This document shows, one piece after another, positions 1-33,285 of a stretch of 33,285 nt of DNA. Position 1 is the first letter of the stretch. The number at the start of each line of letters is the position of its first letter. The DNA is from an uncultured Eubacteriales bacterium (lineage in GTDB: Bacteria; Bacillota; Clostridia; UBA1381; UMGS1253): positions 1 through 33,285 of the forward strand of contig URQR01000002.1 in assembly GCA_900550065.1 (NCBI GenBank), in the 5' to 3' direction. The notes under the pieces were generated by a model. That model was given only the letters and a program-made list of their open reading frames with translations. It did no database searches and had not been told where the DNA came from. A program made the translations under genes and the position numbers.

Positions 1-241
1 GAAGAATCATCCCGGCAGTATAAAACGCCGGCGGCTGTTTTAGCATATAGCCTCCGCCCGCGCCGCGCGCGCTTTTTACATAGCCCGCCCGCACGAGCTG
101 CGGGATAATCTGCTCCAAATATTTTTCAGAGATGTCCTGCCGTTTTGCGATACTTTTAATTGAAATATACTCTCCGGTATTGTGCAGCGCAAGGTCGAGC
201 ATAAGCCGCAGCGCATACCGGCCTTTTGTCGATATTTTCAT
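1..241 (-). CDS. Rrf2-family transcriptional regulator (IscR/CymR-like), N-terminal part; the 3' end lies outside the window
   Basis: Hand translation of the minus strand from ATG (241..239) gives MKISTKGRYALRLMLDLALHNTGEYISIKSIAKRQDISEKYLEQIIPQLVRAGYVKSARGAGGGYML..., a typical Rrf2 winged-helix N-terminus. A GAGGTGG SD lies upstream. It is absent from the ORF track because it runs off the window. Confidence 0.75.
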   Translation of the reverse strand, partial: MKISTKGRYALRLMLDLALHNTGEYISIKSIAKRQDISEKYLEQIIPQLVRAGYVKSARGAGGGYMLKQPPAFYTAGMIL

Positions 242-344
242 GAAAAATGCCACCTCAAACATATTTTTATCCTTTCTTGTATTGTAACAGAGAAAAAGTA
301 GAAAATCAATAGAATTAGTCGGAATTGTAAATGGTTGATTTGTG

Positions 345-373
345 TTGCAATTTTAAGCGGTTTGTGCTATAAT
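345..373 (+). promoter_or_regulatory. SigA-type promoter candidate for yicC
   Basis: TTGCAA (345..350), a 17-nt spacer, then TGcTATAAT (extended -10; hexamer 368..373), about 75 nt upstream of the yicC start. Confidence 0.55.
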
Positions 374-381
374 AACATGAT

Positions 382-437
382 AAATTGGAGTTGGTATGTT
401 TAGACAAATGGAATTGGTATAAAATTGAAGTTGGGGT
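382..437 (+). repeat. Three direct ~15-16-nt repeats in the yicC leader
   Basis: AAATTGGAGTTGGTAT (382..397), AAATGGAATTGGTAT (406..420) and AAATTGAAGTTGGGGT (422..437). The third copy overlaps the SD of yicC. Confidence 0.5.
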
Positions 438-445
438 GATTCGGC

Positions 446-1324
446 TTGGTAAAGAGCATGACGGGCTATGGGCGCACGGAGGGAATCTATGGTACAAAAA
501 AGGTGCTTGCGGAAATTCGTTCGGTCAACCACAGGTTTGCGGACTACAATATCAAAGTACCGCGCCATTACGGATTTTTAGAGGATAAGGTGCGCGGCTA
601 CATATCGGGGTATATCAGCCGCGGCAAGGTGGACGTCTACATTGCGGTGGAAAGCTACGGGGACAGCGATAAGCAGGTGACGCTCAACAGCGCGCTGGCG
701 GAGAGCTATATCGATGCGCTGCATAAAATCCGCGACGAGTTTTCGCTAAAGGATGATATCAGCGTGTCGACCGTGGCGCGCTTTACAGATATCTTTTTGT
801 CCGAACGCAAAGAGGAGGACGCGGAAGCTGTTTGGCAGACGGTCTTGCTGGCGCTTGCGCCCGCGGTGGAGCAGTTTGTCCACATGCGCGAGCGCGAAGG
901 CGAGCGGATGCTTTCCGACTTGCAGGGCCGGGCGGACACGATGCTTGGTATGGTAAGCGAGATTGAGGCGCGCTCGCCCGAGCGTGTGGCGGAGTACCGC
1001 CAGAGGCTCTACGAAAAGCTGTCGGAGGTACTTTCTACGAGCGGGATTGACGAAACGCGTATTTTGACGGAGGCGGCACTCTATGCCGATAAGGTCGCGG
1101 TGGACGAGGAAACCGTTCGTCTGCGCAGTCACTTTACCGAGATGGAGCGGATTCTGGCGTCCGGTGGGCCTGCTGGACGCAAGCTGGATTTTCTAATTCA
1201 GGAAATCAACCGCGAAATCAATACAATTGGGTCAAAAGCGAATGATATCCAGACGGCGAAGCTTGTCGTAGACCTGAAGGCTGAGCTTGAAAAGATGCGT
1301 GAGCAAGTGCAGAATATTGAATAA
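446..1324 (+). CDS. yicC: YicC/YloC-family stress-induced protein
   Basis: The N-terminus MVKSMTGYGR (TTG start; GGGGTG SD) and the C-terminal LDFLIQEINREINTIGSKAND motif are typical of the YicC family (YicC_N + DUF1732). The neighbourhood yicC-remA-gmk-rpoZ is conserved in Firmicutes. Confidence 0.85.
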   Translation: MVKSMTGYGRTEGIYGTKKVLAEIRSVNHRFADYNIKVPRHYGFLEDKVRGYISGYISRGKVDVYIAVESYGDSDKQVTLNSALAESYIDALHKIRDEFSLKDDISVSTVARFTDIFLSERKEEDAEAVWQTVLLALAPAVEQFVHMREREGERMLSDLQGRADTMLGMVSEIEARSPERVAEYRQRLYEKLSEVLSTSGIDETRILTEAALYADKVAVDEETVRLRSHFTEMERILASGGPAGRKLDFLIQEINREINTIGSKANDIQTAKLVVDLKAELEKMREQVQNIE

Positions 1325-1327
1325 ATA

Positions 1328-1346
1328 CGCAAGCCGAAGGCTTGCG
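1328..1346 (+). other. Stop-proximal hairpin CGCAAGCC-GAA-GGCTTGCG with no U-tract
   Basis: An 8-bp perfect stem lies directly after the yicC TAA. The first 16 nt (ATAAATACGCAAGCCG, 1321..1336) recur after priA (6562..6577). Confidence 0.4.
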
Positions 1347-1350
1347 CTTG

Positions 1351-1565
1351 GAAGAATTGTTGTCGGGGCACGGCCCCTCCTCCTGCGAGCAGGAACACAA
1401 TTCTTCGGCGGAGCTTTGAGATTGCGTTTACAAATAGTCGCTGTCGGGACAAGGTCCCTCCTGCGGCAGAGTCGTAACGCGACTTTTTGAGGGGAATAGC
1501 CGAGAAAATAGAAATAGGGCACGGCCCCTCCTCCCGCAAAGCGGGAACACAATTCTTCGGCGGAG
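1351..1565 (+). repeat. Structured intergenic repeat: two ~48-nt copies plus a degenerate middle copy
   Basis: Copy A (1366..1413) is GGGCACGGCCCCTCCTCCTGCGAGCAGGAACACAATTCTTCGGCGGAG. Copy B (1517..1565) is GGGCACGGCCCCTCCTCCCGCAAAGCGGGAACACAATTCTTCGGCGGAG. A degenerate copy GGGACAAGGTCCCTCCTGCGGCAGA lies at 1446..1470. In copy A, 1351..1360 pairs perfectly with 1397..1406. Confidence 0.6.
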
Positions 1566-1659
1566 TTCTTGGGTTAAAAATTTAGAAGCTTTGGCTTATT
1601 AAAAGATATATCGTTATTTTGGAGAAATATGAAATACAAACACAAGGGAGGAATGGCTT

Positions 1660-1935
1660 TTGAAGCTGATTAATATTGGGTTTGGCAATATTGTCGCGGC
1701 AAACCGCGTCATTGCGATTGTCAGCCCGGAATCAGCCCCGATTAAGCGCATGATTCAAGAGGCGCGCGACAAGGGGATTTTGATTGACGCGACGTTCGGG
1801 CGCAGAACGCGCGCCGTCGTCGTGACGGACAGCGAGCATATTATTTTATCGGCCTTGCAGCCTGAAACTGTGGCGAACCGTTTGGGCGGGACGGGCGCGG
1901 CTGCGCCTGCGCCGGAGGAGGAAGCCGATGACTGA
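1660..1935 (+). CDS. remA: RemA/YlzA (DUF370) extracellular-matrix regulatory protein
   Basis: [71 protein letters not shown] is the canonical RemA sequence pattern. TTG start with an AAGGGAGG SD. It lies directly upstream of gmk, as in Firmicutes. Confidence 0.9.
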
Positions 1936-2539
1936 CAAAAAAGGGCTACTGCTGGTCGTATCCGGCCCGTCGGGCGCGGGAAAGGGCACGGTGTGTAAGC
2001 GGCTGGTGGAAAAGCGTGACGATGTATTTTTATCTGTGTCGGCGACGACGCGCGCCCCGCGCGAGGGCGAAATAAACGGTAAACATTACCACTTTATCAG
2101 CGAGGCCGATTTTGAAGAGCGGATTCGGACGGGCGGAATGCTTGAGCACGCGGTCTTTTGCGGCAATTACTACGGCACGCCGAAGCAGGCGGTCGACGAG
2201 ATGCTCGCGGCCGGTAAAAACGTTATCTTGGAAATCGAGGTACAGGGCGCGATGAAGGTCCGCAGCCACTACCCGGAGGGCGTTTATATCTTTGTGCTGC
2301 CGCCGTCAATGCAGGAGCTTCGCAAACGGCTGACGGAGCGCGGAACGGAAGCGCCCGAGGTCGTGGAGGAGCGGCTTGGCACGGCGGCATGGGAGTTTAC
2401 GCATATTCAAAAATATAATTACATTTTATTAAACGACGATGTGGAAAAGGCTGTATGTAGGCTCGAGGCAATCATTGATGCGGAGCATTGCAGGACAGAA
2501 AGAAATATAAATTTTATTGAAGAGGTGTGTCATTCATGA
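1928..2539 (+). CDS. gmk: Guanylate kinase
   Basis: P-loop [18 protein letters not shown] and GxxYxF motifs. The start overlaps the remA stop (ATGACTGA). Confidence 0.93.
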
Positions 2540-2817
2540 TTTATCCCCCGATTGGAGATTTGGTACAAAAGACGAAAACGAGATACTCTTTGGCGATTTT
2601 GACTGCGCGGCGCGCGCGCCAGCTCGGCGCGGAAAGCGGCGGCGAGTTCGACGGAAAATTTGACGAGGCGATTTTAGAGGCAATTGACGAAATTAATGAC
2701 GGCAAGGTTACGGCAAGGCCGAAGAACTACTATTTTGACTACGTAAGCCCGTCCGAGCAGAAGGCAGTAGAAAAAGAGGAAGAGGCACTTTTGGAAGAAG
2801 ACGGCGAGGAAGCGTAA
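2536..2817 (+). CDS. rpoZ: DNA-directed RNA polymerase subunit omega
   Basis: [30 protein letters not shown] is a typical omega N-terminus. I chose ATG 2536 (AGAGGTG SD 8 nt upstream) over the track's GTG at 2527. It has an acidic C-terminal tail. Confidence 0.88.
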   Translation: MIYPPIGDLVQKTKTRYSLAILTARRARQLGAESGGEFDGKFDEAILEAIDEINDGKVTARPKNYYFDYVSPSEQKAVEKEEEALLEEDGEEA

Positions 2818-2855
2818 GAAAAGGCGGTTGAATTGCGCAGGGAGGAGGCGGCTTC

Positions 2856-4067
2856 ATGTTGAAAGGAAAATGCGTTGTAGTCGGCGTATGCGGTGGTATC
2901 GCGGCGTATAAGACGGCGGCTGTCGTGAGCGGGCTTAAAAAGCTCGGCGCGGAGGTACATGTCATCATGACAAAAGCTGCGCAGGAATTTGTCGGTAAGC
3001 TCACGTTCCAGACACTGTCGCAAAATCTTGTGACGGACGAGATGTTTGCCGAGCCGAAAAAGTGGGACGTCGAGCACGTCGAACTGGCGCAGAAGGCGGA
3101 CTTGCTTTTAGTCGCGCCTGCGACAGCAAACACGATTGCAAAAATGGCAAACGGCATCGCCGACAATATGCTCACGTGCGTGTACCTTGCGACAGAAGCG
3201 CCCGTGCTGCTTGCGCCTGCGATGAACAAAAATATGTACGCGCACGATGCAACGGTACAGAACCTACAAAAACTCGCGGCGCGCGGCTGTAAATTTGTCG
3301 AGCCGGGCGAGGGGTTTTTGGCCTGCGGCGTAACGGGTAAGGGACGTATGTCCGAGCCGGAAGAAATCATAGATGCGGTGGTCGGTGAGCTGGCGTATGA
3401 AAAGGATTTGCGCGGGCTGAAGGTGCTGGTGAGCGCAGGTCCGACGCAGGAGCCGGTCGATCCGGTGCGTTTTTTGACGAACCACTCGTCCGGCAAAATG
3501 GGCTACGCGATTGCGCGCGCGGCAAAACGGCGCGGCGCGGACGTTGTGCTCGTAAGCGGCAAGACGGCGCTTACGCCCGTCCGGGGCGTTAAAATGGTGT
3601 CCGTCGGAAGTGCGCAGGAAATGCACGACGCGATTGTATCGCGCAGCGCAAACTGTGATATTATCGTGAAGGCAGCGGCTGTGGCGGATTATACGCCGGT
3701 ACAGACGGCGGAGCAGAAGATGAAAAAGTCGGACGGCGAGATGACAATTGCGCTGCGGCGTACGCCGGACATTTTGCGCGAGCTTGGCGAGAAAAAACCG
3801 GCGGGACAGGTGCTCGTTGGCTTCTGTATGGAGACGCAGGATTTACTCGAACATGCGCGCGAAAAGCTTGTGCGTAAAAATTGTGATTATATTATTGCAA
3901 ATAACCTCTTTGTGCAGGGCGCGGGCTTTGGCGTTGACACGAACACGGTGACGATTCTTGGCGCGGACGGCTCGCAGGTAGAGCCGGGTAATCTGCCCAA
4001 AGACGCGCTTGCGCATGTGATTTTAGATATTGCAAAGAAAACGTACGACGAAAAGAACGGGCTGTGA
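2856..4067 (+). CDS. coaBC: Bifunctional phosphopantothenoylcysteine decarboxylase / phosphopantothenate-cysteine ligase
   Basis: The N-terminal flavoprotein domain (GVCGGIAAYK, PAMNxxM) plus the C-terminal DFP/CoaB domain (SAGPTxEPVDPVRFLTNHSSGKMG) give 403 aa. GGGAGGAGG SD. Confidence 0.93.
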   Translation: MLKGKCVVVGVCGGIAAYKTAAVVSGLKKLGAEVHVIMTKAAQEFVGKLTFQTLSQNLVTDEMFAEPKKWDVEHVELAQKADLLLVAPATANTIAKMANGIADNMLTCVYLATEAPVLLAPAMNKNMYAHDATVQNLQKLAARGCKFVEPGEGFLACGVTGKGRMSEPEEIIDAVVGELAYEKDLRGLKVLVSAGPTQEPVDPVRFLTNHSSGKMGYAIARAAKRRGADVVLVSGKTALTPVRGVKMVSVGSAQEMHDAIVSRSANCDIIVKAAAVADYTPVQTAEQKMKKSDGEMTIALRRTPDILRELGEKKPAGQVLVGFCMETQDLLEHAREKLVRKNCDYIIANNLFVQGAGFGVDTNTVTILGADGSQVEPGNLPKDALAHVILDIAKKTYDEKNGL

Positions 4068-4102
4068 GCCCGTTTCTCATAAAATAGACGGAGGAACAAG
4101 AC

Positions 4103-6565
4103 GTGGTTGCCGGTGTGATTGTTTCTAAAACCGCGAGACAGGTGGATCAGGTTTTCGACTATGCGGTGCCGGACGAGCTGTGCGGTGCGGTCCATGTCGG
4201 AAGCCGCGTTATTGTGCCTTTTGGAGCGGGCGGACGAAAGTGCGAGGGGTTCGTCCTCTATACGGCGATGCGCTCTGAGGCGGAGAACCTAAAATCGGTT
4301 GCCGCACTTTCCGGCGCGGATGATGCATTTGACGAAAAGGGTGCGGAGCTGATTGGCTGGCTGCGAGAAAAGACGTTGTGCAGCTACATTGACGCGGTGC
4401 GTCTGCTTGTACCGGCGGGCAGCGGCGTAAAATTTACAGAAGCTGTCCGGCTGACAGATATGGAGATAGCAGAGCGGGCGGCTCGATTGAAAAATTCGCC
4501 CGCAAAGCAAAGAATTGTCGCCGCGCTTGAAGCGGCGGGCGGCGCGCTGGATATAACAATATTAGAAAAACAGATTGGGCGCGGTACGCGCGCGCAGGTC
4601 GGCGCACTTGCGCAGATGGGGCTTGCTGTGATAGAACAGCGCGGCAGCGCTAAGGTACGGGCGCGGACGGTACACGCCGCGTCGCTGGCGGTTTCGGCTG
4701 CGGAGGCGGCCGTAGCGGCAGAAACGCTGCGCAAAAAAGCACCGAAGCAGGCGCGTGTGCTCGACTTACTGTGTGAAAACGAACGCATTGCGGTAGCGGA
4801 TTTGCTCTCGCTGGCAGGTGCTGGATATAGCACGGTCAGCGCGCTTGAAAAAAAGGGGCTTGTCGTAATCTCTGAGATAGAGGCGGGGCGCAGTCCGGTG
4901 AGCGGGCGGCGGATTGCCCGCGAAGCGTTTTACACGCTGACACAGGAGCAGTGCGCGGCCTACGATACGCTTGCGTCGTCGCTAAAATCCGGCGCGGCGG
5001 AGACGTTTTTACTGCGCGGCGTGACCGGCTCGGGCAAGACGGAGGTGTATCTGCACCTAATCGCGCGGGCGGCAGAGCTGGGGAAAACGGCGATTGTGCT
5101 TGTGCCGGAGATTTCGCTCACACCACTGATGACAAAGCGGTTCGTATCGCGCTTCGGCACGCGTGTCGCGATTTTGCACAGCGCACTCTCGCTGGGCGAA
5201 CGCTATGACGAGTGGCGGCGCATCAAAAACGGCGAGGTGGATGTGGTTGTCGGCGCGCGTAGCGCGGTGTTTGCGCCGCTGTCCAATATTGGCGTAATCA
5301 TATTAGATGAAGAACACGAGGCGACGTATAAATCGGAGTCGTCGCCGCGCTACCATGCCCGCGATGTGGCGGTATTTCGGGCACGACAGCACGGTGCGGT
5401 GACGTTATTGGCGTCGGCGACGCCGTCGGTCGAGAGCTATTACCGGGCGCAGGCGGGGGACTACCGCCTGATAGAAATGGAAACGCGCGTCGGGGCGCAG
5501 AAGCTGCCGACGGTATATGTGGTCGATATGCGGCAAGAGCTCGAAAATGGGAACCGATCGATGTTTTCCGATATGCTTGCGCATGAGCTTTTATACAATA
5601 TGGAGCACGGCGAGCAGAGTATTTTGTTTTTAAACCGGCGCGGGTTTTCGACGTTTGTGTCGTGCCGGAGCTGTGGCTTTGTCGCAAAGTGTCCGCATTG
5701 TAATATTTCGCTGACGTACCACCGCGCGACGAACCGCCTGACGTGCCACTACTGCGGCTATATGCACGAAAACTACAAAACGTGCCCCGACTGTGGCAGT
5801 GTATATATTAAGTATTTTGGGGCGGGGACACAGAAGTTGGAGGACGAGCTTGCGCGCAGGTTCGAGGGCGTGAAAACGGTGCGGATGGACGTTGATACGA
5901 CGGCGACAAAGCGCGCGCACGAGAAGCTCTTAGAGCGGTTTGAAAAAGAAAAGGCGGACGTGCTCGTCGGGACACAGATGGTGTCAAAGGGGCTCGACTT
6001 CCACGCGGTGACGCTGGTTGGCGTTGTTGCGGCGGATACGTCGCTCTACATTGACGACTACAAAAGTGCGGAGCGAACGTTTAGCCTGATTACACAGGTG
6101 TGCGGCCGTGCGGGGCGCGGCAAGTTAGAGGGCCGCGCGATTGTACAGACATACACGCCGGAGCACAGCGCGATTATACACGCGCAAAAGCACGACTATG
6201 TTGGCTTTTATAAAGATGAAATTAAGCTGCGCCATGCAATGTGGTATCCGCCGTTTTGCGAGATTGTGTCGGTTTTGGTCACGGGTGCGGACGAGGCGGT
6301 AACGGCGGCAAAGGCGGCCGGCATCGCGCGCTATATCAGCCGGCGCATCGACGCAGAAATCAGCGAAAAAACGCTGATTCTCGGCCCGGCGGCTGCGGGC
6401 GTTTCTAAAATTAAAGATAAATTCCGTTACCGGATTTTAATAAAATGCGCATGTGCGGACAGCCTAAATGGTATATTAATAGATGTGATTCAAAACGCTG
6501 TCAAAGGGCAAAACCGGAAATTAATCAGTGTTTCGATTGATAAAAATCCAAACAGTTTTGTATAA
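4103..6565 (+). CDS. priA: Primosomal protein N' (replication restart helicase)
   Basis: Walker A GVTGSGKTEVY, DEEH box, and a Cys-rich zinc-binding insert (CRSCG...CPHC...CHYCG...CPDCG). 820 aa, GTG start with a GGAGGA SD. Confidence 0.93.
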   Translation: MVAGVIVSKTARQVDQVFDYAVPDELCGAVHVGSRVIVPFGAGGRKCEGFVLYTAMRSEAENLKSVAALSGADDAFDEKGAELIGWLREKTLCSYIDAVRLLVPAGSGVKFTEAVRLTDMEIAERAARLKNSPAKQRIVAALEAAGGALDITILEKQIGRGTRAQVGALAQMGLAVIEQRGSAKVRARTVHAASLAVSAAEAAVAAETLRKKAPKQARVLDLLCENERIAVADLLSLAGAGYSTVSALEKKGLVVISEIEAGRSPVSGRRIAREAFYTLTQEQCAAYDTLASSLKSGAAETFLLRGVTGSGKTEVYLHLIARAAELGKTAIVLVPEISLTPLMTKRFVSRFGTRVAILHSALSLGERYDEWRRIKNGEVDVVVGARSAVFAPLSNIGVIILDEEHEATYKSESSPRYHARDVAVFRARQHGAVTLLASATPSVESYYRAQAGDYRLIEMETRVGAQKLPTVYVVDMRQELENGNRSMFSDMLAHELLYNMEHGEQSILFLNRRGFSTFVSCRSCGFVAKCPHCNISLTYHRATNRLTCHYCGYMHENYKTCPDCGSVYIKYFGAGTQKLEDELARRFEGVKTVRMDVDTTATKRAHEKLLERFEKEKADVLVGTQMVSKGLDFHAVTLVGVVAADTSLYIDDYKSAERTFSLITQVCGRAGRGKLEGRAIVQTYTPEHSAIIHAQKHDYVGFYKDEIKLRHAMWYPPFCEIVSVLVTGADEAVTAAKAAGIARYISRRIDAEISEKTLILGPAAAGVSKIKDKFRYRILIKCACADSLNGILIDVIQNAVKGQNRKLISVSIDKNPNSFV

Positions 6566-6568
6566 ATA

Positions 6569-6587
6569 CGCAAGCCGTTGGCTTACG
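6569..6587 (+). other. Stop-proximal hairpin related to the one after yicC
   Basis: CGCAAGCC-GTT-GGCTTACG (7 of 8 bp) directly after the priA TAA. It shares ATAAATACGCAAGCCG with 1321..1336. Confidence 0.35.
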
Positions 6588-6635
6588 CATGTTGAAATAT
6601 AATGGAACAGAACATAAATTAGGAGTGTGAGAAAT

Positions 6636-7100
6636 ATGGCAATTCGGTTTATCCGGGAGGAAGGCGATGAAGTACTGCGTAAAAAAAGCCGTGAGGTGAC
6701 GGTGTTCGACGCGCGGCTTCACACGCTGCTCGACGATATGTTTGACACGATGTACAGCGCGGACGGCGTGGGGCTGGCGGCGGTACAGGTTGGTATTTTA
6801 AAGCGCGCGATTGTAATTGACACGCGTGGTGAGGACGAGAAAATCGAGTTGATTAACCCTGTCATCGTGTCTGTTGAAGGAGAGCGCAGAATACCGGAGG
6901 CGTGTTTGAGCGTGCCGGGCGTGCGCGGGTATGTCATCCGCCCGGAAAAGGTGACGGTACGCGCAAAGGACCGCTTTGGCGTGGAGCACGAGTATACGGG
7001 CGAAGGGCTTTTAGCGCAGGCGTTCTGTCACGAGATTGAACACCTTGACGGCGGCCTGTTTATTGACAAGGTTGAAGAATATATCGAAGACGACGAATAA
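6636..7100 (+). CDS. def: Peptide deformylase
   Basis: Motifs GVGLAAVQVG, EACLSVPG and HEIEHLDG. I preferred ATG 6636 (TAGGAG SD 10 nt upstream) over the track's GTG 6627. Confidence 0.93.
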   Translation: MAIRFIREEGDEVLRKKSREVTVFDARLHTLLDDMFDTMYSADGVGLAAVQVGILKRAIVIDTRGEDEKIELINPVIVSVEGERRIPEACLSVPGVRGYVIRPEKVTVRAKDRFGVEHEYTGEGLLAQAFCHEIEHLDGGLFIDKVEEYIEDDE

Positions 7101-7130
7101 GGCAAAATTGCCTGTGGAAGGAAGGGTACG

Positions 7131-8069
7131 ATGCGGATAGTATTTATGGGAACGCCGGGCTTTGCGGCGGGATGTTTAGAGGCACTGGTGCAGGCAGGAC
7201 ATAATGTGGCTGCGGCGGTAAGCCAGCCGGACCGCCCAAAAGGACGCGGGCATAAGGTGCAGCCGACGCCGGTGCATGCTTGCGCGCAGGCGCACGGTAT
7301 CCCCATCTATCAGCCGCAGGTGATTAAAAACGGCGAGCTAGAGGATGTGCTGCAAAAGGCTGCGCCCGATGTAATTGTTGTGGTTGCATACGGGAAAATT
7401 TTACCGGAGTCTATTTTAAACTTTCCGAAATACGGCTGTATCAATGTCCATGCGTCTCTCTTGCCGAAGTACCGGGGTGCGGCGCCGATACAGTGGAGTA
7501 TTATAAACGGCGAGCGTGAAACGGGCATCACGACGATGTACATGGCGCAGGGGATTGATACGGGCGATATGATTTTAAAACACGCGATACCAATCGCGGC
7601 GGAGGAAACGGCGGGGACGCTGCACGATAAGCTGATGGCGCTTGGCGCGCAGACGCTGATTGAAACGCTTGAACGAATCGAAAACGGCACTGCGCCGCGC
7701 GAGCAGCAGGACGATAGCCAAAGCTGCTATGCGCCGATGATTGATAAGACGACGGCGCTGATTGAGTGGGATAAATCTGCACAGGAGATTTGTAACCTAA
7801 TCCGCGGCATGAACCCGTCCCCATTTGCGTATACTACGTATAAAGGCGCGCGGATGAAAATCGGTACGGCGGCGGTGTCGGATGTTGTGCCGGAGGCTGT
7901 GCCGGGAACGGTTTTGTGCGCGGGGCGCGACGGGCTTTTGGTGTGCTGCGCTGACAGCGCGCTATTGGTAAAGACTGTGCAGTTTGACGGAAAGAAAATG
8001 ATGCCCGTGGGCGACTATCTTGCGGGCCATACCATAGAAGAAGGAACTGTTTTAGGCAGGGAGGAATAA
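7131..8069 (+). CDS. fmt: Methionyl-tRNA formyltransferase
   Basis: MRIVFMGTPxFA N-terminus, HASLLPKYRGAAPIQW motif and a C-terminal formyl-transferase domain. def-fmt is a conserved pair. Confidence 0.93.
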   Translation: MRIVFMGTPGFAAGCLEALVQAGHNVAAAVSQPDRPKGRGHKVQPTPVHACAQAHGIPIYQPQVIKNGELEDVLQKAAPDVIVVVAYGKILPESILNFPKYGCINVHASLLPKYRGAAPIQWSIINGERETGITTMYMAQGIDTGDMILKHAIPIAAEETAGTLHDKLMALGAQTLIETLERIENGTAPREQQDDSQSCYAPMIDKTTALIEWDKSAQEICNLIRGMNPSPFAYTTYKGARMKIGTAAVSDVVPEAVPGTVLCAGRDGLLVCCADSALLVKTVQFDGKKMMPVGDYLAGHTIEEGTVLGREE

Positions 8070-8072
8070 GAT

Positions 8073-8771
8073 ATGCCACTGTACTACCCGTTTTTTGACA
8101 ATACGTATCTTGTTTTTGTGCTGATTCCGGTGCTTGTCTCGATTTGGGCGAGTGCGAGGGTTAATTCGACGTTTAAAAAATATTCCGATTACCGCAACGC
8201 GAGGAATCTGACTGCGGCGGAGGTGACGCGTATGATTCTCGACCGAAACGGGCAGCAGAACGTGCACATAGAGCGTGTGGGCGGCAGCTTGACCGACCAT
8301 TACGACCCGCGCGACAATACAATCCGCCTGTCGGAGAGCGTATACGACTCGACCTCCTGCGCAGCGATTGGCGTTGCGGCGCACGAGGCGGGCCATGCCG
8401 CACAGCACGCGAAGGGCTATGTGCCGATCAAAATCCGCAATGCGCTCGTGCCGGTGGCGAATTTTGCCTCGCGGCTGGCGGTGCCGCTCGTTTTGCTCGG
8501 CTTTATCATGGAGCTTGGCGGCTTGGTCGACTTTGCGATTATCTTGTATGGCGCGGTCGTGCTCTTTTCGCTGATTACCCTGCCGGTGGAATTTGATGCG
8601 AGCCGGCGCGCGGTCGTGACGCTCGACGAGTATGGAATTTTATCAACAGAAGAAAACGCGGCGGCGAAAAAAGTGCTCCGTGCGGCGGCGATGACGTATG
8701 TTGCGTCGATGCTGGTAGCGCTCGGCAGCTTTTTACGGATTTTGACGCTGTTTGGAAGAAGACGGGACTAA
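8073..8771 (+). CDS. Membrane zinc metallopeptidase, YugP-like (Zn_peptidase_2 family)
   Basis: An N-terminal TM segment, an HEAGHAAQH zinc-binding motif and C-terminal hydrophobic segments. 232 aa, as is typical for the family. Confidence 0.8.
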   Translation: MPLYYPFFDNTYLVFVLIPVLVSIWASARVNSTFKKYSDYRNARNLTAAEVTRMILDRNGQQNVHIERVGGSLTDHYDPRDNTIRLSESVYDSTSCAAIGVAAHEAGHAAQHAKGYVPIKIRNALVPVANFASRLAVPLVLLGFIMELGGLVDFAIILYGAVVLFSLITLPVEFDASRRAVVTLDEYGILSTEENAAAKKVLRAAAMTYVASMLVALGSFLRILTLFGRRRD

Positions 8772-8774
8772 ACG

Positions 8775-10115
8775 ATGGAGCAGAAAACAGGCGGCGCGCG
8801 CGTTTGCGCGCTGAAAATACTATATAAAATTGAACAAGAGGGAGCGTTTGCGAATATTGCGCTCAAGGAGGCGCCCGGACTGCGGGCATTGTCCGCACCG
8901 GACAGAGGCCTTGTGACGACGCTCGTGTACGGCTGTGTGCGCTATAAACGCTATCTTGACTATATTATCACGCAGTTTTCGAGCGTGAAGCTTAAAAAGC
9001 TTTCGCCATATGTACTGCTTTTGCTGCGTATGGGGACGTACCAGATTATGAAGCTTGACCGTGTGCCGGACAGGGCGGCGGTCGACGAATGTGTGAAGTT
9101 AGCGGGAAAGTACGCCTACCGTTCAAAGGGATTTGTGAACGCGGTTCTGCGCAAGATAGCGGCGCAAAAGCAGCAGATTCGGCTGCCGGAGGAAACGGCA
9201 CAGCGGCTTGGCGTGCAGTATTCCTACCCAGACGAAATTGTATCGGCGTGGCTTGACGCGTATGGTGCGGCTTTTACAGAAGAGCTGCTCGCGGCGGGGA
9301 ATGAGAGCGCGCCGCTCACGGTGCGGGTCAACACGCTGAAAACGGACGAGACGTCGTTAACGGAGCGCCTAAAGACAGAGGGTGTCCATGTAGAAAACGC
9401 GAACGTGGCGGGTATGCTTTCGCTGGGCGGAACAGAAATTCCTGCGCTCGAAAGCTACCGTGCGGGTCTGTTTACGCCGCAGGGGATGGCCTCCTATTTG
9501 GCGGGGGCGGTGCTTGCGCCGCGGCCGGGGGACACAGTTTTGGATTTGTGCGCCGCGCCGGGCGGCAAAAGCACGCACCTTGCGGAGTTGATGCAAAATA
9601 AAGGAAACGTATATGCGTTCGATATCCACGCACATAAAATTGCGCTGATTGAACAAAATGCGGCCCGCCTTGGCATCAATATCATCACGGCGGCACAGGC
9701 CGACGCTTCCGTGCCGATGGAGCGGTTTTTCGGCTGTGCGGACGCGGTTTTGGCGGACGTGCCGTGTAGCGGTCTTGGTATTATCCGCAAAAAGCCGGAC
9801 ATCAAGTGGGGCTTTGACGCGGCGGGACAGGACGCGCTCGCGGAGCTGCAATATCGGATTTTGTCGGCGGCGGGGCGGTATGTAAAGGCAGGCGGTACGC
9901 TCGTGTACAGCACATGTACGATTGCAGAAAAGGAAAACAACGCGGTTGTGGAGCGGTTTCTGCGCGAAAACGGCGATTTTGCGCTGGACGGCTTTGCGGA
10001 CGTACTGCCGGATAAAATGCAAAAGACGACCGCAAAGGACGGATATATACAGTTTTTCCCGCATACGGACGGGATTGACGGGTTTTTTATTTGCAGGATG
10101 AAGCGGAAAAGCTGA
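8775..10115 (+). CDS. rsmB: 16S rRNA (cytosine967-C5)-methyltransferase
   Basis: An N-terminal NusB-like domain plus a SAM methyltransferase core (DLCAAPGGKS, DVPCSGLGIIRKKPDIKW, YSTCT). fmt-rsmB is a conserved neighbourhood. Confidence 0.9.
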   Translation: MEQKTGGARVCALKILYKIEQEGAFANIALKEAPGLRALSAPDRGLVTTLVYGCVRYKRYLDYIITQFSSVKLKKLSPYVLLLLRMGTYQIMKLDRVPDRAAVDECVKLAGKYAYRSKGFVNAVLRKIAAQKQQIRLPEETAQRLGVQYSYPDEIVSAWLDAYGAAFTEELLAAGNESAPLTVRVNTLKTDETSLTERLKTEGVHVENANVAGMLSLGGTEIPALESYRAGLFTPQGMASYLAGAVLAPRPGDTVLDLCAAPGGKSTHLAELMQNKGNVYAFDIHAHKIALIEQNAARLGINIITAAQADASVPMERFFGCADAVLADVPCSGLGIIRKKPDIKWGFDAAGQDALAELQYRILSAAGRYVKAGGTLVYSTCTIAEKENNAVVERFLRENGDFALDGFADVLPDKMQKTTAKDGYIQFFPHTDGIDGFFICRMKRKS

Positions 10116-10125
10116 GGGGAGTACA

Positions 10126-11163
10126 ATGGATAAAACAACGGGCCTGCCCGATTTGAGAAGCTTTACATATGAAGAGCTCGAGACGTTTCTGACCGGAATC
10201 GGAGAAAAGCGGTTTCGCGCCGGACAGGTGTTTGCGTGGCTGAGCAAGGGAGTACAGGACTTTGACGAAATGACGAATTTATCGAAGCAGCTGCGCGAGA
10301 AGCTGTCTGCTGTTTCGACGCTGAGCCGGGCGCATATCGAGGAAAAGTATATCTCAAAGATAGACGGAACAGTTAAATATTTAATCGGACTCGGCGACGG
10401 CGAGTGTGTCGAAACGGTTGTTATGCGCTACCACCACGGCGTCACGGTCTGTATTTCGTCGCAGGTGGGCTGTGCGATGGGGTGCGGCTTTTGTGCCTCG
10501 ACCATAGGCGGAAAAAAGCGCGACCTTCTGGCGGGGGAAATTCTTTTGCAGGTGATTTTAGCACAGGCCGACATTGGCGAGCGGATTTCTAATATTGTAA
10601 TGATGGGCATCGGCGAGCCACTCGACAATTTTGAGAATGTGCGCCGGTTTTTAATCAATGTCGGCGATGCGCGCGGCCTGAATATCGGTTACCGGCACAT
10701 TTCGCTGTCGACGTGCGGCTTGGTCGACGGGATTGATAAATTGGCAGAGTTAAACCTCCCGATTACGCTGTCGATTTCGCTGCACGCCCCGAATGACGAG
10801 ATTCGCAGCAAAACAATGCCAATCAACCGGCGTTACCCGATTGCGTCGCTTTTGGCTGCGTGCCGGCGGTATCAAGCGGTGACGACGCGGCGTATCTCGT
10901 TTGAATATGCGATGATTGACGGCGTAAACGACAGCGCGGCGGACGCGGCGCAGCTTGCGTCGATTTTAAAGGGGCTTTTGTGCCACGTTAACCTGATTCC
11001 GGTCAACAATGTGGCGGAGCGTGATTACGTAAAAAGTAGCCCCGCCGCGATTGAGACATTTATAAAAATTTTGGAAAAAGCGGGGATTACCGCGACGGTG
11101 CGCCGTTCGCTGGGGGCGGATATTTCGGCTTCCTGTGGACAATTGCGTCAAAAGCGGTTATAA
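10126..11163 (+). CDS. rlmN: 23S rRNA/tRNA (adenine-C2)-methyltransferase, radical SAM
   Basis: Radical-SAM cluster motif CAMGCGFCAS, GIGEPLDN, and a C-terminal conserved Cys (SASCGQL). Confidence 0.92.
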   Translation: MDKTTGLPDLRSFTYEELETFLTGIGEKRFRAGQVFAWLSKGVQDFDEMTNLSKQLREKLSAVSTLSRAHIEEKYISKIDGTVKYLIGLGDGECVETVVMRYHHGVTVCISSQVGCAMGCGFCASTIGGKKRDLLAGEILLQVILAQADIGERISNIVMMGIGEPLDNFENVRRFLINVGDARGLNIGYRHISLSTCGLVDGIDKLAELNLPITLSISLHAPNDEIRSKTMPINRRYPIASLLAACRRYQAVTTRRISFEYAMIDGVNDSAADAAQLASILKGLLCHVNLIPVNNVAERDYVKSSPAAIETFIKILEKAGITATVRRSLGADISASCGQLRQKRL

Positions 11164-11167
11164 TATA

Positions 11168-11186
11168 CTTGAGCTAAAAGCTCAAG
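11168..11186 (+). other. Hairpin after rlmN (8-bp stem, no U-tract)
   Basis: CTTGAGCT-AAA-AGCTCAAG lies 5 nt after the stop. It lacks a T-run, so terminator function is uncertain. Confidence 0.3.
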
Positions 11187-11310
11187 CTTGTGCGCTAAGA
11201 CATGGTATGATGCAGAAAACGGTTTCTAACTATTTTGTAATTGTCATATTATTTAAAGGTTAAGAGACGGACAACACCAGCCCGGGACGGGCAGTTAGGA
11301 GGGGGCGCCG

Positions 11311-12066
11311 TTGGTTTTTGAACATAAGAGCGACGTGGGGCGGCTGCGCGAGGAAAACCAAGACAGCTGTGACGCGTTTTGCATTGGAGATACGTTCTTT
11401 GGCGTTGTTGCGGACGGTATGGGCGGCTATAAGGGCGGCAGTATTGCGAGCAGTATCGCCGTTGGGGCTGTGCGGCAAAGGATTGAGGCCGAATACGATG
11501 AGCAAATGCGAGAAAGCGAGCTTTTGTCCTTGCTGCAATCGTGTTTTGTGTCGGCAAACAGTGACATTTTGCAGCGTTCCATAAAGGACGCGGAGCTGAG
11601 CGGCATGGGGACGACGATGGTGCTTGCCGCCGTGCGGCAGGGCCGCGCGCTGGCGCTCAATGTCGGCGACAGCCGTGCATATTTTGTGAGCGGCGGCGAA
11701 ATACGCCAGCTTACAAAGGATCAATCCTATGTACAGCACCTTGTTGACATCGGCGAAATTACGCCGCAGGAGGCGCTTAAGCACCCGCAAAGGAATATTA
11801 TTATGCAGGCGGTCGGCGTATCGACGGCTGTGTCGCCGGATGTATATACGTTTGACTACAATGGAGAAACGCTTCTGCTTTGCTCCGACGGGCTGACCAA
11901 TATGGTGTCTGACGATGCGATTGCAGCGGTTTGCGGGCAGGCGGATTCATGCGAAGAGAAGGTAAGGCGCCTGATTGGTATGGCGAATGAGGCGGGCGGC
12001 ACGGACAATATATCGGTCGTGCTTTTGCAGTACAATTCTAAAAGCGCAGGTGATAAGCATGAGTGA
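11311..12066 (+). CDS. stp: PP2C-family Ser/Thr protein phosphatase
   Basis: SDVGRLREENQDS, ADGMGGYKGG, GDSRAY and CSDGLT motifs of PPM phosphatases. TTG start after an AGGAGGGGG SD. It is immediately upstream of and overlaps prkC. Confidence 0.9.
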   Translation: MVFEHKSDVGRLREENQDSCDAFCIGDTFFGVVADGMGGYKGGSIASSIAVGAVRQRIEAEYDEQMRESELLSLLQSCFVSANSDILQRSIKDAELSGMGTTMVLAAVRQGRALALNVGDSRAYFVSGGEIRQLTKDQSYVQHLVDIGEITPQEALKHPQRNIIMQAVGVSTAVSPDVYTFDYNGETLLLCSDGLTNMVSDDAIAAVCGQADSCEEKVRRLIGMANEAGGTDNISVVLLQYNSKSAGDKHE

Positions 12067-14029
12067 ATTTATACAGATCGGCTCGCTGCTGGGCGGGCGG
12101 TATGAAATCATTGAAAAGATTGGCGCGGGCGGTATGGCGGAGGTTTATAAGGCGCGCTGCCGCCTGCTAAATCGCTATGTTGCGATTAAGGCGCTTAAGC
12201 CGGAATATGCGGGCGATGCGGAGTTTCTGAAACGGTTTGAAATCGAAGCACAGGCGGCGGCGAGCCTGTCGCACCCGAACATCGTGTCGGTGTATGACGT
12301 GGGCTATGACGCAGGCCGTCACTATATTGTGATGGAGCTTGTCGAGGGCGTGACGCTTAAGGGCTATATTGCAAAGAAGGGGGCGCTCCCGTGGCGGGAA
12401 GCGGCCGGCTTTGCTGCACAAATTTGCTCCGCGCTCGAATGTGCGCACAAAAAACGAATTATTCACCGCGACATCAAGCCGCACAATATTATTATCACGC
12501 CGGAAGGCGTCGCGAAGGTGACCGATTTTGGTATTGCGCGGGCGGCCAGCTCGACGACGATGGTCGCCGACGGCTCTGTCATGGGGTCGGCGCATTATCT
12601 TTCGCCGGAGCAGGCGCGCGGCGGCTATACAGACGAAAAATCCGATATTTATTCAGCCGGTGTGACGCTGTATGAAATGCTGACGGGGCGCGTACCGTAT
12701 GAGGCGGACAGCCCGGTGTCCGTCGCGATGATGCATGTGTCGGGCGATCTGGTTCAGCCGCGTATCATCAATCCGGACATTCCGGAGGATATGGAAAAGA
12801 TTGTACTTAAAGCAATGAGTAAGGAGCAGTCCTTGCGCTATGCAAGTGCGGAGGATATGCTCTATGACATCAATGCGGTGCTGTCGAACCGCGCAATCGC
12901 GCCCGCGCCGGAGCCGACGCAGGTGATGGAGGGGCGTGCCCGTGAGGGAGCGCGCCGCAGAGGGGCGCAGGCCGCGTCCGACACGGCGCATCAAGCAAAA
13001 AACAAATCAAAAGGGAAAAAGGACAAACAGCCGCTTACAAAGAGTGAGAAGCGGATGGTGTGGCTTGCAGTTGCGGCGGCGGTCGTTTTGATTGGGATTG
13101 TCGGCGTTGTCTGCATGTCGTGGTTTGGCGTGTTCGGTGCGTGGCAGTGGGACGAAACGGTTGTGCCGGAAATTGAGGGTAAAACGCTGGAGGAAGCGAC
13201 GAAGCTGCTAAAGGATGCAAAGTTAGAGATTGACATTGACGAGGAGATTGCGTCGACCCAGTACGAAAAGGACACGATTATTTCGCAGGAGCCGGCTGCG
13301 GGCCGGACTGTAAAAAAAGGCGTCAAAGTGCGCGTCAAGGTCAGCACAGGGATCGGCGACAAGATTTCGATTCCAAATGTTGTAAACTATGAAAAAGAAA
13401 ACGCGAAATCCACGCTGGAAAAGTCGGGCTTTGTAGTCGTGTTTACAGAAGAGGAAAGCGATACTGTGCCGGAAAATACAGTTATACGGCAGTCACCGGC
13501 CGCGGGGACAGAGGCCAAGAGCGGCGATACGGTGCGGCTGTATGTCAGCGGGAAGGCGGCGAGCGAAAAGGTGCCGGTGCCGAACGTAATCGGCAAGTCG
13601 CTCGCACAGGCAAAAAATGATATAGAGGCGGCGGGCCTTGTTGTAGGCAATGTCGCCGAGCAGGAGTCCGAGCAGGCGGTCGGGACAGTGATCCGGCAGA
13701 GCCCGTCGGGCGGCATGGCAGATAAAAAGAGCGCAGTCGCGCTTACGGTAAGCAAGGGGCAGAAGGCGACACCGACACCAACGCCGAATACACCAACGCC
13801 GCCTCCACCGTCCGAGGAGCCGCAAAAGGTGAAGACGATTAGCCTGCCTGTGCCTCAGAACAAAGAATCGACCCAAATTCGCGTTGTCGCCAATGGGACG
13901 ACAATCCATGATGCGCTTCACCACAAGAGCGAGGTCAGCTTCGATTTGCGCGTGACGGGCCGCAATACGGCGACGCTGGAAATTTATCACGACGGCACGC
14001 TTGTAGGAACGCAGACGGTGAATTTTTAA
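12059..14029 (+). CDS. prkC: Ser/Thr protein kinase with three PASTA repeats (PrkC/PknB type)
   Basis: Hanks kinase motifs (GAGGMAEVYKA, HRDIKPHN, DFGIA, SPEQA), a TM segment (VWLAVAAAVVLIGIVGVVC), three PASTA repeats, a Pro/Thr linker and a terminal beta-rich domain. I set the start at ATG 12059 (MSEFIQIGS...), overlapping the stp stop. The track's upstream extension from 11975 lies inside stp. Confidence 0.92.
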   Translation: MSEFIQIGSLLGGRYEIIEKIGAGGMAEVYKARCRLLNRYVAIKALKPEYAGDAEFLKRFEIEAQAAASLSHPNIVSVYDVGYDAGRHYIVMELVEGVTLKGYIAKKGALPWREAAGFAAQICSALECAHKKRIIHRDIKPHNIIITPEGVAKVTDFGIARAASSTTMVADGSVMGSAHYLSPEQARGGYTDEKSDIYSAGVTLYEMLTGRVPYEADSPVSVAMMHVSGDLVQPRIINPDIPEDMEKIVLKAMSKEQSLRYASAEDMLYDINAVLSNRAIAPAPEPTQVMEGRAREGARRRGAQAASDTAHQAKNKSKGKKDKQPLTKSEKRMVWLAVAAAVVLIGIVGVVCMSWFGVFGAWQWDETVVPEIEGKTLEEATKLLKDAKLEIDIDEEIASTQYEKDTIISQEPAAGRTVKKGVKVRVKVSTGIGDKISIPNVVNYEKENAKSTLEKSGFVVVFTEEESDTVPENTVIRQSPAAGTEAKSGDTVRLYVSGKAASEKVPVPNVIGKSLAQAKNDIEAAGLVVGNVAEQESEQAVGTVIRQSPSGGMADKKSAVALTVSKGQKATPTPTPNTPTPPPPSEEPQKVKTISLPVPQNKESTQIRVVANGTTIHDALHHKSEVSFDLRVTGRNTATLEIYHDGTLVGTQTVNF

Positions 14030-14031
14030 GA

Positions 14032-14910
14032 GTGGGGGGTCTTGGTCTGACTGGCGTAATTATAAAGGGAATCGGCGGCTTTTACTATGTAAAGGCCGAA
14101 GATGAGATTTTTGAATGTAAGGCGCGGGGCCGGTTTCGTAAGGAGGGCCTTGTGCCAATGGTGGGCGATACGGTAAGTATAAGCGTCAAAAACGGCAAGG
14201 GGAGTATTGACGAAATTTTGCCGCGTACAACGATGCTGATTCGGCCCGCGGTCGCCAATATCGACCAGCTTGTGGTTGTTGTCGCGCTCCGCTCGCCCGA
14301 GCCGCACGCTGCCCTGATTGACCATTTTTTGATTCTCGGCGAGCATAGCGGTATTGAAACGGTGCTATGCTTTAATAAAGCGGACTTACCGCATACACAG
14401 GAGCTTGTGGACATCTATCGAAACGCCGGTTACCGCGTCGTTTTGACGAGCGTGGAAACAGGCGAGGGCGTCGAGGAGCTAAAAAGCTTGTTAAAGGGTA
14501 AAATTACCGCGTTTGCGGGGAATTCCGGCGTCGGAAAGTCGAGCCTTCTAAACGCGCTTGGTGCGCCGGAGGGATTGGAGACCGGGCGCGTCAGCGAGAA
14601 AATCCAGCGTGGACGGCATACGACGCGCCATGTTGAGCTGATTGAGCTGGACGGCTGCGCGCTGGCGCTCGATACGCCGGGGTTTTCGAGCTTTGAGATG
14701 CCTGCGGTGAAAGCGGAAGAGCTGCAAGATTATTTTATCGAATTTGCGTCGTATATTGGGGGCTGCAAATTCCGCGGCTGCGCGCACATCAGTGAGCCGG
14801 GCTGCGCGGTGTTAGAGGCCGTAGCGCAGGGCAAGGTGTCGAAGCTGCGCCATAATAGCTACAAAGAGCTGTATCAGGAATTAAAGAAAGTGAAAGAATG
14901 GGAAACATGA
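14032..14910 (+). CDS. rsgA: Ribosome small-subunit-dependent GTPase A
   Basis: An OB-fold N-terminus (GFYYV), circularly permuted GTPase motifs (NKADL ... GNSGVGKSSL ... DTPG) and a C-terminal zinc knuckle (CKFRGCAHISEPGC). Confidence 0.92.
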   Translation: MGGLGLTGVIIKGIGGFYYVKAEDEIFECKARGRFRKEGLVPMVGDTVSISVKNGKGSIDEILPRTTMLIRPAVANIDQLVVVVALRSPEPHAALIDHFLILGEHSGIETVLCFNKADLPHTQELVDIYRNAGYRVVLTSVETGEGVEELKSLLKGKITAFAGNSGVGKSSLLNALGAPEGLETGRVSEKIQRGRHTTRHVELIELDGCALALDTPGFSSFEMPAVKAEELQDYFIEFASYIGGCKFRGCAHISEPGCAVLEAVAQGKVSKLRHNSYKELYQELKKVKEWET

Positions 14911-14941
14911 GGTGTTTTTCAGACGGAAGGGACGAAAACAG

Positions 14942-15616
14942 ATGATTAAAATTGCGCCTTCTATCTTATCGGCTGACTTTTCGCGGCTGGGGGAGCAAAT
15001 TGACGCGGTGGCGCGCGGCGGCGCGCAGTATCTTCACATTGACGTCATGGACGGTATGTTTGTGCCGAATCTTACGATTGGGCCTGTAGTAATTGAAAGT
15101 ATCCGGAGGGAAAGCAACCTTATTTTTGATGTGCATTTGATGATTGAACGGCCGGAGCGCTACATTGACGCGTTTGCGGCGGCGGGCGCGGATATTATTA
15201 CCGTACATAGCGAGGCGACGGACGATTTGAAAGGGTGTATTGCACAAATTAAGCAATGCGGAAAGCGTGCCGGTGTGTCAATTAAGCCGGCGACGCCGGT
15301 CAGCGCAATCGCTGATGTTTTGCACTGTGTGGACATGGTGCTCGTCATGTCGGTGGAGCCGGGCTTTGGCGGGCAGGGCTATCTGCCGCAGGCGGACGGC
15401 AAGCTGCGCGAGCTGCGCGGACAGATTCGTCCGGGGACGGATTTGTCGGTCGACGGCGGTGTGAAGCTTGATAACCTTGCCCACGTAATTGAAATGGGGG
15501 CGAACACGGTCGTTGCCGGCAGCGCGGTGTTTGGTGCGGCGGATGTCTGTGCGCAAACGGCGGCGTTTGTGTCGCTGGCACAGCAGACGGAGGAGGCGCT
15601 TGTATGCGGGCGGTGA
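14942..15616 (+). CDS. rpe: Ribulose-phosphate 3-epimerase
   Basis: MIKIAPSILSADFSRLGEQI, HIDVMDGMFVPN, HLM and VMSVEPGFGGQ motifs. I chose ATG 14942 over the track's upstream start at 14912. Confidence 0.92.
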   Translation: MIKIAPSILSADFSRLGEQIDAVARGGAQYLHIDVMDGMFVPNLTIGPVVIESIRRESNLIFDVHLMIERPERYIDAFAAAGADIITVHSEATDDLKGCIAQIKQCGKRAGVSIKPATPVSAIADVLHCVDMVLVMSVEPGFGGQGYLPQADGKLRELRGQIRPGTDLSVDGGVKLDNLAHVIEMGANTVVAGSAVFGAADVCAQTAAFVSLAQQTEEALVCGR

Positions 15617-16218
15617 TTTTTTGCGGCGGCGAAATTGTGGACTATGACCGCGTCCGCGCACGGATTCGGCAGGGCGATATGCTGATATGTGCCGACTCAG
15701 GTTACAGACATGCCAAAATTATGGGGCTTCGTCCCGATATTGTACTGGGTGACTTTGACTCCTATGAAAAAGCGGCAGTTGACTGTGACCATGTGTTGAC
15801 ATATCCGGCGAAAAAAGATTACACCGACAGCGAAATTGCGGCCCGGTATGCCCTTGAACATGGATGTGACGATATTTTACTGCTTGGCGCGACAGGCGGC
15901 CGCCTCGACCATACGCTCGGCAATATCTATCTGCTTAAGCTAATTATGGAGCATGGCGCGGCGGGGGAGCTCTACGACGGTGTTACTGCCGTATGGCTGG
16001 CGAAGGGAACGATTTCCGTTTCCGGTAGTGTTGGAGATATTTTATCCGTAATTCCGTTTGCAGAGGCGGCGGATCTCACGACGAAGGGGCTTGCGTACCC
16101 GCTCATTCATCAGGGGCTTGCGGGCGCGAGCACGGGAGTCAGCAATGTGTTTGAAACGGAGCGTGTACGGCTCGACATCGGTGAGGGGAGAGCGCTTGTC
16201 GTCCATGTGGCACAGTAG
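15604..16218 (+). CDS. thiN: Thiamine pyrophosphokinase
   Basis: GDFDS, KDYTDSEIA and GATGGRLDH motifs of the TPK family. It overlaps the rpe 3' end. Confidence 0.85.
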   Translation: MRAVIFCGGEIVDYDRVRARIRQGDMLICADSGYRHAKIMGLRPDIVLGDFDSYEKAAVDCDHVLTYPAKKDYTDSEIAARYALEHGCDDILLLGATGGRLDHTLGNIYLLKLIMEHGAAGELYDGVTAVWLAKGTISVSGSVGDILSVIPFAEAADLTTKGLAYPLIHQGLAGASTGVSNVFETERVRLDIGEGRALVVHVAQ

Positions 16219-16267
16219 TGGAAAATAGAGGATAGATTGTAATATTTATGAATCAATTAGCTCGCTG

Positions 16268-16293
16268 GGAGGCAGATTTTGCCTTCTTTTTTT
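16268..16293 (+). terminator. Rho-independent terminator after thiN
   Basis: GGAGGCA-GATTT-TGCCTTC (7-bp stem including one G-U pair) followed by TTTTTTT. Confidence 0.6.
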
Positions 16294-16430
16294 GTACCAA
16301 AAAATGCCTGAAAAGGGCGAAAAATAAGGCTGGTATCAAAGTTGCACAGCCGCGGAGTTAAAAAATTGTATACTATCACGAATTTGTAATGAAGATTTAA
16401 GATTTTTGAGAAAAAATTTTAAAAAAGGTA

Positions 16431-16522
16431 TTGAAAAACGTATGGAAATCGTGTAAAATTTCACTTGTAAGGGATAAAAGTGTTATAAAGTGGTTGCAAG
16501 TGGTTAAAGAGTGTGTTAAAAT
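16431..16522 (+). promoter_or_regulatory. dcw (mra) promoter region with two SigA-type promoter candidates
   Basis: P1 is TTGAAA (16431..16436), 17 nt, TAAAAT (16454..16459). P2 is TTGCAA (16494..16499), 17 nt, TAAAAT (16517..16522). Both lie in the AT-rich gap upstream of mraZ. Confidence 0.55.
16477..16515 (+). promoter_or_regulatory. MraZ-box direct repeats (candidate MraZ operator)
   Basis: AAGTG starts at 16478, 16488 and 16498 (exact 10-bp phasing), followed by GAGTG at 16509. The repeats overlap promoter candidate P2. Phased direct repeats upstream of mraZ are the known MraZ binding architecture. Confidence 0.6.
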
Positions 16523-16557
16523 ACTGTTACAACCCCTCATAAGGCGAGGTGAAACGC

Positions 16558-16998
16558 TTGTTCATTGGCGAGTACAGTCACAACATAGATGCGAAAGGAC
16601 GCATGATCCTGCCGGCCAAGTTCCGCAAAGGCGACTTGGGCGAGATTTTCTATGTCACGAAGGGGACGGAGCAGTGCCTGTTCGTGTATTCGCGCGAGGA
16701 ATGGGCGAAGTTTGAAGAAAAGCTTGCAAGCCTTCCGATTACTACCAACCCGCAGGCGGGCGCATTTATGCGGTTTTTCCTGTCCGGCGCGGCGGAGTGC
16801 GAGGTGGACAAGCTCGGACGAATTAATATCCCCGCGCATCTGCGTGAATATGCCCATCTTGAAAAGGACGTCAAGGTGCTGGGCGTACGAAGCAGGATTG
16901 AAATTTGGGATTCGGCGGCATGGAGCGAATACTGCGAGAAGGAAATCACGTTGGATCATGTGATTTCGAGCATGGGTTCCATCGGCATGGACTTTTAG
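16558..16998 (+). CDS. mraZ: Transcriptional regulator MraZ
   Basis: (M)FIGEYSHNIDAKGRMILPAKFR plus a second DxxGR repeat (VDKLGRINIPAHLR). I preferred the TTG start at 16558 because it gives the canonical MFIGEY N-terminus. The track's GTG at 16549 is the alternative. Confidence 0.9.
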   Translation: MFIGEYSHNIDAKGRMILPAKFRKGDLGEIFYVTKGTEQCLFVYSREEWAKFEEKLASLPITTNPQAGAFMRFFLSGAAECEVDKLGRINIPAHLREYAHLEKDVKVLGVRSRIEIWDSAAWSEYCEKEITLDHVISSMGSIGMDF

Positions 16999-17001
16999 GC
17001 G

Positions 17002-17943
17002 GTGGGACAGTTGGAGTTTTTGCATATTCCTGTGATGCTAAAGGAATGTATCACGTATTTAAAAATAAAGCCTGACGGGATTTATGTAGACGGCACGCTC
17101 GGTGGCGCGGGGCACAGCAGTGTGATTGCGTCAAAGCTGGACGGCGGCAGACTGATTGGAATCGACCAGGATGCGGACGCGATTCGCGCGGCGGGCGAGA
17201 AGCTTGCGCCATACGGTGAGACAGTTACCATTGTAAAAAACAATTTTAAAAATATAGATGCAGTATTAGATGGATTAGGAATTGATAAAATTGACGGCGC
17301 GCTCCTCGATTTGGGCGTTTCGTCGCACCAGCTCGACGAAGCGGAGCGTGGCTTTAGCTATATGGCGGACGCGCCGCTTGATATGCGGATGAACCGGGAG
17401 GAGACGCTGAGTGCGTATGACATTGTCAATGGTTATACAGAACAGCAGATAGCAGATATTATTTTCCGCTACGGCGAGGAACGGTGGGCGAAGCGTATTG
17501 CACAGTTCATCTGCAAAGCGCGGACGGAAAAGCCGGTTGAAACTACGCTGCAGCTTGTGTCAATTATAAAGGCAGCGATTCCGAAGGGGGCGCGGCTGGA
17601 GGGCGGCAACCCGGCGAAACGGACGTTTCAGGCGATTCGTATTGAGGTAAACGGTGAGCTGGCAATTCTGCGCGGCGCGGTGGACGCGTTTGCAGAACAC
17701 TTAAAGCCCGGCGGGCGGCTCGCGGTGATTACGTTCCACTCTTTAGAGGACCGCATCGTAAAAGAGGCCTTTGCAGATTTAGCAAAGGGATGCACATGTC
17801 CGAAGGAGTTTCCGGTTTGCGTGTGCGGCGGCGCGGCAAAGGTCAAAGTGCTGACCAGAAAGCCGATAACCGCGTCGCAGAGCGAGCTGGAGCAGAATTC
17901 ACGTTCAAAAAGCGCAAAGTTGCGCGTGATTGAAAAATTGTAA
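17002..17943 (+). CDS. rsmH: 16S rRNA (cytosine1402-N4)-methyltransferase
   Basis: [26 protein letters not shown] and [12 protein letters not shown] motifs. It follows mraZ. Confidence 0.93.
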
Positions 17944-17981
17944 AAAACATTGGGGATAAAACTTTGTAGGGGGTAAGAGCA

Positions 17982-18476
17982 GTGCGTACAAATGGGAACC
18001 TTGCGCTGAAGCCGGCGTACCGTCCGGAGTATCAGCCGACACAGGCTAATTTGAAGAAAAAGGCTGCAGTGAAGCAGGAATCGACGAAAGCGAAGGCAAA
18101 GACGGTCAACATTGCAGTTGCAGTTTTCTATATCGTAATTATATTTGCGATTGCGTTCTGTTTGGTCAGCCGCGAAGTGAGCCTTTATGAAAAGAGCAGC
18201 GAGGTTAGCCGTTTAGAGAGCCGCCTTGAACAGGCGCAGACGGATGCAAAGCAGGCGAAAATTGCCGCGGAGAGCGCGATTGACTTAAAAAAGATTGAGG
18301 AAGTAGCAACGACAAAGTTTGGGATGAGCAGACCTGAGAAAAACCAGACGGCCTATATCAACATTCAGCAGGGCGATTATGTGGAAAAGTCGGCAAAGAA
18401 AGACGTAGGGCTCGAAATTCAGCAGAATATTCAAAATGGGCTGAAAAATCTTTTTGGTATATTTGGCGTACAGTAA
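17982..18476 (+). CDS. ftsL: Cell-division protein FtsL-like (single-pass membrane, coiled coil)
   Basis: Its position between rsmH and the class B PBP, a basic N-terminus, a TM segment VNIAVAVFYIVIIFAIAFCLV, then a coiled-coil region. The sequence itself is poorly conserved, so the call rests mainly on context. Confidence 0.65.
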   Translation: MRTNGNLALKPAYRPEYQPTQANLKKKAAVKQESTKAKAKTVNIAVAVFYIVIIFAIAFCLVSREVSLYEKSSEVSRLESRLEQAQTDAKQAKIAAESAIDLKKIEEVATTKFGMSRPEKNQTAYINIQQGDYVEKSAKKDVGLEIQQNIQNGLKNLFGIFGVQ

Positions 18477-18530
18477 GCTTATACATGATAGTAGAAAATA
18501 ATCGATAGGATAAGAGGCAACTTTATGAAA

Positions 18531-18566
18531 GTGAGGCTTGAACATTTTGCCTCGCTTTTCGTTTTT
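18531..18566 (+). terminator. Rho-independent terminator-like hairpin between ftsL and the PBP gene
   Basis: GTGAGGC (18531..18537) pairs with GCCTCGC (18549..18555), with an 11-nt loop, followed by TTTTCGTTTTT. An A-tract lies upstream. Confidence 0.5.
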
Positions 18567-18620
18567 ATCGGTTCATATAGGCACAGGGCGGCAAGGGCCG
18601 CAGGCGATGGAGGGATGTAA

Positions 18621-20822
18621 GTGGAAGCTCCGAAACGGAAGGTCAAAAAACGTATTTTGTACTTTATGCTGGCTTTTTGCGTCGCTTTTGTGGCGCTGGC
18701 AGGGCGGGTTGCATGGCTGCAAACGGTTGACGGTGCATTTTTAAAAAAGGCGGCAACGCAGCAGCAGACGCGCGACAATATTATTACAAGTAAGCGCGGT
18801 ACGATTTACGATAGGAATAACAAAGAGCTCGCGGTGAGCGCGTCGGTCGAGATGGTGACGGTGTCCCCGAACGAGATAAAAAAAGCGGGCGGCAGCGAGC
18901 TGGTGGCGAAAAAACTCGCCGAAATTTTGTCGCTGAGCTATGACGATGTGTATAAAAAGGTGACGAAGAACTCGGCCTATGAGATTATAAAACGTAAGGT
19001 GGAGGCCGAGCAGACGGACCAAATCCGCGCGCTGAAGGCGGATAAGGAAACGAAGGAGGCCTTTGCGGGCGTTGGGCTCGAGGAGGATACGAAGCGTTAC
19101 TACCCGAACGGCAGCTTCGCGTCGCATATTTTGGGCTTTACCGGAACGGACAATCAGGGCTTATACGGGATAGAGAAGGCATATGACGACGAGCTGTCCG
19201 GTGTGTCCGGGCGCGTAATTTCCGTCAAAAATGCAGTTGGCGTTGACATGCCTTATAAATATGAGCAAAAATTTGACTCACAGGATGGGCTCAATGTTGT
19301 ACTGACGATTGACGAAACGATTCAGCATTTTGCAGAAAAGCATTTGGAACAGGCGTGTGAGGAAAACAAGCCGGCACAGGGCGCATTTGCGCTCGTGGTC
19401 GCACCCAAAACCGGGGAAGTGCTCGCTATGGCGACAAACCCGAACTTCGATTTAAACCAGCCGTTTGAAATTACGAATCAGGAGACGCTCGACGCGATTG
19501 CAGCCCTGCCGCAGGAGCAGCAGAGCAAAGCTAAGAGCGAAGCGCTCATGAAGCTGTGGAAAAACAAGGCGGTTACCGACGCATATGAGCCGGGCTCCGT
19601 GTTCAAGATATTGACCTATGCGATGGCGCTGGAAGAAGGCGTTGCGCAGCTGAGCGACACGTTTACCTGTACGGGCGGCACGAAGGTTGGCCCACATACG
19701 ATTCATTGCTGGAAGACGGCGGGCCACGGGCATGAAACGCTCAAGGAAGGGCTGCAAAATTCATGCAACCCTGTGTTGATGGAGCTTGGGCGCAGGCTCG
19801 GGGTCGATAATTTTTGCAAGTACTTCCGTGCGTTCGGTATGGATATGAGAACCGGGTTTGACATTGTAGGCGAAAGCCAGGGCGTATTTTTTAAGCAGAG
19901 CGCTATGCATGAGGTCGAGCTTGCGACAAGCTCGTTCGGACAGGGGTTTCAGGTTACGCCTTTGCAGCTTGCGGCGGCAATTTCCGGTATTGTCAACGGC
20001 GGAAACCTTGTTCGCCCGCACATTGTAAAAGCACTGACGGATGAAAACGGCACGGTCGTAAAAAATTATGAGCCGGAGGTCGTACGCCGCATTGTTTCGG
20101 AGGAAACGTCGGCGACGATGCGCGACTTTATTGAAAACGTTGTTACAAACGGTACCGGTAAGGGCGCGAAGATTGAGGGCTATCGCATTGGCGGTAAAAC
20201 GGGTACATCCGAAAAGCAGCCGCGCGGAAACGGAAAATATATTGCATCGTTTGTCGGCATTGCGCCGATGGACGACCCGGAGCTGTTGTGTATCGTTGCA
20301 ATCGACGAGCCGACGGGCAGCATGTATCAGGGCAGCCAGATTGCCGCGCCGGTCGTTCGGAATATTTTAGAGGATACGCTCCGGTATATGGGCGTTGAAA
20401 AGCAGTTAGAGGGCGACGAGCTGACGGCAATGCAGTCGAACGTGCCGGAGGTACGCGGCCTTGCGCTCGCAGACGCGAAGCAGCAGCTTACGGACGAAGG
20501 CTTTGCCGTAAAGGTGGTCGGTGAAGGCGAAGAAGTGCAGCAGCAGCTTCCGAAGCCGGGTGCGAGCCTGTCAAAGGGGTCGACGGTAATTCTCTATACC
20601 GTCACGTCGGAGGTCGCAAAGGTGAAAGTGCCCGATGTAACGGGTATGAGTCTCTCGCAGGCGACGAAGGCAATTGAGTCGGCGGGCTTAAACATCGAGG
20701 TGTTGGGCGGCGCGGACGATTCGGGTAAATCGCCCGCAAGTAAGCAGGATCCGCCGGCCGGGACGGAGGTTAACCCGGCGACGACGGTACGGGTAGAGTT
20801 TGTATTCATGGACGGCGACTAA
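18621..20822 (+). CDS. Class B penicillin-binding protein (FtsI/SpoVD/PBP2x type) with two C-terminal PASTA domains
   Basis: An N-terminal TM anchor and PBP dimerisation domain, transpeptidase motifs SVFK, SCN and KTGT, and two PASTA repeats (VPEVRGLALADAKQQL..., VPDVTGMSLSQATKAI...). GTG start after a GGAGGG SD. Confidence 0.9.
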   Translation: MEAPKRKVKKRILYFMLAFCVAFVALAGRVAWLQTVDGAFLKKAATQQQTRDNIITSKRGTIYDRNNKELAVSASVEMVTVSPNEIKKAGGSELVAKKLAEILSLSYDDVYKKVTKNSAYEIIKRKVEAEQTDQIRALKADKETKEAFAGVGLEEDTKRYYPNGSFASHILGFTGTDNQGLYGIEKAYDDELSGVSGRVISVKNAVGVDMPYKYEQKFDSQDGLNVVLTIDETIQHFAEKHLEQACEENKPAQGAFALVVAPKTGEVLAMATNPNFDLNQPFEITNQETLDAIAALPQEQQSKAKSEALMKLWKNKAVTDAYEPGSVFKILTYAMALEEGVAQLSDTFTCTGGTKVGPHTIHCWKTAGHGHETLKEGLQNSCNPVLMELGRRLGVDNFCKYFRAFGMDMRTGFDIVGESQGVFFKQSAMHEVELATSSFGQGFQVTPLQLAAAISGIVNGGNLVRPHIVKALTDENGTVVKNYEPEVVRRIVSEETSATMRDFIENVVTNGTGKGAKIEGYRIGGKTGTSEKQPRGNGKYIASFVGIAPMDDPELLCIVAIDEPTGSMYQGSQIAAPVVRNILEDTLRYMGVEKQLEGDELTAMQSNVPEVRGLALADAKQQLTDEGFAVKVVGEGEEVQQQLPKPGASLSKGSTVILYTVTSEVAKVKVPDVTGMSLSQATKAIESAGLNIEVLGGADDSGKSPASKQDPPAGTEVNPATTVRVEFVFMDGD

Positions 20823-20878
20823 ACCGAAGGTTTGTAAGAGTATATAAAAAGCCGCTTTGGCGGATGGGAGTGGAATGC

Positions 20879-22342
20879 ATGAAACTGCGGAAACTGATGG
20901 AGGGGCTGCGCGTGATCGGCAGTAATCAGGCGCTTGATACAGAAGTGAGCGGGATTGCCTATGATTCGCGCGCGGTAAAGCCGGGCGACGTGTTTGTCTG
21001 CATCAAGGGCTATCAGACCGACGGGCATAAATACGCGGCGGATGCGGCGGCGAAGGGTGCGGCGGCGATTGTCGCCTGTGACACGCTCAATATGTCGGGT
21101 GTAGCTGTGCTCTATACGCCGGATACACGGCTTGCGCTTGCACAGATGTCAAAGACGTTTTTCGGCGATCCGCTTAAAAATATTAAATTGATTGGTATCA
21201 CGGGAACGAACGGGAAAACGACTGTGACCTATCTAATCAAGGCGATTTTAGAGGCTGCTGGTAAGACGGTCGGCCTGATTGGAACGAACCAGAACATGAT
21301 TGGCGAAACGGTGCTCCCCACGGAGCGCACAACGCCGGAGTCGTTCGAGCTGTACCAAATATTCCGCCAAATGGCGGATGCGGGCGCGGAGTATGTCGTG
21401 ATGGAGGTGTCGAGCCATGCGCTCGAACTGCACCGCGTCGGCGGATGTGAATTTGCGGTTGCCGCGTTTACGAATTTAACGCAGGACCATCTCGATTTTC
21501 ACGGTACAATGGAGAATTATTTCGCGGCGAAACGTAAGCTGTTCGACCTATGTGAAAACGCGGTTGTCAACATCGATGACGCATACGGTGTGCGCATTGC
21601 GAAGGAGTGCCGGTGCAATCTGCTGACCTATGCGGCCGGAAAGACGGCCTCCCTACAGGCGTCCAACATTGCGGTGACGGCGAAGGGGGTGTCGTACGGA
21701 CTCGAATATGAAGGGCAGATGTACGACGCGCGTGTTGGTATTCCCGGTAAATTTTCAGTTTATAATTCTCTTGCGGCGCTCGGCTGTGCGCTCGCGCTTG
21801 GGTTTGATATTGAGCTTTGCCTTGACGCGCTTGGAAAGGCGCACGGCGTAAAGGGGCGCGCGGAGGTCGTGCCGACGGACACGGATTACACGGTCTTAAT
21901 TGATTATGCGCACACGCCGGATGGGCTTGAAAATATTATTTCAACAGTCAACGCATTTAAGACAGCGCGTGTGATTACGGTGTTTGGCTGCGGCGGTGAC
22001 CGCGACCGGACAAAACGCCCGCTTATGGGCGCGGCGGCCGGACGGCTGTCGGACTTTTTGGTCGTTACGTCCGACAATCCGCGCACAGAAGACCCCGAAA
22101 AGATTATAGACGACATTATGCCCGGCGTGCTGGAGTCGGCCTGCCCCTATGTGCGGATTGAAAACCGCCGGGAGGCGATTGCTTACGCGCTGTCGCACGC
22201 ACAGGCGGACGACGTGATTATTCTTGCCGGCAAAGGGCATGAGACGTATCAGATTTTAAAGGACGGCACGATTCACTTTGACGAACGCGAAGTCGTGGCC
22301 GGACTTTTGGAGGCACAGGAGAAGGAACATGGAGAAGCTTAG
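20879..22342 (+). CDS. murE: UDP-N-acetylmuramoyl-L-alanyl-D-glutamate--2,6-diaminopimelate ligase
   Basis: Mur ligase P-loop GITGTNGKTT, DYAHTPD, and the DNPR motif (TSDNPRTEDP) associated with meso-DAP specificity. I preferred ATG 20879 (MKLRKLMEGL, GGGAG SD) over 20864. Confidence 0.9.
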   Translation: MKLRKLMEGLRVIGSNQALDTEVSGIAYDSRAVKPGDVFVCIKGYQTDGHKYAADAAAKGAAAIVACDTLNMSGVAVLYTPDTRLALAQMSKTFFGDPLKNIKLIGITGTNGKTTVTYLIKAILEAAGKTVGLIGTNQNMIGETVLPTERTTPESFELYQIFRQMADAGAEYVVMEVSSHALELHRVGGCEFAVAAFTNLTQDHLDFHGTMENYFAAKRKLFDLCENAVVNIDDAYGVRIAKECRCNLLTYAAGKTASLQASNIAVTAKGVSYGLEYEGQMYDARVGIPGKFSVYNSLAALGCALALGFDIELCLDALGKAHGVKGRAEVVPTDTDYTVLIDYAHTPDGLENIISTVNAFKTARVITVFGCGGDRDRTKRPLMGAAAGRLSDFLVVTSDNPRTEDPEKIIDDIMPGVLESACPYVRIENRREAIAYALSHAQADDVIILAGKGHETYQILKDGTIHFDEREVVAGLLEAQEKEHGEA

Positions 22343-23702
22343 CATCAAGGAGGTCGCGGCGGCGTGCGGCGGTACGCTGCTATGGGGCGACGAGAATACA
22401 ATTATTGAGGGCGTGACGACGGACAGCCGCAAAAGCGGCGAAAATCTGCTTTTTATTCCGCTTGCGGGGCCGACATTTGACGGACACGCGTTTATCCGCG
22501 CAGCGTTTGACACGGGCGCGGTTGCCGCGCTGACGCACAAGGATACGGAGCCGTTTTTCGACGGCACGCTGATTCGCGTTGCGGACACGAAGCAGGCGCT
22601 TGCCGACCTTGCGCGGTATTATTTGCGTAGGTTTGATATCCCTGTTGTGGCGGTCACCGGCTCTGTTGGCAAAACGACGACAAAGGATATGGTTGCGGCG
22701 GCGCTGGCGGAAAAGTACCGCGTATTAAAGACACAGGGCAATTATAACAACGACATTGGACTGCCGCTGACGGTGTTTGGGCTTGATCGCGAGCACGAGA
22801 TTGCTGTGCTGGAAATGGGGATGAACCATTTTGGTGAAATCCGCCATCTTGCGTCGATTGCGCACCCAGACAGCGCGCTGATTACTAATATTGGTATGGC
22901 GCATATCGAAAACCTTGGCTCACAGGAAGGAATACTGCAGGCAAAATTAGAAATTACGGAGTATTTCGGGGAAGAAAATACGCTGTTTTTCAACAGCGAC
23001 GACGCGTTTTTGTCCACGGTGAAAGCGGATCGCTACCAAACCGTCCGGTTTGGTATTCATGATACGGCGTGCGCCTATCGCGCAGAGCACATCGAGCACG
23101 GCGCGGGCTATGTCGCCTTCGACGTGGTGTATGAGGGCGGCGTGCAGGCCGTACGGGTGAATCTGCCCGGAATGCATAATATTTACAATGCACTTGCGGC
23201 ATTTGCGGTTGCAAAGCAGTACGGTGTTTCCGACGCGGAGATTGCCGCGGGGCTGGCGGCCTTTACGCCGTCAAAAATGCGGATGGATATCCGCGCAGTT
23301 GGGCCGGTTACGCTGATTAACGATTGCTATAATGCCTCGCCCGACTCGGTGCGTGCCGCGCTTGCGGTGCTAAAGGGCACGGAGGCAAAGCGCAGGGTGG
23401 CAATTTTAGGCGATATTTTAGAAATGGGTGCTTTTGGCCCGGCAGCGCACGAGGCGCTCGGCAAACAGGCGGCGCAGTGCGCCGATGTACTGCTTACGAC
23501 GGGCAAGGACGCAAAGTTTTTGCACAGCGGCGCAGCAGCGGCGGGGATGTCGGAGGAAAACGCACGTCATTTTGCAAGCAATAAAGAAATTGTGGCCGCG
23601 CTCGGTTCGGTTTTACAGCCGGGTGACGCAGTTTTGGTGAAAGCGTCGCGCGGGATGCAGTTTGAGCAGATTGTAGTGGGGCTTGAGAAATTGTTTTTGT
23701 AA
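22329..23702 (+). CDS. murF: UDP-N-acetylmuramoyl-tripeptide--D-alanyl-D-alanine ligase
   Basis: GVTTDSR, VTGSVGKTTTKDM and NDCYNASPDS motifs. I set the start at ATG 22329 (MEKLSIKEVA, AGGAGAAGGA SD), overlapping the murE stop. The track ORF starts upstream, inside murE. Confidence 0.9.
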   Translation: MEKLSIKEVAAACGGTLLWGDENTIIEGVTTDSRKSGENLLFIPLAGPTFDGHAFIRAAFDTGAVAALTHKDTEPFFDGTLIRVADTKQALADLARYYLRRFDIPVVAVTGSVGKTTTKDMVAAALAEKYRVLKTQGNYNNDIGLPLTVFGLDREHEIAVLEMGMNHFGEIRHLASIAHPDSALITNIGMAHIENLGSQEGILQAKLEITEYFGEENTLFFNSDDAFLSTVKADRYQTVRFGIHDTACAYRAEHIEHGAGYVAFDVVYEGGVQAVRVNLPGMHNIYNALAAFAVAKQYGVSDAEIAAGLAAFTPSKMRMDIRAVGPVTLINDCYNASPDSVRAALAVLKGTEAKRRVAILGDILEMGAFGPAAHEALGKQAAQCADVLLTTGKDAKFLHSGAAAAGMSEENARHFASNKEIVAALGSVLQPGDAVLVKASRGMQFEQIVVGLEKLFL

Positions 23703-23731
23703 AAACAAGTAAAACGCGGAGGGGTTAGACA

Positions 23732-24721
23732 ATGGGGGAGCAGTTACAGCAATTGGCGGTGCCGTACTTGATTACGTTCGGAATTGCGCTGTTGGTGAGC
23801 GTGTTGGTTGGGCCGGTTCTGATACCGTTTTTGCATAAGCTCAAATTCGGGCAGGAAATCCGTGAGGAGGGGCCGAGCTGGCACAAAAAGAAGTCCGGCA
23901 CGCCGACGATGGGCGGGTTTATCTTTATCGCGGGCGTGCTCGCGGCGACGCTTTTCATGGCGCGTGATACATCGACGCTGATTGTGCTGATTTGTGCGGT
24001 CGGCTTTGGACTGATTGGTTTTATTGACGACTTTATCAAGGTAATTTTGAAGCGCAATCTTGGCTTAACGGCGCTGCAAAAGCTGGCGCTGCAAATCGCG
24101 CTGGCGGTCGCGTTTGTGATAACGCTAAACGCGCTTGGCCTGCTACATACGGATATTATCCTTCCGTTTGTAAAAGAGCCGGTTAATCTCGGCTGGTTTT
24201 ATGTTGCGTTTGCCGTGTTTATCATGGTCGGATTTGTTAATGCGGTCAATTTGACCGATGGTCTCGACGGGCTGGCGACAAGCGTGACGGCGGTTGTGTC
24301 ACTGTTTTTTGCGGCTGTGTCGCTGCTGGCGGGCAACAACAGCCTTGCTGTGTTTTTAGTTGCACTGACGGGCGGCTGTCTTGGCTTTTTACTCTTTAAC
24401 CACTACCCGGCAAAGGTCTTTATGGGCGACACGGGCTCGCTGTTTTTGGGCGGCGCAGTATCCGCCGCAGCAATTGTGCTGAAGATGCCGCTTATTTTAG
24501 TAATTGTGGGGATTATTTACGTTGTTGAGGCGCTTTCTGTAATGTTGCAGGTCGCGTCCTTTAAGCTGACGGGGAAGCGAATTTTTAAGATGAGCCCAAT
24601 CCACCACCACTTCGAGATGTGCGGGTGGCGCGAGGTCAAAATCGTTTCGGTGTTTTGCGCTGTTACGGTTGTTTTTTGTGTAATCGGCTACTTTGCTGCT
24701 GCACCTTATCTGGCAGTTTAA
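23732..24721 (+). CDS. mraY: Phospho-N-acetylmuramoyl-pentapeptide transferase
   Basis: A polytopic membrane protein with KxGTPTMGG, NAVNLTDGLDGLA, MGDTGSLxLGG and PIHHHFE motifs. Confidence 0.93.
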   Translation: MGEQLQQLAVPYLITFGIALLVSVLVGPVLIPFLHKLKFGQEIREEGPSWHKKKSGTPTMGGFIFIAGVLAATLFMARDTSTLIVLICAVGFGLIGFIDDFIKVILKRNLGLTALQKLALQIALAVAFVITLNALGLLHTDIILPFVKEPVNLGWFYVAFAVFIMVGFVNAVNLTDGLDGLATSVTAVVSLFFAAVSLLAGNNSLAVFLVALTGGCLGFLLFNHYPAKVFMGDTGSLFLGGAVSAAAIVLKMPLILVIVGIIYVVEALSVMLQVASFKLTGKRIFKMSPIHHHFEMCGWREVKIVSVFCAVTVVFCVIGYFAAAPYLAV

Positions 24722-24792
24722 GATAGGGCGGACGCAGCTTTACATAGGGCTACTATAGAATAAGTGGCAAAACCACCGCAGGAGGGAAACGT

Positions 24793-26115
24793 ATGGCACA
24801 GGTTCGGAAAACTGTCCGCAAACAGGCGCGCACACGCACACAACCAATAAAAAAGCGCACGCAGGCGCCGCGGACGGCAAAACAGAAACCTCCGATAAAA
24901 AAGCAGATACAAAAAAGCAGTCCGGCAAAGGTGAAGCGGGAGCGCATGGCAAGACCAAAGGGCGGTCTGCGCTGGACGCGGGCAGGCGCGCGCGGGCTTG
25001 ACCGAATGCTGCTGCTTGATATCATAATTTTAGTTGTGTTTGGAGTGATTATGGTTTTTTCGGCGAGCGCCCCGGCGGCGAGCGCGTATCAGGATAACCC
25101 GTATTACTATATTATCCGGCAGGCAATTTTTGCCGCGCTGGGGTTTGCGGCGATGTGGGTGCTTTCGTACTTTGACTATCATAACTTCGAAAAATTTGCG
25201 TTTTTAATCTTGGCGGGCAGTTTTTTACTGTTGTTCGCGGTGTACATTCCCGGAATCGGTCAGGTGCGTAATAATGCCCGGCGCTGGATTAATATCGGAA
25301 TCAGCACCTTACAGCCGTCCGAGGTCGTAAAGATTGCAATTATTATTTACTTTTCTTATAGCTTATCCTTGATTAAAGATAAAATCAAGGAGTTTCGCGG
25401 CGGACTATTACGCTACCTCGTTATTCTGGGGCTATTTTCAATCGTTTTGCTCAAAGAGCCGCACTTGAGCGCGACGCTCGTTATCTGCGCGGTCGGCTGT
25501 GTCCTGCTTTTGATTGCGGGGGCAAAGCTTTCGCACGTTATTGCGCTCGGCGCGTGTGCGCTGCCGCTCTTGGCCTTTATGATTTATAAACAGCCGTATC
25601 AGCTTGAGCGTGTTACGACGTTTTTAAACCCCTTTGCCGACAAGTCGGACGCGGGCTTTCAGGTCGTTAACTCGCTTTACGCGATTGGCTCGGGCGGAAT
25701 ATTCGGACTTGGTCTCGGCATGAGCCGGCAGAAATTTTTGTATCTGCCGGAGCCGCAGAACGACTTTATCTTTGCAATCATCTGTGAGGAGCTGGGCTGG
25801 TTTGGCGCGGCGCTCGTGTTGATTTTGTTTGGGATTTTAATCTGGAAGGGATACCGCATCGCGCAGGAGGCGCCCGACATGTTCGGCACGCTTTTGGCCG
25901 CAGGTATTACGAGCCTTGTCGCGCTTCAGGTAGCGATTAATGTCGCAGTGGTAACGTCGTCCGTGCCGGTTACCGGTATGGCGCTGCCATTTTTTAGCTA
26001 CGGCGGCACGTCGCTCTTTATTTTGCTCAGTTGTATGGGGATTTTGCTCAACATATCCCGCCAGACAATGACGACAATTCGGCCGCCGGAAAGCGGCATA
26101 AGCAAAAAATTGTAG
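24793..26115 (+). CDS. ftsW: SEDS-family peptidoglycan glycosyltransferase FtsW/SpoVE
   Basis: A multi-TM SEDS core (QPSEVVKIA, LPEPQNDFIFA, VPVTGMALPFFSYGGTS) in the dcw position. The ORF from ATG 24793 (AGGAGGG SD) adds a ~50-70-aa Lys/Arg-rich N-terminal extension. An alternative start is ATG 24946. Confidence 0.88.
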   Translation: MAQVRKTVRKQARTRTQPIKKRTQAPRTAKQKPPIKKQIQKSSPAKVKRERMARPKGGLRWTRAGARGLDRMLLLDIIILVVFGVIMVFSASAPAASAYQDNPYYYIIRQAIFAALGFAAMWVLSYFDYHNFEKFAFLILAGSFLLLFAVYIPGIGQVRNNARRWINIGISTLQPSEVVKIAIIIYFSYSLSLIKDKIKEFRGGLLRYLVILGLFSIVLLKEPHLSATLVICAVGCVLLLIAGAKLSHVIALGACALPLLAFMIYKQPYQLERVTTFLNPFADKSDAGFQVVNSLYAIGSGGIFGLGLGMSRQKFLYLPEPQNDFIFAIICEELGWFGAALVLILFGILIWKGYRIAQEAPDMFGTLLAAGITSLVALQVAINVAVVTSSVPVTGMALPFFSYGGTSLFILLSCMGILLNISRQTMTTIRPPESGISKKL

Positions 26116-26130
26116 GAACGGTGGTGCAGT

Positions 26131-27240
26131 ATGAGAATATTACTTGCCGGCGGCGGAACCGCCGGGCATATTAACCCTGCGTTATCCATAGCGGCATATG
26201 CCAAAAAGATGGATAGTGAGACACAGGTGCTATTTATCGGTAAGGCGGGAAATATGGAGGAAACGCTCGTCCCAAAGGCGGGCTATGACATCGAATTTAT
26301 CGACATTGCGGGCTTTACGCGCTCGCTGTCGCTGAAAAATATAGCGGTTATTTTGAAAACAATTAAGGCAACGGGTGACTGTAAGCGCCTTATCCGCGAA
26401 TTTAAGCCGGATGTGGTCGTTTGTACGGGCGGCTACGTAAGCGGACCGGTTATGAAGGCGGCGTACGCGTGCGGTGTACCGTCGATAATCCATGAACAGA
26501 ACGTATTTCCGGGTGTTACGGTGAAGCTGTCGCAGCGGTATGCGTCGTATCTCGCGACGAGCTTTGCAGATACAAAAAATCATCTAAAGCGCAAAGACAA
26601 ATGTGTTTTTACAGGCAATCCGGTGCGCGAGGAGGTACTGCTCGCCGACCCGGTGCTCGCCCGCACGGCGCTGCGGCTTGACGACAGGCCGTTTATCCTC
26701 GCCTTTGGCGGAAGCCTCGGCGCGGCGCGCTTAAACGACGCGGTGACGGACTATATTGAAGAGATTGTGAAAAACGATAGTGTACAGATTTTGTTCGGTA
26801 CGGGCAAACGGTACTATGACGCTGTAATGGAAGATATAAAGAAGCGTGGGATTGATTTAGAGAAACATAAAAACGTACGGGTGAGCGGCTATATTTATGA
26901 TATGGATATGGCAATGGCGGCAGCCGATGTTGTAATTGGGCGCGCCGGCGCAATCAGTATTAGCGAAATTACCGCGCTGGGGAAGGCCTCGGTGCTGATT
27001 CCTTCGCCGAATGTTGTGCATAACCATCAATATACGAATGCGAAACTACTCGAGGAGCAAGGCGCGGCGGCTGTCGTAACGGAGGATTCGCTCTCCGGCA
27101 GGGCGCTGCAAGAAAAAGTGGAAGCGATGCTTGACAGCAAGGATACGCTGGCGCGGTATGGGGAAAACGCGAAAAAACTCGGCGTGACCGACGCGTCACA
27201 AAAAATATACGAACTGGCCTGTTCCCTTGTCCGGAAGTAA
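26131..27240 (+). CDS. murG: UDP-N-acetylglucosamine--N-acetylmuramyl-(pentapeptide) pyrophosphoryl-undecaprenol GlcNAc transferase
   Basis: MRILLAGGGTAGHINPAL N-terminus, FGGSLGA, and a C-terminal GT28 domain (GRAGAISISEI, HQYTNA). Confidence 0.93.
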   Translation: MRILLAGGGTAGHINPALSIAAYAKKMDSETQVLFIGKAGNMEETLVPKAGYDIEFIDIAGFTRSLSLKNIAVILKTIKATGDCKRLIREFKPDVVVCTGGYVSGPVMKAAYACGVPSIIHEQNVFPGVTVKLSQRYASYLATSFADTKNHLKRKDKCVFTGNPVREEVLLADPVLARTALRLDDRPFILAFGGSLGAARLNDAVTDYIEEIVKNDSVQILFGTGKRYYDAVMEDIKKRGIDLEKHKNVRVSGYIYDMDMAMAAADVVIGRAGAISISEITALGKASVLIPSPNVVHNHQYTNAKLLEEQGAAAVVTEDSLSGRALQEKVEAMLDSKDTLARYGENAKKLGVTDASQKIYELACSLVRK

Positions 27241-27309
27241 CGCCTTTTGCGTGGTCTGCATAGTATATATAGCGATTCAATATATGCAGACTTACGGAGG
27301 TGTAAATAG

Positions 27310-27690
27310 ATGGATAAGTTGGTGATAGAGGGCGGAAAAACGCTGGAGGGCGAGGCGCGCGTACACGGTGCGAAAAACGCCGTATTGCCGATTTTGGCCG
27401 CTACGGTTTTAAACAGTGGAAAAAACGTGATCCACGGCTGTCCGGATTTAAAGGACGTCCGCTCGTCAATCAATATCCTGCGGCATTTGGGATGCGGCGT
27501 ACATAGAGAGGGCGACACACTGATTGTCGATTCCGCCGGGATTACGAACTGTGAAATACCGGAGGGGTTGATGCATGAGATGCGTTCATCCGTTATCTTT
27601 TTGGGGGCAATCCTTGCCCGGTTCGGCCGGGCGGTGACATCGCTGCCGGGAGGCTGTGAATGCTTGTTGTGCCGGTGCAGTGCTGCGTAG
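27310..27690 (+). pseudogene. murA: UDP-N-acetylglucosamine 1-carboxyvinyltransferase, 5' fragment only (truncated)
   Basis: MDKLVIEGGKTLEGEARVHGAKNAVLPILAA...SLPGGC matches the MurA N-terminus up to the active-site PGGC (Cys116, codon 27655..27657). The expected AIGxRPxD continuation is absent. Instead there are 10 unrelated codons and a TAG at 27688..27690. Full-length MurA is ~420 aa; this ORF is 126 aa. Confidence 0.8.
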
Positions 27691-27708
27691 CATACGCGCA
27701 CACAACAA
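27664..27708. repeat. Imperfect nested palindrome at the murA/island junction
   Basis: The outer arms TTGTTGTG (27664..27671) and CACAACAA (27701..27708) enclose the inner stem GCGTA-GCA-TACGC (27685..27697). Confidence 0.5.
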
Positions 27709-27779
27709 TGATTTGATATCAGTCCCGGGCAGCGTTTATTTTTACAATTCCTACATAATAAAATTGATTCAAAAGCTTA

Positions 27780-28430
27780 TTATACGATATCCCTTACAAT
27801 TTCGTCTAAAGATTTAGTAATCACGTGAAGGCAAAACTCTTTTATCATTTCAAGGCCTTCTTCCTTATCGCCGTATTGTTGGCCTGTTAGAGGCGATTCG
27901 ACTGCAAACATTAAATCCTTTAGTACTAATAAACCATCCTCGCCGTGGCAGATGTCACGGTATTTTTTTATGTACTGCAATAAAACACCGAACCGGTCGT
28001 GGGAGATTAGGTTATTGAGCAAGTCTAAGGTTATTTGTGCCTGCCGCATTGTGTAGGGCAAGACGTCGTTTTCGTAATCGAAGCCCAACGCTTCAAATTT
28101 TTCCCTATTTTCCTGTGCCATTCCTGTCGAAAGAAGCTTTTGGCCCGCAAAAAATTTCATCGTATCTTCGGAGAGGCCTGCTTGCTGTACGGTTAAATTT
28201 GCTTCCATATCAAGCCGAAAGTCGGAAAACCCAATCAAATAATCACACGAAACGCCCAAATACTGTGCCATTTTTGCAGCGAGGTCAATATCCGGCGAAC
28301 GCTTGCCCAAAATGTAGTAATTGATACTTTGTCGGGAACAATTCATCTTTTCTGCAAATTCTCCCTGTGAAATATTCTTTTCTGTCAGTAGGGAGAGCAG
28401 CCGCTGTCCAAACATTTGTTGCAAATCCAT
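27780..28430 (-). CDS. XRE-family helix-turn-helix regulator with a ~150-aa C-terminal domain of unknown function
   Basis: MDLQQMFGQRLLSLLTEKNISQGEFAEKMNCSRQSINYYILGKRSPDIDLAAKMAQYLGVSCDYLIG is a classic HTH_3/XRE domain. I set the start at ATG 28430 (AAGGAG SD 7 nt upstream). The track's upstream start at 28481 has no SD. Confidence 0.85.
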   Translation of the reverse strand: MDLQQMFGQRLLSLLTEKNISQGEFAEKMNCSRQSINYYILGKRSPDIDLAAKMAQYLGVSCDYLIGFSDFRLDMEANLTVQQAGLSEDTMKFFAGQKLLSTGMAQENREKFEALGFDYENDVLPYTMRQAQITLDLLNNLISHDRFGVLLQYIKKYRDICHGEDGLLVLKDLMFAVESPLTGQQYGDKEEGLEMIKEFCLHVITKSLDEIVRDIV

Positions 28431-28451
28431 GTAAAAAACTCCTTTGTGTAT

Positions 28452-28483
28452 ATATTTGTTGCTATAGAAAATAAAATGCAATT
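28452..28483. promoter_or_regulatory. Conserved 32-nt block in the xre / module-1 divergent intergenic region (candidate operator)
   Basis: ATATTTGTTGCTATAGAAAATAAAATGCAATT matches 31309..31339 (ATATTTGTTGTGATATAAATAAAATGCAATT) at 28 of 32 aligned columns. It sits just upstream of the -35 of the module-1 promoter. Confidence 0.4.
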
Positions 28484-28489
28484 TAAGTA

Positions 28490-28519
28490 TTGACGAAATT
28501 TGGTATTATGGCCTATAAT
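28490..28519 (+). promoter_or_regulatory. SigA-type promoter candidate for island module 1
   Basis: TTGACG (28490..28495), an 18-nt spacer, TATAAT (28514..28519), about 70 nt upstream of the 28588 start. Confidence 0.55.
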
Positions 28520-28587
28520 TATTCTACGCAACAAAAGAGCGGACGTCAAGGGATAAGAAAAAATTAAAAAAAGGGGAGCGATGGAAA

Positions 28588-29874
28588 ATGCAAAACAGAC
28601 TGTTGGAAAAAGACACGGGCGCCAAAACACCAAGGTGGGAGTTTGCGTTCTTGAGCGGTTTAACAGGGGAACCAGCCGGCCGGTTTTACAAGGTTGTACC
28701 CGAGAACACCGCGTCCACGTGCAAAAAGTGCAGCGAGATGGGGAATCAATTGTTTTTGATTCGGGAGGCGGTAAAGGGGAAAAACTTCCCGCCGTTTCAC
28801 CCGCACTGTCGCTGTACGGCGGTCGATAAGGACGGAAAGCGGGTTGTACTATGGATTGACCGCTACATCGGCACGATGCAGCAGTGCTATGGATTTACAG
28901 AAGAGGAAAGCGAGCTCATTTTGCAGGCGTACCGCCTTCTGTCCAACGAGGCTAAGCGGCTGGGCCTGTCACGGCAGCAGCAGATTCACCATGTTTTCTC
29001 GAAGATGGCGGCGTTGTGCGACGCATATTCGGGTGAAAATTTTATATTTAGAGCCGCCGCCAGACACCCCTCCACCGAAGAGGCAAAGCTGCACCTGATT
29101 GCGCTGGGGATGGGGGAAAATGATACGGAAGCCCTGTACAAGGCAATTATGCGTCAGTATTATTCACAGATTGATGAGATAGACTTTGCGCATGAGCTGG
29201 CAGTTATATCGATTGCGGCAGAGGATTTCATCATTAACAATACGGTAGATGCGCTATTTGCGGACTTGACCGCTGTGGGGAGCTATAAAGGCGACGTGTT
29301 TTCCGCGTCTATGCCGCCGGACGACATGAACGCGGATGTGGACGGGACGAACGTGTATAATCGTATGCTGTCGGGCAATAAAGGATTTTTCGACATTCTT
29401 ATCGAATATAACGAGGGAGTGAAAGACGGCACAATTAACCGAGTGGACGAGTTTTTGCGGTTCTATGGAGATGGGGATACGAAGAAGGGGTTACAGTATA
29501 TAAAAGATGATTTGCTGAATGTGGATATGGCGTCGCATTATTTGAGTGAGACGTATTATAAAATCCCCGATGATACTTGGGAAAAAATAAAGGAAACAAC
29601 AGGACTTGACAGTGAAATAATCAGAAAAATACCGGGTTATGGTTTAGAAACGGCCGGAGATTTATTTATCAAGACTCTGTTACTCTTACCCGGAGTGAAT
29701 TTTATTAACAAAGTATCGGGCGCTGATTTATTAAGTAAGACCAATGCAAACAGATCGTTTGAGGAAAGCAAGGCATATGCAGAGAGTAAAGAGGGAAAGG
29801 AAAAAAACGTAAAGAGTATCACAGAAGTAAGTGAAGCATTTATCAAATATTTAGAGGAAGGGATGAGTAAGTGA
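28588..29874 (+). CDS. Module-1 head protein: truncated MuF/SPP1-gp7-like N-terminal motif fused to a ~345-aa C-terminal region of unknown function (toxin-like architecture)
   Basis: A GGGGAG SD lies 9 nt upstream of the ATG. Residues 31-76 read GRFYKVVPENTASTCKKCSEMGNQLFLIREAVKGKNFPPFHPHCRC, the CxxC...PPxHPxCRC signature that closes phage MuF-type head-morphogenesis domains. I recognised no catalytic motif in the remainder. It has no signal peptide. Confidence 0.6.
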   Translation: MQNRLLEKDTGAKTPRWEFAFLSGLTGEPAGRFYKVVPENTASTCKKCSEMGNQLFLIREAVKGKNFPPFHPHCRCTAVDKDGKRVVLWIDRYIGTMQQCYGFTEEESELILQAYRLLSNEAKRLGLSRQQQIHHVFSKMAALCDAYSGENFIFRAAARHPSTEEAKLHLIALGMGENDTEALYKAIMRQYYSQIDEIDFAHELAVISIAAEDFIINNTVDALFADLTAVGSYKGDVFSASMPPDDMNADVDGTNVYNRMLSGNKGFFDILIEYNEGVKDGTINRVDEFLRFYGDGDTKKGLQYIKDDLLNVDMASHYLSETYYKIPDDTWEKIKETTGLDSEIIRKIPGYGLETAGDLFIKTLLLLPGVNFINKVSGADLLSKTNANRSFEESKAYAESKEGKEKNVKSITEVSEAFIKYLEEGMSK

Positions 29875-30551
29875 AAGAAAAAATAAAGCTTAGTTGTGGA
29901 CTTGGCTGTGGGACAGTATTAATTCTGTTTATTGTAGGAATTATTTTTTTAAAATTAATATTCTACATACCACCAACTATATTTATAGAAAATAAGGCAA
30001 TTGGTTATATCATTGAACACATTGATGAGTTTAAGGATGAGATTAATGCAATGGGGTATGAGGTTAGGGTGGCGTATACGTTGGGGGAGATGTTGGGAGA
30101 GGATTTTGAAGAAGATGAATACAGTAATAAACAAACAAAGCTTGGATATAACGACCGTGGAATACTAATCTTATCAGCAGGCAATGACGAGTATCGGTTT
30201 GATACTGGCATAGAATACTACAAGACATATATTAACGATGGGGCGACTTTTCTAGCTATGTCTAAGAGTAATGAGAATGAGGTTTTAGATTTAGATAGCG
30301 GAAATGATGTATACCCTGTCCGCGTAACTTTAAACAATGAAGAGATTGACAATTACTGGATAAGCTCGCTTTGGAATGACTATAACATTAGTTTTACCGA
30401 AGCAAGAGAGGTTGGGTTACACGGTGTTCAAAAACAGGCCGATAGTTGGATAAAAAAATACATCTCCGCAGAGGAGCTGCGTGCGATATACGAGCGGTGC
30501 ATTGGATTGCAGGAGAAGCTGGTGGAGATGTACAAAATGAGGAAGGGATGA
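29871..30551 (+). CDS. Module-1 partner protein A: N-terminally membrane-anchored, candidate immunity protein
   Basis: The GTG start overlaps the upstream stop (GTGA). MKEKIKLSCGLGCGTVLILFIVGIIFLKLIFYI is a basic N-terminus plus one TM segment. It is a paralog of the next gene. Confidence 0.6.
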   Translation: MKEKIKLSCGLGCGTVLILFIVGIIFLKLIFYIPPTIFIENKAIGYIIEHIDEFKDEINAMGYEVRVAYTLGEMLGEDFEEDEYSNKQTKLGYNDRGILILSAGNDEYRFDTGIEYYKTYINDGATFLAMSKSNENEVLDLDSGNDVYPVRVTLNNEEIDNYWISSLWNDYNISFTEAREVGLHGVQKQADSWIKKYISAEELRAIYERCIGLQEKLVEMYKMRKG

Positions 30552-30555
30552 GTAA

Positions 30556-31164
30556 GTGAAAGAAAAAATAAAGCTTGGCTGTGGACTTGGCTGTGGGACA
30601 GTATTAATTTTTTTTATTTTAGGATTTATTTTTTTGAGGTTACTTGTCTATGCACCACCAACTGTATTTATAGAAAATAAGGCAATTGGTTATATCATTG
30701 AGCACGTGGACGAGTTTAAGGGTGAAATTAACGCAATGGGATATGAGGTTAGGGTGGCGTATACATTAGGAGAACGCAAGAAGAAGTATAATCCAGCCGA
30801 TCAGGGGTTACAGAAGAAAATGGGGTATAGAGAACGGGGAATTTTAATTTTAGAAAGGGAAAACGAAGAGTACGTATTTGACGTTGGTTTTGACTATTGT
30901 AACATAGAGTTGGAGGATGATAGGACTGTATTTATGCGTAAAGGACGACAAGTGTCAATTTATAGTCAATATAACTCTACAAATAGTAATCATTATAATA
31001 TTGATTTTACCGAGGCCGATAGTATTGGGCTACACGGCGCAGAACGACGGATTGACAAACAAATCAAAGAACACATCTCCGCCGAGGAGCTGCGTGCGAT
31101 ATACGAGCGGTGCATAGGCTTGCAGGAGCGGTTAGTGGAGTTGTACAAGGCGAAGAAGGGATAG
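30556..31164 (+). CDS. Module-1 partner protein B: paralog of 29871..30551
   Basis: The first 73 aa are nearly identical to the upstream gene (MKEKIKLGCGLGCGTVLIFFILGFIFLRLLVY...EVRVAYTLGE), as is the C-terminus (ISAEELRAIYERCIGLQERLVELYKAKKG). The centre is diverged and shorter. Confidence 0.6.
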   Translation: MKEKIKLGCGLGCGTVLIFFILGFIFLRLLVYAPPTVFIENKAIGYIIEHVDEFKGEINAMGYEVRVAYTLGERKKKYNPADQGLQKKMGYRERGILILERENEEYVFDVGFDYCNIELEDDRTVFMRKGRQVSIYSQYNSTNSNHYNIDFTEADSIGLHGAERRIDKQIKEHISAEELRAIYERCIGLQERLVELYKAKKG

Positions 31165-31168
31165 TGAA

Positions 31169-31203
31169 AAAGAGCAAATCCGAAAAAGATTTGCTCTTTT
31201 TTG
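31169..31203 (+). terminator. Rho-independent terminator closing module 1
   Basis: AGAGCAAATC (31171..31180), loop CGAAAAA, GATTTGCTCT (31188..31197), followed by a T-run. The 10-bp perfect stem can be extended by A-T pairs. Confidence 0.8.
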
Positions 31204-31211
31204 TTAAAAGG

Positions 31212-31288
31212 ATTTTTCGACATCCCCCTATGAGAAATTATTTCTATAAATACAACAAATGCTGTATAAACTCTTGTTGTAAACCCGT
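31212..31288 (-). pseudogene. Decayed 5' remnant of an XRE regulator gene (paralog of 27780..28430)
   Basis: The minus-strand reading ACG GGT TTA CAA CAA GAG TTT ATA CAG CAT TTG TTG TAT TTA TAG gives (T)GLQQEFIQHLLYL*, against MDLQQMFGQRLLSLL of the intact gene. The start codon is ATG>ACG and a stop follows after 14 codons. The DNA aligns by hand to 28345..28430 (27 of 35 matches in the best stretch). Confidence 0.6.
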
Positions 31289-31308
31289 GAAAAAATATTC
31301 TTTTGAGC

Positions 31309-31339
31309 ATATTTGTTGTGATATAAATAAAATGCAATT
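31309..31339. promoter_or_regulatory. Second copy of the conserved upstream block
   Basis: See 28452..28483. This is the best-conserved part of the duplicated xre/promoter region, lying ~80 nt upstream of the module-2 start. Confidence 0.4.
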
Positions 31340-31418
31340 AAAATAATAACAAAATTTCAAAAGTGACGTATACCTCATGCTAACAACAAACGTACGTTTC
31401 GTTAAGTGATAATATTTT

Positions 31419-32396
31419 ATGGGCGGCTATACAAAAAAAGAAACTGTTGGTATAATAAAACAAACGGATGTACCCCAACAGGGTGTATTTTTCCATACCA
31501 AAAAGTATGCTGCGGATGGAACGTTTTACAGAATCATTGCCGAGCCGTCTCCCACCCAATGCAGCCATTGCGCACAAATGCAGGGCGTGGTCCTGTACGG
31601 GAGCGCGGCGGAAATCGCGAAGGTGCTGCCACCGTATCATCCGAACTGCCGGTGTAAATATGAGGAATTGGACGAGGCAACCTACCGCTTTTTAGTGATG
31701 CAAGCGGAAATCCAAATGAGTGGAAAGCTGACGGACGTAGGTAAGGGCGTATATGTGTTTGATGTGTTTGGTAGGTATGGGTTTAATAAAACAAGCGATA
31801 CTTCTGTCTTTGGTATTCTCGATAAGGCGATTGGTAAGGAAAGTGCGACAAATTTATTATGGAAACACAGAGGGGCCCCTCTCCTACGTATTGATTTACC
31901 ACAGGCAAATCAACATTCCAATGGCAAACCAATTGATTTTAATCATATGCATCTTGATTCATCTTTACCAAATGCCAAAGAAGGCCATATCAAGATATCG
32001 GATAATATAATTGATTTAGGCGTAAGCGCCAACAAGGCAGGAAAAGTACTCAAGGTTGGCGGAAAAGCGGCTGCTGTCGTTGGCGTCGTACTGGATGTAG
32101 CTGATATTGGAACAGCCATGTACGAGGACGGCGGCTGGGGTGAGAACACAAATGTTGCAGTTGGCGGCGCGGCCGGCAGTTGGGCTGGCGGCGCAGTTGG
32201 TGCAAAAGCAGGGGTGGCGATTGGAACAGCGATTGGGGCGATGTTCGGCGGTGTGGGAGCAGCGCCGGGCGCGGCGATTGGCGGTCTTGTCGGCGGCCTG
32301 ATTGGCAGTATCGGCGGCGCAGTTGGCGGCCGTTGGCTTGGCGAACAGGCGGGAGAGTTAGTCAATGATACAGCAGCGTACAACAGTCAAAATTAA
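31419..32396 (+). CDS. Module-2 head protein: truncated MuF-like N-terminal motif, a middle region of unknown function, and a C-terminal glycine-zipper (membrane-active toxin-like)
   Basis: Residues 34-79 read GTFYRIIAEPSPTQCSHCAQMQGVVLYGSAAEIAKVLPPYHPNCRC, homologous to the module-1 head. Residues ~213-308 are Gly/Ala/Val/Ile-rich with repeated GxxxG/GxxxA spacing (GGAAGSWAGGAVGAKAGVAIGTAIGAMFGGVGAAPGAAIGGLVGGLIGSIGGAVGG). It has no SD upstream, and an in-frame TAA at 31410..31412 fixes the ATG as the first possible start. Confidence 0.55.
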   Translation: MGGYTKKETVGIIKQTDVPQQGVFFHTKKYAADGTFYRIIAEPSPTQCSHCAQMQGVVLYGSAAEIAKVLPPYHPNCRCKYEELDEATYRFLVMQAEIQMSGKLTDVGKGVYVFDVFGRYGFNKTSDTSVFGILDKAIGKESATNLLWKHRGAPLLRIDLPQANQHSNGKPIDFNHMHLDSSLPNAKEGHIKISDNIIDLGVSANKAGKVLKVGGKAAAVVGVVLDVADIGTAMYEDGGWGENTNVAVGGAAGSWAGGAVGAKAGVAIGTAIGAMFGGVGAAPGAAIGGLVGGLIGSIGGAVGGRWLGEQAGELVNDTAAYNSQN

Positions 32397-32408
32397 GGAG
32401 GGACAAGC

Positions 32409-33077
32409 ATGGGAATATTAAATGGACTGGCTGAGTCGTATAAAGCTTGGAAACAGAGGCAGGCGGATCGGGAAGCCGAGTGGCGGGCGCAAATGCAGCA
32501 TGGATTTTCATACATTGATTTAAAGCGTTTGGACGACGGTACACTTTACGTTTCAACGGAGCCGGTTCCTTATCGAAGCTGGGATGGAACATTATTTAAT
32601 CTTATGATGGTTGATTCGATCTATGCGCTTTTAAAAGGGCGTCATGTTCTTGGAAAAAGCTTTGAGGACATGGACTTAAGCCAGTTTGATAACCTTTATG
32701 AAATTATCAATTTTGATATAGCATTGGGCGCTTGTCTGATTGGTAAGAATAAAATGCTTTTAACAAACGATTTTAACAAGCGGTTAGTCGCAGATTTGGT
32801 TTTTGAAACCCAGGCAATGGAGTATGAAGACTCTGTAAAGCTATTTGCAATTGAAAAGGACGTCTTTGACCGACTGAAAAGCGGTGCGCTGACTGCTGAG
32901 GCGTGCATGGAACAAGAAAATTATGACTTTTACATTGGCTCGGGAGCAGATCACGACTATTTCACAGTCTACCGCCCGTCGCACGAGTATGGCGATATAA
33001 TTGAGGTGATAGAAGAGGTTATGGCTCCGTATGGGCTTGCGGTGAAATATGGGGAGGGACAAGCATGGGAATATTAA
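32409..33077 (+). CDS. Module-2 partner protein A: soluble 222-aa protein, candidate immunity protein
   Basis: An AAGGAGGG SD lies 6 nt upstream. I saw no TM segment and recognised no family. It sits immediately downstream of the glycine-zipper protein. Confidence 0.5.
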   Translation: MGILNGLAESYKAWKQRQADREAEWRAQMQHGFSYIDLKRLDDGTLYVSTEPVPYRSWDGTLFNLMMVDSIYALLKGRHVLGKSFEDMDLSQFDNLYEIINFDIALGACLIGKNKMLLTNDFNKRLVADLVFETQAMEYEDSVKLFAIEKDVFDRLKSGALTAEACMEQENYDFYIGSGADHDYFTVYRPSHEYGDIIEVIEEVMAPYGLAVKYGEGQAWEY

Positions 33078-33285
33078 AATGGTTAAAGGAACGCAGAGAA
33101 AGATACAAGTCATTGATTGAATATGCGCCCACCAAATATGAAGAAAGCCTTTATATTTCTTTATATCAAGATAGGCTTTATGTGTCAATTGATGAGACGT
33201 CTATCTATTATTATGGAAAACATGTTTTAGAAACCATCATCTGCGACTTAATCTATACCTTACTGAAACCGCACGCTGTCATCGC
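33065..33285 (+). CDS. Module-2 partner protein B (partial; continues beyond the window), distant paralog of 32409..33077
   Basis: Hand translation gives MGILKWLKERRERYKSLIEYAPTKYEESLYISLYQDRLYVSIDETSIYYYGKHVLETIICDLIYTLLKPHAVI..., open to the window end. It has the same 26-nt SD/start string as the upstream gene and shares the MGIL, LYVS and IYxLLK features. It overlaps the upstream stop by 13 nt. Confidence 0.5.
   Translation, partial: MGILKWLKERRERYKSLIEYAPTKYEESLYISLYQDRLYVSIDETSIYYYGKHVLETIICDLIYTLLKPHAVI

Follow-up and report, generated by a model that had tools for sequence, protein, structure and literature searches.

The last part of the window, the 33,285-nt stretch of DNA analysed here, probably holds a mobile, XRE-controlled polymorphic toxin/immunity island carried by a small integrative element. 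The island comprises one XRE gene and two putative toxin operons, with paralogous partner genes after each toxin. GC content is 0.537 at positions 1-27659 and 0.426 at 27660-33285, against a minimum of 0.514 among chromosomal windows of equal length; inside the island it varies (0.58 in the glycine-rich part of head2, 0.38-0.40 in the P1 partner genes). The abrupt composition switch at about 27658, pointed out in an earlier sequence-only reading, is therefore real, and we reinterpret it as attL, where an inserted element interrupts the coding sequence of murA.

The murA 5' fragment (27310-27659, plus strand, codons 1-117, ending ...SLPGGCE) matched EPSP_synthase positions 2-116 of 417 (E 1.3e-17). 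The gene is interrupted at its catalytic-Cys codons, with truncation after PGGCE, and the called ORF of 126 aa continues into the element and stops at 27690. The attL core repeat TCGCTGCCGGGAGGCTGTGA (27640-27659), which forms the element's left boundary, aligned with intact murA, and L018, L019 and L020 carry the same 20-mer (19/20) at their right junctions. These three sister-strain loci contain the complete element with 20-bp repeats at both ends, the right copy located 2 nt past the recombinase stop codon; L121 and L122 contain the right end only. The same left junction was found in ten assemblies, and none of the 80 top-ranking MurA loci from reference genomes was interrupted.

Gene order in the sister strains is XRE, toxins with partners, DUF4176, recombinase, murA 3' part, ftsQ and ftsZ. 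The recombinase there is a 521-aa large serine recombinase (Resolvase, Recombinase and Zn_ribbon_recom) that closes the element, so the earlier statement that no integrase is present does not hold: it is missing from the window because the window ends before the element's right part. The earlier placement of the array inside the dcw cluster was right in location and incomplete, since the element splits murA. DUF4176, recombinase and attR were observed in sister strains only, beyond the end of this window, and we place them here by extrapolation because the last 233 nt (33053-33285) are 100% identical in DNA to L121 1333-1565. The element is 7.1 kb in one sister strain; here we infer a size of about 8.4 kb, of which the window region would be the left two-thirds. 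Its host is a gut Clostridia species close to Candidatus Aphodoplasma, where a large serine recombinase would have integrated it at the catalytic-cysteine codons of murA.

Joining the window's murA 5' fragment and the L018 3' fragment in silico gave an in-frame 416-aa MurA that shares 91% identity with an intact orthologue. Precise excision would give back the full ORF, and the element might, besides carrying toxins, be a gene-intervening switch whose recombinase rebuilds murA under some condition, though we consider this rather unlikely; insertion would then regulate peptidoglycan precursor synthesis instead of being a dead-end disruption. Large-serine-recombinase elements of this kind are known as skin in sigK, SPbeta in spsM and gin in gerE (PMC5595907, PMC4191935), the last being a non-phage element (PMC5595907). 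The island resembles them in its recombinase at the edge (the gene abuts attR), its insertion in a coding sequence and an excision that would rebuild the ORF, and resembles gin in having no phage genes. Unlike them, it targets a cell-wall housekeeping gene of the dcw cluster and not a mother-cell sporulation gene, murA not being sporulation-specific; its cargo is a toxin/immunity arsenal, and its excision is putative. The split murA is not accelerated relative to the intact orthologue (dN/dS 0.048, outgroup distances equal or smaller), and a comparison of the 3' fragments of two element-bearing strains gave 48 synonymous and 6 non-synonymous codon differences. This signal of purifying selection may, however, be imported by recombination from intact-gene strains; divergence is 4-6% in the murA 3' fragment and ftsQ versus 0.5-1.5% in the recombinase and ftsZ. 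A search for attB or attP junctions of the host species found none, and the disruption would be harmless if the host had a second murA paralogue, as Bacillota commonly do.

The XRE-family regulator (216 aa, 27780-28430) is the single minus-strand regulator noted before, and is composed of an N-terminal HTH (HTH_3, E 1.7e-13) and an uncharacterised C-terminal region of ~150 aa. It matched phrog_8 (E 1.6e-20) and the RstR family (E 1.5e-12), is divergent from toxin operon 1, and is 80% identical to a regulator that, in the unrelated context of L022, adjoins a head2-type module. In the divergent promoter/operator region (28431-28587), defined by promoter scan and upstream-region alignment, the scan revealed a promoter TTGACG-18-TATAAT at 28490-28519 (11/12 match), bracketed by inverted TTTGTTGC ... 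GCAACAAA. A second promoter/operator copy is located 5' of toxin 2 (31300-31418, plus strand), and its core (31325-31357) is a 33-nt direct repeat of 28469-28501 (85% identity). The upstream regions of head1, head2 and the L016 and L022 toxin genes align with invariant blocks, and operator-like inverted repeats around -35 and -10 are conserved 5' of four toxin genes. These regions bear out the view that the units have their own regulator and promoter, and the single divergent XRE probably represses both toxin operons.

Operon 1, on the plus strand, is composed of head1/toxin 1 (428 aa, 28588-29874), P1a (226 aa, 29871-30551; GTGA overlap with head1) and P1b (202 aa, 30556-31164; 4-nt gap after P1a), followed by a perfect 14-bp hairpin with T-run (31167-31201, inverted-repeat search) that is the likely operon terminator. 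Operon 2, also on the plus strand, contains head2/toxin 2 (325 aa, 31419-32396), P2a (222 aa, 32409-33077) and the 5' part of P2b (33065-33285; 13-nt overlap with P2a), cut by the window end. The tight coupling of partner genes described earlier was seen at all three junctions. P1a and P1b are paralogues (56% identical, E 1e-82). The P2a match to the P2b fragment is weak (26%, E 0.005), and paralogy of this pair, also claimed earlier, was recovered through the full-length partner in L121.

Head1 and head2 could be aligned over 46 residues only (35% identity, E 1e-10), a span that holds CxxC...PP[FY]HPxCRC, and their C-termini are unrelated to one another, confirming two plus-strand proteins with a shared head motif and different C-terminal regions. 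Residues 42-78 of head1 correspond to PF04233 profile positions 75-111 of 112 (E 2.4e-5, under the gathering score) and residues 26-80 of head2 to positions 57-110 (E 0.016). TIGR01641 (head1 E 1.3e-7, head2 E 8.4e-5) and phrog_115, a minor head protein (E 6.6e-11 and 2.9e-6), were also matched; both heads fall under the curated cut-offs of PF04233 and TIGR01641. In tblastn against phages the best E was 4e-9, and among the matches listed all but one were annotated minor head, minor capsid or capsid-and-scaffold. By these four comparisons the heads are MuF/SPP1-gp7 homologues limited to the C-terminal CxxC...HPxCRC part, with the last third to half of the domain present (profile positions ~57-112), as had been proposed.

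Given this homology to phage minor head proteins, and an XRE regulator that resembles phage repressors, the locus could be read as a conventional or decayed MuF-toxin prophage whose toxins are packaged in its own capsids. This is extremely unlikely, since the complete 7.1 kb element and the sister-strain contigs beyond the window lack portal, terminase, capsid, tail and lysis genes, IMG/VR yielded no relatives of the two toxins or the recombinase, and the MuF domain is partial. The sister-strain contigs largely refute the prophage reading, and in them no morphogenesis cluster follows, in line with the earlier reading.

The heads might otherwise be 5'-truncated remnants of prophage MuF-toxin genes, silent orphan cassettes serving only as a reservoir that recombines, by way of the MuF piece they retain, with a full-length MuF-toxin gene elsewhere in the genome. 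The break at the MuF domain end is the conserved-to-variable switch point of MuF toxins (PMC5576092), and a true orphan tip occurs at this locus in L012, a 139-aa toxin tip with its own partner gene. We nevertheless regard this as improbable, because each gene has its own start codon, strong promoter (11/12) and conserved operator-like repeats, and the heads share so few identical residues. In addition, ~30-45 residues N-terminal to the MuF motif are kept across homologues down to 43% identity and across species, the motif is N-terminal in 35 of the 122 motif-bearing top hits of a 1.84-billion-protein search (many with 200-500-residue extensions), and homologous toxin and partner pairs stand alone among housekeeping genes. 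The low head identity, the start, RBS and promoter of each gene and the conserved N-terminal extension also weaken the sequence-only suggestion of a conserved recombination handle.

The mini-head architecture represents a wider family, with peptidoglycan hydrolase domains among its cargo. Its ~80 residues are compact in the AF2 models, and the invariant Cys/His residues suggest zinc binding; we take the mini-head to be the family's conserved trafficking or stability domain. Known MuF polymorphic toxins of temperate phages (Zhang et al. 2012, PMC3482391; Jamet et al. 2017, PMC5576092) likewise have an N-terminal region ending in CxxC...PPxHPxCRC, then a variable toxin domain and an immunity gene. 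Unlike them, the island heads cover only PF04233 positions ~57-112, and the genes lie outside a head-morphogenesis module or prophage, with their own XRE-linked promoter. We found no earlier description of toxins beginning with a mere stub of a phage head protein, and consider the island a new variant of MuF-type toxins.

Polymorphism between strains supported the earlier assignment to polymorphic toxins with downstream immunity genes: C-termini are swapped, the orphan tip occurs in L012, and partner-gene number and type differ. The proposed search for the same head with other C-termini revealed P0040, in which a head2-type head is joined to a different C-terminus. CDI/Rhs orphan cassette arrays are similar in that immunity paralogues stand in tandem, an orphan tip comes with an immunity gene of its own (as in L012), conserved flanks promote recombination and cassettes are reshuffled from strain to strain, but the island's main toxin genes are short and independently promoted, with no large upstream "parent" gene.

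Toxin 1 contains the head at residues ~1-80 (28588-28827) and a strain-variable tail at ~320-400. Its AF2 model (pLDDT 78.5) matched TelC (5UKH; Foldseek E 3.7e-4, probability 1.0), a moderate fold match (TM 0.38/0.50, rmsd 12 Å), and its profile matched 5ukh_A (E 2.1e-5), aligning DFAHE, YKGDV and DDMNADVD. The match covers the Asp-rich motif and also, six residues further on, the Asp that is a marker of the TelC clade (PMC12419801). Based on motifs and model, toxin 1 is predicted to be a TelC-like lipid II phosphatase of the lipocone type. The toxin-domain identities were absent from the earlier reading. Envelope-acting lipocone toxins (Prok-SAA) that are fused to MuF and have transmembrane immunity proteins are on record, and the TelC clade, to which toxin 1 belongs, is absent from the MuF fusions listed in that survey (PMC12419801).

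P1a has a hydrophobic segment at residues 4-40, predicting an N-terminal transmembrane anchor and an extracytoplasmic domain. Across the P1 family the ends are conserved and the middle is hypervariable, and L018 has one hybrid copy in place of the P1a/P1b pair. The P1a model (AF2 pLDDT 79) had no significant match to PDB folds, TipC included. All published lipocone-toxin immunity proteins are transmembrane proteins or lipoproteins (PMC12419801), and we infer that P1a and P1b are toxin 1 immunity proteins, P1b with a second specificity. TelC/TipC, the type VIIb LXG lipid II phosphatase pair of Streptococcus intermedius (PMC5555719, PMC6193138), shares fold and motifs with toxin 1 as well as immunity that is predicted membrane-anchored and outward-facing, with duplicated, variable genes. 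The island differs in having no LXG domain, Lap or WXG partner genes or nearby secretion locus, and P1 resembles TipC neither in sequence nor in predicted fold.

Toxin 2 is composed of the head (residues ~1-85), a strain-variable middle (~123-200) and a glycine-zipper C-terminus (196-325). It is 25% Gly and has two hydrophobic segments as well as 17 GxxxG motifs. This C-terminus, predicted from its composition to be membrane-active and to perforate membranes, was also found on the RHS-type proteins P0046, P0047 and P0053, with weak Gly-zipper_Omp matches there. P2a had no Pfam, PHROG or NCBIfam match, and its orthologues come after head2-type toxins in L018 and L022. P2b is the start of a 219-aa partner in L121 (100% DNA identity), which is 43% identical to P2a in a multiple alignment and is followed by DUF4176, serine recombinase and murA 3' part. 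Both P2 proteins are soluble and would be the toxin 2 immunity proteins. The DUF4176 gene (84 aa, E 4.6e-24) ends the immunity array in sister strains and is translationally coupled to the partner gene, whose stop its start overlaps; this family has been described as chaperones of type VIIb toxins (PMC12478183). The membrane-depolarising type VIIb toxins TelE, TelD and TspA (PMC12478183) are by description similar, with a hydrophobic glycine-rich C-terminal domain, immunity genes and a small DUF4176 gene, but toxin 2 begins with a mini-MuF head and not LXG, and its immunity proteins are soluble versus DUF443 membrane proteins.

Since defence islands often contain XRE-linked toxin modules and the XRE gave weak PADLOC matches to HTH components, the toxins might function within the producing cell upon phage infection, with XRE or the partners as antitoxins. 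This toxin-antitoxin or abortive-infection alternative, also raised by the sequence-only reading, is very unlikely. Toxins and partners matched no PADLOC model, the P1 partners are predicted to face outward, and the XRE is divergent and not co-transcribed with the toxins. TelC-type domains are reported to be inactive in the cytoplasm (PMC12419801, citing Whitney 2017). Furthermore, the same C-terminal domains are found attached to DUF4280 and RHS-type N-termini typical of exported toxins; that of toxin 1 follows a DUF4280 head in P0013 and a different, unrelated N-terminus in P0014.

We therefore return to the mobile toxin/immunity island, whose cargo would be an interbacterial-competition module of two operons with near-identical promoter/operator regions, each encoding one polymorphic toxin and then its immunity genes. 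By analogy with TelC, toxin 1 would destroy lipid II and act only at the outer face of the membrane, where membrane-anchored P1a and P1b would neutralise it; toxin 2 would insert its glycine-zipper domain into membranes and be neutralised by soluble P2a and P2b. Export is the least certain step. If this explanation holds, a tentative route is the type VIIb secretion system of the host, with the DUF4176 protein acting as chaperone, but no LXG domain, Lap-type genes or secretion apparatus was found in any of the loci analysed, and the reported contexts of small DUF4176 genes vary. Packaging by way of the MuF stub into virions of a resident helper phage is somewhat less likely still, with a portal or terminase gene near none of the loci, and some other route takes the remaining probability. 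If the explanation is true, a mobile element that splits a cell-wall gene carries two regulated bacterial-warfare toxins together with their antidotes.

The GC content of the window was 0.537 over positions 1-27659 and 0.426 over 27660-33285, and none of the equal-length chromosomal windows fell below 0.514. The region 1-27300 is ordinary chromosome, composed of yicC, gmk, coaBC, priA, fmt, rsmB, rlmN, a PASTA kinase gene and rsgA, followed by the dcw cluster (mraW to murG); all of its genes lie on the plus strand and its GC skew is positive. The AT-rich island contained one XRE regulator gene (27780-28430, minus strand; HTH_3, E 1.7e-13) and two plus-strand toxin units. The first unit comprised toxin 1 (head1, 28588-29874, 428 aa) and its partner genes P1a (29871-30551, overlapping head1 by GTGA) and P1b (30556-31164, after a 4-nt gap). 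The second comprised toxin 2 (head2, 31419-32396, 325 aa), P2a (32409-33077) and P2b, which starts at 33065 with a 13-nt overlap with P2a and is cut by the window end. Head1 and head2 were similar over 46 residues only (35% identity, E 1e-10). P1a and P1b were 56% identical, and the weak similarity of P2a to the P2b fragment (E 0.005) was confirmed via a full-length P2b-type protein of a sister strain (contig L121). ORF calls, GC content and pairwise alignments therefore agreed with the sequence-only reading, which had described a GC switch, a minus-strand XRE gene, two head units and paired partners.

Direct repeats of 85-89% identity correspond to the P1 gene starts (29854-30088 and 30539-30773) and the P1 gene ends (30450-30549 and 31063-31162), and one hybrid P1 gene takes the place of the P1a and P1b pair in the sister-strain contig L018. 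Nearly all public contigs of the locus terminate inside partner arrays. Through exact protein look-up, all contigs carrying head1, head2 or P1b were found to stop within the partner array, and P2a returned no record; an exact 36-mer from the window end had zero matches in JGI metagenomes. Metagenome assemblies break here at the repeated immunity genes, which probably leaves islands of this kind under-reported.

At the left edge of the island, a 126-aa ORF (27310-27690) encodes the MurA N-terminus (EPSP_synthase positions 2-116 of 417), broken directly after PGGCE, the catalytic-cysteine loop of MurA. Through homologues of head2 with 78-80% identity, we recovered the whole element from three sister-strain contigs (L018, L019 and L020) and its right end from two others (L121 and L122). 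The left part of the sister-strain order was murG, 5' murA, XRE, a head1-type toxin, its partner or partners, a head2-type toxin, a partner and a DUF4176 gene; the right part continued from DUF4176 with a 56-aa ORF, a 521-aa large serine recombinase, 3' murA, ftsQ, DUF881, DUF1290 and ftsZ. The recombinase contained the Resolvase, Recombinase and Zn_ribbon_recom domains, and its stop codon lay 2 nt from the right repeat copy (attR). Both junctions bore TCGCTGCCGGG[A/C]GGCTGTGA, a direct repeat matching at 19/20 positions. The element was 7,087 bp long in L018. The window was 98% identical to L018 up to P1a, and its last 233 nt were 100% identical to the start of the L121 partner gene, which is followed in L121 by DUF4176, the recombinase and 3' murA; from these identities we extrapolate an element of about 8.4 kb here. 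The 56-aa ORF (12150-12320 in L018), flanked by the DUF4176 terminator on one side and the recombinase gene on the other, was called in L020 and L122 and is possibly a recombination directionality factor. In L121, ftsZ (7193-8276) was split between two ORF calls of 138 and 217 aa and has a 1-nt gap against L018, probably a frameshift or assembly error.

The sequence-only reading had reported no integrase, which is an effect of the window end: in the sister strains a large serine recombinase lies at the element edge. It had also noted the lack of phage genes, and on this point the complete elements L018 and L019 and the right ends L121 and L122 were in accord: they contained no portal, terminase or capsid genes, and no prophage morphogenesis cluster followed downstream. 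Head1, head2 and the recombinase had zero relatives in IMG/VR.

The murA halves in L018 (6567-6916 and 14004-14904) are separated by a cut in the catalytic-Cys codons (SLPGGC|E), and both are in frame and conserved. In-silico removal of the element gave an in-frame 416-aa MurA that is 91% identical to its intact counterpart in Candidatus Aphodoplasma excrementigallinarum. The gene was uninterrupted in all of the best 80 reference-genome loci and interrupted in every retrieved assembly of this species, and the identical left junction was present in ten assemblies from different samples. The predicted junctions were GGTGACATCGCTGCCGGGMGGCTGTGAGCTGGGACC (attB) and AATGTAGATTCGCTGCCGGGMGGCTGTGAATGCTTG (attP).

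In the skin and gin elements, excision restores the interrupted gene (PMC5595907). Like those elements, this one has a large serine recombinase at its edge and short repeats inside coding sequence, at both junctions. The split murA compared with an intact orthologue gave a dN/dS of 0.048 without rate acceleration, a suggestive signal but one confounded by local recombination, and the 3' fragments of two element-bearing strains differed by 48 synonymous and 6 non-synonymous codons. Such values would be compatible with a murA kept in use by excision, like the genes that skin or gin interrupt (PMC5595907). However, the recombinase and ftsZ have diverged less than the murA 3' fragment and ftsQ, where divergence is locally raised, so the selection signal may stem from recombination with strains carrying intact murA. 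A search of JGI metagenomes with the att-core 20-mer gave ten matches, none from this species, and no attB or attP junction. Excision in the skin and gin type is developmentally regulated and takes place in a sporulation-specific gene; murA is a general peptidoglycan gene.

Both toxins begin with a minimal MuF head (mini-head). PF04233 aligned to head1 only over profile positions 75-111 of 112 (E 2.4e-5, 25.5 bits) and to head2 only over positions 57-110 of 112 (E 0.016, 16.4 bits), both below the gathering score of 29.6 bits, and upstream extension of either ORF was impossible. Only the end of the domain is present, as had been read from the sequence. Phage_Mu_F was the sole Pfam match of both toxins at E<=1. 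TIGR01641 matched head1 (E 1.3e-7) and head2 (E 8.4e-5) under its cut-off, and phrog_115 'minor head protein' matched both (E 6.6e-11 and 2.9e-6). When residues 1-92 of head1 were compared with 50,697 phage genomes by tblastn, 74 records were matched (best E 4e-9) along head residues ~34-85; with one exception, the listed matches carried annotations as minor head, minor capsid or capsid-and-scaffold proteins. Searching 1.84 billion representative proteins with a profile built from ten heads (A1) gave 3,292 matches at E<=1e-3. Together these matches make a solid sequence-based case that the heads are homologous to MuF, although the window proteins fall short of full membership in that family.

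Among the best 150 profile matches, the motif occupied the position typical of full MuF proteins (~200-330) in 87 and lay within the first 75 residues in 35 (35 of the 122 with the motif); many of the latter begin with Met and carry C-terminal extensions of 200-500 residues. By sequence, then, the mini-head is a recurrent architecture and no accident of this locus. Three of ten sampled N-terminal mini-head proteins carried peptidoglycan hydrolase domains, namely Peptidase_M23 (E 1.7e-22), SLT (E 1.6e-7) and Amidase_2 (E 6.4e-18), indicating that the mini-head was repeatedly fused to envelope-attacking enzymes. In the wider family, P0065, P0071 and P0097 have the MuF stub at the N-terminus, and some members bear Peptidase_M23, SLT or Amidase_2. 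When mini-head hydrolase proteins were compared with phages and plasmids by tblastn, the hydrolase domains alone matched, and the SLT-bearing P0071 gave just a motif-level match in IMG/VR. In the AF2 model (pLDDT about 80-85) the head forms a small alpha/beta fold that includes the Cys/His motif, with a helix at 16-26 and strands at 33-38, 55-57 and 76-79, and C45, C48, H71, C74 and C76 were invariant in the ten-head alignment. A PDB profile search with the head alone found no solved MuF relative, and a BFVD fold search gave just short, non-significant matches to minor capsid proteins.

Phage MuF polymorphic toxins share with this locus a conserved head, a variable C-terminus and a small downstream ORF. 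They differ in having a complete MuF domain before the toxin and in sitting within a head-morphogenesis or packaging module, and surveys of MuF toxins take such phage packaging neighbourhoods as the definition of these toxins (PMC3482391, PMC5576092). Loading into the virions of a helper phage is a candidate export route, favoured by the MuF stub on both toxins, by the envelope-acting enzymes elsewhere in the mini-head family and by published MuF-lipocone fusions (PMC12419801), although phage genes are absent nearby. In the lipocone survey, MuF fusions are given only for Prok-SAA (PMC12419801).

Thirteen homologues were alignable with toxin 1 from head to C-terminus (A2). The only significant PDB match of its AF2 model (pLDDT 78.5) in Foldseek was Streptococcus intermedius TelC (5UKH; E 3.7e-4, probability 1.0, TM 0.50 on target), and the sequence profile independently retrieved 5ukh_A (E 2.1e-5). 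The profile alignment paired DFAHE with DFTHQ, YKGDV with WEGDT and DDMNADVDxxN with DDYKADLDSVN of TelC, and H202, D246, D250 and D252 of toxin 1 were invariant or nearly so among the 13 homologues. The TelC clade of lipocones has a signature Asp six residues after the helix-4 Asp (PMC12419801); toxin 1 matches the TelC fold in its model and has the conserved active-site His and Asp together with this clade-specific Asp. Its C-terminal domain thus resembles TelC in profile and model and is a putative lipid II phosphatase. The same domain was also found in P0013, where a DUF4280 head (E 1e-16) precedes it, and in P0014, where the N-terminus is unrelated. Five head1 homologues (P0006, P0008-P0011) had precomputed weak or faint matches to PF27189 'YkzU', a name that no relevant paper in the literature search mentioned.

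TelC, a lipid II-cleaving toxin, has no activity inside the cytoplasm; TipC, the immunity protein that counters it, acts at the outer face of the membrane, and every lipocone immunity protein known so far is either a transmembrane protein or a lipoprotein (PMC12419801, PMC6193138). In P1a and P1b alike, Lys residues at the N-terminus lead into a single hydrophobic anchor (residues 4-40), and the remainder is an alpha/beta domain (AF2 pLDDT 79), a predicted topology that would fit the outward-facing logic of lipocone immunity. This biology and topology make an intracellular abortive-infection role, which the sequence-only reading had offered as its alternative, unlikely; PADLOC gave no match for the toxins or partners. 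P1a as a TipC homologue was ruled out, since neither sequence nor fold matched, and the immunity assignment rests instead on position, topology and variability. In the alignment of the P1 family both ends were conserved, the last 29 residues being invariant, and the centre was hypervariable. The variable part of toxin 1 is its tail, at about residues 320-400. At a further locus, L012, a 139-aa ORF (11921-12340) is an orphan C-terminal fragment of toxin 1 aligning to head1 residues 265-428, with a different variable tail, the conserved segment before it and its own P1-type gene downstream.

Toxin 2 was composed of the head, a strain-variable middle and a glycine-rich C-terminus (25% Gly) in which 17 GxxxG motifs and two hydrophobic segments were counted. 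Its relatives include proteins with RHS-core-end-like N-termini and weak Gly-zipper_Omp matches. The P2-type partners, present in one to three copies, are soluble. A DUF4176 gene (PF13780, 84 aa, E 4.6e-24) ends the partner array in L018, L121 and another locus, L022; in L018 its ATG overlaps the stop codon of a partner gene. It lies outside the window, where its presence is extrapolated from the match to L121. DUF4176 proteins are type VIIb toxin chaperones, and the class of small ones was proposed to shield membrane-inserting helices (PMC12478183).

The presence of DUF4176 in the toxin operon, here in the sister strains (L018, L121) and in L022, is a likeness to LXG type VIIb systems. Together with the resemblance of both toxin domains to toxin types characterised in LXG systems, it makes type VIIb secretion another candidate export route. 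LXG toxins, however, have an LXG or WXG100-type N-terminus and upstream Lap-type genes. Neither toxin has such an N-terminal domain (Pfam, AF2), and Lap-type genes are missing, as head1 is preceded by the divergent XRE gene and head2 by P1b and a terminator. No type VIIb apparatus (EssC/EsxA) was found in the fetched flanking DNA.

The upstream regions of head1, head2 and the toxin genes of L016 and L022 aligned with invariant blocks. The promoter upstream of head1, TTGACG-18-TATAAT, was an 11/12 match, with the -35/-10 pair flanked by the inverted TTTGTTGC ... GCAACAAA, and a perfect hairpin with a T-run lay between the two toxin operons. The units being merely silent orphan cassettes is unlikely given their own promoters and the conserved N-terminal extension. 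In L022, from another genome, whose XRE counterpart shares 80% identity with the regulator here, a head2-type module adjoins Tn916-like Xis and tyrosine integrase genes (2198-3690), and a HicA toxin gene lies downstream (13643-13801). In L016, from another species, the XRE-toxin-partner module stands beside an unrelated serine recombinase (22% identical), and in L108, L109 and L124 toxin-plus-partner pairs stand alone among housekeeping genes. These different settings indicate that the cargo is a unit moving between different carriers. The recombinase ORF of L016 (7423-8853, 476 aa) was called seemingly without the usual N-terminal catalytic-serine segment, and the last partner gene is overlapped at its end by a Mn_catalase gene fragment (12459-12920); the element in L016 may have decayed or may have a different target.

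Variation behind the same heads was found among relatives: P0040 combines a head2-type head with another C-terminus, and P0012 is a shorter head1 variant. Partner genes followed the toxin in every locus examined, and we infer that they are small downstream immunity ORFs as in MuF polymorphic toxins. We concluded that the locus is a mobile island whose polymorphic toxin and immunity genes serve competition between bacteria. Its parts are of known kinds, namely MuF toxins, TelC-type lipocones, glycine-zipper toxins, DUF4176 and serine-recombinase elements; for this combination we found no description in the literature.

The locus breaks the associations of MuF with prophages and of TelC with LXG/type VII systems, by joining TelC-class and glycine-zipper toxins with a minimal MuF module, a non-phage element and a DUF4176 chaperone. 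If the mini-head is a trafficking signal, it would mean an unrecognised export route or a wider substrate range of type VII systems or phage capsids. A serine-recombinase element in murA of a gut commensal is a testable gene interruption outside sporulation genes. We might further speculate, as a long shot, that the MuF stub is a portable targeting tag loading envelope-attacking effectors (a lipid II phosphatase and a pore former here; M23, SLT and amidase hydrolases in relatives) into helper-phage virions or another export machine, and at the same time that the recombinase makes murA a reversible switch. If this were true, peptidoglycan-precursor synthesis would be coupled to the deployment of a lipid II-destroying toxin in one mobile element.

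Follow-up and report, generated by a model that had tools for sequence, protein, structure and literature searches.

The window, that is, the whole 33,285-nt stretch of DNA analysed here, derives from an uncultured Eubacteriales bacterium and carries two genes for putative toxins, each followed by immunity-like genes (Table 1). The open reading frames of toxin 1 (28588-29874, 428 aa) and toxin 2 (31419-32396, 325 aa) were confirmed, and the peptides quoted in a preliminary description of the locus agree with both translations. Neither frame can be extended upstream, because the list of open reading frames begins each at the first start codon past a stop.

Table 1. Features of the toxin locus, with positions in the window
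Feature	Position	Strand	Evidence or remark
murA 5' fragment, 126 aa, truncated by element insertion	27310..27690	+	PF00275 positions 2-116 of 417, E=1.3e-17
Left attachment-site repeat TCGCTGCCGGGAGGCTGTGA (murA codons SLPGGCE)	27640..27659	+	20-mer recurs at L003 right junction, one mismatch
XRE-family HTH regulator, 216 aa from MDLQQ start, divergent from toxin 1	27780..28430	-	HTH_3, E=2e-13
13-mer ATAAAATGCAATT, copy 1, possible operator	28471..28483	+	Just upstream of toxin 1 promoter
Promoter-like site of toxin 1 operon, TTGACG-18-TATAAT	28490..28519	+	11/12 consensus matches, best in region
Toxin 1 head, residues 1-80, C45-x2-C48 ... P68-P69-x-H71-P-x-C74-x-C76	28588..28827	+	Predicted mini-MuF zinc knuckle, profile matches
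Toxin 1 tail, residues ~93-428, predicted TelC-like (Lipocone) domain, motifs DFAHE, YKGDV, DDMNADVDGTNVYNR	28864..29874	+	AF2, Foldseek, profile
Immunity-like protein 1a, 226 aa, N-terminal TM helix	29871..30551	+	GTG start overlaps toxin 1 stop (GTGA)
Immunity-like protein 1b, 202 aa	30556..31164	+	Tandem paralogue of 1a, 56% identity
Intrinsic-terminator-like hairpin and U run, end of toxin 1 operon	31162..31206	+	RNA fold -17.9 kcal/mol, z=-4.97
13-mer ATAAAATGCAATT, copy 2	31327..31339	+	Within promoter-like site 31316-31344 upstream of toxin 2
Toxin 2 head, residues 1-83, C48-x2-C51 ... PPYHPNCRC79	31419..31667	+	Predicted mini-MuF zinc knuckle, profile matches
Toxin 2 tail: middle domain (~residues 115-200), amphipathic helix, double glycine zipper	31668..32396	+	Tail shared by P0041, P0047, P0043
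Toxin 2 double glycine zipper, residues ~245-305	32151-32333	+	Small-residue-x3 periodicity, 58% Gly+Ala
Immunity-like protein 2, 222 aa, no TM segment	32409..33077	+	Always behind toxin 2 homologues (L003-L006, L021)
Second immunity-like protein 2 paralogue, start only, leaves window	33065..33285	+	MGILKWLKERRE... parallels MGILNGLAESYK... of 222-aa protein

Mobile element and expression signals

The XRE regulator and both toxin genes are the cargo of a ~7-kb serine-recombinase element whose insertion interrupts murA. In the related locus L003, the recombinase of the element is followed by the 3' part of murA (247 aa), and joining at the right-junction 20-mer rebuilds a murA reading ...SLPGGCE-LGPRPIDLHL.... 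The same regulator adjoins homologues of toxin 1 or toxin 2 in three insertion contexts, with toxin 1 modules in L001 and L003 and toxin 2 modules in L003 and L021; another genome carries a toxin 2 module close to a Tn916-type integrase. No portal, terminase or capsid genes were found in the window, in L001, L003 or L021, or beside other mini-MuF genes, which are surrounded by housekeeping genes.

The window contains only two exact copies of ATAAAATGCAATT, and each toxin gene has one upstream, compared with a chance expectation of ~0.1 matches at up to 1 mismatch. Toxin 1 has a ribosome-binding site, GGGGAG, 8 nt before its ATG.

A MuF-derived head with unrelated tails

BLASTP aligned the two toxins at 35% identity over residues 31-76 and 34-79 (E=1e-10), with no other significant match between them, and profile-profile comparison of the two head families with hhalign extended the match to residues 13-80 and 16-82 (probability 98.4%, E=5.6e-15). 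These two results demonstrate homology over nearly the whole N-termini. The preliminary description had claimed homology over the entire N-termini, which is thus borne out except for the first ~12-15 residues, where homology is not demonstrable; its equivalent starts (offset by 3-4 residues in the head alignment) and its end of similarity shortly past the CRC motif (4-6 residues after it) were confirmed. The DNA of the two head-coding regions shows no mutual similarity.

The head corresponds to the final third of the minor-capsid domain of phage MuF/SPP1-gp7 proteins (PF04233, positions ~57-111 of 112), and nothing of the ~200-residue N-terminal MuF region is present. The toxin 1 head matched PF04233 at positions 75-111 (E=2.4e-5), the minor head protein family phrog_115 (E=6.6e-11) and TIGR01641 (E=1.3e-7); the toxin 2 head matched the same families at lower significance (PF04233 positions 57-110, E=0.016; phrog_115, E=2.9e-6; TIGR01641, E=8.4e-5), and the Pfam and NCBIfam scores of both fall short of the curated cut-offs. 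Structural matches of the toxin 1 head in BFVD were exclusively minor capsid proteins. No near-identical head was found in any phage record or viral contig searched.

The head signature, CxxC...PPxHPxCxC, is invariant. Instead of the four Cys/His ligands proposed earlier, there are five candidates, C45, C48, H71, C74 and C76, all invariant across a 10-sequence head alignment. Across the wider family, T, D or G at times replaces the last Cys and S the first, and 124 of 126 relatives have a CxxC-to-CxC distance of 32 residues. The conservation of the candidate ligands makes zinc binding plausible. Homologues down to 45% identity share the start position. This retention, together with the occurrence of modules at three insertion sites, indicates that the short head form is ancestral rather than a recent truncation.

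The tails of toxins 1 and 2 are mutually unrelated, and homology is confined to the first ~80 residues. Conversely, both tails are found on other heads too. In P0013, tail 1 comes after DUF4280 (PAAR-like), and in P0014 after an N-terminus with no family match; tail 2 is attached to Rhs-like core ends in P0041 and P0047. We surveyed the best 150 of 3267 head-profile matches, keeping proteins with the motif within the first ~125 residues and a tail of at least 90 aa. The 23 proteins retained from these 150, with the two families of the window, gave 25 tails in 15 mutually unrelated groups. N-terminal mini-MuF heads therefore do not always carry the same tail; they carry at least 15 unrelated tail families, many of them predicted peptidoglycan hydrolases. 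The identifiable domains were Peptidase_M23, SLT, Amidase_2, Glucosaminidase, Phage_lysozyme and Phage_lysozyme2, and hydrolase tails were found in 8 of the 20 mini-MuF proteins compared, whereas none of the 10 tail-bearing full-length MuF proteins had one (p=0.029, a small sample). Since the heads are homologous and the tails swap both ways, the polymorphic-toxin architecture put forward in the preliminary description is supported. Neither of the two outcomes that it had named as refuting, an insignificant head similarity or a constant C-terminal domain, was observed. Of the organisations that it had named (CDI, Rhs and MuF), MuF proved correct by PF04233, TIGR01641 and PHROG minor head protein matches, but only as a C-terminal third and with no prophage head module. 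These toxins accordingly lack two defining features of published MuF toxins, because their head is only the C-terminal MuF third and their genes lie outside a prophage head module.

Putative toxin tails and their immunity-like genes

The AF2 model of tail 1 (pLDDT 78.5) gave TelC (5ukh) as its top PDB match with Foldseek (E=3.7e-4, probability 1.0, TM 0.50). A tail 1 profile searched against PDB sequences also retrieved 5ukh_A (E=2.1e-5), with DFAHE, YKGDV and DDxxxDxDxxN aligned with TelC, although the relationship is distant (14% identity, TM 0.38-0.50). The conserved Asp-rich motif of TelC binds Ca2+ and is required for toxicity (PMC5555719); the aligned DDxxxDxDxxN stretch of tail 1 probably corresponds to it. 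Tail 1 also contains a hypervariable helical sub-region (residues about 325-400), and strain-level identity drops sharply at 29562-29741, inside the tail. The latest strain-to-strain swap point lies within tail 1 at residues ~325-385, not at the CRC boundary.

The toxin 1 immunity proteins have one N-terminal TM helix, with hydrophobic windows at residues 4-40 of 1a, and comparison with TipC found no similarity. Protein 1b is 99% identical to the sole immunity gene product behind toxin 1 in L003. Tail 1 and its immunity gene also occur together behind the DUF4280/PAAR-like head, adjoining a Phage_GPD gene, and a 1a homologue (E=4e-23) follows this DUF4280 fusion in L008. L006 holds an orphan, promoterless C-terminal fragment of toxin 1 with its own immunity gene.

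Tail 2 appears to be a pore-former-like domain with a glycine zipper; its AF2 model was unusable (pLDDT 38). Profile searches gave no family match for immunity-like protein 2, of which L021 holds additional paralogues. A soluble immunity protein has precedent in TelE (PMC10434224). A small DUF4176 gene after the toxin 2 immunity genes, a position beyond the end of the window, was seen only in L003-L005 and L021; DUF4176 has been described as a T7SSb-specific chaperone (PMC12478183).

Proposed mechanism and comparison with known systems

We hold with moderate confidence that the element in murA, which has a large serine recombinase, carries two independently transcribed antibacterial toxin-immunity operons and the XRE regulator, with the following mechanism. 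The head would be a self-contained Cys/His knuckle, probably binding zinc, that derives from the C-terminal end of MuF/gp7, serving as a constant handle onto which unrelated toxin tails are recombined. The TelC-like enzyme of tail 1 would cleave lipid II or a related undecaprenyl-linked precursor on the external side of the membrane and be neutralised by the outward-facing, membrane-anchored immunity proteins. The double glycine-zipper helical hairpin of tail 2 may insert into the membrane, causing depolarisation or permeabilisation; in the producer, a soluble binding protein would neutralise toxin 2, and in the sister loci the small DUF4176 chaperone may keep the hydrophobic tail soluble. Diversification would proceed at two levels, by old swaps directly after the CRC motif and by recent swaps of the tail 1 sub-region along with its immunity gene.

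Export is the least certain step. From homology only, we propose that the knuckle most likely attaches the toxin to a particle of a co-resident MuF-type phage, supplied in trans, by way of its portal or DNA. That gp7 reaches the procapsid by portal binding (PMC6316719) and that the knuckle is the best-conserved portion of the MuF domain count for a capsid route, while the 1-3 copies of gp7-type proteins per capsid (PMC5576092, PMC12226406), few for a pore-former, count against it. The mini-MuF subfamily of P0079 and P0069 has a lipobox Cys and, behind a homopolymer frameshift, a lipoprotein signal, suggesting that in that lineage the knuckle acts outside the cell, not in a capsid. The T7SSb-specific description of DUF4176 also hints at another export route.

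T7SSb or another dedicated secretion system might instead export the toxins as LXG-type cargo, the knuckle replacing the LXG head as a recognition or adaptor domain. The closest solved relative of tail 1 is indeed a T7SSb toxin, the pairing of a glycine-zipper tail and a soluble immunity protein is as in TelE/TipE, and every identifiable mini-MuF tail among the best 150 of 3267 matches acts on the envelope from outside. A DUF4176 gene closes the toxin 2 module in L003 and L021, but this chaperone could have travelled along with the tail cassette. We regard such export as unlikely, as there is no LXG/WXG helical domain or Lap-like partner gene, EssC, EsaA and EssB genes are absent from the window and the 21-kb related loci, and known T7SSb signals are helical hairpins rather than Cys/His knuckles.

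Somewhat more doubtful is a knuckle that acts as a small autonomous module binding nucleic acid or an envelope ligand, common to MuF and many envelope-active enzymes, with no role as a delivery tag, the toxins being freed by lysis or non-specific release like bacteriocins. A ~45-kDa enzyme would then have to pass the Gram-positive wall unaided, the element has no holin or lysis gene, and TelC-type antagonism was contact-dependent in the case studied (PMC5555719). Such a role would suit the two tandem knuckles of P0058 and P0062, which follow a segment that is SAP-like by eye in a non-MuF architecture, the knuckles in predicted lipoproteins with a lysozyme domain, the location of mini-MuF genes among housekeeping genes and the hydrolase enrichment, small though its sample is. 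It is very improbable that the two genes are orphan cassettes in which 3' ends of muf-toxin genes are stored, their head stretch serving as a homology handle for recombination into a full-length muf of a prophage located elsewhere in the host genome, as with orphan cdiA-CT and rhs-CT. The head coincides exactly with the conserved stretch that immediately precedes the variable boundary, L006 holds a true promoterless orphan, and N-truncated MuF modules on the IMG/VR contigs L051, L088 and L091 are ~90% identical to residues 186-307 of a full-length MuF before diverging into different tails. However, both genes have their own promoter-like site, ribosome-binding site and start codon, and the N-terminus and start are kept to 45% identity across three insertion contexts; the dissimilar head DNAs and the lack of a near-identical head in the phage records and viral contigs searched also argue against stored cassettes.

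The proposed toxin-immunity operons can be compared with several known systems. Orphan cassettes of CDI, Rhs and MafB systems likewise have a short constant-region remnant before alternative tails, immunity arrays and fragments such as that of L006, but each short form here is a complete gene that has a promoter and a conserved start, and no master gene is in view. The glycine-zipper membrane toxins TelE (with TipE), Tse4 and CdzC/D, with DUF4176 Ltc chaperones (PMC10434224, PMC12478183), have in common with toxin 2 a glycine zipper at the C-terminus, a soluble candidate immunity protein encoded downstream and, in sister loci, a DUF4176 gene ending the module. The likeness to TelE seen here is one of features rather than of demonstrated sequence homology, and no LXG domain is present here.

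TelC/TipC of Streptococcus intermedius, a T7SSb LXG lipid II phosphatase and its immunity protein (PMC5555719, PMC6193138), resembles the toxin 1 module. TelC is the sole significant PDB match of tail 1, with DFxH and the Asp-rich motif aligned; it is toxic solely from outside the cell, and TipC, like the immunity proteins here, is membrane-anchored, with tandem immunity paralogues in both systems. In contrast, tail 1 has the extra hypervariable sub-region, its head is not LXG, and its immunity proteins have no sequence relation to TipC. The prok-TelC family belongs to the Lipocone superfamily, for which MuF is listed as one of the heads that toxin domains are fused to (PMC12419801).

The MuF toxins of temperate phages (Zhang et al. 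2012, PMC3482391; Jamet et al. 2017, PMC5576092; Apk2, Bxa) share a MuF-derived N-terminus ending in PPxHPxCRC, variable toxin tails with adjacent immunity genes, more than one of which may follow, as in Bxa and Apk2 (PMC11699363), and occurrence in gut Firmicutes. Unlike them, the toxins here retain only the last ~45-55 PF04233 residues, with about 200-250 MuF residues missing, and their genes lie outside any prophage and have no portal or terminase gene next to them. Furthermore, their tails are predicted to be envelope-directed, whereas characterised MuF toxins are cytoplasmic (ADP-ribosyltransferase, (p)ppApp synthetase). The pair would thus represent a stripped-down, non-phage form of the known MuF toxin family.

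The shared head and its relation to MuF

Our analysis revealed that the head of toxins 1 and 2 corresponds, in all three profile libraries, to the C-terminal end of a phage minor-capsid domain, MuF/SPP1-gp7. Along the 112 positions of PF04233, toxin 1 matched positions 75-111 (E=2.4e-5, 25.5 bits) and toxin 2 positions 57-110 (E=0.016, 16.4 bits). TIGR01641 gave E=1.3e-7 and 32 bits for toxin 1 and E=8.4e-5 and 22.9 bits for toxin 2, and PHROG 115 “minor head protein” gave E=6.6e-11 and E=2.9e-6, respectively. The Pfam and NCBIfam scores lie under the curated cut-offs (gathering score of 29.6 for PF04233, cut-off of 39.65 for TIGR01641) because two thirds of the MuF domain are absent. Confident matches of the protein 1 model in the viral structure library were confined to minor capsid proteins and spanned 56-86 columns. 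The part of toxin 1 that matched in GenBank phages was residues 18-138 alone, always within “minor head protein” genes, and full-length toxin 1 had no relative in IMG/VR. The motif PP[FY]HPNC ended near residue 303 of the ORF, which corresponds to a full MuF region, in 75 of 80 IMG/VR loci carrying it; it ends at residue 76 in toxin 1 and 79 in toxin 2, and neither ORF can be extended upstream.

The peptides quoted in the preliminary description were correct, and the homology that it drew between the two heads is statistically significant. BLASTP aligned residues 31-76 with 34-79 (35% identity, E=1e-10) and nothing significant beyond, and a comparison of the profile of nine protein-1-family heads with that of four protein-2-family heads gave a probability of 98.4% and E=5.6e-15 over residues 13-80 and 16-82. 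The joint alignment is nearly gap-free from the N-termini, which bears out the equivalent start positions, and the homology ends a few residues past the CRC motif, as had been claimed. C45, C48, P68, P69, H71, C74 and C76 are invariant in this alignment; the metal ligands first counted as four Cys/His residues are instead five conserved candidates. In the wider family the last Cys is replaced in some members and the first more rarely, and the CxxC-to-CxC span is 32 residues in 124 of 126 relatives. The N-terminus of toxin 1 forms a beta-rich knuckle in the AF2 model, and the head profile found no solved relative among PDB sequences. A third search round with the head alignment returned only 17 small proteins or fragments of 59-148 aa. 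A faint precomputed match to PF27189 “YkzU” stands beside the MuF match in the toxin-1 homologues P0006 and P0008-P0011. An 82-aa ORF overlapping the start of toxin 1 was rejected as a gene, as its ATG lies 1 nt from the ribosome-binding site and it is the +2 frame of the head.

The short form of the head is not a recent accident, since the start lies at the same position even in homologues with as little as 45% identity. An accidental deletion fusing an early promoter to the 3' end of a muf gene was likewise rejected as a general explanation, because the short architecture is kept across distant homologues and many tail families. Modules of an XRE regulator, toxin and immunity gene occur in three settings: both toxins in an element that splits murA (loci L003-L007), toxin 1 beside a different serine recombinase (L001), and toxin 2 about 5.4 kb downstream of a Tn916-type integrase (L021). 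Outside MuF or toxin architectures, the proteins P0058 and P0062 carry two tandem CxxC...PPxH..C.C knuckles after a segment that is SAP-like by eye, which makes the knuckle an autonomous module. In locus L024, directly downstream of the spore germination gene ypeB, a 460-aa protein of a length intermediate between mini-MuF and full MuF consists of an N-terminal region of about 190 residues, a knuckle, and a tail common to P0059, P0158 and L025.

Tails, immunity genes and their exchange

The sharp breakpoint after the head had been read as a sign of polymorphic tails, and a ten-head profile run against 1.84 billion representative proteins agreed with this. It yielded 3267 matches at E<=0.001. 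Of the best 150, 23 combined a motif inside the first ~125 residues with 90 aa or more of tail. Some short entries may be truncated gene calls, as P0158 and P0185 appear to be; others, for example L015-L017, L025 and L027, are delimited by stops upstream. Added to the two families of the window, the 23 gave 25 tails, which fell into 15 groups with no BLAST similarity between groups, so that at least 15 tail families sit on mini-MuF heads, counted over the window and the best 150 of the 3267 matches. The two tails of the window, 350 and 245 aa long, are mutually unrelated, and both exceed the 100 aa that Jamet 2017 sets as the minimum for the variable extension of MuF toxins. Pfam assigned tails to Peptidase_M23 (2), Phage_lysozyme2 (2), SLT, Amidase_2, Phage_lysozyme and Glucosaminidase. 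A peptidoglycan hydrolase tail was present in 8 of 20 mini-MuF proteins versus none of 10 long-tailed full-length MuF proteins drawn from that match list (one Ntox44, nine unknown); this enrichment is suggestive in a small sample (Fisher two-sided p=0.029).

Tail 1 (residues ~93-428) resembles TelC, a lipid II phosphatase of Streptococcus intermedius that is exported by the T7SS and toxic only outside the cell (PMC5555719). Its AF2 model (pLDDT 78.5, pTM 0.68) had 5ukh (TelC) as the sole Foldseek match in the PDB with E<=0.001 (3.7e-4, probability 1.0, TM 0.38/0.50), and the sequence profile independently found 5ukh_A with E=2.1e-5. The profile alignment pairs DFAHE with DFTHQ, YKGDV with GWEGD, and DDMNADVDGTN (DDMNsDvDaiN in the profile) with DDYKADLDSVN, and D199, H202, E203, D250, N255 and R259 are invariant in 13 sequences. 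Tail 1 accordingly has the TelC fold and the putative active-site and Ca-binding motifs (the His in DFxH; DDxxxDxDxxN). A conserved Asp-rich motif of TelC binds Ca2+ and is needed for toxicity (PMC5555719); judging from the alignment, the DDxxxDxDxxN of tail 1 probably corresponds to it.

The ORFs downstream of both toxins overlap or closely follow them and co-vary with the tails, and we regard them as putative immunity genes. TipC, the immunity protein of TelC, is membrane-anchored (PMC6193138). The 226- and 202-aa proteins have one N-terminal TM helix and a Lys-rich cytoplasmic tip, so that an outward-facing domain is predicted, which would indirectly favour toxicity of tail 1 outside the cell; their profile matched neither TipC nor any other PDB sequence. 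Tail 1 also occurs behind an N-terminus with no family match (P0014) and, with an immunity homologue (E=4e-23), in L008, where its head is DUF4280/PAAR-like and a Phage_GPD (VgrG-like) gene lies alongside. The L008 cluster, of Firmicutes type, comprises the Phage_GPD gene, two small ORFs, the DUF4280/PAAR-like–TelC-like toxin and the immunity gene, and suggests a spike-based injection system delivering tail 1.

In tail 2, a middle domain is followed by an amphipathic helix and a pair of glycine zippers, in which G265/269/273 and G280/284/288/292 are nearly invariant and Gly and Ala make up 58%. The periodicity of the tandem (G/A/S)xxx(G/A/S) repeats and the hydrophobic windows mark it as a putative pore-former. 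The AF2 model of toxin 2 from a 12-sequence alignment had a pLDDT of 38, so it was left out of the fold search. Tail 2 also ends a cyanobacterial protein (P0043) and P0041 and P0047, whose N-terminal parts were read by eye as ends of Rhs/YD cores; Pfam gave no match on P0041 at E<=0.01 and, on P0047, no Rhs/YD-family match, only sub-threshold glycine-zipper ones. In L003-L005 and L021 the toxin-2 module is closed by a small gene of the DUF4176 family, whose members act as chaperones for the hydrophobic regions of T7SSb toxins (PMC12478183). Because the immunity protein of the glycine-zipper toxin TelE is soluble (PMC10434224), the 222-aa protein, which lacks a TM helix, is a credible candidate for immunity.

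Toxin-1 DNA is ~96% identical to that of L006 from the promoter through residue ~324, drops to 20-41% identity at 29562-29741 (residues ~325-385), and partly recovers at the conserved C-terminus (...FIKYLEEGMSK), whose coding sequence overlaps the start of the immunity gene (GTGA). In L006, moreover, a 139-aa C-terminal piece of a toxin-1 variant, with a P0006-type variable region, stands as an orphan between the main toxin/immunity pair and the gene for the 202-aa protein, followed by its own 224-aa immunity gene; this is the classic arrangement of a displaced cassette. The number of immunity paralogues varies among strains. The identity drop, the orphan and this variation indicate two tiers of modularity: an old one at head/tail junctions ~15 residues past CRC, and a recent one of sub-tail swaps together with the immunity gene. 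In IMG/VR, three N-terminally truncated MuF-toxin modules (L051, L088 and L091) share ~90% identity with residues 186-307 of the full-length MuF protein of L045 before continuing into different tails, and nothing upstream matches MuF residues 1-185; these modules may represent orphan cassettes of MuF toxins of the streptococcal type. The text of the 2017 MuF paper contains neither “orphan” nor “truncated” (PMC5576092).

Taken together, it is highly probable that both operons encode toxins with their immunity proteins, since several independent lines agree: the tails move among PAAR-like, Rhs-like and MuF heads, the immunity genes accompany them, there are orphan fragments and arrays of immunity genes, and tail 1 has a TelC-like active site.

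The murA-splitting element and its expression signals

The locus also revealed a serine-recombinase element of ~7 kb that splits murA. G+C is 38-49% in the last 5.7 kb of the window versus 50-58% upstream, where Pfam identified the housekeeping genes YicC, Gmk, CoaBC, PriA, Fmt, RsmB, RlmN, PASTA kinase, RsgA and MraW, followed by PBP, MurE, MurF, MraY, FtsW and MurG (assigned via Pfam annotation of the syntenic L003 and L007). The window ends before the recombinase, and the right end is known from sister loci; the left part of L003-L005 is 98-100% identical to the window. The order in these loci is murA-5', XRE, toxin 1, immunity, toxin 2, immunity, DUF4176, recombinase, murA-3', ftsQ ... ftsZ. 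MurA lies in the dcw cluster between murG and ftsQ, and parts of 126 aa (5') and 247 aa (3') flank the element in L003. The window has a further paralogue of the 222-aa immunity-like gene, starting 13 nt before the stop of the latter, where L003 has DUF4176; the right part of the element therefore varies among strains.

Coordinates of the features (window unless a related locus is named)
Feature	Locus	Position	Strand
MurA N-terminal fragment, 126 aa	window	27310-27690	
20-mer TCGCTGCCGGGAGGCTGTGA, left copy	window	27640-27659	
XRE-family regulator, divergently transcribed	window	27780-28430	minus
13-mer ATAAAATGCAATT, upstream of toxin 1	window	28471-28483	
Promoter-like site TTGACG-18-TATAAT of toxin 1	window	28490-28519	
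Overlapping 82-aa ORF, rejected	window	28581-28829	
Toxin 1, 428 aa	window	28588-29874	
Immunity-like paralogue pair, 226 + 202 aa, each with N-terminal TM helix	window	29871-30551, 30556-31164	
Strong terminator-like hairpin	window	31162-31206	
13-mer ATAAAATGCAATT, upstream of toxin 2	window	31327-31339	
Toxin 2, 325 aa	window	31419-32396	
Soluble 222-aa immunity-like protein	window	32409-33077	
Second paralogue of 222-aa protein, start only, runs off window	window	33065-33285	
murA 5' part	L003	6567-6947	
521-aa large serine recombinase	L003	12416-13981	
murA 3' part	L003	~13985-14904	
Orphan 139-aa toxin-1 fragment	L006	8040-8459	
224-aa immunity gene of the orphan fragment	L006	8456-9130	
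Phage_GPD/PAAR-like cluster	L008	5464-10381	
Mini-MuF–Phage_lysozyme2 (P0079)	L014	1334-2317	
Region of the 460-aa knuckle protein	L024	6004-8837	
Full-length MuF	L045	2968-4305	
Truncated MuF-toxin modules	L051; L088; L091	408-1466; 543-1448; 1486-2391	

The 20-mer is repeated at the right junction of L003 with one mismatch, and joining the two copies restores ...SLPGGCE-LGPRPIDLHL..., that is, an intact in-frame MurA. The 521-aa protein has Resolvase, Recombinase and Zn_ribbon_recom domains, and its best NCBIfam match is XisF or CcrA, below cut-off. A split target, direct repeats, a terminal recombinase and in-frame restoration on joining are thus all present. In structure, known here from sequence, the element resembles the gene-interrupting elements of the skin/SPbeta/fdxN type.

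The promoter-like site ahead of toxin 1 is the best of the region, and a GGGGAG site lies 8 nt before its ATG. The 13-mer occurs exactly at only two places, one upstream of each toxin gene (chance expectation, 0.1 matches at up to 1 mismatch), and could serve both operons as an operator for the XRE protein; only the near-identical loci L003-L005 and L007 keep it. The hairpin between the two operons has a predicted energy of -17.9 kcal/mol (z=-5).

Delivery and comparison with known systems

Several routes of delivery can be weighed. Transfer of the toxins in a phage capsid is possible but doubtful, although we rate it above the other routes. The parent protein of the head reaches the procapsid through the portal (PMC6316719), and the head is the most conserved part of that protein; however, no phage genes lie nearby in the nine contexts examined, most of MuF is absent, and each capsid contains very few copies of gp7-type proteins. 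A further point against the capsid comes from a subfamily of mini-MuF lysozymes, which carries a lipobox Cys and, behind a homopolymer frameshift, a complete lipoprotein signal peptide. In P0079 and P0069 of this subfamily, the mini-MuF head is joined to Phage_lysozyme2 and the lipobox reads LSGC; an MNKK start lies out of frame in an A-run, one base upstream, and restoring the frame would give a textbook lipoprotein signal peptide, implying an extracellular MuF knuckle in that lineage. The LRR protein neighbouring the P0079 gene is also a predicted lipoprotein. The genome-collection scan comprised 16 loci, all from species other than that of the window.

Export by a T7SSb appears unlikely: the TelC-like and TelE-like cargo and DUF4176 would fit it, but no LXG domain, partner genes or machinery genes are in view. 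Neither Pfam nor NCBIfam matched an LXG/WXG domain in the toxins, and the operons have no small helical partner genes of the Lap type. That the knuckle is a binding module with no part in delivery, the toxins being freed by a lysis-type release, seems to us quite unlikely. Storage of pure orphans is more improbable still, as a promoter, a ribosome-binding site and a conserved start are present, the two head-coding regions share no DNA similarity, and the phage collections hold no close head. We also consider, as a long shot, that the knuckle of ~50 residues alone might, by binding the portal or DNA, suffice for entry into tailed-phage particles, with tagged toxins hitch-hiking in trans, or else part of a new export or targeting route for envelope effectors of Clostridia. 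In the former case, a chromosomal or integrative-element tag fused to an envelope-attacking enzyme or pore-former would ride the capsids of any induced MuF-type phage and, in the next host, be ejected into the zone of the wall. Toxins and wall hydrolases of this class would be delivered by a phage that does not encode them.

The locus differs in several respects from published MuF toxins, which have a full MuF domain encoded by a gene adjoining the portal gene of a phage or prophage (PMC5576092). Their genes are “systematically associated” with head genes (PMC5576092, PMC12226406), and 96% of chromosomal muf genes lie in prophages or prophage remnants (PMC5576092). Neither the window nor the related loci showed a DNA-packaging or head module, a portal or terminase neighbour, or a prophage, and no complete N-terminal MuF domain (PF04233, PF06152, MuF3, MuF4; Jamet 2017) scored above threshold; the element encodes only the XRE regulator, toxins, immunity genes, DUF4176 and recombinase. 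The immunity-like ORFs have 202-226 aa, whereas those of the MuF toxins in Jamet 2017 typically have <150 aa. The MuF-type polymorphic architecture put forward in the preliminary description thus holds for the logic of head, tail and immunity, but not for a full MuF domain or a phage head module.

We found no description in the literature of N-terminal mini-MuF heads, their non-phage contexts or their envelope-tail bias, and no demonstration in the MuF literature of the delivery of MuF toxins, which is presumed to occur in the capsid. If the knuckle is a capsid-targeting determinant, it offers a minimal tag for a direct test of that hypothesis; if it is not, the assumed role of the most conserved part of MuF needs rethinking. 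A survey of Lipocone proteins includes MuF in its list of heads that are joined to Lipocone toxin domains (PMC12419801), so this pairing is already on record, though not for TelC specifically, and the locus adds a non-T7SS carrier for TelC-like toxins. Our study indicates that the constant part of MuF can shrink to a Cys/His knuckle of ~50-80 residues and leave the phage, to sit on small integrative elements and chromosomes of gut Oscillospiraceae/Clostridia, where its partners suggestively lean to envelope-directed tails: a predicted lipid II phosphatase of the TelC type, a glycine zipper and peptidoglycan hydrolases of six kinds.
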